64,000 nt of DNA from Candidatus Bathyarchaeota archaeon. GTDB lineage: Archaea > Thermoproteota > Bathyarchaeia > 40CM-2-53-6. The notes under the pieces are model-generated. The model was not told the origin of the DNA. It saw only the letters and a program-made list of their open reading frames with translations, and did no database searches. The translations under genes and the position numbers were made by a program. The stretch lies in contig VBBS01000027.1 of the NCBI GenBank assembly GCA_005888745.1, forward strand, positions 55,045-119,044, written 5' to 3'. Shown piece by piece: positions 1-64,000 of this stretch (positions are counted from its first letter, which is position 1; every line of letters starts with the position of its first letter).

Positions 1-147
1 ATCGTCCAAGATAATGCACGGATACGGTATCTCCCTTCTGTGCTTTCAGATCCGTCGAGTTCAACTCGAATCTTGAGCCTGAACCGTTAGGCCTCGTAAA
101 TAGCTAACGGTGGTGCCGTAGTCAAGAAGGGCGCATCTTAATACGCG

Positions 148-453
148 ATGGGCATGTCTAGTTACCTCATGATGGCTGAGAGACAGAAGTACAAAGCAAG
201 GTTCACGAGCAAACTTCCCAACGGAGACTTTCTCGGCCTGACGGTATGGCCGGGAAAGAGCGACCCTAACGCTGAGGTGTTGACCATCCAGATTCGACGT
301 CAAGGAAGTGCCGGCTGGGAAACTGTTCATCGAATAGCAATCTATCGGACCTCCGATGGCAGATACTCTCTCCTGCCGGAGCGGACTCCAGCTTCGCAAC
401 CTGCGAAGGCCGAGCCGGTCGGCGCCGACGAATCGAGCGAGTCGTTCGAATAA
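148..453 (+). CDS. hypothetical protein
   Basis: 101-aa ORF with protein-like composition and no recognisable motif; overlaps the annotated 5' end of the next ORF. Confidence 0.3.
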   Translation: MGMSSYLMMAERQKYKARFTSKLPNGDFLGLTVWPGKSDPNAEVLTIQIRRQGSAGWETVHRIAIYRTSDGRYSLLPERTPASQPAKAEPVGADESSESFE

Positions 454-922
454 AAGGTCCCGAGAACCCTTCAGGGTTATAACGCAGGGTCAGATAACCG
501 TTGGCACGTCGGGAAGCACATTGGCTACAAGCGAGGTTATTCTAGAGGAAACGCCTTACCTCAACCTAACTACTAAGGGTCGACGGACCAGCTTGTCTCG
601 CACCGTCGAACTCTGGTTCGCTTTCGAAGATGGAAAGCTGTACTTCTTAGCTCATGAAAATTCTGATTGGTGGAAAAACGTGAAGAAGACCCCCAGGGTG
701 GAGATTGAAGTTGGGGAGATACTTTTCGAGGGAAGCGGAAGTCTTGCTCAGGAGAAGCTCGACTATGTATTCGACCTCTTTCGACGGAAATATGGTGACG
801 ATCAAGTAAACAGATGGTATGGCGGCCAACGGTCCAACCGTAGAGTTGTCTCAGTGGACCTTGGAAGAGTCCTGGGCAAACGACCATCTGAGAAGATGCG
901 GCCTATTGAACTGGCAGCGTGA
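356..922 (+). CDS. deazaflavin (F420)-dependent nitroreductase-family / PPOX-like protein (DUF385-like); true start probably downstream (~480-560)
   Basis: Motif TTKGRRTSLSRTVELWF...GKLYFLAHENSDWWKNV...PRVEIEV is typical of the F420H2-dependent reductase split-barrel family; the first ~60 codons overlap the upstream ORF and are low-complexity Arg/Ser. Confidence 0.5.
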   Translation: MADTLSCRSGLQLRNLRRPSRSAPTNRASRSNKRSREPFRVITQGQITVGTSGSTLATSEVILEETPYLNLTTKGRRTSLSRTVELWFAFEDGKLYFLAHENSDWWKNVKKTPRVEIEVGEILFEGSGSLAQEKLDYVFDLFRRKYGDDQVNRWYGGQRSNRRVVSVDLGRVLGKRPSEKMRPIELAA

Positions 923-1001
923 AAATCCTAGAGAACGAAGCCTCAACAGCTGACCCGATAGTCATATAGCAGGTTCACTCTAGAGAGCTGCTGGATTTAC
1001 G

Positions 1002-1265
1002 ATGGCTTACGGTTTAGCCGAAGGTTTCAGAAAGACCGCAATAAGGCTCGGTGGCAAAAAGAAGAACCGCGCGGTTATTGTTGCGACTTTTGGAAACCAT
1101 TTCACCTTGAACGATGCCCTAGAAAAGTTTCGCGCGGAAGGTTTGCGCTTCGAGACGGAGAAGGGCCATATTGTCAAGATTTTCCTGGACAAGAACACAG
1201 AAGAGAGAGCTGAGAAAGTGCGCAAGATCATACGCGAAGGTTTCGGCTACGTAGAACCTCTTTAG
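1002..1265 (+). CDS. hypothetical small protein
   Basis: 87-aa ORF, charged and protein-like, no motif recognised. Confidence 0.3.
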   Translation: MAYGLAEGFRKTAIRLGGKKKNRAVIVATFGNHFTLNDALEKFRAEGLRFETEKGHIVKIFLDKNTEERAEKVRKIIREGFGYVEPL

Positions 1266-1398
1266 CCCACCGCAATCTTCCACATCGTCACATCCATATT
1301 TTTGTTGAAGAAAGGAACCGGCAACAACGTGCTTAGACGTGACCGTCTACAAAACTTCAGCCTGAATATGTCTGGCTTGCCCAAGTTAGGGTTTTATC

Positions 1399-1614
1399 AT
1401 GGCCCGACCAGATGCGTTTCGCACCTCCATGTCTCTTCCCAAGCCCGGTGACAACGTCAAGGTGACATTGATGAGCGGCGAAACAATCGAGGGTATTGTA
1501 GAATGGATCGATGGAGCGGGCGCATGGGTCAAAGGTACCCAGAAGAGCCGATGGGTGCCCCTAGAAGCATTCCAACCGCAAACGCAGCAAGCAGATCCAA
1601 AAGACGATGAGTAA
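1399..1614 (+). CDS. hypothetical small protein
   Basis: 71-aa ORF, no motif recognised. Confidence 0.3.
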   Translation: MARPDAFRTSMSLPKPGDNVKVTLMSGETIEGIVEWIDGAGAWVKGTQKSRWVPLEAFQPQTQQADPKDDE

Positions 1615-1650
1615 CTAGTCCTGTGAAACTGTGTCCATGTGAGGACGAGG

Positions 1651-2997
1651 CTATTTTACGAAAACGAGCCCTTTCCCGGAGTCTATCTCGAAAGTCTCCG
1701 TGTCAAGCTTTGACGCGGACCCGTTCAGCTTCCGGACCTTCAATTCTCGCCCGTTCGGATCAGAATCGTCCTTGTCCAGATCGATAACGCACGAAGCCGT
1801 ATCCTCCAACCACTTCAACACATCCTTAGGAGCTTTCGAGAGATCCACCGTCAGGACCAGTGTCACACTCGAATCTCGCAGCTTGTCCAGCATCTCGCTC
1901 AATCGCTTGACAAGATCCTTGGGCGCAACCTTCGCAACAACCGGATCGATGGAGTCGAACAGAATCTTGGTCTTCTCGCCGATAAACATGGAACTATTCT
2001 TGACGAGGGCGTCCTGTATCGAATCGAAGTCAAACGCCTTCTCAACATAGTAAGGCTCAAAACTGAACGAGTCGGACTGCGACGAGAACCCGTCCACCAG
2101 TAAGAACCTGTATTGAGACTCGGCCTCCGAAGGATCCGCGCCCATCTTCTTCATCTGCTCCCTGAGCGCCGCCGGCGCCTTATCGTAAGTAACGAACATG
2201 CAAGGGTTTCCATGCTTCAGAAAACTGCTCGCGAGTCCGGAGCACAAAGTCGTTTTCCCAGAGCCTGGACTGCCATTCACAACCACGAGACCGGAAGATT
2301 CGAGGTTTCCTTGGGTAAGCTCGAAGATGTGGTCGAAACTCTGAGAGACCCTTGGAGCGCTGGGACGTTTCTGAGCCTCTTCTCGAGTCGGTTTCTCCGG
2401 CTTGTCGGCAGAGGGTGGGTAGAATTTCGGTTGGACAGTTTCCTTTGTAGGTTGCTCCACAGATTCGGGAGTTTTCATGGAGCGGACTGGAGTCGCTGGC
2501 TGTGGAGGTGCAACACTTGGCTTGTCTGGCTCAGGACCTTTCTTTCCGCCTGGAATGATCGTCATCGGCCTGCTTGTGGGGGTTGCTCTGGGTGGCACCC
2601 ATTCTGGACTGCTCTGCAGCGCGAACCCTCTCGGCTGCTCCCCGCCAAACGAGTTCGCATCGGGTGGCAAATCTTTGAGCAGAGATTGAAGCAGTCTACT
2701 GAGAGAACTATCCTCGTCTGCCTGGGTAGGAGCGGGGGAGCTTCTCGGAGGCTGATAGAAACTGGTGCTCATGGGTTGAGGGCTGGGAGGAGTAGGTGAG
2801 CTTGATGAAATAGGAGGAGCTTGGACCGGAGTCGACGTGACAGGAGGGGTAGGTGCCGACGTTGATACTGATGTGGACGCATCTTCCGTTCCCTGGCCTT
2901 CTTTCTCGTCTTTCTTCTTGCGTCCGAACATGGTGAGTATTCCTATAACAGTGAAAAGGGTCCAGATGGGATCCAGACTTGCAAGTTGGACTAGCAT
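1651..2997 (-). CDS. membrane-anchored KaiC/RecA-superfamily ATPase with long Pro/Ser/Thr-rich linker
   Basis: N-terminal hydrophobic helix followed by GRKKKDEK; ~200 aa P/S/T-rich low-complexity region; C-terminal domain has Walker A VVVNGSPGSGKTTL and KaiC-like architecture. Confidence 0.7.
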   Translation of the reverse strand: MLVQLASLDPIWTLFTVIGILTMFGRKKKDEKEGQGTEDASTSVSTSAPTPPVTSTPVQAPPISSSSPTPPSPQPMSTSFYQPPRSSPAPTQADEDSSLSRLLQSLLKDLPPDANSFGGEQPRGFALQSSPEWVPPRATPTSRPMTIIPGGKKGPEPDKPSVAPPQPATPVRSMKTPESVEQPTKETVQPKFYPPSADKPEKPTREEAQKRPSAPRVSQSFDHIFELTQGNLESSGLVVVNGSPGSGKTTLCSGLASSFLKHGNPCMFVTYDKAPAALREQMKKMGADPSEAESQYRFLLVDGFSSQSDSFSFEPYYVEKAFDFDSIQDALVKNSSMFIGEKTKILFDSIDPVVAKVAPKDLVKRLSEMLDKLRDSSVTLVLTVDLSKAPKDVLKWLEDTASCVIDLDKDDSDPNGRELKVRKLNGSASKLDTETFEIDSGKGLVFVK

Positions 2998-3178
2998 TCG
3001 TTCAACCCATACCTAGTGATCATTCACTCTCATCCAAGGATTCTTGTCTCTCAGGAAGTATCTCGAACAGGAGAACACAGCATGAGTTGTTCTTGGATAG
3101 GAGTGATGTTACCTTAGTGAATGGTCATCGGAAACAGCCTAGATACCACACGCACTCCAATATTATTCATCACTAGAA

Positions 3179-3751
3179 CTATCTCTTTGTCTTCAGAATA
3201 TCCGACTTTGTCAGAATGCCGACAAGGTTCTCACCCTTCGAAACGAGGACGCCGTAGTTGCTCTGCAAAAGTCCTAGAACCAGATCGAGTGGAGTATCGC
3301 TGTTGACCACTGGTAATGGCGAATCCATGATCTCGCGAACCTTGAGGCCCAGGACAGATTCTAAGGACTCACCCCGAGCAGCCCGATCAAGAATCGTTTT
3401 CTCCGAAATGCTTCCGACACATCTTCCGCTTTCGAAAACAGGAAGCTGCGAATAGCCCCTACGTCGCATCAAGTCAACAGCATCCCGTACAAGCTGTGTT
3501 CTGGCCACGGAAACGACGGGACGACTAATGAGCTCATCCACCCGACGCGCGGGGCTCTCGACCCCCGCCCTTTCCAAGGCGCCGAACAGTCTCTGAACGA
3601 TAGAATAAGATGGGTCCACGGAACCGGCTTCTATCTTTGCTATAATCGACTGACTTACTCCAGCGGATACAGCGAGTCTCGACTGTGTTAGTCCCAGCTC
3701 TTTCCTCTTCTTCGGAATCTCCCCCAACGACGGTAGCATGCCCCCGAACAT
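3179..3751 (-). CDS. HTH (XRE-type) transcriptional regulator with tandem CBS domains
   Basis: N-terminal LGLTQSRLAVSAGVSQSIIAKIE helix-turn-helix, followed by two CBS-like repeats. Confidence 0.8.
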   Translation of the reverse strand: MFGGMLPSLGEIPKKRKELGLTQSRLAVSAGVSQSIIAKIEAGSVDPSYSIVQRLFGALERAGVESPARRVDELISRPVVSVARTQLVRDAVDLMRRRGYSQLPVFESGRCVGSISEKTILDRAARGESLESVLGLKVREIMDSPLPVVNSDTPLDLVLGLLQSNYGVLVSKGENLVGILTKSDILKTKR

Positions 3752-3766
3752 GTTGGACCGTGCTCT

Positions 3767-3807
3767 TATTCCTATCGGAATACATTAGGGCTATTCCTAA
3801 CGGAATA
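3767..3807. promoter_or_regulatory. two 16-bp palindromic operator-like sites, TATTCCTATCGGAATA and TATTCCTAACGGAATA, in a divergent promoter
   Basis: Perfect inverted half-sites TATTCC/GGAATA at ~3767-3782 and ~3792-3807, 25 bp centre-to-centre, between the regulator start (3751) and the metE-N start (3858); a TATA-like TTATATAA sits at ~3824-3831. Confidence 0.5.
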
Positions 3808-3857
3808 TGAGTACGATAGAACTTATATAATTAGAATAACGAAACGGCAACGAAAAC

Positions 3858-4841
3858 ATGTCTCCGGAAATCCAGCTTGCGGGAATTCACCCGCGGTCAG
3901 AGAGGCTAATTGAACTCACCCGGTCGTATGAGCGGGCAAAAGCTAGCTGGAGCCAAGTAGAAGTCCAACTTGGGCAGGAGACAAGGGAAGTCATCAAGCT
4001 TCAGGAGAGCCTCGGCTTCAAGCACTTTTCCGACGGTTCCTTAGACTGGCAGGACCAACTTAGACCTGTCACGCGATCTCTGAAAGGAGTGGAGTCTGGA
4101 ACCCGATACTCAAGATGGTTTGACACTAATACATTCTACCAAAAACCCATCATCGTAGGCAAGATTTCCGCCGGCGACATCGACCCCAAGAACTTTCTTC
4201 GAGCCGAACTCTTGACAGAGAAAAGGGGTCGAAAAGTCACTCTCCCCGGACCGTACACATTCTCTCAACTGTCAGAAAACAAGCACTACAAGAATTATGC
4301 TGATTTGCTCTTCGACATTGCAATTGCCGAGCTCGAGATTATTCGGAGGCTCAAGAACGAGGGCGTTACCCTCTTCCAACTATCGGAGCCCTGTTTAGTC
4401 TATCAACCCTACAGGGAGAGCTTCAGGGACCATTCAGAAGTTGAGCAAGCCCTTGGAGCAATCCGTTCCCTAGTAAGAGAGAAGCCAGGAGACTTTCTGG
4501 TCCAGACCTATTTCGGCGACGCTGCCCCCTTACTCCCTGACCTTTTAGATCTGCCGGTCTTCGGTGTTGGAATTGACCTGTTCGAAACTGACGTTTCGTC
4601 GCTCAGCGAACAGGAAAAGACTTCGAAGGCACTCGTGTTGGGAGTTGTCGACTCACGTGAATCCTTCGTTGAAAATCCGAATTGGATCGCTGCCACGGCG
4701 AGGAAATTCTCCGAGAAAGTAGATGCCCGCGACCTGGTTTTTGCTTCCAATTCAGACCTGAAATTTGTGCCTCAAGGGATCGCGAACCAAAAGTTGGAGG
4801 CGCTGTCTAAGGCATCGGAACTGTTCGAGGAGAGCCGATAG
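3858..4841 (+). CDS. MetE-family (cobalamin-independent methionine synthase) N-terminal-like barrel domain protein
   Basis: UROD/MetE-like fold motifs (LPGPYTF, LFQLSEPCLV) but no Zn-binding His/Cys; stop TAG is immediately followed by the ATG of the catalytic-domain gene. Confidence 0.7.
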   Translation: MSPEIQLAGIHPRSERLIELTRSYERAKASWSQVEVQLGQETREVIKLQESLGFKHFSDGSLDWQDQLRPVTRSLKGVESGTRYSRWFDTNTFYQKPIIVGKISAGDIDPKNFLRAELLTEKRGRKVTLPGPYTFSQLSENKHYKNYADLLFDIAIAELEIIRRLKNEGVTLFQLSEPCLVYQPYRESFRDHSEVEQALGAIRSLVREKPGDFLVQTYFGDAAPLLPDLLDLPVFGVGIDLFETDVSSLSEQEKTSKALVLGVVDSRESFVENPNWIAATARKFSEKVDARDLVFASNSDLKFVPQGIANQKLEALSKASELFEESR

Positions 4842-6047
4842 ATGCCGAAGCTCTTCCCCGTTCAAGAGATAGGGAGTCTCGCAAAGCCCAAGTGGAGAAC
4901 GAAGGGGTTGCGACAACAACTCTCTTCGCAGGACCTCTCCGAGGCTGAAGAATGGGCTACGAAGCTGGGAATTCAGGACTTCCATGACCGAGCAAAGAGC
5001 ATTTTCAAGACCGGTGACGACAAGATGCGGGTCAAAGCGATTCTTGAACTCTCCACCTTGTATGGGCTGCGCCTCTTCGAAATCGCGGGTGTAGACAACG
5101 AAGGTGTCGGGGGAGAACAGCAACGAGTCGAAATGTACGAGCACGTAATCAAGGCCGTACAGGGAATGAACCTCCTCGGCCACGTCCACTCCTTTGACAA
5201 CAAGTACTTCAACAAGGGAGTTGCAGAGTCGAAGATCTCTAGAAAACATCCTATCTACGTGCCTGAATTTCTTGATGTCAAGAAATACGCCCACCGGGAC
5301 GTGAAGGTGCCGATTACCGGACCGTACACACTAGTAGACTGGTCCTTTAGCGGGTACTACATCCAGAAGCAACACGCCTCCTCTCCCAAGACACGGAGGA
5401 TCGAGGCAAAGCGCGAATTCCTCCTCGATATCGTAGAGCAAGTCATACGACCCGAGATCCGAGACCTAGTTGATGCGGGAGCCTCTTGGATACAGATAGA
5501 TGAGCCGGCGGTGACTACTCATCCAGAACCTCAGGAAATGGAGCTTTTCGTTGAGGCGTGGAATGAAACGGTCAAAGGGTTCAACTGCAAATTCAGTGAC
5601 CACACGTGCTACCCATCCGAGATAGGATACAAAGTGCTCTCGGAATACGCGCCGAAGCTAGACAAGTGCGACCAGCTCGCGTTGGAGTTCGCCAACCGAG
5701 ACACTTCGCGTCTTGGAGTCGACAAGGACTCGCGGGAAGGCTACGGCGACCTCAAACATTTCGTCGATGCTGGTTTCAGCGGAGAATTCGGGCTCGGTGT
5801 CGCCCACGTACACGATTTCACAGGAAACGTGTCCTCCGGTGCAGGAAAATCCGTGGGACGAGACTTTATCGAGTCTCCGGAGCTAGTGCGGGACCGTCTT
5901 CTGTTCGCTACCAGGATTGTAGGGGATCCGGCGAAAATCTGGGCGAACCCAGACTGTGGACTTCGGACCAGAACTTGGGATGTGGCCTTCGCGAAGCTCG
6001 CAAACGTCACGCATGGAGCCGAACTGGCAAGGGAGACATACCAGTGA
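4842..6047 (+). CDS. metE: cobalamin-independent methionine synthase, catalytic (C-terminal-type) domain
   Basis: ITGPYTL, WIQIDEPA, DHTCY and NPDCGL (Zn-ligand Cys) motifs. Confidence 0.8.
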   Translation: MPKLFPVQEIGSLAKPKWRTKGLRQQLSSQDLSEAEEWATKLGIQDFHDRAKSIFKTGDDKMRVKAILELSTLYGLRLFEIAGVDNEGVGGEQQRVEMYEHVIKAVQGMNLLGHVHSFDNKYFNKGVAESKISRKHPIYVPEFLDVKKYAHRDVKVPITGPYTLVDWSFSGYYIQKQHASSPKTRRIEAKREFLLDIVEQVIRPEIRDLVDAGASWIQIDEPAVTTHPEPQEMELFVEAWNETVKGFNCKFSDHTCYPSEIGYKVLSEYAPKLDKCDQLALEFANRDTSRLGVDKDSREGYGDLKHFVDAGFSGEFGLGVAHVHDFTGNVSSGAGKSVGRDFIESPELVRDRLLFATRIVGDPAKIWANPDCGLRTRTWDVAFAKLANVTHGAELARETYQ

Positions 6048-6949
6048 GACTAGGTGATCGGGCGAGGCGTCATAACCTCGTTACGGTTGAACTTATTCCG
6101 GACAGAGTGGTTACTAGCGATTTGGCTCTCCTTAGGGGAAGAGTTGACGCTATCACCGTTCCGGCCTTGCGGAATGGCCATAATGACCCAAGTTATCCAA
6201 AGTCTTTCGCGATAACGCCCCAACGCCGAAGTCTTGCTTCCGCATCTATCATCAATAAGGCTGGGATAACCGCTGTTCCCTCGCTAACATGTCGTGATTG
6301 CAGCAGGCTGGACTTGTCAACTGTCTCGAACCAAGTGGAACAAGGGCTTGAGAACGTACTGATAGTCTACGGGGACCCTTATCCAGAGCCTCGTCCCGGG
6401 ACCTATGAGTTCACCAAAACGAACGAGCTAATTCGGGAGGTCTCCTCCCTAAACGACGGAAACGACCCATGCATTGGGGCAGTGACAAACCAACACGCTG
6501 ACAACAGGGAAGGCGAAATCTCCCGAACGATATCACGAGTAGACGCGGGCGCGGACTTTATTGTCACAAACGTCGCCTTCGACTCGGAGAGTGTACTTGA
6601 CCACAGGGATTCCCTACTGGAAGCAGGGTTAGACGTGCCACTCTTCATTCAAGTCTCTATTCCGCTCAACCTAGACAATGTGTTGTTTGTGAGCCAGAAA
6701 TTCGACATACCCGTCCCGGCTCAGGTCAGGAGAAAACTTCTGGAGGATCCGACTGGAGGAAGTCTCGCTGTTGCCGCTGATGCCTACGAGGCCCTACGTG
6801 GAGAAGCGAATGGTATTCACTTCTCATACCTGTTCCGACAACGAAATCCGATTCCCACTTATCGCCATCTGCTGGAGATAATTGGGATAGCAGGCCCGAC
6901 ACTGGCTCCGCTAGCCACGTCTCCTGTGAAAACATATCCCGTTGTCTAG
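6044..6949 (+). CDS. metF: 5,10-methylenetetrahydrofolate reductase
   Basis: VELIPDR, ITAVPSLTCRD and DFIVTNVAFD motifs resemble MTHFR; probable GTG start at 6044 overlaps the metE stop (GTGA). The track ORF 5606.. extends out of frame through metE and is not believable upstream of ~6044. Confidence 0.7.
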   Translation: MRLGDRARRHNLVTVELIPDRVVTSDLALLRGRVDAITVPALRNGHNDPSYPKSFAITPQRRSLASASIINKAGITAVPSLTCRDCSRLDLSTVSNQVEQGLENVLIVYGDPYPEPRPGTYEFTKTNELIREVSSLNDGNDPCIGAVTNQHADNREGEISRTISRVDAGADFIVTNVAFDSESVLDHRDSLLEAGLDVPLFIQVSIPLNLDNVLFVSQKFDIPVPAQVRRKLLEDPTGGSLAVAADAYEALRGEANGIHFSYLFRQRNPIPTYRHLLEIIGIAGPTLAPLATSPVKTYPVV

Positions 6950-6983
6950 AGTTCTTCGAACGATCAGTGCAAGAATCAGAGTG

Positions 6984-7469
6984 TTAACTGTCTTGCTTGG
7001 CTGTCTCGACCGGTAGTGGAGCGTCTTCCCCAAGCTGGAGTACTTTCTTCAGTTCTTTTTTCATGAGTGATGGGTCATGGTTGAGATTGAAGTAGTCTGC
7101 GAACGTTGTAGTCGTCCTTAGCATTCTGGTTCTTCCGATCCTCTCGTCATTAATCAGGTCCATGTCCTTCAGCTGTTTCACATGGCCGTAGGCCAGTTTA
7201 CCGCGAACCCGTACCACGTAGGACTGGGTGACAGGCTGCTTCAGAGCTATGAATGATAACGTCCGAAGGGGTCCTGGTGTTAGAAGCGGTCTGTTCGCCA
7301 GTTTTCGAACGTGCTTAGCGAATTCTGCCTTTAGCTGCATGACAAAGCGTCCGTCGGGAAGTTCCACGACTTGAATCGGACTACTGGCGGTTTTGTAACG
7401 TTCAGAAACCGCCGTTGCGATTCCGCGTATCTTGTCCTCTGATCTAGCGCCTACGACAGACCCGATCAT
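6984..7469 (-). CDS. scpB: segregation and condensation protein B
   Basis: Winged-helix ScpB-like sequence; directly downstream of scpA and smc in the same orientation. Confidence 0.7.
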   Translation of the reverse strand: MIGSVVGARSEDKIRGIATAVSERYKTASSPIQVVELPDGRFVMQLKAEFAKHVRKLANRPLLTPGPLRTLSFIALKQPVTQSYVVRVRGKLAYGHVKQLKDMDLINDERIGRTRMLRTTTTFADYFNLNHDPSLMKKELKKVLQLGEDAPLPVETAKQDS

Positions 7470-7554
7470 CTTCAGGTCTAGTGGTCTTCCGGATACGTAC
7501 AGTGCAGCCTCGCAGAGCTGCTGCTGTAGGTCAGCAGTTTTCTGCTGAGCTGTG

Positions 7555-8232
7555 TTAGTCGAAACTTGTGTTTCCGTCGTCTCTCAGCTCGATTTCGATA
7601 TCACCGAACTCTAAAGGCTGGGCGAGGCCCACTCTTCCTTCTACTGCCAAGAATAGCAGCATGATGAACATTCTGACCGCTTCGAGAGGGTCTCCCTTTC
7701 CAAGGAGGGTTAGGAAGGACAATTTTGTTCGCGCGGATCCAGCTTTTGCTACTAGTCTCTGGAGAAACGCTTTGATATTCTCTTCAATCTTGACGAGGAA
7801 ATCGTCGACTTGTTCAAACACCTCGGGCGTCCTGAGAACCATCTGTGCGTTTGCCGGGAGCATTCTCTCCGCCGTCAACACCTCCAGTAATCCTTTGATG
7901 ACTTCCTCAACAGATGTGGTTGTCGACTCGTAGCGTAAGGGAAAGGATAGGGGAGGGGGAACGAAGTCTGTCGGCCTCTCGAGGGGGGGCTTCGGCGGTT
8001 CCTCCATCTTGAGGATTAGTTCTGATTTCATGCGCAGAAGGATTGCTGAAGAGAGAAGGGCTGTCCCAGAAACGGAGAAGTCGATGAACCCTCGACCCCT
8101 CATCTCATGAAGAAGCTCCTCCAGTATGTTTGCGAGGTTTACGTCCCACGGTTTGACGCGGTGAAGATGGATGAGGTCGAAGAGAACGGCATATGGTGCC
8201 TTCAGCCAGTACGCCTCTTCGTGAAGCGTCAA
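7555..8232 (-). CDS. scpA: segregation and condensation protein A (kleisin)
   Basis: ScpA-like N-terminus; overlaps the smc stop by 4 nt. Confidence 0.7.
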   Translation of the reverse strand: MTLHEEAYWLKAPYAVLFDLIHLHRVKPWDVNLANILEELLHEMRGRGFIDFSVSGTALLSSAILLRMKSELILKMEEPPKPPLERPTDFVPPPLSFPLRYESTTTSVEEVIKGLLEVLTAERMLPANAQMVLRTPEVFEQVDDFLVKIEENIKAFLQRLVAKAGSARTKLSFLTLLGKGDPLEAVRMFIMLLFLAVEGRVGLAQPLEFGDIEIELRDDGNTSFD

Positions 8233-11200
8233 TTGTTCTCCTCCCTCGAGGGCAGGGACACGATCTGACTGCTGCCCTTGTCGATGAAGACTCCGAACAC
8301 CCTCTCCGCCCTCGATATTGTCGTATCCTTGAGCGAGATTACTATGAACTGGGACATGATACTCCTCGTCCGAAGGAGGGTCGCTAGGCGTTTTGCGTTT
8401 AACACATCCAAGTGTGCGTCAATCTCGTCCATTACGTAGAATGGCATGGGATGGATTTGTTGGAGTGCTAGAAGGTAGCAGACCGTTGAGACAGACTTCT
8501 CTCCTCCACTCGCGCTCCCAATCGTAAGCTCTGTTTTTCCGGGGAACTGAAGCAGGACGTCGAGTCCGCCTTCAAACGGGTTTTCAGGATTGTCCAGGAC
8601 CATTCTTCCGTTTCCCTCACCAGTCATCTCGCGAAAAATGCTCTGGAATGTCTCGTTGACCTTGTGGTATGCGCTCATGAACGTGTCAAGCTTCTTCCTC
8701 TCGAGCTCGTTCATGAAGTCGAGGATAGCCAGCTTCTCTCTTTCGAGTTCTCCGATCCTAACTGAGAGATGTTTGTATCCTTCTTTCTGTGATTCGTATT
8801 GTTGGGCAGCGAGCTGGTTGATAGCACCTATCTCGTCCCGTTCCTGTTCGAGGACGCGTTTCATATCTTCAGCCTCCTTGATGAGATCCGGGTGAGTCTC
8901 GAGCGGCGTCTCGAATCCAAGGCCTCTAAGTTGTCCTTTGAAGATTGTTAGTTGAGCGTCGACTTCCCTTAGGCCCGCCTTTAGATCGGTCACGCTTGCA
9001 TTGAGTGGATCCATCATTTGCAGAAGTTTCCGAGTTGCTTTTTCGACTTCCACAAACTGTTCTTCGTACTTCTTCCTCTCATCCCCAACGCTGTCCAAAT
9101 TTCGGACCAGCCGCTGCTTTTCCTCGTTGAACTTTTTCATCTCTTTCTCCAATGTTTCGAGTCGTTCGTGCGCTTCTTTGGCTCGGGCCTCTTCGCGATG
9201 AATCTCAGAGTCAAGCGAGCGCAGTTGTATTCGGATCTGGTCGATTCCCGGCCTCAGGGTCTCGAGAGTAGACTGTTGGGAGGAGAGACGTGTTTCTAGC
9301 TCGAGCTTCTCTCGGAGAATGAGTTGGTTCTCGGTGGTGGCTTGGTCTCGCTCCGTTTCGAGTTGAGAGAGCGCTGACCTTCTGGAATCAATCCTCAGCC
9401 TCGTTCTTTCCTCTTCTATGACCGCGAGCCGCCTCTTCATCTCCGCTTGTTTCTCCGCGGTCTCCTTCAACAAGACTTGTTCTTTCGCCATGGAGTTCTG
9501 GAGGCTGTCAATTCGCCGGGTCGTCTGTTGCAAGAATGTTCTTGTTCTCTCGAAACTCTTCTTGGCAAGTTCTACGTCCCTTGCCAAGGCCTCTCGGGTC
9601 TTGCTCGCGGATACTCGGTCTTCCAACAGCTCGTTTAGCTCAATCTCGATACGGTCAACGTCGGACCGTGAGCGTTGCACAACGGTCTCCAGCGATTTCA
9701 CTGTTTTCTCGAGGCTTTCAAGTGCAGTGGATCGGGGAACTAGGTTTGAGATCTCGAGCGGGGCTCTATAGTAGCCGCTCTCGAGGCCTCCTCCTGGCTC
9801 GTAAAGGTCTCCGCTGGTTACGACGCATCTTTGTCCCTTGGATGCTGTCAGGAACGCTGCTCTTTGCGTCGTGGCGAGTACAGTATCGCCGAAGACGAAT
9901 TTGACAGCGGGGGCAACTGACTTGTCGGACCGTATTACCTTCGAAAGCGGACCAATTATTCCGGAGACGTTGCCAGCGTCGGGCTCCAGATCCGAGAGTT
10001 CAAGATCTTCTATCGGAACGATCTTGACGCGTCCAAGCTTAGTACGTTTCAGGCTTTCGACGCACCGGATTGCTACCTCGAGGTTTTTCACAACTAGGGC
10101 TTTCATCCAGCCGGCGCTGGCTGCCTGTATTGCCTTACGGTATTCTTCGGGAAACTTGACGAGATCTTCTAGACGGCCGTAGACGCCTTTCAGAGCGCCT
10201 TCATCAGCCATCTCTTCGATCTTCTCGATAGCTTTGTCTTCTGCTCCCATGCTGTCCGCTAGGATCATTTGTGTGTTGAATTCCACCACGGTGACTCTTG
10301 CCTTCTTTGCGACGTCGAGGGCTTCGTCGATCTCTTTTCTGCGCTGGTCCTTGAGTTCACTGTATTCTTTTGTTTTCTGCTCGATTGATTCGAGCCGTTT
10401 TTCCTCTTCCTTCTGAAGTTTCTCCATTTCGCGGATTCTATTCTTCAGCTCTTCTGAGAGCTGGGCGAACTCTTTCTGGCGGGCTTCGAGGGTTTGCAGA
10501 TGGCTGGCGGTTAGGTCGAGTTTTGTCGAACTGCCCTTGCTTTGAGCGGTTAGGTTTGAAAGTTCCTTTCCCAGGCCGTCGATCTCGTCCTGGACTTCAC
10601 GCAGTTTCTTGGCGTCGAGGTTGAGAGACGATCGGGTGTCGGTAAGCTTTTGGCCGATTTTTTCGACCTTGAATGTGGAATCCTCTAGCTTGTCCTCTAG
10701 GATTTTCTTGTGTGAATGGAGACTTTTGATCGAGCTGGCAAGTGGTTTGACTGAGGTTTCCATCTCTTCCGCCTGTTTTGTGAAGGCTTCGCGCTGTCTT
10801 GCGCGGGTTGTGACCAGGTTCTTCGTTGTTTCCGCGGCGGATTTTGCTTCGACGATGCCCTTGCTGGCTTCTGCGATAAGTCTTTCGAGATCGAAGAGTT
10901 CTTGGTTTCCCTGGGTGACTATTTTCTCTTCGAAGCTTCGTCGGTCTTGTTCGATCTTTGCTCGCTGTTGAGTTAGGTCTTCTCTTTCGTGTCTCACCTG
11001 AGAGAGCTTGACCTGTTCCTGCTCGAGGGTCTGTGACATTTCCTGATGCCGGTTTTCGAGTGCAAGGATCTGGGCGGAGAGGATGCGCGCTTGCTGGCTG
11101 TTTATCTCGGTCTTGAGAAGATTGAACCTGAGAAGGTCGTTTCTTTCTCGTTCCAGCTGTTCTATTCTCTGTCTCACCTCATCAACTCTCGCAGCGGCGA

Positions 11201-11765
11201 CTTTGAGGTTCAGATCGGCCTCTTGTAATTGCACTCTTGCCTCGGCCTTCTTTGTCTCGAAGGTTCCGATTCCGATTAGGCTTTCAAGAATCCTTCTTCG
11301 TTCTTCTGTACTGATCTCCGCGAGGCGAGTGATGGCGTGTTGTGAAATAAGGTTGAAGCCGGTGACTTGGATGTCGGCTGAGCTCATTATGTCCTGGACT
11401 TGTTTTCTGGAGAGGCGTCGTCCGTTAAGGCGGTAGATTCCTTCTCCGCCTTTCGAGAACTCTCTGGATATAGTTACGAGGTCAGAATCTACGGGCAGCT
11501 TTCGGTCACTGTTGTCGAACTGCACTGCCACGTAAGCGGATCGTGCTCCTTCGCCCTGTGACTTGTGGACTAGGTCGGATAGGCTTCTGCCTCGGAGTTC
11601 TCTGGGGCTTAGCTCACCGAGCGCGAACTTGAGACTGTCCAGGATATTGGACTTGCCCGATCCGTTGGGTCCGGTTATGACTGTGAATCCTGTTCCGAGG
11701 TTGATGGAGACCTTCTTGTTGAAGGTCTTGAATCCTCGGATGTCGATTCTCTTGATGAACACCAA
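8229..11765 (-). CDS. smc: chromosome segregation protein SMC
   Basis: 1178 aa; N-terminal Walker A GPNGSGKSN, long coiled coils, hinge, C-terminal signature LSGGEKS and Walker B; TTG start. Confidence 0.9.
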   Translation of the reverse strand: MVFIKRIDIRGFKTFNKKVSINLGTGFTVITGPNGSGKSNILDSLKFALGELSPRELRGRSLSDLVHKSQGEGARSAYVAVQFDNSDRKLPVDSDLVTISREFSKGGEGIYRLNGRRLSRKQVQDIMSSADIQVTGFNLISQHAITRLAEISTEERRRILESLIGIGTFETKKAEARVQLQEADLNLKVAAARVDEVRQRIEQLERERNDLLRFNLLKTEINSQQARILSAQILALENRHQEMSQTLEQEQVKLSQVRHEREDLTQQRAKIEQDRRSFEEKIVTQGNQELFDLERLIAEASKGIVEAKSAAETTKNLVTTRARQREAFTKQAEEMETSVKPLASSIKSLHSHKKILEDKLEDSTFKVEKIGQKLTDTRSSLNLDAKKLREVQDEIDGLGKELSNLTAQSKGSSTKLDLTASHLQTLEARQKEFAQLSEELKNRIREMEKLQKEEEKRLESIEQKTKEYSELKDQRRKEIDEALDVAKKARVTVVEFNTQMILADSMGAEDKAIEKIEEMADEGALKGVYGRLEDLVKFPEEYRKAIQAASAGWMKALVVKNLEVAIRCVESLKRTKLGRVKIVPIEDLELSDLEPDAGNVSGIIGPLSKVIRSDKSVAPAVKFVFGDTVLATTQRAAFLTASKGQRCVVTSGDLYEPGGGLESGYYRAPLEISNLVPRSTALESLEKTVKSLETVVQRSRSDVDRIEIELNELLEDRVSASKTREALARDVELAKKSFERTRTFLQQTTRRIDSLQNSMAKEQVLLKETAEKQAEMKRRLAVIEEERTRLRIDSRRSALSQLETERDQATTENQLILREKLELETRLSSQQSTLETLRPGIDQIRIQLRSLDSEIHREEARAKEAHERLETLEKEMKKFNEEKQRLVRNLDSVGDERKKYEEQFVEVEKATRKLLQMMDPLNASVTDLKAGLREVDAQLTIFKGQLRGLGFETPLETHPDLIKEAEDMKRVLEQERDEIGAINQLAAQQYESQKEGYKHLSVRIGELEREKLAILDFMNELERKKLDTFMSAYHKVNETFQSIFREMTGEGNGRMVLDNPENPFEGGLDVLLQFPGKTELTIGSASGGEKSVSTVCYLLALQQIHPMPFYVMDEIDAHLDVLNAKRLATLLRTRSIMSQFIVISLKDTTISRAERVFGVFIDKGSSQIVSLPSREENN

Positions 11766-11806
11766 GGCTGGGGCCCTGGACTCTCACTCGCAGGTGGGAC
11801 GTGTTC

Positions 11807-12589
11807 TCATCGGCCGTATCTTCTGTAGCGCCTCTGGTAGAGTCTGATGGCCCTTAAGAAATCGATTCTTCGAAACTCGGGCCAATAAACGTCTACGAAG
11901 ACCAGTTCGCTGTATGCGGATTGCCATAGGAGGAAGCCGCTTAGGCGCTCTTCGCCTGACGTCCGTATAACCAGGTCCGGGTTTGGGTTGGGGAGGTGTG
12001 CGGTGTAGAGGTATTTGTGGAATATTCCCTCATCGATGTCTTGGGGTCTCAGGTTTCCTTGGTAGACATCGTCAACGATCTTTTTGGTGGCGTCGACGAT
12101 TTCCGCTCGTCCTGTGTATGCGATTGCGATGTTTAGGAAGTGTCCTGTGTACTCGCTCGTGTCGTCTTCAAGTTTCTTCAGCGCGTCTTGGAGGCTTTCT
12201 GGGAGGAGGTCTGTTCTGCCGAGGGCTTTGACCCTGACCTTTTGTGTGTGGAGACGATTGTCTCTCCCAAGTTTTCGGGCTTCTTCCTCGACGAGTTTGA
12301 GGACGGCGTTTACTTCTTCGGCGGGCCGGTCGAAGTTTTCGGTTGAGAACGTGTAGAGGGTTAGGGTCTTGATTCCGTATTCGAGGCACCAGTCCAGCAC
12401 TTCTTCTCCAACCTTCGCGCCAATAGTGTGTCCGTCGTTGGGCCGGAGAGCTTTTTCCACGGCCCATCTTCTGTTACCGTCTAGTATTATTCCAATATGT
12501 TCAGGTAGCGGTTTTCCCTTGACCTGCTCGGTGAGCCATTTTTCATAGGCGGTGTATACTCCTGCTATTCTGAGTAGGCTGTCTAACAC
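11807..12589 (-). CDS. uppS: cis-prenyltransferase (undecaprenyl/tritrans,polycis-undecaprenyl-diphosphate synthase)
   Basis: HIGIILDGNRRWA motif and UPP synthase fold. Confidence 0.85.
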   Translation of the reverse strand: MLDSLLRIAGVYTAYEKWLTEQVKGKPLPEHIGIILDGNRRWAVEKALRPNDGHTIGAKVGEEVLDWCLEYGIKTLTLYTFSTENFDRPAEEVNAVLKLVEEEARKLGRDNRLHTQKVRVKALGRTDLLPESLQDALKKLEDDTSEYTGHFLNIAIAYTGRAEIVDATKKIVDDVYQGNLRPQDIDEGIFHKYLYTAHLPNPNPDLVIRTSGEERLSGFLLWQSAYSELVFVDVYWPEFRRIDFLRAIRLYQRRYRRYGR

Positions 12590-13389
12590 GTTTGTTCTTT
12601 GACCTCCGGTTTGTTGAGTTGGGCTTGGGCGAGCGCTCTTGCGCAGGAGCAGCCGTCTCTCGTGTCAGGTATCTTGCCTATAGCTTCTATGAGAATCTTG
12701 TTCAGGATCTGGCTGGTCTCTTTTCCCTTCTCTTCCACCTCTCTTGCTGAGAGTGTTCTCTGGAGGCCGGCTGCCATGTTAGAGACGAAGCTGATTGATG
12801 CATAGCATATCTGGAGCTCTCTGGCGAGGAAGGCTTCTGGGGCGCCTGTCATTCCCACGATCGCGCCGCCGAGTGTCTTGAGCATGCGTATCTCCGCTGG
12901 TGTCTCGTATCTTGGGCCTTCGGTGGCGGCCATTACGATGTCGTTTCGAATGGTTTTCTTGCTGTCAGAGCCGGCGCTGGTTATCGCGTTTCTCAGGGTT
13001 GGGCAGTATGGTTCGGATACGTCGACATGTGTGACCGGGGAGTCGTCGTAGAAGGTTCCTTGTCGAGATTTCGTAAAATCGATCAGGTCTGAGGGTACGA
13101 CTATCTCTCCTGGTGTGAGAGTGGTGTCTATTGCACCGACGGCGTTTGTAGCGATTATTCTTTCAACCCCGAGACTTTTGAGTCCCCATATGTTGGCTCG
13201 ATAATTTACCTTGTGGGGTGGAGCGGTGTGTCCTTCGCCGTGTCGTGGTAGATAGACTGCTTCTCGTCCTTTAACTTGTCCGATGGTCAGGGTTGGGGTT
13301 GGACCGTATGGTGTGCCGAGGATCTTTTCTTCGCCTTTGACGAGGGATTTGACTCCTGAGCCACCGATTATTGCGATGGGCGGTTTCAT
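12583..13389 (-). CDS. mtnP: S-methyl-5'-thioadenosine phosphorylase / purine nucleoside phosphorylase
   Basis: MKPPIAIIGGSG N-terminus and PNP-family motifs. Confidence 0.8.
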   Translation of the reverse strand: MKPPIAIIGGSGVKSLVKGEEKILGTPYGPTPTLTIGQVKGREAVYLPRHGEGHTAPPHKVNYRANIWGLKSLGVERIIATNAVGAIDTTLTPGEIVVPSDLIDFTKSRQGTFYDDSPVTHVDVSEPYCPTLRNAITSAGSDSKKTIRNDIVMAATEGPRYETPAEIRMLKTLGGAIVGMTGAPEAFLARELQICYASISFVSNMAAGLQRTLSAREVEEKGKETSQILNKILIEAIGKIPDTRDGCSCARALAQAQLNKPEVKEQTC

Positions 13390-14150
13390 TCCTCTTCCTC
13401 GTAGAGTGCGCTCAGCTCGTGGAGGGAGAGCTTTGCGCCCTGGCTGAGCTTCTTCTTCGCAGCCTCTTTCAAGTTCTGCTTGTGAGTTTCTTCTTTTTGG
13501 CGCTGACTCATTTTCTCAGCTAGATCAATCGATTTTCTGACTACTTGGTATTGCTCGTCTGCGTCCTTGTATTCTCCGCGGAGCTGGTTGAGGGATTTTC
13601 TAACATCTTCCTGTTTTATCTTGAGTGCTTCGAACCGTTCGGATAGTATTACGATCTCCTCGTGATGCTTCTGGCTTTCCTCCGCGAGCTCCTGGACCTT
13701 CGCGTGTAGCTCGTCTGCTTCTTGGTTGGCTTTTGTGACCTCATCTCGTAGTCGGTTGATCTTCTTGGCCGCGTTTACTTGGGTTTCGAGAGCTCGGATC
13801 TTTATCATCAGACGCTTTTCTTCTTCCTTGCCTAGTGGTGCGGTTTGTACTTGCCATTCGAGCTGTTGTAGCTCGTGCTCGGCTGTTACAGACTGGAGGA
13901 GCTTGGGCGCTGTTTTCTGGAGAATCTTCAGTTTTGTGATGTTCTGTTTTGCTTTGTCTCGAAGGTTGTCTCGGGTTTTCTTGAGGGCTCTGACTGTCTC
14001 GTTGAGTTCGTCGCGGGTCTTCCGGCTTGCTTGGAGTTCTGTGCGTGTAGTGTCGAGTTTGCTTCTTACCTCGGATAGTGCTCCTAGGAGTTTGCGTTCG
14101 TCGGTTTTGATCCGCTGCCGCTCGTCGGCGAGCATTTCGAGATTGGTCAT
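13386..14150 (-). CDS. coiled-coil protein (archaeal COG1340-like)
   Basis: 254 aa, almost entirely heptad-repeat, charged. Confidence 0.5.
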   Translation of the reverse strand: MTNLEMLADERQRIKTDERKLLGALSEVRSKLDTTRTELQASRKTRDELNETVRALKKTRDNLRDKAKQNITKLKILQKTAPKLLQSVTAEHELQQLEWQVQTAPLGKEEEKRLMIKIRALETQVNAAKKINRLRDEVTKANQEADELHAKVQELAEESQKHHEEIVILSERFEALKIKQEDVRKSLNQLRGEYKDADEQYQVVRKSIDLAEKMSQRQKEETHKQNLKEAAKKKLSQGAKLSLHELSALYEEEE

Positions 14151-14248
14151 AGCTGGATCCCCGTTTGTAACTGACGGGTCTGATTGTTGGAATATGGGGA
14201 AGCCGCCTTATAGACGTTCAACTCACTCCCTTCCAGAAGGGAGGTCAG

Positions 14249-14938
14249 TTGGGGCTGGAAAGGGTTGGGAGTCGTCTGTCCCTGATCGGGACGGTGCACG
14301 TGGACCCTGCCAGCGCTACGAACGTTCGAGGCACTATTGTAGCGATGAAACCGGAGGTCGTGGCCTTGGAGCTGGATGAGGCCCGGATGATGGCGCTGGA
14401 GAATCCGAAGGCTCAGAGCGGACGCGGAGCTGGAGTGTCATTTCTGACCTTGGCTTTGTTGGAGAGGTTTGCTGGACAGATGACCGGGTCGCCTCCCGGA
14501 ACAGAGATGTTGGAGGCAGCTAGGACGGCGAAGGCTGTCGGGTCCAGAGTGGAATTCATCGATCTGCCTATCACGAGTACGGGCGCCGCGTTGAGGGGGC
14601 TGCCTCGGAAGGAGAAAGCGAAACTGGTGGTTGACGCGCTCGTCAGCCTTGTCGTCTTGCCGTTCAGCAGGATAAACTGGTCGAAGGTGACGGAGGACTT
14701 GGATTCGCAGATCGGGGCTTTCCGGAAAAGATATCCAGTTTTGAGCAAGATATTGATCGATACGCGCGAGGAGCACATGATCAACCGTTTGAAGATGGTG
14801 ATGGACTCGACGACCGGGCAGGTCTTGGCCGTTGTAGGTTTTGGACACCGGGCTTCGCTGGCGCGGGCGTTGGCTGGGTATATGGAAGGACCGGGGTTCA
14901 GTACTAGTATTTCCTGGAACGTGTCGACCGGCAGCTGA
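14249..14938 (+). CDS. TraB/PrgY-family protein
   Basis: GTVHVDPAS...VVALELDEAR motif characteristic of TraB family. Confidence 0.55.
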   Translation: MGLERVGSRLSLIGTVHVDPASATNVRGTIVAMKPEVVALELDEARMMALENPKAQSGRGAGVSFLTLALLERFAGQMTGSPPGTEMLEAARTAKAVGSRVEFIDLPITSTGAALRGLPRKEKAKLVVDALVSLVVLPFSRINWSKVTEDLDSQIGAFRKRYPVLSKILIDTREEHMINRLKMVMDSTTGQVLAVVGFGHRASLARALAGYMEGPGFSTSISWNVSTGS

Positions 14939-15116
14939 TGGCTGGATTCAGCCATGGAGGAAGGAGGGAGTGGCATGGGTAAGTGAACGTGGGTTCTAAG
15001 CGTTTTCACGAAGAGCGGGGCGCGGGAAAACAGACCACTCCGGGGTCACATAATAGTTAACGGAAAAAATAGTTACAAGAAAAGTTAGGATACTCAGAAC
15101 TCTCGTACCGTGCCCT

Positions 15117-15917
15117 TCACGGATCTTTCTGACGCGAGCGGGCTGACTTCGCGAGTTCGCGTAGGAGGTATGCGATGGCGTTGTCCAGCCTTGCGTGAGA
15201 GTTGGGGTCTACGCTGTAGACATGAAGCTGGATTAGGGTCCGGATTCCACCCTCGCGGCCGCGGGGATGGGACTTGAAGTATAGTCCTGGAAAGGCCTTC
15301 CGCGTGCGGTCTAGGGCCGGCGCGAGTGCTGACTCAATAATTCCAACCAGGCCAATGGACACTTCCTTGGGAGCTTCTGTCTTCGAGGATCTCAGCATCG
15401 GAGTAACGGACCCTTGGAAGATGGCTTTCATCTCTGAGGGAACCCCTGGAAGAGAAACAAGCCTCGTCTTGCCAACTTTGATCGTGACTCCCGGAGCAGT
15501 TCCAACGGGATTGGGAAGAGGCTTAGCGCCCTCAGGCAAGGTGGCCATCTTTCTACGAAATCGGGTTAGACCTGTAGAAGCTTCCAGCATACTGTACCGG
15601 GCCTTGACCATCGCGAAAGCTTCCGAATCCAGCACGAGCCGCTTGTTCAGAGCGAGGGCGACTCCTTTGAGAGTCATGTCATCATGGGTCGGACCAAGAC
15701 CGCCGAGAGTGATCAGAACGTCAGGTCTTCTTCGAAGAGCGCCTCCAACTCCATCCTTTAACGCCGCAAGCGAGTCGCGAAGGACAGTGATCCTCTGAAG
15801 GGTCCAACCGAAACTTGTGAGACGTCTTGCGATCCAGTGAGAATTGGTATCAAGTGTGTGTCCGATCAGTAGTTCATCGCCGACAGAGATTATCTCTGCT
15901 GTCGGAGACTTCCTCAC
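15117..15917 (-). CDS. CinA-like molybdopterin-binding (MoCF_BD) domain protein
   Basis: N-terminus AEIISVGDELLIGHTLDTNSHWIARRL matches the CinA N-terminal domain. Confidence 0.7.
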   Translation of the reverse strand: MRKSPTAEIISVGDELLIGHTLDTNSHWIARRLTSFGWTLQRITVLRDSLAALKDGVGGALRRRPDVLITLGGLGPTHDDMTLKGVALALNKRLVLDSEAFAMVKARYSMLEASTGLTRFRRKMATLPEGAKPLPNPVGTAPGVTIKVGKTRLVSLPGVPSEMKAIFQGSVTPMLRSSKTEAPKEVSIGLVGIIESALAPALDRTRKAFPGLYFKSHPRGREGGIRTLIQLHVYSVDPNSHARLDNAIAYLLRELAKSARSRQKDP

Positions 15918-15943
15918 TCAGCAAGACCCCGAAAAAGCCCTGA

Positions 15944-16570
15944 CTAGTGTCTCTCCAACGAGACGACAGCTGCCAGTGCGCCTGAAAGAGCTCGGTTCGC
16001 GTCTTTCCCAAACCCAATGATCACGAGGTCGTTCTCAGAGGGATGGAAGAGTTCTCGAATCCGAGCATCTTCACGTGGCGACAGTTCGGCAACTTTCTTG
16101 TTATCGGGCGGTATCGAGAGCTTCCCGTTAACGACCGCTATAGTTAGGGTCCCTTCCGCGCCGACCTTGATCGCTTCGTCCCTTTGTAACACCCCTGTGA
16201 TTCCGGGCTTGTACCTCTTGGACAAGTGGACTCCTACCGACACTTTGCCGGGGACCAGTTCCATCTCATCTAGTGTCCTGATCTTGCGCACGGCTATCTG
16301 CTTAAGATACCGTTGCAATGTTTCCCGTCCTTGCCTAGAAAGCTTGGCACCCGTTCCCTCGCCAACTTCAACCAAGCCCTGTTCCGCGAGCCTTTCCAAC
16401 AAGCCCCGGGTAACGCCATCATTGATTTGAAGAGCTTGAGCCAAGGCACGGCGTCCAACCGGGCCCTCAAGGTCAATGAGGACTAGGGCGCTCAGAAGCT
16501 GGACTGGAGTAAGCTGGGGAAGCGGACCCCTGGCTCCGCGACGCCACTTCTCAAGCATTTCCTCAAGCAT
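15944..16570 (-). CDS. winged-helix DNA-binding domain protein with uncharacterised C-terminal domain (possibly DUF120/riboflavin-kinase-like)
   Basis: N-terminal wHTH-like LSALVLIDLEGPVGRRALAQAL; C-terminal EGTLTI-containing beta-rich domain; assignment tentative. Confidence 0.4.
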   Translation of the reverse strand: MLEEMLEKWRRGARGPLPQLTPVQLLSALVLIDLEGPVGRRALAQALQINDGVTRGLLERLAEQGLVEVGEGTGAKLSRQGRETLQRYLKQIAVRKIRTLDEMELVPGKVSVGVHLSKRYKPGITGVLQRDEAIKVGAEGTLTIAVVNGKLSIPPDNKKVAELSPREDARIRELFHPSENDLVIIGFGKDANRALSGALAAVVSLERH

Positions 16571-16687
16571 CGAATCCGACAGCCAGTGTGATCATGCCAC
16601 TGGAAAGTTAACTCTTCCCAAGAAACGCGCAATTGCTTAGTCCTGCTTTCACCAGACAGAAATTATAGAGGAAGCTGTGAGGAGTCA

Positions 16688-17194
16688 GTGAGGTACAGAC
16701 TTCGTGAACGAGTTTCTAGTCAGGTCAATTCAGGCATCGGATCGCGGTTGGGTGGAGGCTTTCATCAAGTCCCATTGGGTTCAGAGATTGTTGTCGCAAA
16801 GGGCCGGGTCATTCGTCCCGCGGAACTTGGCGGTTTTGCAGCCTTCAGGGGAAAAGACGCCGTCGGTCTGCTGACTTATCAAATAGAGGGACGTGACTGT
16901 GAGATTGTCACACTCGACAGCATCACTGAACGCGAGGGAATTGGGATGTCGCTTGTTGAAGCTGTCAAGGAAAGAGCGAAGGCGAAGGGTTGTAGGAGAA
17001 TTTGGCTCATAACTACCAACGACAACCTGAACGCTTTAGGATTCTATCAAAAGAGATGTTTCCGTCTGATAGCTCTCTACCCTAATGCTTTGGAAGCTTC
17101 TAGGAAGCTGAAGCCTCAGATCTCCATGAAGGCCGCCAATGGCATTCCGATTAGAGATGAACTTGAACTCGAACTTGAGCTGTCAAGCCGGTAG
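16688..17194 (+). CDS. GNAT-family N-acetyltransferase
   Basis: CRRIWLITTNDNLNALGFYQKRCF acetyl-CoA-binding motif. Confidence 0.7.
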   Translation: MRYRLRERVSSQVNSGIGSRLGGGFHQVPLGSEIVVAKGRVIRPAELGGFAAFRGKDAVGLLTYQIEGRDCEIVTLDSITEREGIGMSLVEAVKERAKAKGCRRIWLITTNDNLNALGFYQKRCFRLIALYPNALEASRKLKPQISMKAANGIPIRDELELELELSSR

Positions 17195-17246
17195 CCACAC
17201 ATTGTAGGAGAACAACGTCAACGAGATTTTGGGAAAACGTAGCTGA

Positions 17247-17459
17247 CTACTTTTTCTTGTCGCTCAGCCACCATTTCAGATAGTCCTTGTGGCGGCGTTT
17301 CTTCTCTTCGTCTGCCGACTCTTCGGTGCGAAGCATCTTTTCTCGTCCTTCTAGAAGGTTTTGCTGGGTGAAGGTTAGGCCGCAGCTCTTACAGGCATAT
17401 TGCTTGATTGCAGGGTCATAACTTAGGTTTCCACCGCACTCCAAGCAATAATTAGGCAA
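17247..17459 (-). CDS. small zinc-ribbon protein with basic C-terminal tail
   Basis: CLECGG...CKSCG four-Cys ribbon, then Lys/Arg/Glu-rich tail. Confidence 0.5.
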   Translation of the reverse strand: MPNYCLECGGNLSYDPAIKQYACKSCGLTFTQQNLLEGREKMLRTEESADEEKKRRHKDYLKWWLSDKKK

Positions 17460-17613
17460 ACTTCTCCTCGAGAAGAAATTTGGCTCGCGAACCAGATAAA
17501 GATTCGGTTACTCAAAAGGGCCAAAGGATGAAAAATTCGGCCGTAGGCGACGAAATTGGGTGTTGGCGGAGAACGGTTAATATGCCGACTCTGTCAGTCG
17601 GAATTCGATTCGA

Positions 17614-18012
17614 TTGCCTCGATATCATGGCAACCAGCACAAGAAGAAACCCACTGGTGGGGTCAAGCGTAACTGGCGGGGAAAACGCGCCTTCGAGGCC
17701 GGCGGAGAACCGGTCGAGACGACCCTTGGCAAGGTTAAGCAGAGAAGAGTTGGAATCCGAGGCGGGGCTACGAAAATAAAACTGGCGTCGGCTGACTGGG
17801 CTGTTGTCACCGACAAGTCGACGGGTAAGTCGTCGAAATCGAAGCTTCTGCGAGTTGTTAAGAATCCGGCGAACGTTGACTATCAGAGGCGGGGAGTAAT
17901 CACGAAGGGTGCGATCGTCGATACGGAACTCGGTCAGGCGCGAGTGACCTCTCGTCCCGGACAAGACGGGGTCATCAACGCAGTCCTCGTATCCCAAGCC
18001 AGCAAGTCCTAA
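17614..18012 (+). CDS. rps8e: 30S ribosomal protein S8e
   Basis: RYHGNQHKKKPTGG N-terminal signature. Confidence 0.85.
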   Translation: MPRYHGNQHKKKPTGGVKRNWRGKRAFEAGGEPVETTLGKVKQRRVGIRGGATKIKLASADWAVVTDKSTGKSSKSKLLRVVKNPANVDYQRRGVITKGAIVDTELGQARVTSRPGQDGVINAVLVSQASKS

Positions 18013-18032
18013 GATAGAACGGTGAAACCAGG

Positions 18033-18356
18033 GTGAAAAACCCGGGTCACGTCATCATCTGGCCATTCCACATAGACAGTACGAAGACCAGGGGCCAGGG
18101 AAGAAAACTTCCGATAGCGCGAGCGATAAAACAGCCAAACCTCAGAGAAATTGTGCAGGCGGCGACAATCCTAGGTTATGTTCCGGAACCGAAGGAAAAA
18201 TCGGCGATGCCCAGCCTTCACTGGGAGAAGGCAGGAAATGTTACGGTGAAGAAGACGGCTCCCAAGGTTACAATGCTGAAATCGATTGCCGGGGAGATCG
18301 TGAAGATACGGCAAAAAGAGGCCCAGGCTGTCGAGCCGAAGAAAGACCGACGATAG
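18033..18356 (+). CDS. srp19: signal recognition particle SRP19 protein
   Basis: IIWPFHIDSTKTRGQGRKLP... SRP19 family motif. Confidence 0.8.
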   Translation: MKNPGHVIIWPFHIDSTKTRGQGRKLPIARAIKQPNLREIVQAATILGYVPEPKEKSAMPSLHWEKAGNVTVKKTAPKVTMLKSIAGEIVKIRQKEAQAVEPKKDRR

Positions 18357-18363
18357 ACCCGAC

Positions 18364-19419
18364 CTATCCGTGTTTCTTGTTCGGATACATTATGATCTTT
18401 CCCGAACGTCCAGACTTCATCAATGCAAATGCCTTGGAGAACTCTTCGAGATCGAATCGGTGAGTTATGAGCTTCGACAGGTCGACTTGGCCCGCTTTCA
18501 ATACCTCAGCTGTCTTGTACCATGTTCCGAAGAGCCGACGGCCAAAGACACCTCGAACGTGGGCGTCTTTGAAGACAATCCAGTTGGCTACGTCTAGCTC
18601 GACCTTTTTCGAAGGCAGACCGAAGAGGATGACGGTCCCTCCTGGGCGAAGAGCTTTGAATCCTTCTTCGAAAGAGGGTTGCGCTCCTGACATCTCAAAA
18701 AACACATCAACTCCGCGCCCGTCTGTCAAGCGCATGATCTCCTTCACAGGGTCCTGTTGAGACCCATCGATCAGGACGTCTCCACCCATATCCTTCGCCA
18801 GCTTCAACCGGTAGTCGACAATATCGATGCCGAAAATCTTAGTCGCGCCAAACGACTTGCAGAGCCCGATCAAGCAAGCACCGATTGGACCGCACCCAAA
18901 AACGGCGACACTATTCCCCGAGATCTCTGCAGCGGAGGCTGCATGAACAGCGTTACCCAACGGCTCTTGAGCTGACGCAACCTCTATCGGAATCTTCCGA
19001 TCGTTCAACCATGCATGCTGCTCGTTTAGAACATGATATTCCGCGAAACAACCGTCCGTGTCTACGCCTCTGAGAAGCATTCGCTCGCAGATGTGAGCGT
19101 TACCAGTCCGACACTGGAAGCACTTGCCGCAGAAGATGTGAGTCTCGCCGGAGACAATATCGCCCTCGCGGAGGTCCGAGACCTCCTTGCCAACTTCCAT
19201 GATTTTTCCGGCGAACTCGTGTCCCATGACCATTGGAGGCTTGACTTTGTCTCTGATGGATTCGTGCCAGTCGTAGATGTGCATGTCTGTTCCACAGATC
19301 GAAGTGGCCTCGATCCGGACGAGAATGTCTCGCAGACCGAGTTTGGGTGTCGGCCATGGTTCGAAGACTGCGCCGGGACCCGGCGACGCCTTCACAACAG
19401 CGTGCATCTTTTCTTTCAA
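18364..19419 (-). CDS. tdh: L-threonine 3-dehydrogenase (Zn-dependent MDR family)
   Basis: ATSICGTDMHIYDWHE catalytic-zinc motif, GxGxxG Rossmann motif, 351 aa. Confidence 0.85.
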   Translation of the reverse strand: MKEKMHAVVKASPGPGAVFEPWPTPKLGLRDILVRIEATSICGTDMHIYDWHESIRDKVKPPMVMGHEFAGKIMEVGKEVSDLREGDIVSGETHIFCGKCFQCRTGNAHICERMLLRGVDTDGCFAEYHVLNEQHAWLNDRKIPIEVASAQEPLGNAVHAASAAEISGNSVAVFGCGPIGACLIGLCKSFGATKIFGIDIVDYRLKLAKDMGGDVLIDGSQQDPVKEIMRLTDGRGVDVFFEMSGAQPSFEEGFKALRPGGTVILFGLPSKKVELDVANWIVFKDAHVRGVFGRRLFGTWYKTAEVLKAGQVDLSKLITHRFDLEEFSKAFALMKSGRSGKIIMYPNKKHG

Positions 19420-19504
19420 CAGATTTCCTCGAAACTGGATGTTAGCCGCACAAAGAGCGCTGTAAAACGTTTTAGATTAGGAACAAATTATCGATCTTGA
19501 GAGT

Positions 19505-20707
19505 ATGAGCCAAGAGTCCGGTTTGCAGAGAGCACCGCTTCTAGATGCATTGAGGGAAGAGCTTAGAGGACTGGATCAGCAGGATTTACTGTGGCGCATC
19601 AAGACCCTTCAAAGTCCATCTGCGCCGCACGCCAAAGTGGATGGCAAGAACGTCATTGTTCTCTGTTCGAACAACTATCTTGGACTGGCAAACCATCCCA
19701 AGCTCAAGAAAGCAGCTATCGCTGCAACTAGAAAGTACGGAGCGGGGAGCGGGTCGGTTCGAGTTATCGCCGGGACTATGGACTTACACGCTAAGCTGGA
19801 AAAGGAACTAGCGGCTTACAGAGGAACCGAGTCCTCGATTACCTTCCAATCTGGTTACGCAACGAATCTTGGGACGATCATGTCCTTGGTCGATGAACGT
19901 GATCTGATCATCAGCGATGAACTGAACCACGGCAGCATTATCGATGGCTGTCGCTTGACGAGAGCGGAGAGACGAGTCTACAAGCACAAAGACATGGGCG
20001 ATCTCGAGAAACAGCTCCAGGGAACAGAACGGTTTCGGAGGATTCTAGTCATAACTGACGGAGTCTTCAGCATGGACGGAGACATAGCACCACTGAAAGA
20101 CATTGTAAAGCTGGCGCAAGAACATAATGCGATGACCTATGTTGATGATGCTCACGGAGACGGTGTTCTCGGTAAGAACGGCCGTGGAATAACGAATCAC
20201 TTCCATCTTGAAGGGAAGGTGGACGTTGACATGGGAACCTTCTCGAAGGCCTTCGGATGCGTCGGAGGATACGTGGTCGGCTCGAAAGACCTCTGCGTAT
20301 ATCTCCAGAACAAGGTCCGAAGCTACCTACTCTCCGGGTCCCATCCACCAGCTGTCGCAGGCGCATGCATTGCAGCGCTTCAGCTCGTCCAGAAACAACC
20401 GTCCTTGGTCAAGAAGCTCTGGGACAACACCCACTACTTCAAGAAAGGCCTGAAAGACATAGGCTTCGATACCGGGAATAGCGAGACCCCTATTACTCCA
20501 GTAATAGTCGGAGAGGCCGGGAAGGCTCGCGAACTAGCAGACAATCTCTTCAAACTAGGAATATTCGTCCTTCCGATCGTCTTTCCGATGGTCGCTCGGG
20601 ACAAAGCTAGGGTCAGGACCATAGTGACAAGTGCTCACACGAGAAAAGATCTCTACACAGCATTGAGAGCCTTTGAGAAGGTTGGCAAACAACTAGCACT
20701 AATCTAA
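19505..20707 (+). CDS. kbl: 2-amino-3-ketobutyrate CoA ligase / glycine C-acetyltransferase (AONS family)
   Basis: PLP-dependent class-II aminotransferase fold; Lys motif TFSKAFG; adjacent and divergent to tdh. Confidence 0.85.
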   Translation: MSQESGLQRAPLLDALREELRGLDQQDLLWRIKTLQSPSAPHAKVDGKNVIVLCSNNYLGLANHPKLKKAAIAATRKYGAGSGSVRVIAGTMDLHAKLEKELAAYRGTESSITFQSGYATNLGTIMSLVDERDLIISDELNHGSIIDGCRLTRAERRVYKHKDMGDLEKQLQGTERFRRILVITDGVFSMDGDIAPLKDIVKLAQEHNAMTYVDDAHGDGVLGKNGRGITNHFHLEGKVDVDMGTFSKAFGCVGGYVVGSKDLCVYLQNKVRSYLLSGSHPPAVAGACIAALQLVQKQPSLVKKLWDNTHYFKKGLKDIGFDTGNSETPITPVIVGEAGKARELADNLFKLGIFVLPIVFPMVARDKARVRTIVTSAHTRKDLYTALRAFEKVGKQLALI

Positions 20708-20735
20708 CTACGACAATCCTTGCTCGGGATCAGAG

Positions 20736-21257
20736 TTGGCAACCCAGAAAAAGAAACGAGCGAAGAAGCCCCGAAGGCCGGCGTTCACTGTCCGTAAGGC
20801 CACCTTGAAGGATCTTCCGATCCTGGTTCACCAGCGCAGGGCGATGTGGCGTGATCTCGGGGCGAGAGAACAGAGAGAGTTGGATAGAGCCGACAAGATC
20901 TACGCGCGATGGGCAAGGTCGAGAATGAAGAGTGGGAGTCTGATGGGCTGGGTGGCGGAGAACGGAGGTAAGGTTCTCGGTGGAGGATGCGTGTGGCTGC
21001 AGCCTGTCCAACCGAGGCCAGGATACAATCTCATGATCCAGCCATACTTGCTGTCAATGTACACGGAGCCTCGCTCCAGAGGACTTGGCGTCGCCTCAGG
21101 TATTGTAGAGAAAGCGTTAGAGTGGTGCAGAAAGAACCAGTTTCTCCAGCTTCGCCTGCATGCTAGCGAGATGGGACGCAAGGTCTACCTCAAACACGGG
21201 TTCGAGCGGACATGGGAAATGAGGCGCAGAATCAAGAAGCTCAGAGAAGACAGCTAA
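20736..21257 (+). CDS. GNAT-family N-acetyltransferase
   Basis: Basic N-terminal tail then a GNAT core (RSRGLGVASGIVEKALEW). Confidence 0.65.
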   Translation: MATQKKKRAKKPRRPAFTVRKATLKDLPILVHQRRAMWRDLGAREQRELDRADKIYARWARSRMKSGSLMGWVAENGGKVLGGGCVWLQPVQPRPGYNLMIQPYLLSMYTEPRSRGLGVASGIVEKALEWCRKNQFLQLRLHASEMGRKVYLKHGFERTWEMRRRIKKLREDS

Positions 21258-21309
21258 CAGGTCAGCTTAGAAAGAAGCTTAGTTATCCAGATTTACCGCG
21301 ATTCGAATC

Positions 21310-21477
21310 TTGTCACGCCTGGTTCCGAGATGCTCCTGCGGTGGAGAGCTAGTAATCATAGGTGAGAATAGGAGTGCGGAAGGCTGGCGGACAGGCTTCA
21401 AGCTTCAATGCAAGAAATGCAACAAGCGATGGATCTACACTGGCGGAACCTACCACGCGGACCCAACCTCGGGCTGA
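21310..21477 (+). CDS. unannotated small zinc-ribbon ORF (55 aa, TTG start), possibly an InsA-like remnant
   Basis: Frame not in the ORF track (<60 aa): ...PRCSCGGELVIIGENRSAEGWRTGFKLQCKKCNKRWIY...; CxC...CxxC spacing resembles IS1 InsA-type zinc fingers. Confidence 0.3.
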   Translation: MSRLVPRCSCGGELVIIGENRSAEGWRTGFKLQCKKCNKRWIYTGGTYHADPTSG

Positions 21478-21486
21478 GAACGAAAT

Positions 21487-22425
21487 ATGTCCGTCCTCGC
21501 AATGGCAGAAGAGATCTCGAACCAGACGCAGGACCTTCCAAGGTTCGCTTCTCAACTTCGAAAAAAGCACCTGCCAAAGATCCAACCTTCCAGATTGATC
21601 TTCGCAGGGTCAGGCGATTCATACGCAGCAGCCGTCTTTGCCCAAGAACTCTCCCAGGGAGAGTCTACAGCCTCGGACCCTTACGAGCTGCTGACGAACA
21701 TTAGGCGAATCCGAGGAAAGAATCTCGTAATTATCTCGGTCAGCGGCCGAACGAAAACCAACATCGAGCTAGCCAGAAAGGCAAAAAGAATCTCAACAAA
21801 CACGTTAGCAATCACTGCCAACCTGGAGAGCCCACTAGCTGGAGAATGTGACGAGACCCTTCAACTACAATATCGAACTACCGGAACACCCACCTCTGGG
21901 ACAATCAGTTTTACGACTAGCTTGTTGGCTTGTGCGTTCCTTCTTAGGAATCTGCCAAGGACTGTCCAAGTGAAGACCGCTCCCATCGACACTGCCGGGT
22001 TGGCAACGAAATTGAACCAAGCTGGGAAAGGAGCATTTGTCTTTGCAGGATCGGGAGCAGACTACGCCCTCTCCCTCTACGGCGCAGCAAAAATCAACGA
22101 GGTATTGGGTGCAAAGGCAGAGGTCGTATACCCTGAACAGCTTGGGCACGCGAAACTGTTCACAATAGACAAGAAACGGGACTTTGTTGTGTGCATTTCA
22201 TCAGGACGAGACAAGGCCAGGGAGACGTATCAATTGCTCATCAAGGAAGGCTTCCAGGGCTCAATCATTGCCTTTCCAGATAGTCACGTGGTCAATCGAA
22301 GCTTGAAGATTGCAATCTACCTTCAACGACTCGCACTCTCTCTTGCCCGGATAAGGGGAATCGAAGAGTGCGCGTTCCTCTATGACAAGAGTAGGTTGAG
22401 TCTCAGCAACCGTATGATCTATTGA
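21487..22425 (+). CDS. SIS-domain sugar-phosphate isomerase/aminotransferase-like protein (two SIS domains)
   Basis: IFAGSGDSYAAAVFA and FVFAGSGADYALSLY SIS motifs. Confidence 0.7.
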   Translation: MSVLAMAEEISNQTQDLPRFASQLRKKHLPKIQPSRLIFAGSGDSYAAAVFAQELSQGESTASDPYELLTNIRRIRGKNLVIISVSGRTKTNIELARKAKRISTNTLAITANLESPLAGECDETLQLQYRTTGTPTSGTISFTTSLLACAFLLRNLPRTVQVKTAPIDTAGLATKLNQAGKGAFVFAGSGADYALSLYGAAKINEVLGAKAEVVYPEQLGHAKLFTIDKKRDFVVCISSGRDKARETYQLLIKEGFQGSIIAFPDSHVVNRSLKIAIYLQRLALSLARIRGIEECAFLYDKSRLSLSNRMIY

Positions 22426-22440
22426 ACGACCGGCGACTTC

Positions 22441-23088
22441 CTAGGGAACAGTTTGAAGATACTTGTATACGTCAAGAAGATCATCAGTATCCATGCTGTG
22501 GGACGCAGCGGCTTTCACTTTGGGGACCTTCGCGTTCAAAGCCACAGAATAACGCACAATCCTGAAGACAGGGACATCGTTCACCCAATCTCCCACGTGA
22601 GCACATCTTGATGGGGGTATGCCTGTCCATGCACAATATTTTCGCAAACCAAGTCGCTTGTCCGGCAGAGTTTCTATCTCGTCCGTGACGATTCCATCCT
22701 TGATGCCAACTTTAGATCCAACGTAGCCTTCGAACCCGAACCTTTCAATCAAGTACGCACAGAGAAAATCTGGATTATCAGTCAGGAGAACAACCCGAAT
22801 TCCATGACCTTGCAACTTCTCAACTGTTTCCCGGACATTCCTGATAACCTCGACCTTTGAGACCTCTCGAAGAACGTCTGCCAGCTTCATTCCCTGGAGG
22901 AGCTTGTATTCAGAAGCAAGGCATTCTCTAAGGGTGATTCTCTGATGATGATACCTTTGGTCGAGAGCGTCCCATTTCTCTCCAATTCCTAGAGATCGGG
23001 CCACTTGGGTGAGAGCTGCCTTTCGGAAGATGGTCCCGTCAACATCGAAGGAAACCATCGAGAGGGAAGAGAGCGGCAGGATCTTCAC
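22441..23088 (-). CDS. HAD-superfamily phosphatase (phosphoserine phosphatase-like)
   Basis: VSFDVDGTI motif I and HAD-IB topology. Confidence 0.7.
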   Translation of the reverse strand: MKILPLSSLSMVSFDVDGTIFRKAALTQVARSLGIGEKWDALDQRYHHQRITLRECLASEYKLLQGMKLADVLREVSKVEVIRNVRETVEKLQGHGIRVVLLTDNPDFLCAYLIERFGFEGYVGSKVGIKDGIVTDEIETLPDKRLGLRKYCAWTGIPPSRCAHVGDWVNDVPVFRIVRYSVALNAKVPKVKAAASHSMDTDDLLDVYKYLQTVP

Positions 23089-23100
23089 TCCTCTTTGAAG

Positions 23101-24288
23101 TCAAGTGTATTCGATTGTCTTGAACTCTTTCCGCAGTCTTGTCGCCGATCTGCGTACGCTGCTCGGTTCTTCGCCCTTGTAGATTCTAATGATCAGTTCT
23201 GCAATTCTCTCCATATCTCTCGCTTTCATTCCGCGTCGAGTAGACTCGTTTGTTCCGAGCCGGATTCCATGATCCACTATCATGTTTGCTTCTTCCAGCT
23301 TCTCGGAAAACCGGTTCACATTCTCTTCGCCGTTGATGTCGAGGAAAACCTGGTGCGACTCAGTAAATCCATAGTCTGGGCATCTGACAGGTAGACCTCC
23401 TTCGTGAAGCGCCTCGGCCAAGGCTTTCGCGTTCGCAATTACTTGAGGCGCATATTTCGTTCCTCTTCTCCGAACCTCGTCCAGCGCCCATGTTAGAGCT
23501 GCGATCCTGTTCCAGTGGGCGTTATCGACTAAGCCTGGGAACTGTTGGTCCTTGACCCGCGTTTTCAGTCGGGCCGTTCCGAGGATTATTCCTCCTTGAG
23601 GCCCGAAGAAGCTCTTGTGAGTAGAGCCTAGCATGAGGTCCGCTCCCTCCTTCAGGGGACGCTGGAACTCGCCGCCTCCGATCAGGCCCAAGACATGGGA
23701 AGCGTCGAAGGCAACTTGAGACTCAGCTGCTCGGCAGGTCTCGGACAATTCCTTGACGGGGTGAGGGAAGAGGAAATAGGACTGGCCAAAGACTACGAGA
23801 GATGGTTTTTCGTCCTCAATTAGCGTCTTGGCCTTTTCTACGTCAATATTCATTCGTTCAGAATCGTATGGGAAAAAGAGATTTTTCACATTGACGAACG
23901 GGGGATAGCCACGGTTCCCAAGTCCATCATACCCACCGTTCGAAGGATTGACGGTGAGGATCGAGCCTCCGGGCTTCGTCAGGGTGGATACCATTATCGT
24001 GTCGGCAATGTGCCCGGAGAGTGGTCGGAGGCTTGCCCAGTCAGATCCGAAGACCTCGCACGCTAGCTTCTCTCCCAGGCTCTCAAGCTCGTCGATGAAA
24101 CGTGTCCCCTTGTAGAACCCATCCCAAGCAGTATAACGATGGCCCATATCGCCAGAGAGAAGTTGGCGAACAGTGTGACTGGTTACGTTCTCAGATGGGA
24201 TGAGGTTGAGGCATTCTTCTGCACGCCAGCGTTGATGCTTGTCAACGATCTTTCTGATCTCGGACGCGTAGGACGTTGTGGTCGACAT
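23101..24288 (-). CDS. glyA: serine hydroxymethyltransferase
   Basis: LIPSENVTSHTV and PLP-Lys region; track start 24342 overlaps rps11 by 44 nt; the internal ATG at 24288 gives a typical SHMT N-terminus MSTTTSYASEIRK. Confidence 0.85.
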   Translation of the reverse strand: MSTTTSYASEIRKIVDKHQRWRAEECLNLIPSENVTSHTVRQLLSGDMGHRYTAWDGFYKGTRFIDELESLGEKLACEVFGSDWASLRPLSGHIADTIMVSTLTKPGGSILTVNPSNGGYDGLGNRGYPPFVNVKNLFFPYDSERMNIDVEKAKTLIEDEKPSLVVFGQSYFLFPHPVKELSETCRAAESQVAFDASHVLGLIGGGEFQRPLKEGADLMLGSTHKSFFGPQGGIILGTARLKTRVKDQQFPGLVDNAHWNRIAALTWALDEVRRRGTKYAPQVIANAKALAEALHEGGLPVRCPDYGFTESHQVFLDINGEENVNRFSEKLEEANMIVDHGIRLGTNESTRRGMKARDMERIAELIIRIYKGEEPSSVRRSATRLRKEFKTIEYT

Positions 24289-24298
24289 TAGTTGAGAA

Positions 24299-24706
24299 CT
24301 AGACTCTTCGACCGCGTCGACCGCCGGGTCTTCGGGTCCCATCGTGAGGGACTGGTGTCACGTCTTCTATTCGGCCGATTCTGAAACCGTGACGGGCAAG
24401 CATTCTGATGGCTGCTTGCGCCCCCGGACCAGGAGTCCTGGCACCGTGTCCACCCGGAGCTCGTACTCGAATGTGAAGGGAGGTAATTCCCTTGTCCTTT
24501 GCGGTCTTGGCGGCGGCCGCAGCGGCCTGCATCGCGGCGTATGGTGTCCCCTGGAGTCTGTCGGCTTTGACGTGTTGCCCGCCGGCGCTTCGAGATATTG
24601 TCTCGGCGCCTGTGAGGTCTGTTATGTGGACCATGGTGTTGTTGAAGGATGAGTAGATGTGGGCTATTCCCCATCTGTCCGCCGGTGCTTTCGTCTTCTC
24701 CGCCAT
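24299..24706 (-). CDS. rps11: 30S ribosomal protein S11
   Basis: [24 protein letters not shown]11 signature. Confidence 0.9.
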
Positions 24707-24779
24707 GCAGAATTACCTGATAGATTGCGGCTTGACCCTCACGCGAATTTAAACTCTCCTTGGAGGATATCGTCCCAAG

Positions 24780-27119
24780 TTGAAACTAGACTTCTGGCTC
24801 CTAGACCTCAACCACGATGCCCATGAGGGCAAGTCTGCGATCTGGCTGTGGGGAGTCACACGTGACAACAAACGAGTCCTAGTTATCGACGCCAACTTTC
24901 AGACGTCCTTCTATCTCCTGCCTAAGAAAGGGCAGGACATCGACCAATTGAAAGAGAGGATAGAGAGAGAAAAACCACATCCCTCAGTTGAAAGAGCCGA
25001 TATCGAACAGAAGAAACGCCTCGGGGAAGATAGACAAGTTCTCAAGGTGTCTTGCAAAGATCCTGACAATTTGGAGAAGTGTGCGAGAGACTGCGTAAAG
25101 CAGCTCGGTGTGGAGGCGAGCTTTGAGGACAAGCTTCGTTATTCGATAAAATACCAGATCGAGTTCGAGATCAGACCCTGCCAATGGTACAAAGTCGAGG
25201 GAACAGAATCCTCTATTGATCCTCGAAAGTATCATGTTGACAGGGTCTTTGAGACCAGTGGGCATCCAACTTCCATCCCAAGGGAAAATGCTCCCAAACT
25301 TCGACTGCTCTCCTTTTCTATCCTATCTGTCAGTCCCACAGGTTCTCCGAGCCCAATCCGCGACCCCGTATGTCTTGTCGCATGGAAAAAAAAGGATGGC
25401 CAGGCAAATACCATCCAGTCAGAAAAAACCTCTGACAATGAACTAATCGAAGAATTCTCGCAGGCTCACCAGAAATTTGACCCCGATGTTGTCTTCTCGT
25501 TTGGCGGCAACACATTCGACTGGCCCTACCTGATCAAGCGAGCCGATAGGACCAAGGCAAAGCTTTCCGTTGGAAGGGACGATGGTCCAGCCCGCCAGAG
25601 CCTCTATGGCCACTTCTCCCTCACCGGACGAGCAAACGTGGATCTGCAGGACTTCTCAGGAGACCTCTATGATGTAAAGATCAAGACCGTGGAGAATGTC
25701 GCTAGGTTTCTCGGAGTCGAAGCATCTACTCCAACAATCGACGAGACAGAATACTACGATCACTGGATCGGCAAGGATCGCCCGGCATTAGTAGAACAGA
25801 TGAAAGCGCGCGCGATTTCAATATTCAATGTCGGAGACGACGCACTTGATTACACCCTACAACTCTCGAATCTCTCAGCGCTCCCACCCGACCAAGTTCT
25901 TGCAGCTGCGGTCGGGTTCAGGGTCGATAGTTACTTGTTGATGGAGGCGCGCAAGCTCGGCGAGCTGATCCCTGCCAGATCAGAACTGAACATCATCCCC
26001 TACAAGGGTGCAATTGTCCTAGAACCCAGTGTAGGACTTCACGACAATGTTGCAGTGCTCGACTTCTCCGCGATGTATCCTAGTCTCATGGTGAAGTACA
26101 ACATTTCCCCTGACACTCTCGTCGATGAGGGAGGCGATGATGCCCTTGAGGTTCCCGAGGTCGGGCATCATTTCCGGAAGAACCCTCCAGGATTCTACAA
26201 GATCGTTCTAAGTCAGCTCATCGCAAGTCGACAGGCGGCGAAGAAAGAGGCCGCTAAGACACCGCGCGGAACTCCCGAACACAAGATCCTGAAAGCACGT
26301 GAAAAGGCGACCAAGGTCATTACCAATGCCACCTACGGGTATGCGGGTTGGGCCGGGTCCAGATGGTACTCTCGTGAGGTCGCAGAATCAGCCGCCGCAC
26401 TCGGAAGAGACACAATCAACAAATCCATTGATATCGCCAAGAATCTCGGACTCCATGTTCTCTACGGAGACACAGACAGCCTCTTCGTCGAATACGAGGA
26501 AAAACTCGTCAACCAATTCATCAAAGAGATCGACAAGAATCTAGGTCTTGAAATCAACCTGGGACAATTGTACAAGCGAATCCTGTTCACCGAGGCCAAG
26601 AAGAAGTACGCTGGACTACTGGAAGATGGCGAGCTCGATATTGTCGGAATGGAAGCAATCAGAGGAGACTGGTCTAACCTCGCGAGAAGTATCCAGAACG
26701 AAGTTCTCAAACTTGTCCTTCAAGGTGGCAATCCAACTGAAGCAAAGTCATACGTGCAGAGCCTAGTCAAGGACCTGGAATCCTTCAAGGTTCCGAAGTC
26801 TTCGCTGGTGATATGGAAGACCCTTACCAAACGTCCTGATGAGTACGAGGTAAATGCTCCACATGTGGAGGTTGCTCGGAAGATGGCAAAGGAAGGCTGG
26901 CCCGTGACTGTGGGAGACAAGGTTGGTTTCATAGTCACAAAGAAACCCGGCAAGCTCTACCAAAAGGCAGAGCCGCACTTCAAGGTCTCCCTTGGGCAGG
27001 TGGATTACGACTATTATGTTCACAATCAGATTGTCCCGGCTGCGGCTAGAGTTCTAGAGGTCTTTGGGATACATGAGGAAGATCTTCTTGAACCGAGTCG
27101 CGGTCAAGTCAATTTGTAA
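24780..27119 (+). CDS. polB: family-B DNA polymerase
   Basis: Pol motifs DFSAMYPSLM (A), KVITNATYGY (B) and YGDTDS (C) are intact; exonuclease motif I reads LLSFSILSV instead of FDIE. Confidence 0.9.
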   Translation: MKLDFWLLDLNHDAHEGKSAIWLWGVTRDNKRVLVIDANFQTSFYLLPKKGQDIDQLKERIEREKPHPSVERADIEQKKRLGEDRQVLKVSCKDPDNLEKCARDCVKQLGVEASFEDKLRYSIKYQIEFEIRPCQWYKVEGTESSIDPRKYHVDRVFETSGHPTSIPRENAPKLRLLSFSILSVSPTGSPSPIRDPVCLVAWKKKDGQANTIQSEKTSDNELIEEFSQAHQKFDPDVVFSFGGNTFDWPYLIKRADRTKAKLSVGRDDGPARQSLYGHFSLTGRANVDLQDFSGDLYDVKIKTVENVARFLGVEASTPTIDETEYYDHWIGKDRPALVEQMKARAISIFNVGDDALDYTLQLSNLSALPPDQVLAAAVGFRVDSYLLMEARKLGELIPARSELNIIPYKGAIVLEPSVGLHDNVAVLDFSAMYPSLMVKYNISPDTLVDEGGDDALEVPEVGHHFRKNPPGFYKIVLSQLIASRQAAKKEAAKTPRGTPEHKILKAREKATKVITNATYGYAGWAGSRWYSREVAESAAALGRDTINKSIDIAKNLGLHVLYGDTDSLFVEYEEKLVNQFIKEIDKNLGLEINLGQLYKRILFTEAKKKYAGLLEDGELDIVGMEAIRGDWSNLARSIQNEVLKLVLQGGNPTEAKSYVQSLVKDLESFKVPKSSLVIWKTLTKRPDEYEVNAPHVEVARKMAKEGWPVTVGDKVGFIVTKKPGKLYQKAEPHFKVSLGQVDYDYYVHNQIVPAAARVLEVFGIHEEDLLEPSRGQVNL

Positions 27120-28386
27120 TCGTAGGGCCCGGACTGAACGAAGAGAGATCGCTCAGAGTCATCACGTTCACGTTGGGTGGCTTCTTGGCGCCGTCGGATA
27201 TCCTGTCGCCAATGACGAATCGGATGTTCTTTCCGGCGGCAATGTCCAACAATCTCTGAGTGACAACTCCATCGAAGAGGATCAAATGCGCGTTCTCTAC
27301 GCTTGGAATCTTCTCCGCAAGCTCGCTGACAGGCATTCGGGATAGCTCCTTTCCTGCTTCGTCGAATATCACTGCCTCCAGAGTTCCGCGCAGGTCTTTT
27401 GCTGCGTCGAACACCGTTGGCGAGAGACTGGGTCTTGGGATGGGCGGTGCTTCTACGCGAGGTTCAGATGGGCCGTATCCTCTTTCGTAGGGTCGCTCGT
27501 ATCGTTCCTGTCTCTCAGGTCTTTCCTGGCGGGCGAACTGAACTCTTTCTGGTCTCTCGATAGGTCGAGCTAGATTGATTGGGACCTTTTCTCTGAGGGC
27601 TTTCATTAGCTCCTTAGGAGTGAGCTCCTCTACCTCTTTGCCGAAGGGTGCACGTGCAACGTAGTCTATGTCTGCGACCTGTTGTAGTTCTTTGAGGATC
27701 AGGTCTCCTGCCCTGTCACCGTCCAGGAAGGCTGTGACTTCCTTGTCCTTGGTGAGTTTGATGATGGTATCAGGTACCTTGGTGCCGTTGAGCGCGATGA
27801 CGTTCTTTATCCCCACCTTCATGAGGAGAATGACGTCGGCTCTGCCTTCAACGACAATTAGTGAGCCGCTCTCGACCTCCGGACCCGCAGGGAGCTTCTC
27901 GGGACCGTACTCGATAAGATCGACACCCCTTAGGGAGGAAGCGACTTCTTTGACGACCTCTTCAGTGCTGGGAGATGATTCGACTACCCATTTGCGGAGA
28001 ATGTCCTTCGCCTTGGTTAGGATGGCGTTTCTTTTTTCTTCGCGGACATCCTCTACCTTCTCCAGTGTAATCTTGGCTTCGCAGGGGCCGATTCTGTCGA
28101 CGCTCTCGATCGCGGCGGCAATAATGGCTGTAGAGACCTTGTCTAGGCTTGAGGGTATTACGATTGATCCTGTTGTCTTGTCGCGTTTGGAGTCGAGGTT
28201 GATCTCGATTCGTCCTATTCTTCCTGATTTTTGTAGTTCTCTAAGGTCTAGATCGGGTCCGAAGAGTCCTTCTGTTTGTCCGAAGACCGCACCCACAACA
28301 TCAGGTTTCTCGACGACGCCTTGAACGTCGAAGTGTGCTTTTACTATGTATTTTGTAGTCGTAGCGTACTGAGACTGTTCAACCAT
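27109..28386 (-). CDS. dnaG: archaeal DnaG-type primase (Toprim)
   Basis: N-terminal KYIVKAHFDVQGVVEKPDVVGAVFGQTEGL and a Toprim core typical of archaeal DnaG. Confidence 0.85.
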   Translation of the reverse strand: MVEQSQYATTTKYIVKAHFDVQGVVEKPDVVGAVFGQTEGLFGPDLDLRELQKSGRIGRIEINLDSKRDKTTGSIVIPSSLDKVSTAIIAAAIESVDRIGPCEAKITLEKVEDVREEKRNAILTKAKDILRKWVVESSPSTEEVVKEVASSLRGVDLIEYGPEKLPAGPEVESGSLIVVEGRADVILLMKVGIKNVIALNGTKVPDTIIKLTKDKEVTAFLDGDRAGDLILKELQQVADIDYVARAPFGKEVEELTPKELMKALREKVPINLARPIERPERVQFARQERPERQERYERPYERGYGPSEPRVEAPPIPRPSLSPTVFDAAKDLRGTLEAVIFDEAGKELSRMPVSELAEKIPSVENAHLILFDGVVTQRLLDIAAGKNIRFVIGDRISDGAKKPPNVNVMTLSDLSSFSPGPTITN

Positions 28387-28553
28387 GAAAGTTTAACCTC
28401 CATAATTCAATACCTTCTTTCTGATACCTTCTCTTTTCGATTTGTAAGCGGTAAAGCTTGAGAGCGTAAAGGGTCCAGCCCTAGTATTAAAGCCCGTCTC
28501 CAATCCTCACGATTATCGGTATTGCTGGCTATTTCGAAAGCAATCATCACAAT

Positions 28554-28931
28554 TTACGCTTTACAATCAGCCTGAGGAACCACGGGAGGGCGTCGATCCA
28601 TCTTACTCGTTTGGGGCGCATGATCCGCAACCGTGTTTGTTTCCATCGCTGGTTCCATGCGTCTGGCAAGGATAATCAATAGGATTCCTAGAACAATGAA
28701 GGTTATGCTCGAGAAGAACGCTGCATTACGGACAACATCGTACCAAAAAAACACTCCTGGAACGCAGCCGGTTGCTGGGCAGGATTCTGGTCCGCCGGTG
28801 AGAAGGCTGATGAAGAACAAGACTAGACCGATCAGTGTAAGGCCGAATCCGAGAGTCTGAATGGCATACTTGTCAAATCGTGGCAAACGAACCCACCCTG
28901 CAAAAGAAACGTAGGCATCTCTAAAAAGCAA
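28554..28931 (-). CDS. small membrane protein, hypothetical
   Basis: Three predicted TM helices. Confidence 0.4.
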   Translation of the reverse strand: MLFRDAYVSFAGWVRLPRFDKYAIQTLGFGLTLIGLVLFFISLLTGGPESCPATGCVPGVFFWYDVVRNAAFFSSITFIVLGILLIILARRMEPAMETNTVADHAPQTSKMDRRPPVVPQADCKA

Positions 28932-29110
28932 GATGGTCTTTCCGTAAGCACTTCCTAGTCCATGTCATACCTCTTCCTGTTCTTCTTCCGCGGTCGCTCA
29001 CCAGATCAACGCTCGATGCTCAACATGAAAATCTCTAGCCAAAAAAAGACCCTGACAAGGACGGTTATGTCTATTAGAAACCATCAGGCCCATAACCCTG
29101 ATGTGTTTGT

Positions 29111-30148
29111 ATGCCTAAGCCGGCGGCCAAGGTTGGAGTAAACGGTTTTGGAGTCATCGGCAAGCGTGTTGCCGAGGCTGTGTCGAAGCAGAAGGACATG
29201 AAACTCATCGGCGTCTCCGACGTCGTCGCAGATTATCGCGTGAAGATGGGGCAGAAGAAGAATTTCGCGATATACAGTTCCATTCCCGAGAAACTTCCCG
29301 ATATGAAAAAGGCGGGAATAGAGGTGTCAGGGGTTCTAGAGGACCTAATCAAAAAGGTCGACGTCATGATCGACTGCACTCCAGCAGGCCTCGGCGCAAA
29401 GAACAAGGAACAATACGACAAGCTCGGCATCAAATCCGTCTTTCAGGGCGGCGAGAAACACGATCTCACGGGATCGTCATTCGTTGCCCAGTGCAACTAT
29501 GAAGAGAATCTGAACAAGAACGCCACGCGGGTCGTGAGCTGCAACACAACCGGAATCTGCAGAACCATCGGGGCGCTACAGAGCGGGTTAGGAGTGAGAA
29601 AAGCGAGAGTAGTCGTGTTTCGAAGAGGAACAGATCCGTGGGAGAGTCACAAGAATGGGCTCATCAATACTGTGGTCCCGGAAGCGCATATTCCATCTCA
29701 TCAGGGACCCGACGCACAGACCGTCTTGCCCAAGCTAGACATTACAACAATGGCCGCGAAGGGACCTTTCAACATCGGCCACCTCCACTTCGCCATGGTA
29801 CAATTGAAGAACAAACCGGAGAGAAAGGACGTTCTGAAAGTATTGAAGAACGCGCCCAGGCTGGCCCCTGTCAGGACGACTGATGGAGTTGACAGCATGA
29901 ACGCTGTAGCCGAGATGATGCGAGACATGCACAGAGCCAGGGCCGACATGTGGGAGGTCGCGTACTGGGAAGACATACTCAACGTCACTGACGGCGAGGC
30001 GAACCTCGTCTACCAGGTCCATAACGAGAGCGTAGTGGTTCCAGAGAACGTTGACGCCATAAGGGCACTCACGGGCTTGGAAAGTGAAGGACGGAGGTCT
30101 ATTGCGAAGACTGACGAGGCTCTCGGAATCACAAACAAGTTCCTCTAA
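29111..30148 (+). CDS. gap: glyceraldehyde-3-phosphate dehydrogenase, archaeal type II
   Basis: VGVNGFGVIGKRV Rossmann motif and active-site SCNTTG. Confidence 0.9.
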   Translation: MPKPAAKVGVNGFGVIGKRVAEAVSKQKDMKLIGVSDVVADYRVKMGQKKNFAIYSSIPEKLPDMKKAGIEVSGVLEDLIKKVDVMIDCTPAGLGAKNKEQYDKLGIKSVFQGGEKHDLTGSSFVAQCNYEENLNKNATRVVSCNTTGICRTIGALQSGLGVRKARVVVFRRGTDPWESHKNGLINTVVPEAHIPSHQGPDAQTVLPKLDITTMAAKGPFNIGHLHFAMVQLKNKPERKDVLKVLKNAPRLAPVRTTDGVDSMNAVAEMMRDMHRARADMWEVAYWEDILNVTDGEANLVYQVHNESVVVPENVDAIRALTGLESEGRRSIAKTDEALGITNKFL

Positions 30149-30181
30149 GATAGACTGCACGAAAAAACTCTAGGTTTTTCT

Positions 30182-31042
30182 TCAGGTGACAACAAGGTCG
30201 ATGTTTGCGCTACTGTCAGGGACGCGCCCCCCGTATCCGTAAACAGAGTATCGGATCGTTGCGGGACTAATACTGGGATCGGTCGCGAAAGTAACCACCG
30301 TGTAATTCGATCCACCGGGCTTCAGAAATACGCTCGCGGGACTAATCGTTACTGTCGGAGTGAGTCCGCAGTGATTGCATGAGCTTTGCCATGTGAAATT
30401 GATCATCCCGCCGAATGTTCCAAGACTAGTGACTGTGATCGTTGAGGTGGCTGATTGCCCCTTGGGAATGGAGAGCTGGGTGGGGGAAGCTGAGAGTTTG
30501 AATGCGGGTGGGGTAGGTCGTGGTGGAGCGTACTGCCCATTTCGCCACGACACAGTGAAACCAATAGGACGGGTCGAAGAGTTGAGGACCGCAATGTAAT
30601 CATAACCCCCCCAGGAACTCAAGTAAACTGTATTTCCACTCTTTAGCGGAATGGTTTGACCAGCCAGACAGTTGACCGGACAGGTGAGCGAGAGAGTTAG
30701 GTACCCACGGGGAAGGGTAAAGATGGGAACGAGGGGGAAGTATTGAGGGTCACGACACATGAAACAAGTTAACGTGTCGAGCGGAAAAATCTTCAGAGCA
30801 TAATTTCCGGAGCAGCTGAACTCGACAGTGTGATTGCCTCCTCCCGTTGCGATTGTCGTCACGCTTAGAGTTGGACACTGGGGTTCCGCGTAACGAATTA
30901 TAGAGACCGCAGGGAAATTCTGGTTCCCTAAATAGGACTCAACCAGGATGATGATCAGCAAGGATGACTCCAGGATTAGAGCCAAGATTAGGAGAGCCAG
31001 GAACCACTTCTTCTGAAGAAGACCCTTGATGCCTGCCCGCAT
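30182..31042 (-). CDS. secreted/membrane-anchored hypothetical protein
   Basis: N-terminal hydrophobic anchor, Thr/Ser/Gly-rich beta-type body, multiple Cys. Confidence 0.45.
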   Translation of the reverse strand: MRAGIKGLLQKKWFLALLILALILESSLLIIILVESYLGNQNFPAVSIIRYAEPQCPTLSVTTIATGGGNHTVEFSCSGNYALKIFPLDTLTCFMCRDPQYFPLVPIFTLPRGYLTLSLTCPVNCLAGQTIPLKSGNTVYLSSWGGYDYIAVLNSSTRPIGFTVSWRNGQYAPPRPTPPAFKLSASPTQLSIPKGQSATSTITVTSLGTFGGMINFTWQSSCNHCGLTPTVTISPASVFLKPGGSNYTVVTFATDPSISPATIRYSVYGYGGRVPDSSANIDLVVT

Positions 31043-31226
31043 TTAGTACGACAACGACCTGAACCGAGCCAAGTAGAAAGGAATTGTGTCGAGACTATCT
31101 GACCAACTCGACCAACCCCCGCCACCACGAGAGCTGATCGAATATGGCCGAGTGGTTTAGAATCTCCAAACCAAATATAGCGGTTGGAAGGCTGACCTGA
31201 GTTTCTATACTCGGAGAGAATTACAA

Positions 31227-32735
31227 GTGGAGTTGCGTGAGAATGATGTTAAAGTCCTGAGAACTCTCCGGGACGCGGGCGGAATCGCTTCAGCTGAAGA
31301 TATAATCCGGAAAGCCGGCATAGTCGACGCGGCTGTTGCCCGCGCGTCACTCACACTGTCAGAACTAGGCCTAGTCAAGGAACAGACAACAAGGACCACC
31401 GAAATATTTTGTACCGAGGAAGGACATGATTATCTGGCTAATGGACTACCCGAGCGAAGGGTCGCCACGGTAGTTCACGATGCCGGGGGAAAACTCTCGG
31501 TCAGCGAAGCGGTCCAGCAAGCGGGTCTGCCACAAGACTTTGTCTCAATAGTCACAGGCTGGATTGCCCGCAAACGCTGGGGAAAGATCGAGAAAACAAG
31601 TTCAGGCAATATTCTACTGATCTCGAAAAACCCGCCCAAAGACGAAGATGAAGAGGTTCTCGAGAGAATTGGCCATGTCAGCATTCCAATAGAAGAATTG
31701 CCGAGCAACCTGAGACAAGCAGCCGATAGACTCCTCAAGAGAAACATCCTGGCCTCGAAGGAACGAGTACAGCGGAAACTACAGATCACCCCTCAAGGGT
31801 TGGACGCGATTCCGGCCCAAGCATCTGTCGATGAGATTAGCAGTCTAACAAGCGAGATGATTCTCTCTGGAGACTGGAAGAGAGTCCACCTTCGATCGTA
31901 CAATGTTTCTTCACCTGTCCCTTCGCTCAGTCCTGGAAAGTATCATCCTTACTTGCGATTCTTGCGGAGGGTCAAACGGAAGCTTGTTGCGCTCGGGTTC
32001 AGAGAGGCTGTCGGACCCCTGGTCGAAACCGCCTTCATCAACGACGACTGCCTCTACATGCCGCAAGATCATCCAGCGAGAGAAATCCACGATCTCTACT
32101 ACCTGAAACACCCGTCCAAAGCGAGCCTGGAATCATGGAAGGAAATCGTGGAGAAGGTAGCGCAGACCCACGAGAACGGCTGGAAGACAGGGTCCACCGG
32201 ATGGGGCTACAAGTACTCGAGAGAAGAAGCCTCCAAACTAGTCCTTCGGAGCCACGGCACCGCTCTAAGTGTCCGGTCAATGATTTCCAAGGACCTTCAG
32301 ATTCCAGGCAAATACTTTGCTATCGCGAGGTGCTTCCGGCCCGAACTCCTCGACAGAACTCACTTGACAGAATTCAACCAGGCGGAAGGGATCGTTCTCG
32401 ATCCCAGCCTCAACCTACGCAATCTCCTCGGGGTCTTGGAGATGTTCGCTCGCGAGGTCGCGGGGGCCGACAGGGTCCGTTTCAAACCCGACTACTTTCC
32501 ATTTACAGAACCCAGTGTCGAGTTGCAAGCCTACAAGGAAGGATACGGATGGATGGAGTTCGGCGGCAGCGGAATATTTAGACCCGAAGTCACAGAACCC
32601 CTCGGCATCAAAGTACCCGTGATCGCGTGGGGGCTCGGAATAGACAGGCTGTTCATGATGAACCAGCAGATCCAGGATATCAGACAGCTCTTCACAACTG
32701 ACCTCGAATGGATAAGGCAACAGAAGGTCGGCTAG
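31227..32735 (+). CDS. pheS: phenylalanine--tRNA ligase alpha subunit (archaeal type)
   Basis: 502 aa; class-II motifs incl. FRPDYFPFTEPS; GTG start. Confidence 0.9.
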   Translation: MELRENDVKVLRTLRDAGGIASAEDIIRKAGIVDAAVARASLTLSELGLVKEQTTRTTEIFCTEEGHDYLANGLPERRVATVVHDAGGKLSVSEAVQQAGLPQDFVSIVTGWIARKRWGKIEKTSSGNILLISKNPPKDEDEEVLERIGHVSIPIEELPSNLRQAADRLLKRNILASKERVQRKLQITPQGLDAIPAQASVDEISSLTSEMILSGDWKRVHLRSYNVSSPVPSLSPGKYHPYLRFLRRVKRKLVALGFREAVGPLVETAFINDDCLYMPQDHPAREIHDLYYLKHPSKASLESWKEIVEKVAQTHENGWKTGSTGWGYKYSREEASKLVLRSHGTALSVRSMISKDLQIPGKYFAIARCFRPELLDRTHLTEFNQAEGIVLDPSLNLRNLLGVLEMFAREVAGADRVRFKPDYFPFTEPSVELQAYKEGYGWMEFGGSGIFRPEVTEPLGIKVPVIAWGLGIDRLFMMNQQIQDIRQLFTTDLEWIRQQKVG

Positions 32736-32844
32736 AACGCCCTCAGTCCAATTCTCTCTGGCGGATCTGGAAGATCTCCTTGGACAGAAGGTTCCCCGAG
32801 ACGAAGACGGGCTCAACCAGCTCCTCGCCTACGTCAAGGGCGAC

Positions 32845-34422
32845 GTGGAATCCCTCGACGAACAGAATGACAGCGTCAGCATCGAGGTCAAAGACAGCAA
32901 CCATCCCGACATCTGGTCGGTAGAGGGAATCGCACGCGCTCTCCGCACTCATCTCGGTCTTACCAAGCCCAAGGCTCCAATCCTTACCGGAAAATCCGGT
33001 CTGAGAGTCACAATAGATCGTAGACTAGGTGCAGTCCGGCCTTTCATCGCAACCTCCATCGTGAGAAACGTCAAGCCAAGCGAGGACGCCCTGAAGAGCT
33101 GGATAAGCCTACAAGAAAAAATGGACCTCACGTACGGTAGAAAGAGAAAACGTGCCTCAATCGGGTTCTACCAAGCCGACCTGATCAAGTCACCTCTTCG
33201 CTACACTGTTGGCAATCCTGAAGACACAGGGTTCGTCCCCCTAGGCTCAACAGAGAAGATGTCTCTCCGAGAGATTGTAGAGAAGCATCCTAAGGGAATT
33301 GAGTATGGAGGAACAATCTCATCTTTCAAAGACTGGCCGCTCCTGGAGAACGGCGACGGCAAGATTCTCTCTCTTCCACCAATCATCAACTCCAACGATC
33401 TGGGCAAGATCGCCTCAGATACGAAGAACATCCTGGTAGAGGTCACAGGGACGAATATCGAAACCGTAGGCAATACGCTGAAGATAGTCGTAGCCGCTCT
33501 CGCCGAAAGAGGAGGCAAGATCTACAGCTGTACTCAAACCTACACGGACAAGTACTCCAAGCCGATAACTACGCCAGACCTGAAATCCAGCATCAAGGAA
33601 TTATCAGTCAACTATGCTAACAGACTTCTTGGATCCACGTTCAAACCAGCAGAGATGATACGATCCTTAGTGAGAGCCGGCCATCCTGCTCGACAGGTGA
33701 GTAAGGACATCTTGCGCGTGGAGAGCCTCTGCTACCGTATCGACATCATGCATCAAGTTGACCTCGTCGAGGATCTCGCGATCGCACTTGACATTAACAG
33801 GCTAGATCCTGAATGGCCGAGAATCTGGACTCTCGGGGGACTAGCGCCTGAAACAGATAGACACGAGACTCTTGCCGAAATCATGATCGGGCTAGGATAC
33901 CAGGAGCTTCTGACCTACAGTCTGACATCCCCTGAAGTCTTCGTTGACAAGATGGGCATAAAACGCGAAAAATACGCGGAGCTGATGAATCCTAAGATGT
34001 CAACCCATACCGCATTGAGAACCTGGCTTCTACCCAGCATTCTCAATTTGCTCAAGGACAATACTCATGTCGATTATCCTCAGAGAGTCTTCGAGATCGG
34101 ACCTTGCGTAGTTGTCAAAGAAAATGGCGAAGGTCAGACGGAAACTCGATACAAGATCGCTGCGGCGACAGTTCACACAGCAGCCGGCTTCACTGAGATT
34201 CGATCTTGCCTCGACACACTCCTCGCAAGCATCGGGGTCAAGTTCGAGGTCGTGCCCACGGTTCAACCGAGCTTTCTCGAGGGACGCACTGGGGAGGTGA
34301 TGTCAGGGCAAGAGCGACTAGGAGTAGTTGGAGAGTTGCACCCGAAGATAATCCGTGCTTGGAGTCTCAGCCTCCCCGTCGCAGCTTTCGAACTAGAGAT
34401 TCCACCAATGGAGGCTGGTTAG
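32845..34422 (+). CDS. pheT: phenylalanine--tRNA ligase beta subunit (archaeal type); true N-terminus likely begins ~32737
   Basis: B3/4 and B5 domains; the conserved N-terminus ...PSVQFSLADLEDLLGQKVP is encoded in frame upstream of the first GTG with no ATG/GTG/TTG available. Confidence 0.85.
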   Translation: MESLDEQNDSVSIEVKDSNHPDIWSVEGIARALRTHLGLTKPKAPILTGKSGLRVTIDRRLGAVRPFIATSIVRNVKPSEDALKSWISLQEKMDLTYGRKRKRASIGFYQADLIKSPLRYTVGNPEDTGFVPLGSTEKMSLREIVEKHPKGIEYGGTISSFKDWPLLENGDGKILSLPPIINSNDLGKIASDTKNILVEVTGTNIETVGNTLKIVVAALAERGGKIYSCTQTYTDKYSKPITTPDLKSSIKELSVNYANRLLGSTFKPAEMIRSLVRAGHPARQVSKDILRVESLCYRIDIMHQVDLVEDLAIALDINRLDPEWPRIWTLGGLAPETDRHETLAEIMIGLGYQELLTYSLTSPEVFVDKMGIKREKYAELMNPKMSTHTALRTWLLPSILNLLKDNTHVDYPQRVFEIGPCVVVKENGEGQTETRYKIAAATVHTAAGFTEIRSCLDTLLASIGVKFEVVPTVQPSFLEGRTGEVMSGQERLGVVGELHPKIIRAWSLSLPVAAFELEIPPMEAG

Positions 34423-34423
34423 G

Positions 34424-35578
34424 ATGGTCGAGGAGAAGTTCGTCGTAACCCCTTGGGAGGTCAAGGGGGCGGTCGATTATGACCGACTGATCCGGGACTT
34501 CGGAACCCAACCGATAGCCGGCCTGCTGACCAAGAGGATGGAGGAGATTATGGGTGATGCTGGCTACCTCATCCGCCGGCACATCTTCTTCTCACACCGA
34601 GACCTCAACCTTGTTCTCGACGACTACTCGAAGGGCAAGGGATTATTCCTGTATACTGGTCGTGGACCTAGCGGTCCGATGCACATTGGCCACATACTCA
34701 GCTTCTACTTCACAAAGTGGCTGCAAGACAAATTTCATTCAAACGTCTACATTCAGATAACGGATGACGAAAAATTCCTTGAGGAGAAGCGGAACCTAAC
34801 CTACGAAGATACTCAACGATGGGCTGTAGATAATATTCGTGAAATTGCCGCGGTTGGCTTCGACCCTGATCGGACTTTCATTCTCCAAGACACGGAGTTC
34901 ATCGGACACGCGTATCCTCTAATTCTGAAAATAGCCCGGCGAGTCAATTTCAGCCTCGCCAAGTCAGTTTTCGGGTTTACTGGCGAGACAAACATCGGTT
35001 TCGCTTTCTACCCATCGATCCAGATTCTTCCAACCCTTCTCGAAAAAAGGCGCTGCCTCATCCCGTCGGCCATAGACCAGGACCCATACTGGAGGATACA
35101 ACGCGACATTGCCGAATCCATGGGATACTACAAGGCTGCTGCCGTTCACAGCAAGTTCCTGCCCCCGCTAACAGGGATGAAAGACAAGATGAGCTCATCA
35201 AAACCCGAGACTGCAATCTACCTCAGCGATGATGACAAGACGGTTCGGAACAAGGTATACCGGTACGCTTTTTCTGGTGGACAAGCGACCAAGGAGGAAC
35301 ATCGGAAGAAGGGTGGAGACCCCGATGTTGATGTTCCCTTCCAGTGGCTCTACATGTTCTTTGAGCCCGATGACAAGAGAATAGAGCAGATACGCGTCGA
35401 GTACAAAAGCGGCCGAATGCTTACAGGGGACCTCAAAGACATACTCATTGAAAAGGTGACAACATTTCTCAACCAGCACCGACAACGTAGAGAGAAAGCT
35501 GGCGACCTCATACATTTCTACAAGAAAGACGGGACGCTTGCACAGGAAATGTGGACTCGTGACTTCAGTAAATCGTAG
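34424..35578 (+). CDS. trpS: tryptophan--tRNA ligase (archaeal/eukaryotic type)
   Basis: Class-I GPSGPMHIGH (HIGH) motif and KMSSS. Confidence 0.9.
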   Translation: MVEEKFVVTPWEVKGAVDYDRLIRDFGTQPIAGLLTKRMEEIMGDAGYLIRRHIFFSHRDLNLVLDDYSKGKGLFLYTGRGPSGPMHIGHILSFYFTKWLQDKFHSNVYIQITDDEKFLEEKRNLTYEDTQRWAVDNIREIAAVGFDPDRTFILQDTEFIGHAYPLILKIARRVNFSLAKSVFGFTGETNIGFAFYPSIQILPTLLEKRRCLIPSAIDQDPYWRIQRDIAESMGYYKAAAVHSKFLPPLTGMKDKMSSSKPETAIYLSDDDKTVRNKVYRYAFSGGQATKEEHRKKGGDPDVDVPFQWLYMFFEPDDKRIEQIRVEYKSGRMLTGDLKDILIEKVTTFLNQHRQRREKAGDLIHFYKKDGTLAQEMWTRDFSKS

Positions 35579-35583
35579 TTCAT

Positions 35584-36543
35584 ATGTCAGAGGAGTATCC
35601 TTTCAAGCATAGCAAACTTAGGAGTATGGTGGATTCAGTGTACGATTCGGAAGCCCTGAACTCTTTCCGGAAATCAGGCCAGATCATCGCAAAGCTCCGG
35701 AAGGAAATAGCCTCCATCGTCAAGCCGGGAAAACCCGCGCTGAAGATATGCGTGGAAATCGAAAGCCGGATTCGGGAGCTCGGAGGCAAGCCGGCCTTCC
35801 CCGTCAATATCGGGATCAATGAGATTGCCGCACACTACACGTCGCCGCCCGGCGACACTCTAACCATTCCCTCCGGGTCAATGGTGAAAGTTGACTTCGG
35901 GGTCCACGTGAACGGTTACGTGACGGACACGGCTGTGACCGTTTTCTATGATCCGAAATTCGAACCGATGGTGAAGGCTGCTGACGATGCATTGCAGAAC
36001 GCAATCAAAACATTCAGAGGAGGAGTCAAACTATCAGATATCGGACGAGTCATCCAGACAACGATAGGAAAGTATGGGTTCCGACCCATTAGCAATCTCA
36101 CAGGTCACAGCATCGAAAGGTACAGCATTCACGCAGGTAAATCCGTGCCAAACGTTCCAGTGCTTGCCGCAGGGAAGGCAAACGAAGGCGAAGTGTTCGC
36201 CATCGAACCTTTCGTAACCCTGCCCGACGCCGCAGGCTCCGTCACAAACATGCTGCCGGCCCAGATCTACCGCTACATAAAATCCAAAGGCGTTAAAAAC
36301 GACGAGTCCAAGAAAGTCCTCGACGACATATACGCAAGATTCTCAACCCTGCCCTTCGCACCCCGCTGGCTGGAAGACAAGTTCCCTAGAGAGACCGCTA
36401 AGCGCGCGATGCTAGACCTGACACACAACAAGTGTGTAGGCGGATATCCTGTCTTAGTGGAGGAGACTCGGAGACCCGTTGCCCAGTCAGAACATACGGT
36501 TCTGGTCGGACGGGATGACTGTACCGTACTTACAACAGACTGA
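35584..36543 (+). CDS. map: methionine aminopeptidase, type 2 (archaeal)
   Basis: M24 pita-bread fold, metal ligands D/D/H/E/E in the expected order. Confidence 0.85.
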   Translation: MSEEYPFKHSKLRSMVDSVYDSEALNSFRKSGQIIAKLRKEIASIVKPGKPALKICVEIESRIRELGGKPAFPVNIGINEIAAHYTSPPGDTLTIPSGSMVKVDFGVHVNGYVTDTAVTVFYDPKFEPMVKAADDALQNAIKTFRGGVKLSDIGRVIQTTIGKYGFRPISNLTGHSIERYSIHAGKSVPNVPVLAAGKANEGEVFAIEPFVTLPDAAGSVTNMLPAQIYRYIKSKGVKNDESKKVLDDIYARFSTLPFAPRWLEDKFPRETAKRAMLDLTHNKCVGGYPVLVEETRRPVAQSEHTVLVGRDDCTVLTTD

Positions 36544-36548
36544 CAGGG

Positions 36549-36935
36549 CTACTTTTTCGGCGACCCTTCGGTGTAGATCCCGTTGATACTGAGGTCTCCA
36601 GTAGTACACTGGGTGCACTTGCCGAGCGTCTTGAAAACAAAATCTCCCAAAGCGAAGTTCTTGATCTGTTTGAAGCTGCACTGGCCGCACTTGACTACGG
36701 AAAGCACTTTTGGCGGTGTGAATGCGCCTATCCGGACTCCTCTCCTCATCCTCGTGAAAGACAGGACAACGAACGTGAAGGCGAGAACCGCGATTGTGAA
36801 ATAGAGAATCTGAATTGTCGGATCCAGATTACCGTTCAGAGCGAGACCGATAGTGTAGAGGCCGACTACCGCCATGACGGCGGCTACTATGGTTATGACT
36901 ATTGATGAGCCGCTACGTGGCTTAGGCTGCGACAC
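36549..36935 (-). CDS. membrane protein with C-terminal zinc-ribbon
   Basis: Two TM helices then CGQCSF...CTQC. Confidence 0.45.
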   Translation of the reverse strand: MSQPKPRSGSSIVITIVAAVMAVVGLYTIGLALNGNLDPTIQILYFTIAVLAFTFVVLSFTRMRRGVRIGAFTPPKVLSVVKCGQCSFKQIKNFALGDFVFKTLGKCTQCTTGDLSINGIYTEGSPKK

Positions 36936-36948
36936 CCCCGATATCCTT

Positions 36949-38061
36949 CTATTGACCGATACCGATGGTGTTGCCGATACCGGCGACTATTATAGTATCG
37001 CCCGGCTTGCTCCGTTCCAGAATGAGGCTCTTGATCCTCTCGATAACTTTCTCTCCAGCCTCCATTATCTCCTTCTTCATCGGCGTAATCGCTTCCTGAA
37101 TACTCTCCTTTACGATAACAGCGTAGACCGGAATCTTGTGGACTGTTGCTTCCTGTTCGATCTTGAACCGTTCCGTGCCGACGCCGCCGATAGCCGCCCC
37201 AATTCCTTCGCTGATCTCGCCTGAAGTCTCGCCCTCGAACTTCACCGCCGCATCCACCATGACCACCATCGAAACCTTACCAACATTTTCTTCGATGATC
37301 GTCTTGATGGCGTCCCCCGGTTTCCCAACGTTTCCGCCAGGACCCTCCGCCTTCAAAGCGATCACTCTACGGTCCTCCATCATCGTCTCCGCAACAACAA
37401 CGTCCTTCTCGACCTTCCGCTTCTCCTTGTCCTTCATCAGCCTCGAAGCAACAAGTGGTCCGATTCCATCCCCGATAGGCTGGCCCTCAGCGAACGCCTT
37501 CGCGGCGCCCAAGTAGGCCTCAGCCTCTTGGATAATCAGTGGAAGCAACGCTTGAAGCTGGATAATGATGAAGATACTGTTAGTCTTCTTCCCCATCAAG
37601 TAGAAGTGTCGGATAATCCTGTAGATCGTGTTAAGAGCCCAAGAGGCCTCCACCAAGTTCTCCAGGTTCATAACCTGAGAAGAGTCCGCGCCGGGCGCGA
37701 TCCTTCGAACATCCTCCTTGAACTTCGCATCTCGAACATCCAGCAAATGATCGATCTTGCCGACGATTCCAGCTGGGTCCATATCGACCGGCGAGATTAG
37801 GAATTGCTCCATCAACACATTGATTTGTGGACCGGGATCAGTTGAAGGTTTTCCGATTTCCTTGACGGTCTTGAGCGTTAGATCCTTCGCTGAGTTTCGG
37901 AACATGTCCAGTCTCCGCAATCCCTTGTCGATCTCCCAAAGGAACTGGCGCATCTGCAGCTTCTGACCAAACCCGAAGAACAGTGCGATGAAGAGAACAG
38001 TAAAGAGTAATTGACTGATGGTGCCCAGATTTCCCAGGATCGCATCGAAAGGTGTAGCCAA
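36949..38061 (-). CDS. membrane-anchored hypothetical protein (archaeal DUF1512-like)
   Basis: N-terminal TM, 370 aa, conserved-looking globular domain; no catalytic motif recognised. Confidence 0.45.
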   Translation of the reverse strand: MATPFDAILGNLGTISQLLFTVLFIALFFGFGQKLQMRQFLWEIDKGLRRLDMFRNSAKDLTLKTVKEIGKPSTDPGPQINVLMEQFLISPVDMDPAGIVGKIDHLLDVRDAKFKEDVRRIAPGADSSQVMNLENLVEASWALNTIYRIIRHFYLMGKKTNSIFIIIQLQALLPLIIQEAEAYLGAAKAFAEGQPIGDGIGPLVASRLMKDKEKRKVEKDVVVAETMMEDRRVIALKAEGPGGNVGKPGDAIKTIIEENVGKVSMVVMVDAAVKFEGETSGEISEGIGAAIGGVGTERFKIEQEATVHKIPVYAVIVKESIQEAITPMKKEIMEAGEKVIERIKSLILERSKPGDTIIVAGIGNTIGIGQ

Positions 38062-38236
38062 TTAGCCAGGGCTCCGAAATCTAACCGATTATTCCCGTCT
38101 GAATGTTATAAACGTTGATCCCTAAGACTAGCCCAAAGTAATCCGAAAGATATCCGACAGGAAAACCGTTACTTCTTGTTGAAACAGAAAATGAGGTTGG
38201 CAGCGGTCTAAGCTTCGCGTGGGCTTTCGCACCACA

Positions 38237-38503
38237 CTACCACATAGATCGCCTGGGAGATTCACTTCCGTGCTTCCGGTACGAGTCAAGCATCGCCCTA
38301 AGTGTTCCTGCCTTGCCAACATCACTGAATCCGATCCTATCACAGAATCGGAGCAAGTTGTCCCTGCCAAGGATGGCTAACTTCCAACTTGTAATCGTGC
38401 TCCTTCGAACGCCAGCCTTGGTGTCCAAGTACAACTTGGAGTCGATGCCCATTTCGGTGAGCATCCCGCCGATGTTTTCTAGGAGCATACTATTTGTGTC
38501 CAT
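38237..38503 (-). pseudogene. C-terminal remnant of an HTH-LAGLIDADG homing-endonuclease-like gene (third copy of the family in this window)
   Basis: MLTEMGIDSKLYLDTKAG...NLLRFCDRIGFSDVGKAGTL aligns with the C-terminal halves of ORFs 41264..41956 and 49282..50208 (LRECLGLKATLVYKGK...VKRFSRVVGFELARK); lacks the LAGLIDADG motifs themselves. Confidence 0.45.
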
Positions 38504-38539
38504 GATGCTTTTCTCGTTCTTTCGGAATGGGTACGGGTC

Positions 38540-40552
38540 CTAGCTCCCAGCTATGGCCGCCAACCCCGTGAGCAATGCCCCCCGGAGTCGGCTAGATAAG
38601 CCTTGTCCGAAATCAGGCCTAGAAGCATACGCGGGCGGTGCTTCAACCGGATGGTAATATTGCGACGCTGGCTCGCGCCTTCGCCTTGATACTAGAGCTA
38701 TCAGAACTACGAGGAACAAGAGGGCTAACCCCGCAATGAGGTAGATGAAGGGAATCCCCACGACCTTCAGATTAGTCAGGTTTGGAATCCCATTTATCGT
38801 AACGGTCAAAGTGTTTTGCCCTGAGGCGAACCCGGGCTTCGAGGCCTGAACGGTGACAGTTGGGTTCGAGGCCTGGAGAGGCGTAGTGTAGACGGCCGTG
38901 TAGTTACCGTTACCGCCATCAGTTGGGCTTGAGAAGCTTCCACCAGCCGAGGATGAGAGAAAGATCGTGGCCCCTGTTACGGGGCTGGTTCCGTTTGTGA
39001 CTCGAATCATCAGGACAATCTCACCTCCCGGAGTGATCGAAGCAACGCTAGGAACGGCAGCTACGGTCAAAGGCGGAAACGGATTCAGAGTGATCGTCGT
39101 CAGAGCAGATCCACTTATGAAACCATTTTCACTCGCAATTACCTGAATTATCGAGCTGACAAGAGAGTTCACAAGCGGTGCTGTGAAATTGGACGAATAT
39201 ACACCGATGCTGCCCATGATAGGTTGAGTGAACCCGCCGCCAGCCGATGAGCTAAGAGCAAGAGTCACACCGGCCTGAGGAGTCGACCCATTCGTAACCG
39301 TGATGGTCAGAATCGAAACCTGTCCAGGCTTCAAGCTCGTCACGCTTGGAAATATCGTCGCCTGCAACCTAGGTGCGATTACGCCCAACGCGTAGACCTT
39401 CGTATCCCATGACCCGAAGAAGGCCCTAGAATCCGCGATGGCAGGGGACGAAGATATGCCGGCACCAGTCGTGTACTTCCAGAGCAAAGCCCCCCCAGTC
39501 GCGTTCAGCGCGTAAATGCTGTGGTCACTCGAGCCGAACAGTAGAGTATTCGAGCCGAGCGCCAGGGCTGGAGAAGATGAAATTCCCCCGATCGTACCTG
39601 CTTTGGGATACGTCCAGAGCTGGGCACCGGTCGTGGCGTTGAGCGCGTATAGAATGCCTCTGCCTGTTCCAAAATAAACTGCTCCATTGCTGACCGCTGC
39701 AGAAGTAGCGTTGAATGCTCCGATGTTGAACGTCCAGATAATGGCACCAGAAGTCTGGTTCATCGCGAGAAACCTATTGCTGTCAGCTCCAACGTACACC
39801 CTACCGTAAGCAAGAGCTGGAGCCGTGCTTATCGACGCCGCCACTCCAATAGGAACCTTCCATAGCTGAACACCCGTGGTCTCGTTAACCGCAACAACAT
39901 AGCCATTGTTTTGTCCGAAGACAACTCGACCATTATTGACCGAGGGAGATGACTTGATCGTGTCATCTCCAACATACTGCCAGGCGACCGTGTTGTTTGT
40001 ATAGACTGCCAAGAGAACTGAGTTGAACCTGACAAACCAGGTTCCGTAGAAGATCTTCCCACCAGCATAGACTGGCGAGGATGTGATCGGACTGATGTTC
40101 GCCCTCTGCCAGATCACCGATCCTGTCTGCTCATTGAGAGCATAGACCATCGAGTTTCTTGAGGCGAGATAGACTACGCCGTTCGCGACTGCAGGTGTCG
40201 CGTAGATCGGAGCTGAAGTGCTGAAGACCCACCTCTGAGCCCCGTTGTACTCGTCGAGCGCGTAGAGGTTTCCATCCCAAGATGGGATCAAAACCAGCCC
40301 GTCAACAACGACGGGGGAGGGATACACGTAGGATCCAGTTGTGAAAGTCCACATGAGGTTTGGCCCACTGGGCGAGGATGCTGGAGTAGTTCCGGTTCTC
40401 AGAGCGTCGTGATGGAACATCGTCCAGGGATAATCTGTAGGACCCGGAGAAGCGGCGGGAAAATGTTGCGGAGTCGCTGGTGTTTTGCTAGCGGGTATTC
40501 CTATGCTGAGAAGGAAGAGGGAAAGGATCAGAATAACAACTGCCCATCTCAA
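38540..40552 (-). CDS. cell-surface PQQ-like beta-propeller repeat protein with C-terminal TM anchor
   Basis: Signal peptide, eight-fold PQQ/BamB-like repeats (LYALDxxTGxxxW), Ig-like Thr-rich domains, C-terminal hydrophobic helix + RRRRE. Confidence 0.75.
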   Translation of the reverse strand: MRWAVVILILSLFLLSIGIPASKTPATPQHFPAASPGPTDYPWTMFHHDALRTGTTPASSPSGPNLMWTFTTGSYVYPSPVVVDGLVLIPSWDGNLYALDEYNGAQRWVFSTSAPIYATPAVANGVVYLASRNSMVYALNEQTGSVIWQRANISPITSSPVYAGGKIFYGTWFVRFNSVLLAVYTNNTVAWQYVGDDTIKSSPSVNNGRVVFGQNNGYVVAVNETTGVQLWKVPIGVAASISTAPALAYGRVYVGADSNRFLAMNQTSGAIIWTFNIGAFNATSAAVSNGAVYFGTGRGILYALNATTGAQLWTYPKAGTIGGISSSPALALGSNTLLFGSSDHSIYALNATGGALLWKYTTGAGISSSPAIADSRAFFGSWDTKVYALGVIAPRLQATIFPSVTSLKPGQVSILTITVTNGSTPQAGVTLALSSSAGGGFTQPIMGSIGVYSSNFTAPLVNSLVSSIIQVIASENGFISGSALTTITLNPFPPLTVAAVPSVASITPGGEIVLMIRVTNGTSPVTGATIFLSSSAGGSFSSPTDGGNGNYTAVYTTPLQASNPTVTVQASKPGFASGQNTLTVTINGIPNLTNLKVVGIPFIYLIAGLALLFLVVLIALVSRRRREPASQYYHPVEAPPAYASRPDFGQGLSSRLRGALLTGLAAIAGS

Positions 40553-40741
40553 TGGAATCCCCTAGCTGAACCCGAACACCTTGCTCCAAGAGAGATTTGG
40601 AGAATCCACAACTAAAGAGACATGTAACTCACGCTTCCACAATCGCGGATGCGACAATCGGAGCAAAGCCGAAAACTAGATTAATCTAGACACGGCACAA
40701 CGCCCGAACAAGGTGCAACCTGTCTGATATTCGCCTTCTTA

Positions 40742-41002
40742 ATCTTCTACCGGGTTAGACCGCTGTCTGAGGCAGATAAGAAGAAAGCCACAGCCGACTG
40801 GGCACGGTTCAAGAAAACACTGTCCAAAGAACTCGCGATAGTAGCGGAGTACGCGCACATCTGGGGAACAACCTACAACGGCATGATCCTCGTCGAGTCA
40901 CGTGACCTCTCCACATTCCACGACTTCTGGCACCGTTTCCGCGAAACTACAAGATGGTACGTGCCAGAGACAAGAACATACATCGCCCAGAAAGAAGAAT
41001 AG
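40742..41002 (+). CDS. unannotated small ORF, DUF3303-like, without a canonical start codon
   Basis: Frame translates as IFYRVRPLSEADKKKATADWARFKKTL...GMILVESRDLSTFHDFWHRF...; begins immediately after a TAA stop with ATC; absent from the track because no ATG/GTG/TTG opens it. Confidence 0.3.
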   Translation: MFYRVRPLSEADKKKATADWARFKKTLSKELAIVAEYAHIWGTTYNGMILVESRDLSTFHDFWHRFRETTRWYVPETRTYIAQKEE

Positions 41003-41263
41003 GCCAGAACTATCCCGAGTATTTCGACTAGGCTCTATACCAAGAATTTCCGACACCCGCATCTCAGTGGGGCACTCAACTCTCCGTCGGATTAGGAGAG
41101 ATTGTGCCACTGTTCCGGAAGGATTCTTAGCTTCGGCACCTTTCTCTCTGTCTTTTGACTGGAAACGCGCTCACTTGCCAGGGGTCTGGCCAGTGAAAAC
41201 GGTCAATAGGAAAATTCGCCCCCTAAGCGACCTTCTAAGCCCGTAGCCCTAGGATGTTACGAA

Positions 41264-41956
41264 TTGCTCACCGAGTCGCAGTCAGAGATGCTTGGGATAC
41301 TGTTCGGAGATGGGTCGATGTCTGAGAATCACAACTCCGTTCAGATCGTCATAACCGGTCACAAATTCGATGACGTAGAGTACCTAATTGGCCGCGTAGG
41401 TCCGATGTTCGCGGAACTCTTTGAAATGCCCCTCAAGGTACATCTAGTGAAAGATGAAAATACGATGATCCTCTACGCTTACTCCAAACGAATTGCCCTG
41501 ACCCTTCACGAATGGGGAATGCCTTTTGGCCGAAAAAAACTGGCCTGGCTCACACCGCACGTCGCATTGGATGAAGTATCTTTCGTCAGAGGCTTATTCG
41601 ACACAGATGGCTGTGTCTATCGCAAGTATGGCCCTTATTTGCAAATCCAGTTTAAGTTCGCTTCCCTTTCGCTCCTTGAGTACGCGAGGGAGTGTCTGGT
41701 AAGACTCGGCCTGAATCCCACATCGATCAGGTGCGACGATACGAAGTTCAGGTTCTATCTCAGCAGACAAGCCGAGGTAGACCATTTCTTTAGGGTCGTA
41801 GAACCCAAGAACCCAAAGCATCTTAATCGTTTCCAAAATGCTTCTCGGAATCGGTCCTACCGCCCATACACACATCGTCCTGAAGCACTCAGAAGAATTG
41901 GAAACCAACCAAGCCTTATAGGACCAATTCTGTGGAAAACACACTCGGTGGGGTAA
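41264..41956 (+). CDS. LAGLIDADG-family homing endonuclease-like protein
   Basis: Two dodecapeptide motifs, LGILFGDGSM and VRGLFDTDGCV, ~100 aa apart; TTG start; ends 27 nt before the tRNA-like locus. Confidence 0.7.
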   Translation: MLTESQSEMLGILFGDGSMSENHNSVQIVITGHKFDDVEYLIGRVGPMFAELFEMPLKVHLVKDENTMILYAYSKRIALTLHEWGMPFGRKKLAWLTPHVALDEVSFVRGLFDTDGCVYRKYGPYLQIQFKFASLSLLEYARECLVRLGLNPTSIRCDDTKFRFYLSRQAEVDHFFRVVEPKNPKHLNRFQNASRNRSYRPYTHRPEALRRIGNQPSLIGPILWKTHSVG

Positions 41957-41983
41957 CTAAGGAAACCTTTCGACATAGGGCTT

Positions 41984-42164
41984 GGGGCCGTAGTCTAGCC
42001 AGACCCACTCCGGGTCCTAGTAAGGGACGACGACGGGCTCCAGAATCTATGAAACATGCACACCGACCAATATCGAGGGATGAGGAAATTCGGGAGCGCG
42101 TGAAGATACCCGTAGACGAGGGACTCGGCGGATGTCGTGGGTTCAAATCCCACCGGCCCCACCA
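41984..42164 (+). tRNA. putative intron-containing tRNA (Pro-like acceptor stem); fold of the internal part unresolved
   Basis: 5' GGGGCCG-TA-GTCT-AGCC... and 3' GTGGG-TTCAAAT-CCCAC-CGGCCCC-A-CCA give a perfect 7-bp acceptor stem, canonical T-arm, discriminator A and encoded CCA; the span is ~178 nt, so ~100 nt of intron(s) is implied; coordinates +/-2. Confidence 0.45.
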
Positions 42165-42619
42165 GTGTAGGGCAAATCGTCAGGGACTGGAAAGATCAGG
42201 ATCTCCTCAGCACAGACTTTGGGTCTAACCATGGCTCTTCAATCCGCCTTCGAGTCTGTTGAGGAATGAATCAATGTACTGCCGTGCGATCCCCCAATCA
42301 AAACGGCTGAGAGAGTCCGATCCGGCCCCGTGAGGACGCGTGTCGCATTGTCATCGATTCTAAGCTAGGTTCACGTAGAATGTCTCGGTCCACGTAAGCG
42401 AGTCCATGATGATTTTCAACTCAATACTGCCCGTTGTCTTGTCTGCTTTTGTGGCGTTCCATCTAGCATTCTGAACCACGAGCAGGAGTGCGTCCCAAAC
42501 CTTCTCAAAGGCGTGGGCAAATCTACCTTCTTTTCTAAAGGCAACTTCTCACATTGGGCCTGCAACCTGGCAATAAACTCACACCCCATCGTCTCCTCAA
42601 TGCTCGGGGCAAATTGAAC

Positions 42620-43081
42620 CTACTTCTCTGTTCGATGGAGATGTTTCGCGTCTAACGCCTTGGCGCGCTGTATTAGTTTGGCGTCAATTCCAGTAGTTAC
42701 TGCACTGCTCGAAAACCAGGAGTCGAGTATCTCTTTTGCGATGGCGGTCGAGGTGCTTCTGAGGCTCATAGCCAATACGTTGGCGTCGTCCCACATTCGA
42801 GCACCTTTCGCGGTTTCCGCGTCCCAGCACAAGGCGGCTCGGACCTCTCGGACCTTGTTGGCGGCAATCGTAACCCCGGTTCCAGTCCAACAGAACAGAA
42901 CACCCTGGTCCGCTCTCCCGCTGCTCACGTCTAGTCCTACTTTCTCTCCAACATCAGGCCAGCCCATCGCCTCTCCTTTCAAGGGACCAAAGAGGGTGAC
43001 AGTGTGACCCCTCTTCTTCAACTCCTCGACGACATAGTCTGTCAGAACAGTTTTCTCGTCGCTTCCAACAGCGATCTTCAA
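42620..43081 (-). CDS. rpiB: ribose-5-phosphate isomerase B (RpiB/LacAB family)
   Basis: MKIAVGSDEKTVLTDYVVEELKKRGHTV N-terminus typical of RpiB. Confidence 0.8.
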   Translation of the reverse strand: MKIAVGSDEKTVLTDYVVEELKKRGHTVTLFGPLKGEAMGWPDVGEKVGLDVSSGRADQGVLFCWTGTGVTIAANKVREVRAALCWDAETAKGARMWDDANVLAMSLRSTSTAIAKEILDSWFSSSAVTTGIDAKLIQRAKALDAKHLHRTEK

Positions 43082-43170
43082 GTCTCGATCGAGAACCCCG
43101 TATACCTCAACATAGGTTTTGTGCCGGGAAAGCTAAAGTCTCTCTAGATCACGCTGTGAACTGACACATC

Positions 43171-43665
43171 TTGAGTAGGCCTTCAAAGCAGGTAAGCACT
43201 TCCAAGACCACTCTCTCCAGTCAGATGATGCCTGTGGACGCCAATCCGATGGGAAACGTGCACGGGGGCACAATTCTCAAACTTGTCGATGTCGCCGCCG
43301 GAGTCACGGCCCTGCGACATGCGAGAACTATTGTGGTCACCGCAAGCATCGACCGTATGGACTTTTACCATCCAGTCTATGTCGGCAACCTTCTCAACTT
43401 CAAGGCCTCAGTCAACTACGCTGGAACAACCTCGATGGAAGTCGGAGTAAGGATAGAAGCTGAGGACCTGAAGACTGGTAGAATAACACACACCGGCTCA
43501 TCCTACCTCACCTATGTTGCTATAGATGAGAACGGACAACCAGTCGAGATTCCCGACGTCATCCCGGAGACACTTGACGAAAAACGACGCTGGAGAGAAG
43601 GAAAAAAGCGAAGGGCCGAACGCCTCAAGATCCTACAAGATCGAAGGAGCAAGGGCAAGGCCTAG
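43171..43665 (+). CDS. acyl-CoA thioesterase (hotdog fold)
   Basis: PVDANPMGNVHGGTILKLVD motif. Confidence 0.75.
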   Translation: MSRPSKQVSTSKTTLSSQMMPVDANPMGNVHGGTILKLVDVAAGVTALRHARTIVVTASIDRMDFYHPVYVGNLLNFKASVNYAGTTSMEVGVRIEAEDLKTGRITHTGSSYLTYVAIDENGQPVEIPDVIPETLDEKRRWREGKKRRAERLKILQDRRSKGKA

Positions 43666-43704
43666 GGTCGACAAAGAACGAAAGTCGCAATTGTAGGGTT
43701 CGGC

Positions 43705-44562
43705 ATGATGGGCCGGCAGATAGCCCAAGTATTCGCCCAAAATGGCCACGAGGTCGAGGCCACGGATGAGGATCAGCAAGCACTGAAGGCGGGGCTCAAC
43801 GAAATAGCAGACGGGCCCTACGGATTGCACGCGGCTGTTTCAAAAGGAAAACTGGCTGCAGAGCAAGCTCACAGGACTCTAGCAGCCATCAAGACAAGAC
43901 CCGAGCTAGCGGATGTTTGCAAGAACTCGACTCTTGTGATCGAGGCAGCCTTCGAGGAGCTGCAACTCAAACAGAATCTGTTTCACAGAATTGAATCTGC
44001 TGCGCCACCAACTGCGATCATAGCATCAAACACTTCAACCTTGAGCCTGGACAAGATCACCCAAAGAATCTCAAGGAAGGACAGAACGATTGGAATGCAC
44101 TTCTTTAATCCAGCCCAGCTCACAAAACTCGTCGAGATCGTCCGAGGAACGTCGACATCACCTGAAACACTAGAGAAAGCGTCCCAAATCGTCCGGGAGA
44201 TCGGTAAGACCCCTATCCTCGCCCAAGATGAGCCTGGTTTCATCGCCAACCGTCTCGGACTCACCCTCTACATGGAGGCTTCAAGACTGCTAGAGGATCG
44301 TGTCGCAAGTCTCTCTGACATCGACACGTGCATGAGACTCGGATACAACCATCCAATGGGACCCTTCGAACTAGCCGACTTCGTCGGACTTGACACCAGA
44401 CTTCGGAATCTAGAATCACTCTACAAGTCAACGAATGAAAGTAAATGGATACCACCTCAGATTCTAAGAGAGATGGTCCAACAAGGATACCTCGGCGACC
44501 CTGCTAGAAAGAAGACGAGCAAGGGCGGATACTACGAGTATCTCCGGATAAAGCGAGGATAA
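43705..44562 (+). CDS. hbd: 3-hydroxyacyl-CoA (3-hydroxybutyryl-CoA) dehydrogenase; likely starts ~43678
   Basis: NAD-binding plus C-terminal dimerisation domain; the beta1 strand of the Rossmann fold, KVAIVGFG, lies upstream of the first ATG, in frame after the thioesterase TAG. Confidence 0.85.
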   Translation: MMGRQIAQVFAQNGHEVEATDEDQQALKAGLNEIADGPYGLHAAVSKGKLAAEQAHRTLAAIKTRPELADVCKNSTLVIEAAFEELQLKQNLFHRIESAAPPTAIIASNTSTLSLDKITQRISRKDRTIGMHFFNPAQLTKLVEIVRGTSTSPETLEKASQIVREIGKTPILAQDEPGFIANRLGLTLYMEASRLLEDRVASLSDIDTCMRLGYNHPMGPFELADFVGLDTRLRNLESLYKSTNESKWIPPQILREMVQQGYLGDPARKKTSKGGYYEYLRIKRG

Positions 44563-45019
44563 GAAAATCCCAACCCTTTATACAGAACATAAGCCGTGTC
44601 AACTCCACTGGTTGTTATTTGGTGTGTTAACTTCGTTCGTCTCCAGCCGTTACCTTCGAAGTATGACTCTTCACATGTTAGGCGGTCGTCGCATGAACCT
44701 GTCACGTTGGGATGAGGGGGATGACTCCGATCAGGTGACGGGTCAGAAATGGGATAGCCGGTTGGCTGGCCACCGTAAAATCCTTGCTTGGCAATCGGCC
44801 AAGTTACCACGCTATGGGCGTGAGGGGGCGGTTGAGGTTCGACCGTTCCCTGCCAAAAAGAGACTACATGTCTCTGAGGCGCAAGGGCTCGCAGGTGAAG
44901 CAGTGAAGAGGAACCCGCCGACGACGGTAATCCTCCGAGCAGATGAGAGCAAGTCTAGTCCCCCAGCAACGGAAGACTCGACAGAACCCAGAACACAACC
45001 CACAAACCATCGATGATGA

Positions 45020-45793
45020 TTGCTGTACACACACATTCTAGTTGAGACTGAGCCGCCTATCGGAATCATCCGACTGAACCGTCCGAAAGCTCTCAACGCC
45101 CTCAACTTCGAACTTATCCAAGAAACAGTGGAGGCACTCGAAGGCTTCGACAAAGACGACAGGATCAAAGCGACGATCTTGACAGGGGGAGACGACGCCT
45201 TCTCTGCTGGAGCAGACATCAAGGAACTAGCGGAAGCGACTCCTGTCACCTTGATCGAGGAGAACAAGTTCGCCCTCTGGGATCGCTTGAAGAAGATCGC
45301 AAAGCCGATCATAGGAGCGGTCAGCGGCTACATCTACGGAGGAGGATGCGAACTGGCAATGAATTGCGATATCATCATTGCATCCGAGACCGCACGATTC
45401 GCACAGCCTGAAATCAACATCGGAATAATGCCCGGAGCTGGCGGGACACAGCGTCTCACAAGAACCATCGGAAAGTATAGGACAATGGAGATGGTTCTAA
45501 CCGGACAACCCATGACCGCGCGAGAGATGGAGAAACACGGTCTCGTCAACAGAATCGTCCCCGTCGAGGCCTACTTCGATGAGGCACGCAAACTCGCCAT
45601 GCAAATCGCCCAGAAAGCCCCCATAGCCACACGGCTAGCGAAAGAGGCGGTGCTGAAAGCTCTCGACACACCGCTCGAGGAAGGGCTACAATTCGAGAGG
45701 AAGAATTTCTACCTCCTCTTCTCAACAGAGGACATGAAAGAGGGAATGAAAGCCTTCACGGAAAAACGGCCCCCCAGATTCAAAGGACGATAG
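45020..45793 (+). CDS. enoyl-CoA hydratase (crotonase family)
   Basis: Crotonase fold with catalytic Glu pair (GGGCELAMNCD...E). Confidence 0.85.
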   Translation: MLYTHILVETEPPIGIIRLNRPKALNALNFELIQETVEALEGFDKDDRIKATILTGGDDAFSAGADIKELAEATPVTLIEENKFALWDRLKKIAKPIIGAVSGYIYGGGCELAMNCDIIIASETARFAQPEINIGIMPGAGGTQRLTRTIGKYRTMEMVLTGQPMTAREMEKHGLVNRIVPVEAYFDEARKLAMQIAQKAPIATRLAKEAVLKALDTPLEEGLQFERKNFYLLFSTEDMKEGMKAFTEKRPPRFKGR

Positions 45794-45796
45794 TTC

Positions 45797-46591
45797 TTGG
45801 CACCTGAAACACTCATCGTCGAAGAACACGACCACATCACAAAGATCACACTGAACAGGCCGAGCGCCCTAAATGCGATAAACGACAAGATGGGCGAAGA
45901 ACTACTCGCGACTCTCAAAGAGACAGAGAAGAGCGACACTACCAGATGTCTTGTCATAACAGGGGCAGGAAGAGCTTTCTCAGCAGGAGAAGACATATCA
46001 GCTCTGAAAGACCGCTCTGGGACAGGAGACCATCCCTCACTCGGGGATCATCTCCGGAAGAAGTATCATCCAATCATAACCCGGATCCGAAACATCGAGA
46101 AACCAGTAATCGCCCGTCTGAACGGCATAGCAGCCGGAAGCGGGGCAAGCTTGGCCCTCGCCTGCGACATCCGAGTAGCCTCAGAGGAGGCGGGCCTCAA
46201 ACAGGCCTTCATCGGGGTAGGCTTGATACCGGATTCTGGAAGCAGCTACTTCCTAACACGAATGATCGGTCCCGGAAGGGCCCTCGAACTCATCATGACA
46301 GGAAAAACAATACCAGCGAAAGAAGCTGAACAACTTGGCCTCATCAACAAAGTCGTCCCCGCCGCCGAGCTTGACAAGCATACAGACGAGCTTGCCCATC
46401 AGCTCGCAACCGGCCCGACCAAAGCACTAGGACTCTCCAAGCGAATCGTGAACAAAGTCATAAGCCTCGAACTTCCAGAAGCCCTGGAGTATGAAGCCTA
46501 CAACCAGGACATCGCTGGACGAACCAGCGACCATCTAGAAGCCGTCAAAGCCTTTCTAGAAAAACGACAGCCGAAGTTCTTAGGGAAATGA
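45797..46591 (+). CDS. enoyl-CoA hydratase/isomerase (second crotonase paralogue)
   Basis: Crotonase-fold motifs; 4 nt after the previous gene. Confidence 0.8.
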   Translation: MAPETLIVEEHDHITKITLNRPSALNAINDKMGEELLATLKETEKSDTTRCLVITGAGRAFSAGEDISALKDRSGTGDHPSLGDHLRKKYHPIITRIRNIEKPVIARLNGIAAGSGASLALACDIRVASEEAGLKQAFIGVGLIPDSGSSYFLTRMIGPGRALELIMTGKTIPAKEAEQLGLINKVVPAAELDKHTDELAHQLATGPTKALGLSKRIVNKVISLELPEALEYEAYNQDIAGRTSDHLEAVKAFLEKRQPKFLGK

Positions 46592-46658
46592 GACACGGTG
46601 TGTTTTCCAGGTTTCACGTTTAAGTAACAAGCTCCTCAATCGCGAGAGTTGAATAACC

Positions 46659-47660
46659 GTGCCGGGAAGGAACAAGAAACGGCCGAAATTGGACCTCAAC
46701 ATCTTCCCCGGAAACTGGACTGTCACGAATGACCGGATGTTCAAGGCCTTCGACCTGTCCTTCGCCCAGAACTGGAACCCTGCTACTTTTCCTTGGGATG
46801 AACTTGACCAGAAGAATTTCGACTCGAAGGAGAGAATAGCGCAAGCCTACTGGATGTCCAAACTGGCTCTCTTCGAGAAATCTGGAATTGGAGCCTTCGG
46901 CTTTGGGGCCGTAAGAGCCGCAGAACTGAACATGGAAGACCCCACGAAGAAGATGCTTGCCTCCATCACATACGATGAATGCCGGCATGACGAAGTCTGC
47001 CGAAGAGCCTGCGACAAGCTCTGTCCCAACTGGCCATACGGATACAAGCCACAATCAGATTTCGAATCAAGGGCCCTCCGAAACATCAAGGCACTCTACG
47101 ATGACGGCAGACGCTACTGGGAAGGATTCCTAAAGGCGTGGGAATATTTGCCGCCTGAGATTCTGTTCGCTGGCTTCTTTTTTGCGGAAATAGGCGCAGA
47201 AACGATCTTCAACGCGATGCGCCAGACCAGCAAACTCGGAATCTACCAACAAACCTTCCGAAATATTACACGAGACGAGACTCGCCATCTCGTTGCGACA
47301 ATGGCCCTGCTCCGGGCCATGGCCGAGAAGTTCTCGGAGGAACAGAAGATGACTATTACCCGGCAGATGAAGCAGGGCTTCATCTTTCTCTCACCCCTCC
47401 TCTACCAGCACAAGCCCGAGTTCTGGCATCTCCCCGCAGACTTTGACAAGGTCGACCAGGAGATGGAGGAAGCGGCCAGGGACGCGGGACTGGGAGTGCT
47501 CACCCTTGAAGAGAAGGTGAAGTTCTGGAAGGAAGCGATTGAGAAGAAACGGTCCGAGATAGAAGAGATGGGAATCAAGGTACCCGCCATCCCAGAGCTG
47601 GGAGTTGAGGGCGAAGAGGTTCAGGTTAAGAAGAACGAGACTATAGCCACGAGCTTCTAG
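46659..47660 (+). CDS. ferritin-like diiron-carboxylate protein (PaaA/BoxB-like acyl-CoA oxygenase family)
   Basis: Two ExxH motifs (DECRH, DETRH) ~95 aa apart, each preceded by a conserved Glu, matching PaaA DEAGH/EESFH. Confidence 0.55.
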   Translation: MPGRNKKRPKLDLNIFPGNWTVTNDRMFKAFDLSFAQNWNPATFPWDELDQKNFDSKERIAQAYWMSKLALFEKSGIGAFGFGAVRAAELNMEDPTKKMLASITYDECRHDEVCRRACDKLCPNWPYGYKPQSDFESRALRNIKALYDDGRRYWEGFLKAWEYLPPEILFAGFFFAEIGAETIFNAMRQTSKLGIYQQTFRNITRDETRHLVATMALLRAMAEKFSEEQKMTITRQMKQGFIFLSPLLYQHKPEFWHLPADFDKVDQEMEEAARDAGLGVLTLEEKVKFWKEAIEKKRSEIEEMGIKVPAIPELGVEGEEVQVKKNETIATSF

Positions 47661-47667
47661 GAAGTGG

Positions 47668-47985
47668 TTGAAGATCACGAAGATCATAGTCCTGTTCGGA
47701 CAACCGAAAGACCCCGAACTATTCGATGAGCAATACTGGAAAGACCATGTTCCAATAGCGAAGGCGATGCCAGGTTTGAAGAAATACACAGTTCACAAGA
47801 TCGTTGGGGCACCACGAGGAGAACCGGCATACTACCAGGTTGTCGAACTGGAATTCGAGAATATGGACAGCCTGAAGAAAGCATTGGAAAGCCCGGCCGG
47901 ACGCGAATCAGGCCGGCACGGCGTAAAGATTGCTACTGGTGGCATAACTTTCCTTTACGCGGAATCAAGAGAAGCGATGCCGTAG
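47668..47985 (+). CDS. EthD/Dabb-like dimeric alpha+beta barrel protein
   Basis: 105 aa, EthD-like pattern (KYTVHKIVG...YYQVVELEFENMDS). Confidence 0.5.
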   Translation: MKITKIIVLFGQPKDPELFDEQYWKDHVPIAKAMPGLKKYTVHKIVGAPRGEPAYYQVVELEFENMDSLKKALESPAGRESGRHGVKIATGGITFLYAESREAMP

Positions 47986-48389
47986 AACAACAACAGTCTA
48001 GCCCGGTTCCATCTGACATATTCCTCGGAAAACGTTCTTCTAATCAGACCCGTCAGTTCTAGGACAGGAGCGGGGAAGTCTTAGGCCGCATCGGAATCGT
48101 TGGAGTTGGACATTCAAAGTTCGGAAAAAGGAGCGACGCCTCCCTCCGAGAGCTAGCATTCGAAGCGTACAGTTCCGCCCTAGATGACGCCGACATCGAC
48201 TCTTCAAAAATAGACGGTTCAATAGTTTGCTCCGCCACTCACTACGACAAGCAACGATCGCCTGCAGGTGTTGTTGCGGAATATCTCGGACTCAATCCCC
48301 AACCAACATTCAACGTTGAGGCAGCCTGCGCCTCCAGCGCTGTTGGCCTTCGGACCGCGTGGGCGCTTGTCTCATCAAAACTTCATGAT

Positions 48390-49235
48390 GTGGTGGCCGT
48401 TGTGGGGGTGCAGAAGATGACCGAACTCTCCTCGGAGGAGATCCAGGAGCTCATGGGCAGAGCAGGGGACGTCATGTGGGAGTCTCCCTTCGGAACAACA
48501 ATGCCCGCATACTACGCCTCCTATGCTAACGCCCACATGGCCAAGTACGGAACTACAGAGGAACAAATGGCGCTCGTGTCGGTGAAGAACCGAAAATACG
48601 GATCCAAGAATCCTAACGCCATGTTTCAAAAACCCATCCAATTGGAAGAGGTCCTAAAATCGCGAATGGTATCTTATCCTCTAAAACTATACGATTGCTG
48701 CGCCAATGCTGACGGGGCGGCATGTCTGCTCATTACTAGTGCCGAAAAAGCAAAGAAAATTTCTGATAGACCCGTATGGATCTCCGGGCTTGGCCTGGCT
48801 TCGAGTCCCATGTCGCTTGCTGGAAGAAAAGGTCCATTGACGAGTTTCGATGCCACAAGAAATGCGGCGAGAACGGCATACGAAATGGCCAATATCAAAC
48901 CACACGACGTACATGTGGCGGAGGTTCATGACTCTTTCTCGGTAACAGAAATCATCAATTATGAAGACCTCGGATTCGCACGACCTGGAAGGGGTGCTAA
49001 GCTTCTGGAAAACCAAGGCACGGAGCTCGGCGGGAGAATCCCCGTCAACATCGACGGAGGCTTGATTTCCAAAGGCCATCCAGTCGGAGCCACAGGCGCG
49101 TCCCAGATCTTCGCATTGGTCAAACAACTACGGGGGGAAGCGGGTAGCGTTCAGGTCGACGGCGCTAAGATTGGTCTCGCACAGAACATAGGGGGAATAG
49201 GAATGTACTGCTCCGTTACGATCTTGCGCTCATGA
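48390..49235 (+). CDS. thiolase (SCP-x/archaeal acetyl-CoA C-acyltransferase type); the true gene most likely begins ~48078
   Basis: The track ORF lacks ~105 N-terminal residues; the same frame upstream encodes GRIGIVGVGHSKFGK...EAACASSAVGL (catalytic Cys) with no stop and no ATG/GTG/TTG. Confidence 0.85.
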   Translation: MVAVVGVQKMTELSSEEIQELMGRAGDVMWESPFGTTMPAYYASYANAHMAKYGTTEEQMALVSVKNRKYGSKNPNAMFQKPIQLEEVLKSRMVSYPLKLYDCCANADGAACLLITSAEKAKKISDRPVWISGLGLASSPMSLAGRKGPLTSFDATRNAARTAYEMANIKPHDVHVAEVHDSFSVTEIINYEDLGFARPGRGAKLLENQGTELGGRIPVNIDGGLISKGHPVGATGASQIFALVKQLRGEAGSVQVDGAKIGLAQNIGGIGMYCSVTILRS

Positions 49236-49281
49236 GTACATTCTCCAAGCTCTATGACGAAAAGCGAGGGCGAATCTAGGA

Positions 49282-50208
49282 TTGCAGGTGGACATTCAAG
49301 AGTTGACCCCCATTCAAAGCTTCGGCAGAAGAATTCGAGCCTATGATAAAGCCACACGCCTCGCAAAGGAAGGTCGCCCTGTCACTGAAATCTCGAAAGA
49401 GACGGGAACGCCTGACGCTACCATCAGGGGATGGCTCGTAAACGGTCGAAAACCTTGGACCCGCTGCGAACTCTTCAAACCAACGTACTCTGATCAATTA
49501 ACATATGTTATCGGTGTTTACATGGGAGACGGCTCGATTTCCCGATGGAGAAATCGTTTTTTACTGCGATTAGATGTCAAAGACAAAGAATTCGCCGATA
49601 AGTTTTCTTCAACATGCGCACATGTTCTGGGTAGGAAACCATATTCTGTGAGGCATGTCAGGGATAGGGACACATACGAGACTATCATTTCAAACGCGTC
49701 TTTCTGCAAGTTCCTCAACCGAGGCCTCACCCACCTGGATCGGTATGTACGGGAGCATCCCTCTGGCTTTGTTAGAGGTTTAGCTGATAGCGATGAGTGC
49801 CCCACTGTGACAACAACAAAAAAGCGGGGCAAACCCTGGTTCTTCGTCCAAGTTGTAGTAGCAACATCCAAGAGCATACGCTTACTGAGCTATACTCGGA
49901 CGATCCTGAGGGAATGCCTCGGACTCAAAGCGACGCTAGTGTACAAAGGCAAGCCAAGACCCAGTGTGTTCAAGAACAAGTTGCTCCGTTCAAGAAAGAG
50001 GGTCTTTGACCTTAGGATATCGCGCTTTGGTGACGTGAAACGATTCTCCCGGGTTGTTGGTTTCGAATTGGCTCGGAAACAAGAGAAGCTTGCCGCTGCT
50101 ATCTTCGTCCGTGAAGGATTTGGTTCTGGTCAGGATGCGGTGAAAGAGTGGACCCGTCGCTGGGAGCATGGCACCACTGAGTGGATTCTCAAGAAAGGAG
50201 TGGACTAG
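49282..50208 (+). CDS. HTH + LAGLIDADG homing endonuclease-like protein
   Basis: N-terminal HTH-like region (ISKETGTPDATIRGWL), then motifs IGVYMGDGSI and VRGLADSDEC; lies between thiolase and its DUF35 partner and overlaps the DUF35 start. Confidence 0.65.
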   Translation: MQVDIQELTPIQSFGRRIRAYDKATRLAKEGRPVTEISKETGTPDATIRGWLVNGRKPWTRCELFKPTYSDQLTYVIGVYMGDGSISRWRNRFLLRLDVKDKEFADKFSSTCAHVLGRKPYSVRHVRDRDTYETIISNASFCKFLNRGLTHLDRYVREHPSGFVRGLADSDECPTVTTTKKRGKPWFFVQVVVATSKSIRLLSYTRTILRECLGLKATLVYKGKPRPSVFKNKLLRSRKRVFDLRISRFGDVKRFSRVVGFELARKQEKLAAAIFVREGFGSGQDAVKEWTRRWEHGTTEWILKKGVD

Positions 50209-50620
50209 GCAATTGGGTTTTGAAAAGTTCGGGAGATTTGGTTATGTCTCCCAGACCAAGATCAACCCCTTGTTATCCTATCTGGAAAAGGGGCAGATTG
50301 CCGCGACCAAGTGCAAGAAGTGCGGGAGAACGTACTTTCCACCAAGAGCCGAGTGCCTGGACTGCCGCCACAGTACGATAGAATGGGTTGTAGTGGACGG
50401 GAGGAGCAAACTGATCACATTCACCCAGGTTTTCTTCGCACCACCCGCCTTTCAGCACGAAACCCCGTACATGCTAGGACTTGCGGAACTCACGAATGGG
50501 CTTCGCGTATTCGCGCCTGTCAGTCCTGCAGTGGAAAAGGAGCAACTCAAACCGGGCGTCGAGCTGACCTTGAAGGTTGCAAAAGGCTCACGTGACAACT
50601 TGTACTACTGGCTCGAATGA
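50168..50620 (+). CDS. DUF35 OB-fold/zinc-ribbon protein (thiolase partner)
   Basis: CKKCGRTYFPPRAECLDC ribbon plus an OB-fold. Confidence 0.75.
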   Translation: MAPLSGFSRKEWTRQLGFEKFGRFGYVSQTKINPLLSYLEKGQIAATKCKKCGRTYFPPRAECLDCRHSTIEWVVVDGRSKLITFTQVFFAPPAFQHETPYMLGLAELTNGLRVFAPVSPAVEKEQLKPGVELTLKVAKGSRDNLYYWLE

Positions 50621-50645
50621 AGAACATGTGAATCGTCTTTCGGAG

Positions 50646-51509
50646 CTATTCGAGCCGCGGTAATCGGAGATCATCGCCCGCTGTTCGATAGCCGAGCTTG
50701 AGGGCCAATGGTGGGCGTCTCTTGTGCTCTGACTTCAACCAGCGTTCTCGAACTCTCCTGACTAGTGCCAGCTTCAAGCTCGTTTCATCCACTATCTCTT
50801 CTGGTGTCATCCATCTTTCAAGGCCCCAAAGAATCCTGTCCAGCTTCTCATAGCTGAGGCCTAATTCTTTCTCCGCTGTCTGACCTGGCCATAGCTCAGG
50901 GCTAGAAGCTTTCACGCGAATCCTCTCCGGTATGTTCAAGTGTCTGGCCAGGTTCCGGACTGATGTCTTGTAGAGATCTGCGAGGGGGAGTATGTCGCAG
51001 GCTCCATCGCCAAACTTTGTGAAGTAGCCTAGCATAATCTCACTCTTATCGCCAGTTCCCACGACGAGACCGTGCTCCGTGTTAGCATAATAGTAGAGGA
51101 CTATTGCGCGAAGCCGCGCCTTGACGTTTCCCCAAGGAATTCCCTTCGCGCTCTTTGCGTCTAGAGCGTTTCGAGAGGTTTTGACAATGGGCGTAATGTC
51201 AATTAGCTTGAAGCCTATTCTATGCTTCAACGCCACAAGTCTCGCATCTTCCACGGCCTGATCATTCCTCGTCTCATTCTCCGGCAGAGTTATCCCAAGA
51301 ACCCGCCTGCCCCCGACCGCGCGGGCGCATAGCGCCGCGGCAACACTAGAATCTAGACCACCAGACATGCCAAGGACGAGGCAGCGTGCACCGGCTTCTT
51401 CCAGGTGAGTCGTAAGAAATCGTTCAAGCCGACTTACTGTTTCCTCTGGGTCCCGAATGGCGAAAGGATCCTCGCCGTATCTAGAGGACATGGTGTCCTC
51501 GACTTTCAA
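50646..51509 (-). CDS. nadE: NAD+ synthetase (ammonia-dependent)
   Basis: PP-loop LGMSGGLDSS. Confidence 0.85.
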   Translation of the reverse strand: MKVEDTMSSRYGEDPFAIRDPEETVSRLERFLTTHLEEAGARCLVLGMSGGLDSSVAAALCARAVGGRRVLGITLPENETRNDQAVEDARLVALKHRIGFKLIDITPIVKTSRNALDAKSAKGIPWGNVKARLRAIVLYYYANTEHGLVVGTGDKSEIMLGYFTKFGDGACDILPLADLYKTSVRNLARHLNIPERIRVKASSPELWPGQTAEKELGLSYEKLDRILWGLERWMTPEEIVDETSLKLALVRRVRERWLKSEHKRRPPLALKLGYRTAGDDLRLPRLE

Positions 51510-51537
51510 GCCAGTGTAATAAGCCGAGAGTCCTTGT

Positions 51538-52797
51538 CTAGCTGATGATGCGTGAGCCGCGATCTTCTGAGGCGAGGTTCTTGAACAATGGCAGCATCCT
51601 GTCCATCGTCACCCAGCGCTCACTCGCGAACGAAGCCTCGCTCGCCGCTTCCTGAACAATATTCTTCAAGTCCCGAGGCGTCACAACGTACTGCTCGCGA
51701 ACTGTAACCCCTCGTTCAGGGATCGATGCTTCGTACAATTGTTTCCTAGACCTAATCGTCCTCCAGATATCCGCGAAGGCCTCGTCAGTCAATCCTCCAC
51801 GATAGTTCGAGACTGACGGATCCAGCTCTACCTTGGAGCAGTAAAAGTCCAATAATCTCTTGACTTCATCCATCGACCTTGGAGGCGGAACATAGATGAT
51901 CCGCTTGATCCGATCCAGAAGCGCTTGATCTATGACACTGGGATAGTTGGTGGCGAATATCACGGACACGTTTCTGTTAACGTGGAAGCCTTCTCCGAGC
52001 TCTGTAAGAATCTGGTTAAGCATTCCCTGAACATCCCTTCCCGCGTCAGTCGTCGCTTCCATCCTCGCGCGTCCAATAGCATCAGCCTCATCTATGAAGA
52101 GAACTGTAGGAGCAGATTCTCGCGCGAGCTTGAAGACCTCCTTGACGTTCTTCGCAGACTCGCCCAGCCATTTTGACACTATCTCGTAGCTCTCTATTTT
52201 GAGGAAGCTTGTCTCCTGACCCCTCTGCCCGATCGTCCCCGCAACAGCCTTCGCCATGTACGTCTTCCCAGTCCCGGGTGGACCGAAGAGAAGTATCGAC
52301 CCGGCTTCTTCAAGCATCCGTGGGTCTCGGATGATCTGCTCGCGTCGAGCTCGGACCTGAGGATCAAGTATCCACTCGACCGCCTGCCGCAGGCTGTGCA
52401 GCTCTTTTTCGAGGCCAACGACGTCTTCATAGAAGACCTTGGGCGACTTTTCCACCTGATATTCTAAGAGTGAACGCTCGCGTAAACGGTCAATCACGTC
52501 GACAATGACTCCCTTCGTCGGAGAGAGAACCGCGTCCACGTCGGTGGACACTTTTTCCCTTATCTCGGGAGGGATGCTAACCTGAAACGCTTGGCCGCCT
52601 GATAGCCGAACCAGCGCCATATCCCCCTTGACATCTTCTATGGTCCCGATGGGACGCATACCTTGCTTGAGCTCTTCCATCAGGTTGTGGTATCTGCGGA
52701 GCTCGGTCTGGAGATACTCTATCTGTCTCTCCTTTCTTGTCAGTTCTCTTTCGAGGTCAAGTGCAGGAGGATATTCTGGCGAGTTCTGCTCGGCCAT
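51538..52797 (-). CDS. PAN-like AAA+ ATPase (coiled-coil + OB N-domain), atypical C-terminus
   Basis: N-terminal coiled coil and an OB-like segment (PIGTIEDVKGDMALVRLSGG); Walker A GPPGTGKT, Walker B DEADAI; second region ALLDRIKRIIYVPPP; ends ...RIIS, i.e. no HbYX motif. Confidence 0.7.
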   Translation of the reverse strand: MAEQNSPEYPPALDLERELTRKERQIEYLQTELRRYHNLMEELKQGMRPIGTIEDVKGDMALVRLSGGQAFQVSIPPEIREKVSTDVDAVLSPTKGVIVDVIDRLRERSLLEYQVEKSPKVFYEDVVGLEKELHSLRQAVEWILDPQVRARREQIIRDPRMLEEAGSILLFGPPGTGKTYMAKAVAGTIGQRGQETSFLKIESYEIVSKWLGESAKNVKEVFKLARESAPTVLFIDEADAIGRARMEATTDAGRDVQGMLNQILTELGEGFHVNRNVSVIFATNYPSVIDQALLDRIKRIIYVPPPRSMDEVKRLLDFYCSKVELDPSVSNYRGGLTDEAFADIWRTIRSRKQLYEASIPERGVTVREQYVVTPRDLKNIVQEAASEASFASERWVTMDRMLPLFKNLASEDRGSRIIS

Positions 52798-52990
52798 GCA
52801 GCTTCTGAACTATGATACCCGTTCGGGGAATAAATAGATATGGGCTTGCCCGAGCTGCCAACTTTGTGGTCTTTCACGTAGAGACCGAGTTCGAGACTCA
52901 ACAAAGTCCCGTTTTCAAGAACTCGAGAATGGCGAACAGTTCGAGAAAAAAGTGATTGATCTATTGCAATGAATCGAGAACGCGGTCCGG

Positions 52991-53758
52991 CTAGGTGCCA
53001 ACCATCGTGCCCATGCTCGGTCTCTTTCGCAAGAACCCGAACCGCGGAAGCTGAAGCTGAATCCCTATCCCGTTTATGATATCGAACCGTACGAGCCGCG
53101 GTATAATCTGGCGACGATCCATTTTCCTGACGAGCAAGTATCGACGTAGCACCTGGTGCTCTTCTACCATTCGCAGTTCTACCACGCCGTCCACGAGACT
53201 CTCGACCTTGTGAAACAGTTCCGGCTGGACACTGCCCGTTGAGAGGGTGGCTATCATTTTTCCTCCCACCTTCTTGACTTTCGCGGCAATACTCTGGATG
53301 AAACTGACGGCATGTTTCGGCTCAGCTTCGCTAAAGATCGGCATCAACGAGTCAAGTATGATGGTCACCTGGTGATTGCCCATCTTTTCCATTACGGAGG
53401 TCAAATGAATGCTGACATTGGTCAGGTCGAATGGTTGAGGAACCACTCCCTCGGTAACTCCAGCGGTTGCAGAGTAACAATCAATGATGCCAAGTTTGTT
53501 GAGCAACTGGTACTTCCTCGGGTCCCAGCCAAACTGGCTCATTCTCTCGAGAATGTTCGAAGGAAACGTGTCGTATGTGACTATGATACAGGGTCTCGAT
53601 CTCTGAAGCTCCTCGTAGAGGATCTGTTGTGCAAGAGTCGTCTTTCCACTACCTGGGTCGCCTGTGATCAGCACAGACGAGGAATCGGGCAGACTGCCCC
53701 CTATGAGCGCGTAAAATCCCTTGAAGGGCGCGGACCTAGTCTCCAGTTGTGAGTTCAC
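52991..53758 (-). CDS. KaiC/RecA-superfamily single-domain ATPase
   Basis: Walker A ITGDPGSGKTTLAQQ, KaiC-like topology. Confidence 0.7.
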   Translation of the reverse strand: MNSQLETRSAPFKGFYALIGGSLPDSSSVLITGDPGSGKTTLAQQILYEELQRSRPCIIVTYDTFPSNILERMSQFGWDPRKYQLLNKLGIIDCYSATAGVTEGVVPQPFDLTNVSIHLTSVMEKMGNHQVTIILDSLMPIFSEAEPKHAVSFIQSIAAKVKKVGGKMIATLSTGSVQPELFHKVESLVDGVVELRMVEEHQVLRRYLLVRKMDRRQIIPRLVRFDIINGIGIQLQLPRFGFLRKRPSMGTMVGT

Positions 53759-54336
53759 CTAAGGCAAGCTAAACGTCGAAAGCTACTATTTTCCAACAGG
53801 ACCGTTCAGGCGTATGAATGGGAATTGTAACCTATCCATCCATCAAGGAGTGACCGAGCTCGTGAGGCAGCGAGAAAGCGCCCCCGCAGAACGTCGAATA
53901 AGTCAATAATGCTGAAGTGTGTCGCAAGAGGGCACTGCGAAAGGCTCGGACTGGGAACTTCGACTAGTCTAGCTGGCCTTCAAAATGGCTCGTTTCGACC
54001 CTTAGACGGAAATGAAGCTCCAGCAGATTCATCAACGTCGCAATCTCGTCGAGGTCTTCGGCATTGTCCATCCGCCTGAGGGGTTTCCCCTTTCAAGCCA
54101 CCGACGCATACGATTTCCAATCAGCTGCCGCTAGCACAGGGATTATGGTTCTGCTTAGTTTTGGTTGGATAGTTGTTGTTGGCTTGTTGACTTAGCTTGC
54201 CTCCATCGTCATCAGGGAGAGTGACCTAACCCCTCTCAATCCGACGAAGAGTTAACAGTGCCTCATTTTCTCATGCATTGTTCTCTACCAACACGAAATT
54301 ACGTGAACGGAAGACAGAAAAAAGGAGATGATCGAA

Positions 54337-55353
54337 CTAAATCTTTGGAGGCGGTAGCGGCCTTCGCACCTTGATCGCCAAAAGAATTAGGAAAAGCGCC
54401 ACACCGAAGATCGTCAATAATACGATTGCTGAGACGACAGGAGCAGAAGAAGTACCACCCGCATTCAGTGTTACGGTGCTGACCGGAGCGACTGAAGCAT
54501 CTTCCGACCATGTTCCCTGGTCTTGACCCTGGTAGAGAACGTGCGCTGAATAGGGTCCGATTGGAATATCGCCGAGTTGAACTGTTCCCTGACTGTCGGT
54601 CGTGAAAGTTCTGCTTGTTGCGTTGGCGAAGGTGATTGTTACCGATGCGCCCTGAATCGGACTGTTCAGCTTGTCGACAACTTTGACGGACGCCGGGTAC
54701 GCGCTCACCCCGACAATGGCAGAGGCTGAACCCAAGGCGAGGTCAAGGGGTACTGGGGCAGGCAGAGCTCCTTGGTAGCCTTCCCAGGTCGCCGAAGTAA
54801 CCGTCCAAGAAGTCGCGGCCAGCCACTGGCCAGAATAGGACGAGGTTGTAACACTCGAACCTGCACTCGACAATACGACAGACGTTGGACTCGGAACGAG
54901 TGATTGCCCTGCAGCATCTTTGAAGGTCAACGTATACTGGAACTGCTTATCGAACTTGGCGGTGAAGGGTCCTCCATCCAATGATCCTGTGTAATTGTAG
55001 AGCATGATCGGAGTCTGCATCATCAGAGTGGGGGTCCACTGCAAACTGGAACGGACCCATTCGTTCCATACATAACGTGCTCCTGAGGACGCTGACAAGG
55101 TTGTGTTCAGAACGGTAAGAGTATGTCGACTATTGTTTGCGAATGAGAACGTGTGTGGTAGAGGATAAACTAAGCCAGTATTGTTGTCGAGCTCAACGTA
55201 CACTGTTCCATCCGCACCAGGCACGGTTGTGTCTGCTTTGAGAAGACAGCTTGTGATGCACCCGCTGGTCGCATGAACATCTGCCAGGAAGAGCGGGACA
55301 ACCATGATTGAAAGTGCCAGAATCAGCAATGAGGCACGAGCCGTCTTCCTCAA
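54337..55353 (-). CDS. cell-surface (probably glycosylated) protein with C-terminal TM anchor
   Basis: Signal peptide, Thr/Ser-rich beta-type body with many N-x-S/T sequons, C-terminal hydrophobic helix + KVRRP. Confidence 0.5.
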   Translation of the reverse strand: MRKTARASLLILALSIMVVPLFLADVHATSGCITSCLLKADTTVPGADGTVYVELDNNTGLVYPLPHTFSFANNSRHTLTVLNTTLSASSGARYVWNEWVRSSLQWTPTLMMQTPIMLYNYTGSLDGGPFTAKFDKQFQYTLTFKDAAGQSLVPSPTSVVLSSAGSSVTTSSYSGQWLAATSWTVTSATWEGYQGALPAPVPLDLALGSASAIVGVSAYPASVKVVDKLNSPIQGASVTITFANATSRTFTTDSQGTVQLGDIPIGPYSAHVLYQGQDQGTWSEDASVAPVSTVTLNAGGTSSAPVVSAIVLLTIFGVALFLILLAIKVRRPLPPPKI

Positions 55354-55643
55354 CAGAGATGCTCACTAACGGTTGAGGAAATTGGAACTCTATGCCTTAG
55401 GACATCTTTAACCACAGTCAATCGGTGTAGGGAACAACCAGGCTTTTGAATTGAACTCATTGGGAAGCCGGTCTAAACGGTGCTCGCACGAGAAATGCAT
55501 AGTGCAATCCACATAGTGGAGCCGTTCTTGAGCCTCAACTCTTACATTGAGCATCCTTCTCCCGGATTCCCGGTCCTACGGATAGTGATGTTTCTCCGGA
55601 CATTCGAAGACTTCTAGCTCCGACCGGAATAGAAAGTTACATA

Positions 55644-56051
55644 TTGTGGCAGGCGTATGACAAGTCAGCTTTGGAACTTGGAGATCTCGAGGCAGCTGTC
55701 CTCGGGACAGTTGTTCGGCTTGGCAACGCTTCTGCCCGCCAAGTCGCTCAGGACCTGCATGCTACCCGTGGACTCGCATACACTACAATCAGTACAACGC
55801 TGGATCGTCTTTACAGGAAGGGGATCTTGGCCCGTGATGAGGCTGTTGGCAGAGGAGGGTCCAGATACGTGTATCGCCTTCACTCCGAGGACAAGGTCAA
55901 GGGTCGAGTCGTGAAAGGATTCGTTGACAGGTTGCTCACAGCCTTTGGACCCAGCATTATCTCGACGTTGCATGACTACATGGATGAGATTCCAAAGGAG
56001 GACCTGAAGAAGCTGGAAGAAAGAGTTCGTAGGGAGTCCGGGCAACGATAA
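55644..56051 (+). CDS. BlaI/MecI/CopY-family winged-helix transcriptional repressor
   Basis: LGDLEAAVLGTVVRLGNASARQVAQDL...TTISTTLDRLYRKGIL. Confidence 0.7.
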   Translation: MWQAYDKSALELGDLEAAVLGTVVRLGNASARQVAQDLHATRGLAYTTISTTLDRLYRKGILARDEAVGRGGSRYVYRLHSEDKVKGRVVKGFVDRLLTAFGPSIISTLHDYMDEIPKEDLKKLEERVRRESGQR

Positions 56052-56155
56052 GCCTGGAACTGTACTCGCTCTACTTCCTTTCGACAGCTACCCTGGGAAT
56101 TGTAGCAACAGTTCTGATAGTCCAAATTGCTTCCTATATCGCCTACCGATCAAGT

Positions 56156-56956
56156 GTGGGAAATCCCTCTCGCAGATCCAGCCTCCTATATCCGATACTA
56201 TCCTCTTCTGTTTTCTTCTGGTCGTTTCTTGGAACTAGCCTTGTAGTGTGCACGCTCTTCCTCAATATGTACGAGTGGCAATCACAACGAGTGATAAGAC
56301 TCGTGTTTGGAAGTTCGCTGGTAGCATCTATCGGAATCTCCTCTCTCATGTCCCTTATTGCTCGAAGATACGCGTTCCCTAGAATGCTTGGGGGAATGAT
56401 CGCAGGAACATTCTCGAGCTCTAGACTGAGCGAAACATGTGCGGAGCTATGCAACAAGATGGGTATCAAAGGAGTCGACCTTAGAGAAGCTAGGGTGGGA
56501 AACGCGTTTTCTTTGGACAATGGGAGTTGGAAGGTCGTTGCCGTATCTCCCGAGCTGGTGAGTTCCATGTCACCGGCGGAAGTCGAGGCGGTCATTGCTC
56601 ACGAGATCTCTCACTTGAAGAACAAGGATTCTCGAGAGAAGGGACTTGCAAGGCTGGCTAAACTGGCCTTCGTTTTTGACCCCGTGCTGCATCTTGTTGA
56701 GGCTGCGGTCCACAGAGAACGTGAACTCCTCGCCGACCAGTTGTCAGTGGAATACACTCAGAAGCCGTTGGCACTCGCATCAGCTTTGCTGAAGGTTCAT
56801 TCAGCCTTCCACGCCCCATTGCCTGGGCCTGGAGCCGGATTGTTTGTAGGTCGAAAGACAAGAGGTCTCTTGAGCAGGTATCCCGACCTTGATCGAAGAG
56901 TCCAGCTGCTAATTGACATGGACCGAGAGATGAAGACTCAGACGATCCCCGCCTGA
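56156..56956 (+). CDS. BlaR1-like M56/M48 zinc metalloprotease, membrane-embedded, no sensor domain
   Basis: N-terminal TM helices; HEISHL (HExxH) motif; directly downstream of the BlaI-like gene. Confidence 0.65.
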   Translation: MGNPSRRSSLLYPILSSSVFFWSFLGTSLVVCTLFLNMYEWQSQRVIRLVFGSSLVASIGISSLMSLIARRYAFPRMLGGMIAGTFSSSRLSETCAELCNKMGIKGVDLREARVGNAFSLDNGSWKVVAVSPELVSSMSPAEVEAVIAHEISHLKNKDSREKGLARLAKLAFVFDPVLHLVEAAVHRERELLADQLSVEYTQKPLALASALLKVHSAFHAPLPGPGAGLFVGRKTRGLLSRYPDLDRRVQLLIDMDREMKTQTIPA

Positions 56957-57126
56957 AGGAACGCTCTTTTATAGCCTCACCAGGTTTGGATTGCGGACTT
57001 GACAGTTCAAATTCAGAAATACAAAATGCTGATCGGGGGAGAGTGGAAGGACAGCGCAAATGGCGCTGTTTCATCAGTTCTTGATCCTTCAAACAACGTA
57101 CAAGACAGGACGCGAAAGCTGCAGTC

Positions 57127-58431
57127 GTGAGTGCGAAGATCGCGCTGGAGTCGGCCGGCTGGGTCGACATTGATCCCAGCAAGAGAGGGCGTCTCCTAAC
57201 TAAGCTCACAACTCTGGTCAGGGAGAATTCAGAGCAGCTGGCAAAGCTTGAAACCATGAGTGAGGGGAAGACTCTCCGAGAGTCTAAGGGTGATGTTGCC
57301 TGGGCGGCCAGGGCGTTCGAGTACTGGGCAGGACTGGCGGACAAGGTTGAAGGAGAAACCATACCTGTTCCGCCGAGACGTCTGAACTACACTCTTCGTG
57401 AGCCGCTAGGCGTAACGGTCCATATTGTTCCTTGGAATTATCCGATCGCGCTTGCTGCTAGAAGTTTGGCACCGGCAATTGCAGCAGGGAATACTGTTGT
57501 CGTGAAACCGTCTGAGATTACTCCTCTTACAGCGATTATGCTGGGAGATCTAGCGCTTAAGGCCGGCATCCCCAAAGGTGTTATCAACGTTGTAACTGGA
57601 TCAGGTGCTGAAGTAGGCGAAGCACTTGTGTCGGACCCGCGAGTGGACGGGATAGTTTTCACAGGGTCCGCTGAGACAGGAACGCAGGTGATGGAGTCAG
57701 CCGCGAAAAATGTTACAAGGGTACTTCTGGAGTTAGGCGGTAAGAACCCGCATATTGTCTTCCCTGACGCCGACTTGGCGAAGGCCGCTAAGAGCGTGAA
57801 GGAAGGCATTTTCACCAATGCTGGACAAATGTGCTGGGCCGGATCTAGGGCATTCATTCACGAGAGCATATACGATGATTTCGTAAAGGACCTCGTCGCC
57901 AAGACCCGAGCGATAAAGGTCGGGCCTGGAAGAGATGATACCAGCGAGATGGGACCCTTAGCCTCAAAGGCTCGGCAAGACGTGGTTCTCGGGTTTGTCA
58001 AGGACGGCCTCGAAGAAGGGGCAAGTCTTCTCTGCGGGGGGAAGAAACCATCTGACCCAGGACTGCAGAAGGGAAATTTCGTCGAGCCCACCATTTTCGA
58101 GAACGTCAACGGGAAGATGAAAATCGGGTGCGACGAGATTTTCGGACCTGTTCTGGGCCTTACCCAGTTCAAGACTCTCGACGAGGTTGTTGCTATGGCC
58201 AATGAGACAGATTATGGACTATACGGGGGAGTCTGGACGAGCAATTTGAAAGTCGCTCATGAACTCGCTGTTCGTCTCCAGGTCGGTGGACTAGCCGTGA
58301 ACGAGTATTTGGTGACCTTTCCGCAGACCCCGTTCGGCGGCTACAAGGACAGCGGAATAGGACATGAAAACGGCATACGCTCGTTAGAATTCTACACACG
58401 AACCAAGAATGTCTCGATAAACCTTTCCTAG
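57127..58431 (+). CDS. NAD(P)+-dependent aldehyde dehydrogenase (N-terminal ~35 residues encoded in another frame: frameshifted or pseudogene)
   Basis: ALDH catalytic region with Cys in GQMCWAGSR, Glu in LELGGKNP and Gly-rich NAD motif; an ATG at ~57026 opens MLIGGEWKDSANGAVSSVLDPSNN..., which is the ALDH N-terminus, in the +1-shifted frame ending in TGA at ~57128. Confidence 0.7.
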   Translation: MSAKIALESAGWVDIDPSKRGRLLTKLTTLVRENSEQLAKLETMSEGKTLRESKGDVAWAARAFEYWAGLADKVEGETIPVPPRRLNYTLREPLGVTVHIVPWNYPIALAARSLAPAIAAGNTVVVKPSEITPLTAIMLGDLALKAGIPKGVINVVTGSGAEVGEALVSDPRVDGIVFTGSAETGTQVMESAAKNVTRVLLELGGKNPHIVFPDADLAKAAKSVKEGIFTNAGQMCWAGSRAFIHESIYDDFVKDLVAKTRAIKVGPGRDDTSEMGPLASKARQDVVLGFVKDGLEEGASLLCGGKKPSDPGLQKGNFVEPTIFENVNGKMKIGCDEIFGPVLGLTQFKTLDEVVAMANETDYGLYGGVWTSNLKVAHELAVRLQVGGLAVNEYLVTFPQTPFGGYKDSGIGHENGIRSLEFYTRTKNVSINLS

Positions 58432-58767
58432 ACACTATCGCCAGCTCCCTACAATTATCCTCTGAAGAGGCATGCGGAGAGCATTGCCACGAAAAATAGC
58501 CCATTTTCAGACCCCTGATATCGAGTCTGGGGCCCTTCTCTACACTGACTAGGAAAATCGTTCTTGACACCGCATTTAGAACCGCAGGAACCATCATGTC
58601 GTTTAGGCCAAATGCCAAGCTCTGAATCGCGAGACTCGCCCGGAATCAGTGCCAGACACGGAGCGACCTCTCAGGAGCGTGTCTTACACAGAGCATCTCG
58701 TGACGCCAGAGTGTTTGAGAGCGCGAAATCCACTGCCGAGCTTGGGAACAGTGGAGGTTCTTTCGAA

Positions 58768-59694
58768 CTAGGTAAGCTCGTCCAGCAACGGCGTAATATC
58801 ACGGTTGTAAATATCCTGCTCGACAAAGGGCTTTTCTTTCAGGGCGGGCATTCGAAGAGCCAGCTGGTCCTCGAAGGTAGGAACCTCCATCTTGAAGAAA
58901 ACCCCGATCGGTATCTTGTCGCCCCACTCGAAAGACTTCACCAGGGCATTTCCCTTCTTTGTGTTAACCTCGTCCGTCGTGGGATCGGCAACCGTACCAT
59001 TGTACCCTGAATCCTCCAGCTTGTAGAGCCTCGGTGCCTTGACCGGAAGATCTTCGCCACCATACCATTCTTTCGTGTTGATGTCGTTATAGGTCGGGCA
59101 TGTTTGCAGAACATCTACGAACGCGCTTCCCCGATGTTCTATTGCCGCTCGAAGGGTTTGCTTCAAGTGGCGAACGTCAAGAGCATAACTCCGCGCAACG
59201 AACGTATAGCCCGAAGCGACTGCCATAGCGATCGGATTCACACGCTCAATGATCGCGGGGGCAGGCATCGATTTCGTTTTCACACCCTTCGGCAGGGTCG
59301 GAGATGCCTGACCTTTTGTCAAGCCGTAGACTCCATTATCGTAGAGCACGTATGTGAAATCCAGGTTCCTTCGACCAGTATTGACGAAGTGGCCTGCTCC
59401 TATTCCCAGTCCGTCTCCGTCGCCACCAACAGCGACAACGGTCAGTCCTGGGTTAGAAAGACGGGCACCAGTAGCGATTGGAAGGACACGGCCATGGAGA
59501 GTATGGAACCCGTACGCGTTAACAAAATGAGGTGTCTTGCCTGAGCATCCGATTCCCGAGAAGATCGCGACCCTGTGGGGTTCAAGCTGCATTTCTAGAA
59601 GGGTCATCTGAATCGCGTTGACGATTCCGAAGTCTCCGCAACCAGGGCACCAGTCGTTGTGAACCTGTGTCCGGTAGGTCTTTAGCTCAAGCAT
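58768..59694 (-). CDS. korB: 2-oxoacid:ferredoxin oxidoreductase beta subunit (TPP-binding)
   Basis: WCPGCGDFGI and TPP-binding GDG...N motifs. Confidence 0.85.
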   Translation of the reverse strand: MLELKTYRTQVHNDWCPGCGDFGIVNAIQMTLLEMQLEPHRVAIFSGIGCSGKTPHFVNAYGFHTLHGRVLPIATGARLSNPGLTVVAVGGDGDGLGIGAGHFVNTGRRNLDFTYVLYDNGVYGLTKGQASPTLPKGVKTKSMPAPAIIERVNPIAMAVASGYTFVARSYALDVRHLKQTLRAAIEHRGSAFVDVLQTCPTYNDINTKEWYGGEDLPVKAPRLYKLEDSGYNGTVADPTTDEVNTKKGNALVKSFEWGDKIPIGVFFKMEVPTFEDQLALRMPALKEKPFVEQDIYNRDITPLLDELT

Positions 59695-60121
59695 GAGATA
59701 CGGTTACCTCTTTGATTCCGTTCTTTATTATGTCTTTGACACCCTCGTAGATTTCGTTCTGGGAAAACGGTCTTCCGTCGAACTTTACAATAGTATTGTC
59801 CATTGCAATACCGGTTTTCTCACGGATCAACCCTGCCATCTGTGCGGAGTAATTGTTTTCGATCGCGATCTTCCGCCGGGCCGAACCAAGTGCCTGCTGA
59901 ACGAAGCTTGTTGGGAACGGGCTAACGTATCGCACCTGTAGAAAGTTTGTTTCTATCCCGTCGCTCTTGAGGTCTTCCATGCCGTCGAGTATCGCTCCCT
60001 TCGATGACCCCCAGCCAACGAGTGTAATCAGAGCCGATGTTGGTCCGTGCAAGGTTGCCTTCTTTGAGTCCGGTATTACTTGTCCAGCAAGCTCGATCTT
60101 TCTCATTCTCTTCCTCATCAT
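59687..60121 (-). CDS. korA: 2-oxoacid:ferredoxin oxidoreductase alpha subunit, C-terminal domain III fragment (split from the upstream ORF by a frameshift)
   Basis: ALITLVGWGSSKG... domain III; in frame upstream reads TGDEHDEYGHITEAPDIRIK, which belongs to alpha. Confidence 0.75.
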   Translation of the reverse strand: MMRKRMRKIELAGQVIPDSKKATLHGPTSALITLVGWGSSKGAILDGMEDLKSDGIETNFLQVRYVSPFPTSFVQQALGSARRKIAIENNYSAQMAGLIREKTGIAMDNTIVKFDGRPFSQNEIYEGVKDIIKNGIKEVTVSHA

Positions 60122-61536
60122 CTTGATCCGGATATCCGGCGCCTCCGTGATATGACCATACTCGTCATGCTCATCTCCAGTTGTCCAGAAGATCCCCCCT
60201 TTCTGACCAGGAATTGCTCGGGGGGAAATTCCCAGTTCTGTCCAACGGTAGCGTCGATGCTTATGGCGAGATCTGATTCTCGAACCAAGTCTCCCCGATC
60301 GACCTTCAGGTTGTCGCCGTTGAAAGGAGGAATATCTTGGTAGGTGCTCGCCAGGAACTTGTCGGTCAGAAGTATGACGGGCACTTGGTAGCGTTCCGCG
60401 TAGTTGAACGCGTCGAACGTGTCGTAGTAAGTTTCGACCACATCTCCGGGTGCAATAATTATCCGAGGAAATTCTCCATGGGCAGCGTGAAGAGCAAATC
60501 TTAGGTCTGCTTGCTCCGTCCGAGTCGGCAGCCCAGTTGCAGGACCTGCCCGCTGATATAGCACGACAACTGGTCCAGGGGCTTCAGTTATCCCGGCCCA
60601 CCCCAAGCCTTCGGCCATAAGAGAAAAGCCCGGTCCAGATGTAGAGGTAGAAGATCTGAGACCAGCGTGAGCCGCACCGGTGGCCATGTTGATCGCGGAA
60701 ATCTCGTCCTCTGCTTGTACGACTATCATATTGTAGTCCTTCTGGTGGGACTCCAAGTACTCGCTCTCGTCCGTTGCTGGTGTAATGGGATAGTAGGTTT
60801 GGAATCCACATCCGGCCTTGAGTTTCGCGATAGCCACGGCTTGTACACCTCTGATCATCATTCGCTTTCCAGACAGCGGTTGCTTTCGCAGCTTTATCGG
60901 AAACGCATCTTCGCCGAAACCCGCCTTTGCATAATCGTATCCGCGTTTCGCGGCGCTGACGTTTAGGTCGCCGAGAGCTGCCTTGCGTCCGGTGAACCCT
61001 TCTCTAATGGCCTCGGTTGCGAGGTCAAAGTCGTAATCGGCGAGGCCAAGGGAAGCCCCTAGAGCAATCGTGTTGACCATAACCTGGTACTTGCTCAGTT
61101 CCTTGTCCTTTCCAAACTCCTTCAGCGCCTCGACAAGGAGATCCATGTAGGGGATCGGAAAGAGTTTGATATCATCACGCCCGAAAGAGTCAGGTGACAG
61201 GTTCAAGCTGCGATCGTAGATTATTCCACCTCCAGGGCTGACCTCGTGTCTATGCCCTCGATGGGTAGGACGAAGCTTGTTCATGTCGCCGAAGATTGTT
61301 TCCCGGTCGAGGGCTACGAGTAAGTCTACCCAGTCCACGTGGGATCTGGGCGCCTTTGACTCTACTCTGAGCCTGTAGTAGCTATGTTCGCCCTTGATGT
61401 TGGAGTGATACTCGATGTTGGCAAATATGTGAAGTCCTCCACGAATGCATGCTTTTGCAAAGTTCTCTGCAACCGAGTTGATCCCGCTGCCTTGAGGACC
61501 GCCTATCATCCAGGTGAAACTGTTGGTTACTGTCAA
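60118..61536 (-). CDS. korA: 2-oxoacid:ferredoxin oxidoreductase alpha subunit (fused gamma+alpha type), N-terminal 472 aa
   Basis: Gamma-like N-domain MIGGPQGSGINS..., alpha core; last ~12 codons (ISRRRRISGSR) look out of frame after a C6 tract at 60193-60198. Confidence 0.8.
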   Translation of the reverse strand: MTVTNSFTWMIGGPQGSGINSVAENFAKACIRGGLHIFANIEYHSNIKGEHSYYRLRVESKAPRSHVDWVDLLVALDRETIFGDMNKLRPTHRGHRHEVSPGGGIIYDRSLNLSPDSFGRDDIKLFPIPYMDLLVEALKEFGKDKELSKYQVMVNTIALGASLGLADYDFDLATEAIREGFTGRKAALGDLNVSAAKRGYDYAKAGFGEDAFPIKLRKQPLSGKRMMIRGVQAVAIAKLKAGCGFQTYYPITPATDESEYLESHQKDYNMIVVQAEDEISAINMATGAAHAGLRSSTSTSGPGFSLMAEGLGWAGITEAPGPVVVLYQRAGPATGLPTRTEQADLRFALHAAHGEFPRIIIAPGDVVETYYDTFDAFNYAERYQVPVILLTDKFLASTYQDIPPFNGDNLKVDRGDLVRESDLAISIDATVGQNWEFPPEQFLVRKGGSSGQLEMSMTSMVISRRRRISGSR

Positions 61537-61630
61537 ATTCCCGCACCATTAGGGGATCTGCTAGCATAGAAAATTCTTTGCCCCGTCGAGGTCTTGGGTC
61601 CTAAGGCGGGGAACTTGCCTTGGTCTGAAG

Positions 61631-62407
61631 TTGGGTGTCAAGCAGGGCGCCTCAAAACAAGCGCTATATACGTATAGTCCAGCGAGAATTCGTTTCGCCA
61701 TGAATCAGATGGGACGAGTGGCACTGGCTGAGGCTTATGGGACCTTTCTTCTCACTATGATCGGCCCGGGGACAATCATGGCGGTCACGTTGCTCGATTT
61801 CGGGGGTACGGGTGCCGGACTCGGCTTTATCGGTCTCGCCCATGGGGTAGCCCTCCTGTTGGCGGTGTACACCATAGGCCGCGTGACGGGCGCCCACATC
61901 AATCCCGCGGTCACAATTGCTCATTGGGCTACGCGGAGGGTAGAGACAAAAAAAGTAGCACCGTACATTCTTGGACAGCTTGCAGGCGCATCCGTCGCGG
62001 GCTTCATCCAGCTCGCATTGTGGACGTCAAGCAACAGCCCAATACTTGTGCAGGCCGCTCGCTCGACCTTCTTTGGAGATACCATTCCAAACCTTGAATT
62101 CGGCATCGGTGCCGTACTTCTAGCTGAGGTGACTGGTACTGCCATCCTCGTCTTCACCGTGTTCGGGGCTACGGACAAGGCTGCTGACCCAAGCCGGGCA
62201 GGAGTCACGATAGGATTCGCTCTGGCAGCCATGGTCTGGATGTTCGGCCCGATTTCTGGGGCATCTCTTAACCCAGCTAGAACATGGGGGCCGACACTGG
62301 CTTCATCAATTTTCAGCCTGACCCCTCTGGGAAACTTATGGATCTATGTCGTTGGACCGGTCTTAGGAGGTTTGCTTGGAGCTTTCCTGTACGACGCGTT
62401 TAGGTAG
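61631..62407 (+). CDS. aqpM: aquaporin / MIP-family channel
   Basis: Two NPA boxes (HINPAVT, SLNPART), six TM helices. Confidence 0.85.
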   Translation: MGVKQGASKQALYTYSPARIRFAMNQMGRVALAEAYGTFLLTMIGPGTIMAVTLLDFGGTGAGLGFIGLAHGVALLLAVYTIGRVTGAHINPAVTIAHWATRRVETKKVAPYILGQLAGASVAGFIQLALWTSSNSPILVQAARSTFFGDTIPNLEFGIGAVLLAEVTGTAILVFTVFGATDKAADPSRAGVTIGFALAAMVWMFGPISGASLNPARTWGPTLASSIFSLTPLGNLWIYVVGPVLGGLLGAFLYDAFR

Positions 62408-62488
62408 GGCCTAGACGAGGAAATGAGTCAAAGATTCTTCAGGAATATTTCTGATTGAACACAGTCTGATGTTGAGGCGGTGGGTGGC

Positions 62489-62827
62489 TCAAGCCTTCGT
62501 CTGAGCTGGCGTCGCCGGCTGGACCGCCGGAGGAGTGTAGCCGGGGTTGACTCTCTGGTTGATCTCGTTGGCGAGAGCATGTCCGTGGAGAATAACCGTG
62601 ACCTTCTTTACACCTTCGAGCTTGGACGTAAGTGTCTTTATGCTCATTCCAATGTCTTCCGCGAAGATCGGGGGACAGAACGGTGCAGTAAGATGATATT
62701 TGATGAAAATCTCTCCATTCTCTTGGATGTTTATCTCGTCAACTAGGTGCATCTCTGTGATCGGAAGTCCGATCTCAGGATCCACAACCTTCTCAAGCTC
62801 CTTTTCGACTAGGTCTACGGTGATCAT
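62489..62827 (-). CDS. DUF59 (MIP18/SufT-like) Fe-S cluster assembly-related protein
   Basis: VVDPEIGLPITEMHLV... and conserved Cys in TAPFCP. Confidence 0.7.
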   Translation of the reverse strand: MITVDLVEKELEKVVDPEIGLPITEMHLVDEINIQENGEIFIKYHLTAPFCPPIFAEDIGMSIKTLTSKLEGVKKVTVILHGHALANEINQRVNPGYTPPAVQPATPAQTKA

Positions 62828-63006
62828 GCTCTTCGAGTAGATGAGTGTGACCGTTTTGATTTATAGGTTCCTTGGAGGTGTAAAAACGGATGTTCGTGTG
62901 GGGTAAGCTGATAATGGGCGACTTCGCATCGAAGCGAAGACTCTTCGGATTATGACATAAGTTATGTTTAAATAGATTTTGCGAACTATTAGTCAACGTC
63001 GTCTTA

Positions 63007-63456
63007 TTGATCATTCCTTGTGAAGTTGCAGCGAAATCCGTCATCCCCGCACTACGGGCAATGATAGCTCGAGAGCTGATAGAAGACTATGGAATGAAAC
63101 AGGAGCTCGTCGCAGAACGACTGGGAATTACACAAGCAGCAGTGAGCAAATACAGACACCAGGTTCGCGGAGAAGCAATAGATTTGGGAGCATCATCAGA
63201 GGTCCGTCAGATGAGTAGAGATATAGCCTCCACTCTTGCAAGCAACCCGAGCCCGCTGGAAGTGTCAAGAAAGCTGTGTCAAGCCTGCACAGATATCCGG
63301 GCTTTAGGCCTCATGTGCGAGACCTGCAGGAAGGTCGACCCTGGGTGGGATGTCGAGCATTGCACGATTTGCTTTGGACATCACAGCTGCGCAGAGATTG
63401 TGAGTATCGAAACCAGCAGCATTGCAAAGTACAGAAAGATACCGATTCGACAATAA
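63007..63456 (+). CDS. HTH transcriptional regulator with C-terminal Cys-rich metal-binding domain
   Basis: HTH LVAERLGITQAAVSKYRH; C-terminal CQAC...CETC...HCTICFGHHSC. Confidence 0.5.
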   Translation: MIIPCEVAAKSVIPALRAMIARELIEDYGMKQELVAERLGITQAAVSKYRHQVRGEAIDLGASSEVRQMSRDIASTLASNPSPLEVSRKLCQACTDIRALGLMCETCRKVDPGWDVEHCTICFGHHSCAEIVSIETSSIAKYRKIPIRQ

Positions 63457-63654
63457 CTCAGTTCCTACAAGTTTGACCCTAAGTCGCGGCCTAGTAATTC
63501 TCCTGGTTTTTCCAACCGAGTCGACGCATTACCGACCTGAGTTATGACTAGAGCTCTTGAATTCTCAACGATCGGTTCCAAGTTCTAGTACTTGATGATT
63601 CTTCCACTGGAGGACTTCCGATAAGGACCTCTCTTTCGACGCCGAGCCTTATCC

Positions 63655-63981
63655 TTGGACTCTCTTCTTCGAATTATCTTGTCTTCAACATTCAGAGACG
63701 TTTCCCTCCTACAGTCCTATCCTCGCAGGCTGCGCAAGTCAATTCTTAAATGCCTAATAAGAAAAGCTTACGTGCATCCCAGGGGACACGCGCAACACTT
63801 TGAGACTAGGCGTGGGCAAGTCAAAGCAAAAGGATCCGCCTCCGGGAGCAAACGTTCAGCCTTCAGCAACCAGCCGGCTGAGAGAGCTGTGCGGTGGGGA
63901 CGAGGAACTCTACATCGCCATGTCGCACCTGATGTTCCTGGATCCGAAGAAAATCACAATGCCTTTCGAAGGGGTGCTTAA
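63655..63981 (+). CDS. hypothetical protein (runs off window end)
   Basis: ORF only; basic composition. Confidence 0.2.
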   Translation: MDSLLRIILSSTFRDVSLLQSYPRRLRKSILKCLIRKAYVHPRGHAQHFETRRGQVKAKGSASGSKRSAFSNQPAERAVRWGRGTLHRHVAPDVPGSEENHNAFRRGA

Positions 63982-64000
63982 AGAGGCTCAAGACTACGAG

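What the first reader, a model, noticed from the sequence alone, without database searches (positions are those of the whole stretch)
41957..42170. tRNA-like locus with ~100 nt of intervening sequence, immediately after a homing-endonuclease gene
A perfect 7-bp acceptor pairing (GGGGCCG ... CGGCCCC), canonical T-arm GTGGGTTCAAATCCCAC, discriminator A and an encoded CCA bracket ~178 nt. The acceptor stem matches archaeal tRNA-Pro. I could not fold a canonical D-arm or anticodon arm from the intervening sequence, so it must contain one or more introns, possibly at non-canonical positions as in Thermoproteales/Thaumarchaeota-type split genes, or it may be a disrupted tRNA. The 5' end lies inside the last 30 nt of the LAGLIDADG ORF region, leaving no room for a normal promoter, which hints at co-transcription or a rearranged locus.
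Basis: seen in the sequence. Interest (0 to 1): 0.55.

Follow-up and report, generated by a model that had tools for sequence, protein, structure and literature searches.

The report
Three-intron archaeal tRNA-Trp beside homing-endonuclease gene
The locus is a real but hidden archaeal tryptophan tRNA gene split by three short protein-spliced introns, an already known kind of gene; the endonuclease gene next to it belongs to a family found beside, or in one relative inside, tRNA-Trp genes in many archaea.

Summary
Window 41984-42164 (+) is a tRNA gene with a genomically encoded CCA. It is tRNA-Trp(CCA), not tRNA-Pro.

It has three introns:
- 22 nt in the D-loop (17/17a), 42001-42022
- 64 nt at the canonical 37/38 site, 42044-42107
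- 18 nt in the variable loop (45/46), 42116-42133

Introns 1 and 3 have a perfect 4-bp helix flanked by 3-nt bulges. Intron 2 has a relaxed version of the same motif. Removing all three gives a canonical 77-nt cloverleaf.

Related soil Bathyarchaeia and metagenome contigs carry the same exons with intron 1 and/or intron 3 exactly absent. That fixes the splice junctions.

This is a new member of a known kind, the multi-intron archaeal tRNA genes described in Thermoproteales.

The claim that there is no room for a promoter is not supported. A TATA-like box plus leader module is conserved upstream in all orthologues.

The LAGLIDADG gene is a ~0.9-kb insertion missing from sister lineages. Its homologues lie within about 100 nt of, or overlap, a tRNA gene in all contexts examined, and that gene is mostly tRNA-Trp. 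In one lineage the ORF lies inside a 620-nt intron of tRNA-Trp. That link is the potentially new part.

The parts
41984..42000 (+). Exon 1 of tRNA-Trp: acceptor 5' strand, U8 A9, D-stem 5' strand and the first part of the D-loop (GGGGCCGTAGTCTAGCC, nt 1-17).
   Evidence: The exon is identical in orthologues.
42001..42022 (+). Intron 1, 22 nt, in the D-loop between nt 17 and 17a (AGACCCACTCCGGGTCCTAGTA). Its BHB has a central helix CUAG/CUAG (4/4 pairs), 3-nt bulges CC|A and UA|A, and an intron-side helix GACCC/GGGUC (5 bp).
   Evidence: BHB scan. The intron is exactly absent in L057, L069, L196 and L129, where the D-loop reads AGCCAGGGA or AGCCAGGTA without interruption.
42023..42043 (+). Exon 2: rest of the D-loop, D-stem 3' strand, nt 26, anticodon-stem 5' strand and the anticodon loop up to G37 (AGGGACGACGACGGGCTCCAG). 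The anticodon CCA is at 42039-42041.
42044..42107 (+). Intron 2, 64 nt, at the canonical 37/38 position. Its BHB is relaxed: central helix 3/4 pairs with a C34.A mismatch, exon-side helix of 5 bp (the anticodon stem), intron-side helix of 2 bp. It carries box C'-like GGGAUGA, box D'-like CCGA, GUGA, and a 3' antisense stretch AUUCGGGAGCGCGU that pairs with A27-G37.
   Evidence: ARAGORN with the intron option; MFE pairing; BHB score; comparison of 83 related introns. The median length of tRNA-Trp introns is 65 nt and they nest a box C/D sRNA (PMC4090602).
42108..42115 (+). Exon 3: A38, anticodon-stem 3' strand, A44 and G45 (ACCCGTAG).
42116..42133 (+). Intron 3, 18 nt, in the variable loop between nt 45 and 46 (ACGAGGGACTCGGCGGAT). 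Its BHB has a central helix CCGU/GCGG (4/4 pairs, one G.U), bulges AG|A and AU|G, and an intron hairpin CGAG-GGA-CUCG.
   Evidence: BHB scan. The intron is exactly absent in 10 related gene variants, where the sequence reads ACCCGTAG|GTC. The fourth hairpin pair changes from G-C to A-U in L171 and L202 and to G.U in L244.
42134..42164 (+). Exon 4: G46-C48, T-arm, acceptor 3' strand, discriminator A73 and the encoded CCA (GTCGTGGGTTCAAATCCCACCGGCCCCACCA).
41915..41956 (+). Promoter and leader module, copy B: CTTATA (41915-41920), 27 nt, then GGTGGGG (41947-41953). It overlaps the last codons and the stop codon of the LAGLIDADG ORF. The GGTGGGG(C) element looks like a relic of the tRNA 5' end (ggt + GGGGC).
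   Evidence: The module is conserved upstream of tRNA-Trp in all soil-clade orthologues, with or without the LAGLIDADG gene. Its promoter function is inferred, not shown.
41264..41956 (+). LAGLIDADG homing-endonuclease gene, 230 aa, with motifs LGILFGDGS and RGLFDTDGC. It is free-standing and lies directly upstream of the tRNA on the same strand.
   Evidence: Pfam LAGLIDADG_3, E = 6e-9. There are 87 homologous clusters, named 'LAGLIDADG family homing endonuclease [Ca. Bathyarchaeia]' by NCBI. It is present in some orthologous loci and absent from others.
41077..41960 (+). Segment of about 0.9 kb that is inserted relative to LAGLIDADG-less sister loci. It contains the LAGLIDADG ORF and promoter copy B.
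   Evidence: In L134 and L233, window 40312-41076 aligns with -796..-24 of the tRNA. The junctions were read. The boundaries are approximate.
41034..41076 (+). Promoter and leader module, copy A, at the ancestral position: TCTATA (41034-41039), 27 nt, then GTGGGGCACT (41067-41076). It now lies upstream of the LAGLIDADG ORF.
   Evidence: Alignment with L134, L233 and L057.

Best explanation
Window 41984-42164 (+) encodes the tRNA-Trp(CCA) of a soil Bathyarchaeia archaeon. [quoted passage not shown]

How it most likely works (all steps inferred from established knowledge of archaeal tRNA processing):
- Transcription starts about 25 nt downstream of the conserved TATA-like box at 41915-41920. This gives a pre-tRNA of roughly 220 nt with a leader of about 35-40 nt.
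- RNase P removes the leader.
- The splicing endonuclease EndA cuts in the 3-nt bulges of three BHB motifs. It would have to be a broad-specificity type, because introns 1 and 3 have only the central helix plus the intron-side helix.
- RtcB-type ligase joins the four exons into a 77-nt tRNA whose CCA is already encoded.
- To form the BHB of intron 1 or intron 3, part of the D-arm or of the anticodon stem must pair with the intron instead of with its mature partner.

Intron 2 is the usual tRNA-Trp intron. Its conserved 3' half is antisense to the anticodon arm, as in the box C/D guide that directs 2'-O-methylation of C34. The second guide, for nt 39, is intact in relatives but has decayed in this lineage.

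Shown here: the sequence anatomy, the cloverleaf after in-silico splicing, and exact intron presence/absence among orthologues.

The LAGLIDADG gene upstream is a lineage-specific insertion of a homing-endonuclease gene family that is tied to tRNA-Trp genes.
For: Anatomy:
- ARAGORN with the intron option finds the anticodon arm and the 64-nt canonical intron.
- My BHB scan finds two further introns with 4/4 central-helix pairs and 3-nt bulges at 42001-42022 and 42116-42133.
- Removing all three gives a 77-nt sequence that ARAGORN calls tRNA-Trp(CCA) with full 7/4/5/5 stems. It has A14, G18 G19, A21, U33, G37, the variable loop AGGUC and the T-loop UUCAAAU.

Intron presence and absence in relatives:
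- L070 has the same three introns, with a different loop in intron 1.
- L057 and L069 lack intron 1 exactly and have a 46-nt BHB intron at 25/26 instead.
- Among 88 distinct related tRNA-Trp genes, 10 variants have only the canonical intron, and their exons equal my predicted splice product apart from a few substitutions (L196: nt 22 plus two T-stem pairs).
- Exons are almost invariant, while intron loops, leaders and flanks diverge.

Intron 2:
- Its length of 64 nt matches the 65-nt median of tRNA-Trp introns that nest a C/D sRNA (PMC4090602).
- In relatives the guide upstream of box D' pairs 7-8/8 so that the fifth nt upstream of the box (N+5) pairs with C39.

Taxon and source:
- The closest named genomes are soil 'Crenarchaeota archaeon 13_1_40CM_3_52_10' and Bathyarchaeota MAGs.
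- The window is 99.9% identical to an ENA metagenome scaffold.

Multi-intron tRNAs with up to three introns are documented in Thermoproteales (PMC4033280).
Against: - There is no expression or splicing data.
- BHB-like motifs on their own are common by chance: about 2 per shuffled sequence at my strongest threshold.
- The BHB helices of intron 1 are conserved in sequence and show no compensatory double changes. Covariation therefore adds nothing, and the case rests on the restored cloverleaf and on intron-less alleles.
- The central helix of intron 2 has a C.A mismatch.
- The D-stem has a U13.C22 mismatch.
- The EndA type of this genome was not examined.
- Whether a second tRNA-Trp gene exists elsewhere in the genome cannot be checked from a 64-kb window.
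Confidence: 0.9

Rival explanations
1. The locus is a disrupted, non-functional tRNA pseudogene, and the inserted pieces are decay or insertion scars rather than spliced introns.
For: Default tRNA finders and Rfam at gathering thresholds do not detect it. The D-stem has a U.C mismatch. A mobile endonuclease gene lies next to it.
Against: Every insert is flanked by a BHB in the correct register. Excision restores a canonical cloverleaf. The exons are nearly invariant across more than 80 related sequences, while intron loops and flanks diverge and introns come and go exactly at the junctions. It is the only tRNA-like gene in the window.
Confidence: 0.04
2. It is a tRNA-Pro gene, as the first reader suggested from the acceptor stem.
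For: tRNA-Pro(GGG) genes of related Bathyarchaeia have the identical acceptor 5' strand and an identical 31-nt 3' end (L015, L116 and others).
Against: The only anticodon arm that can be assembled is ACGGG CUCCAGA CCCGU, with anticodon CCA. The related tRNA-Pro genes have a different D-arm (GTCGTCTAGCTTGG...) and the anticodon loop CTGGGGC.
Confidence: 0.01
3. The LAGLIDADG gene lies next to the tRNA by coincidence or by vertical inheritance only. It has no functional or mobility relation to tRNA-Trp, and the tRNA is simply co-transcribed with it.
For: - Within the soil clade the arrangement looks vertically inherited: the synteny DUF1512 - PQQ protein - small ORF - LAGLIDADG - tRNA-Trp is kept.
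- Several copies are frameshifted (L069, L070, L190, L217).
- There is no strong T-run terminator between the ORF and the tRNA.
Against: Homologues down to 27-41% identity, in unrelated gene neighbourhoods, also sit within about 100 nt of, or overlap, a tRNA gene. That tRNA is tRNA-Trp in at least 7 verified contexts.
- In L258/L259 the ORF lies inside a 620-nt BHB intron of tRNA-Trp, and a sister allele (L132) lacks that intron.
- In L262 the ORF is followed by a second, 5'-truncated tRNA-Trp copy.
- In L060 a LAGLIDADG ORF is flanked by a tRNA-Trp and a duplicate of its 3' end.

The tRNA also keeps its own conserved TATA and leader module.
Confidence: 0.15

Closest known systems
Multi-intron tRNA genes of Thermoproteales, also reported in Korarchaeum and ARMAN (Sugahara et al. 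2007/2008; review PMC4033280)
   Same: - Several short introns lie at non-canonical positions in addition to 37/38.
- Each is flanked by a strict or relaxed BHB motif.
- The maximum reported is three introns, the number found here.
- Standard tRNA finders miss such genes.
- Introns turn over rapidly between close relatives.
   Different: - The host is a mesophilic soil Bathyarchaeia lineage, not a Thermoproteales member.
- In the full-text searches I ran I found no description of multi-intron tRNAs in Bathyarchaeota.
- The intron positions here are 17/17a and 45/46.
- One relative (L154) appears to have four introns.
tRNA-Trp intron with a nested box C/D sRNA that guides Cm34 and Um39 (Haloferax volcanii and other Euryarchaeota; Clouet d'Orval 2001, cited in PMC4090602 and PMC7714728)
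   Same: - It is the same tRNA and the same 37/38 position, with a typical length (64 nt against a 65-nt median).
- A C'-like box GGGAUGA and a D'-like box CCGA are present.
- The 3' half of the intron is antisense to C32-G37 of the anticodon loop.
- In relatives a second guide pairs so that N+5 falls on nt 39.
   Different: - No recognisable box C is present.
- The box D candidate GUGA lies one nucleotide out of register for C34.
- The guide for nt 39 has decayed in the window's lineage, pairing at only 4 of 8 positions.
- No Rfam C/D family matches significantly.
Archaeal rRNA introns that carry LAGLIDADG homing-endonuclease ORFs (I-DmoI, I-PorI and I-ApeI types), and free-standing homing-endonuclease genes placed next to their target (for example phage 'collaborative homing')
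   Same: - The protein is a two-motif LAGLIDADG protein.
- Its gene is present in some close relatives and absent from others.
- In L258 the homologous ORF sits inside a BHB-flanked intron of a stable-RNA gene, as in the rRNA introns.
- Partial duplications of the target gene flank the ORF in L262 and L060.
   Different: - The host gene is a tRNA. Reviews give archaeal tRNA intron lengths of 11-129 nt (PMC4090602).
- In the window the ORF is not in an intron. It sits between two promoter copies upstream of the tRNA.
- No endonuclease activity or target site is known.
tmRNA (Rfam RF00023)
   Same: The two ends form a tRNA-like acceptor and T-arm with about 100 extra nucleotides between them, which is why the tmRNA model aligns to the ends.
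   Different: The score is below the family threshold (36.8 against 47 bits). ARAGORN finds no tmRNA. The context is archaeal, and the interior resolves fully into tRNA exons plus BHB introns.

Membership tests
tRNA (tRNA-Trp, archaeal type) | Cloverleaf with a 7-bp acceptor stem, D-arm, anticodon arm and T-arm. Conserved nucleotides A14, G18 G19, A21, U33, purine 37 and the T-loop UUCRANY. Anticodon CCA. | tested here: met
   After removal of the three introns, ARAGORN calls tRNA-Trp(CCA), 77 nt including CCA. One D-stem pair is a mismatch (U13.C22; U.U in relatives).
tRNA (tRNA-Trp, archaeal type) | Detection of the genomic (unspliced) sequence by the Rfam tRNA covariance model or by default ARAGORN. 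| tested here: not met
   Searches find nothing. This is expected for a gene with non-canonical introns and does not argue against membership.
tRNA (tRNA-Trp, archaeal type) | A mature aminoacylatable RNA is produced. | not testable with these tools
   No transcriptome is available for this organism. Only exon conservation across more than 80 relatives speaks for function.
Archaeal BHB (bulge-helix-bulge) spliced intron | Two 3-nt bulges on opposite strands separated by a 4-bp helix, with a splice site after the second bulge nucleotide on each strand. | tested here: met
   Intron 1 has 4/4 pairs. Intron 3 has 4/4 pairs including one G.U. Intron 2 has 3/4 pairs with a C34.A mismatch, which is a relaxed form.
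Archaeal BHB (bulge-helix-bulge) spliced intron | Flanking helices h (exon side) and h' (intron side) of at least 2 bp, which defines the strict hBHBh' form. | tested here: inconclusive
   Intron 1: h' 5 bp, h 1 bp. Intron 2: h 5 bp, h' 2 bp. Intron 3: h' 4 bp, h 0 bp. Introns 1 and 3 are therefore the relaxed HBh' form, which requires a broad-specificity EndA.
Archaeal BHB (bulge-helix-bulge) spliced intron | Homologous genes exist that lack the intron exactly at the predicted junctions. | tested here: met
   Intron 1 is absent in L057, L069, L196 and L129. Intron 3 is absent in 10 variants, for example L196 and L129. Intron 2 could not be tested, because the search pattern required it.
Archaeal BHB (bulge-helix-bulge) spliced intron | Covariation that maintains the BHB helices. 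| tested here: inconclusive
   For intron 1, 98% of cells are paired but no pair shows changes on both sides. For intron 3, the fourth hairpin pair occurs as G-C, A-U and G.U but is unpaired in three variants.
Archaeal BHB (bulge-helix-bulge) spliced intron | The genome encodes a broad-specificity splicing endonuclease, (alpha-beta)2 or epsilon2 type. | not tested
   EndA was not looked for. It is not expected within this 64-kb window.
Box C/D sRNA nested in the tRNA-Trp intron | Boxes C (RUGAUGA) and D (CUGA) plus internal boxes C' and D'. | tested here: inconclusive
   C'-like GGGAUGA and D'-like CCGA are present. GUGA is a possible box D. No box C was found (sequence reading). No significant Rfam C/D hit.
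Box C/D sRNA nested in the tRNA-Trp intron | Guides complementary to the tRNA such that the fifth nucleotide upstream of box D or D' pairs with C34 or nt 39. | tested here: inconclusive
   In the window, the pairing with G31-C35 is present but lies one nucleotide out of register relative to GUGA. The guide for nt 39 pairs at only 4 of 8 positions. In 54 of 83 related introns the nt-39 guide pairs at 7-8 of 8 positions in the correct register.
LAGLIDADG homing endonuclease | Two LAGLIDADG motifs with conserved acidic residues, and a Pfam match above the curated cut-off. | tested here: met
   PF14528, 36.4 bits against a cut-off of 22.5. The motifs are LGILFGDGS and RGLFDTDGC.
LAGLIDADG homing endonuclease | Encoded within an intron or intein, or free-standing next to a target, with presence/absence polymorphism between relatives. 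| tested here: met
   In the window the gene is free-standing. It is present in 13 orthologous loci and absent from 9 or more. It is intron-borne in L258/L259.
LAGLIDADG homing endonuclease | Site-specific DNA cleavage of the allele that lacks the gene. | not testable with these tools
   This requires a biochemical assay.
tmRNA | Rfam gathering score reached, a tag reading frame and pseudoknots, and a bacterial host. | tested here: not met
   36.8 bits against 47. ARAGORN in tmRNA mode finds nothing. The gene context is archaeal.

The most novel reading that the evidence does not exclude
The LAGLIDADG gene beside this tRNA belongs to a family of homing endonucleases that specialise on archaeal tRNA-Trp genes. 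The family can reside inside a BHB intron of the tRNA, as in the 620-nt intron at 25/26 in L258/L259. Some short non-canonical tRNA introns would then be ORF-less relics of such elements. An example is the 46-nt intron at 25/26 in L057 and L069, whose ends ACUGAG...CUCAGCAUUAU resemble the ends of the long intron, ACUGGG...CCCAGCAUAAA. If so, DNA-level homing would be one route by which archaeal tRNA genes gain non-canonical introns. The upstream cassette in the window, flanked by two promoter copies and a relic of the tRNA 5' end, would be a rearranged derivative of such an element.
Probability: 0.35. Interest if true: 0.75.

Novelty: new member of a known kind. Interest (0 to 1): 0.45.

Why it matters
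The tRNA call has a practical use. Standard annotation misses this gene, so tRNA-Trp, and apparently tRNA-Pro as well, would be scored as missing in soil Bathyarchaeia genomes. Completeness and codon-usage inferences for these genomes therefore need intron-aware tRNA finders.

The comparative set also shows introns being gained and lost at 3/4, 17/17a, 25/26, 43/44 and 45/46 within a single tRNA over short evolutionary distances. This extends the intron-rich tRNA pattern beyond Thermoproteales.

The larger point, if it holds up, is the repeated physical link between one LAGLIDADG family and tRNA-Trp genes, including one copy inside a tRNA intron. How archaeal tRNA introns spread is an open question, and no mechanism is established. 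A homing-endonuclease-bearing tRNA intron would make that question testable.

Tried and rejected
- Default ARAGORN and Rfam at gathering thresholds found nothing in the whole window. A permissive Rfam scan gave only a sub-threshold tmRNA hit on the two ends plus noise. I rejected tmRNA.
- The MFE fold of the whole precursor is not more stable than shuffles (z = -1.19). It is dominated by a long-range helix between intron 1 and intron 3 (CCGGGUCC/GGACUCGG). I rejected this helix as functional, because intron 3 is unchanged in orthologues that lack intron 1.
- I tested whether BHB motifs alone are significant. They are not: shuffles give about 2 strong candidates per sequence.
- I tested covariation in the intron-1 BHB and found none.
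- I tested whether the conserved upstream GGTGGGGC is a 5' exon followed by a BHB intron, which would make the leader a fourth intron. No consistent BHB exists in any register in 11 orthologues. By hand, none exists for promoter copy A either.
- I looked for a duplicated tRNA fragment upstream of the LAGLIDADG ORF using repeat finding. Only 12-nt matches at chance level turned up.
- The conserved block at window 40725-41002 first looked like a possible ncRNA, with no Rfam hit. The alignment shows third-codon-position variation, so it is a small protein-coding gene that ends at about 41002.
- I could not assign clean box C and box D to intron 2.
- The paper of Clouet d'Orval et al. 2001 is not held in the library.
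- My automatic solver failed on L251 and gave ambiguous calls on L247. Calling those two tRNA-Trp rests on reading the sequence by eye.
Full report
**1. Observation**

- GGGGCCG at 41984-41990 pairs perfectly with CGGCCCC at 42154-42160.
- The T-arm GTGGG-TTCAAAT-CCCAC is at 42137-42153.
- A73 is at 42161 and the encoded CCA at 42162-42164.
- The span from 41984 to 42161 is 178 nt.

Standard tools do not see a gene here. ARAGORN in default mode finds no tRNA in the whole 64-kb window. Rfam at gathering thresholds gives no hit. In a permissive scan only the tmRNA model aligns to the two tRNA-like ends, at 36.8 bits against a threshold of 47.

The LAGLIDADG ORF is 41264-41956. The tRNA therefore starts 28 nt after the stop codon, not inside the ORF.

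**2. Anatomy**

ARAGORN run with its intron option recognises the anticodon arm ACGGG-CUCCAGA-CCCGU, with anticodon CCA, and a 64-nt intron after G37. It pairs this arm with a wrong, internal acceptor stem.

I then scanned every possible deletion for the archaeal bulge-helix-bulge geometry: a 4-bp helix flanked on opposite strands by 3-nt bulges, with cleavage after the second bulge nucleotide. Two candidates stood out, and they are exactly the two deletions that restore a cloverleaf:
- **Intron 1**, 42001-42022, 22 nt. Central helix CUAG/CUAG, intron-side helix GACCC/GGGUC.
- **Intron 3**, 42116-42133, 18 nt. Central helix CCGU/GCGG, intron hairpin CGAG-GGA-CUCG.

The canonical intron, **intron 2** (42044-42107), forms a relaxed motif. 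Three of its four central pairs form, there is a C34.A mismatch, and the anticodon stem serves as the outer helix.

Joining the four exons gives:

GGGGCCG UA GUCU AGCCAGGGA CGAC G ACGGG CUCCAGA CCCGU AGGUC GUGGG UUCAAAU CCCAC CGGCCCC A CCA

ARAGORN calls this tRNA-Trp(CCA) with a normal cloverleaf. In standard numbering the introns lie at 17/17a, 37/38 and 45/46.

**3. Is it more than chance?**

BHB-like motifs alone are not rare. Shuffled copies of the gene give about two candidates at my strongest threshold. The argument therefore rests on comparison with relatives.

A scan of one genome per species with the 3'-exon pattern returned many archaeal loci:
- L070 (soil MAG 'Crenarchaeota archaeon 13_1_40CM_3_52_10') has the same three introns. 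Its intron-1 loop differs.
- L057 and L069 (soil Bathyarchaeota MAGs) have an uninterrupted D-loop, GTCTAGCCAGGGA. Intron 1 is absent exactly at my junction. They carry a different 46-nt BHB intron at 25/26.

A metagenome scan with the anticodon-arm exons gave 88 distinct tRNA-Trp genes:
- Ten variants have only the canonical intron. Their exons read GGGGCCGTAGTCTAGCCAGGGATGACG ... ACCCGTAG|GTC. That is my predicted product with a few substitutions (in L196: nt 22 and two T-stem pairs).
- Exons are nearly invariant, while intron loops, leaders and flanks vary.

Covariation adds little. The intron-1 BHB is 98% paired but shows no change on both sides of any pair. In intron 3 the fourth hairpin pair occurs as G-C, A-U and G.U, but it is unpaired in three variants.

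The closest sequences and the protein names place the window in soil Bathyarchaeia.

**4. Intron 2**

Its length (64 nt) and host tRNA match the well-known tRNA-Trp intron. That intron has a median length of 65 nt and nests a box C/D sRNA guiding 2'-O-methylation of C34 and U39 (PMC4090602 and PMC7714728).

In the window:
- The conserved 3' half, GAGGGAUGAGGAAAUUCGGGAGCGCGUGAAGAU, contains a C'-like box.
- It also contains an antisense stretch that pairs with A27-G37 plus the first three intron nucleotides.

In relatives, 54 of 83 distinct introns have 8 nt upstream of a D'-like box that pair 7-8/8 with the 3' junction, so that the fifth nucleotide upstream of the box pairs with C39.

The window's sub-clade has lost that complementarity (4 of 8). 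I could not find a box C, and the candidate box D (GUGA) is one nucleotide out of register for C34. I therefore describe intron 2 as a partly decayed relative of the C/D-guide intron. I do not call it an established guide RNA.

**5. Promoter and the LAGLIDADG gene**

An alignment of upstream regions shows a module consisting of a TATA-like hexamer, 27 nt, and GGTGGGG(C). It lies about 30-35 nt before the tRNA in every soil-clade orthologue. In the window this is 41915-41920 and 41947-41953, overlapping the last codons of the ORF. There is therefore room for a promoter. Its activity is inferred, not shown.

The LAGLIDADG gene is an indel:
- 13 orthologous loci have it directly upstream of tRNA-Trp. 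Four of these copies are frameshifted.
- At least nine loci with the same synteny lack it.
- In L134 and L233, window 40312-41076 aligns with -796..-24 of the tRNA. About 0.9 kb (roughly 41077-41960) is therefore inserted in the window.
- A second, ancestral copy of the promoter module lies at 41034-41076, now upstream of the ORF.
- The GGTGGGGC element resembles the 'ggt + GGGGC' start of the tRNA gene in sediment relatives. It is probably a relic of a tRNA 5' end.
- I tested whether it is a 5' exon followed by a BHB intron and found no support.

**6. The endonuclease family and tRNA-Trp**

The protein has 87 homologous clusters. I looked at the gene context of homologues ranging from 62% down to 27% identity, and at L060, which came from the first scan.

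| Locus | Homologue, identity to the window protein | Arrangement |
|---|---|---|
| L257 | P0038, 62% | As in the window |
| L260/L261 | P0074, 41% | Unrelated gene neighbours; the ORF abuts a tRNA-Trp |
| L264/L265 | P0046, 52% | ORF, then about 70 nt, then a tRNA-Trp with another acceptor stem |
| L262/L263 | P0049, 56% | Complete tRNA-Trp, then the ORF, then a 5'-truncated second tRNA-Trp copy with a different intron-2 sequence |
| L266 | P0078, 31% | Convergent tRNA-Trp on the opposite strand |
| L251 | P0077, 33% | Trp-like gene on the opposite strand, read by eye only |
| L247 | P0079, 34% | Trp-like gene on the opposite strand, read by eye only |
| L254 | P0084, 27% | tRNA-Gly-like gene with a T-loop intron |
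| L060 | LAGLIDADG-like ORF, 25% | ORF flanked by a tRNA-Trp and a duplicate of its 3' end |

The most informative case is L258/L259 (P0054, 53% identical), which comes from two independent assemblies with identical sequence:
- The 210-aa ORF lies inside a 620-nt intron at 25/26 of tRNA-Trp.
- The intron has a perfect BHB: central helix UAUG/CAUA and intron-side helix CUGGGAUG/CAUCCCAG.
- The ORF's stop codon falls in the canonical intron.
- The spliced product is a canonical tRNA-Trp whose exons and promoter match the intron-less allele L132.

Reviews give archaeal tRNA intron lengths of 11-129 nt (PMC4090602). My literature searches found no tRNA BHB intron with an endonuclease ORF, but absence from those searches does not prove novelty.

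**7. Comparison with what is known, and verdict**

The finding itself is a multi-intron archaeal tRNA gene. It carries three introns, which is the maximum reported for Thermoproteales (PMC4033280). It is a new member of a known kind in a lineage where I found no earlier description.

The adjacency to the LAGLIDADG gene is not a coincidence. It reflects a family-level association with tRNA-Trp genes. That association, together with the intron-borne copy in a relative, is what deserves follow-up.

For the window locus alone the result is ordinary. The score is raised moderately for the association.

Noticed in passing
L258 1469-2260 (identical in L259); intron-less allele in L132: This tRNA-Trp gene has a 620-nt BHB intron at 25/26 that contains a complete 210-aa LAGLIDADG ORF, 53% identical to the window's protein. 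The ORF starts within the intron-side helix and stops in the canonical intron. The spliced product is a canonical tRNA-Trp. A sister allele with the same promoter and exons lacks the intron. I know of no described archaeal tRNA intron that carries a homing-endonuclease gene.
   Followed up: partly
L257, L260/L261, L262/L263, L264/L265, L266, L251, L247, L254, L060: Homologues of the window's LAGLIDADG protein (62% down to 25% identity) lie within about 100 nt of, or overlap, a tRNA gene in every context examined, and the gene neighbourhoods are unrelated to one another. The tRNA is tRNA-Trp in at least 7 verified cases and tRNA-Gly-like in one. In L262 and L060 the ORF is flanked by partial duplicates of tRNA-Trp.
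   Followed up: partly
L154 (Ga0315314_1008080), tRNA-Trp gene: This gene appears to have four introns: 3/4 (30 nt), 17/17a (29 nt), 37/38 (60 nt) and 43/44 (28 nt). Three of the four have good BHB motifs; the 37/38 intron was not scored. The spliced product is a clean ARAGORN tRNA-Trp. The review I consulted gives three introns as the maximum.
   Followed up: partly
window 41034-41076 and 41915-41956: There are two copies of the module TATA-like box, 27 nt, (G)GTGGGG(C). They bracket the LAGLIDADG cassette, whereas sister loci without the cassette have one copy. GGTGGGGC is the reverse complement of the tRNA 3' end GCCCCACC and also resembles the tRNA 5' end with its -3..-1 'ggt'. Whether it acts at the RNA level, by pairing leader to 3' end, or is only a relic is unknown.
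   Followed up: partly
L015, L016, L042, L052, L074, L096, L102, L110, L115, L116, L123: tRNA-Pro(GGG) genes of related Bathyarchaeia are 140-181 nt long from the acceptor 5' end to the discriminator, so they hold several inserts. Their 3' ends are identical or nearly identical to the 31-nt 3' end of tRNA-Trp. Intron-rich tRNA genes seem to be general in this lineage. That would explain why ARAGORN finds no tRNA in the 64-kb window.
   Followed up: no
window 42044-42107 and related introns: The canonical tRNA-Trp intron of sediment relatives has a D' guide (ACGGGUUUG + CUGA/CGGA) that pairs so that N+5 falls on C39. It also has a C' box followed by a guide to C32-G37, but no recognisable box C. 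In the window's sub-clade the guide for nt 39 has decayed.
   Followed up: partly
window 38237-38503 (-) and 49282-50208 (+): The same window holds two more LAGLIDADG_3 ORFs. One is an 88-aa fragment next to the DUF1512 gene. The other is a 308-aa free-standing ORF wedged between a thiolase gene and a DUF35 (zf-ChsH2/OB) gene. Neither lies next to a tRNA, and neither is detectably similar to the tRNA-associated one in tblastn.
   Followed up: no
window about 40700-41002 (+): A small conserved protein-coding gene (...EYAHIWGTTYNGMILVESRDLSTFHDFWHRFRETTRWYVPETRTYIAQKEE*) lies between the PQQ-repeat protein gene and the tRNA promoter. It was not in the ORF list at 60 aa or longer. It is conserved at about 77% nucleotide identity, with variation at third codon positions, across all syntenic loci. 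Its function is unknown.
   Followed up: partly
L002 and L003 (contig ends correspond to window 42009): Two independent MEGAHIT assemblies of the same population both break at window position 42009, inside intron 1. This suggests strain-level variation just upstream, in intron 1, exon 1 or the LAGLIDADG region.
   Followed up: no
sediment relatives, for example L231, L182, L137: A second, unrelated intron family of 26-35 nt occupies the variable region at 43/44 (CCCGU|AGGAGC...GGGUAG|AGGUC), two nucleotides from the 45/46 site used in the window. A hot spot for D-loop introns at 17/17a uses the exon sequence CUAG as one strand of the central BHB helix.
   Followed up: partly
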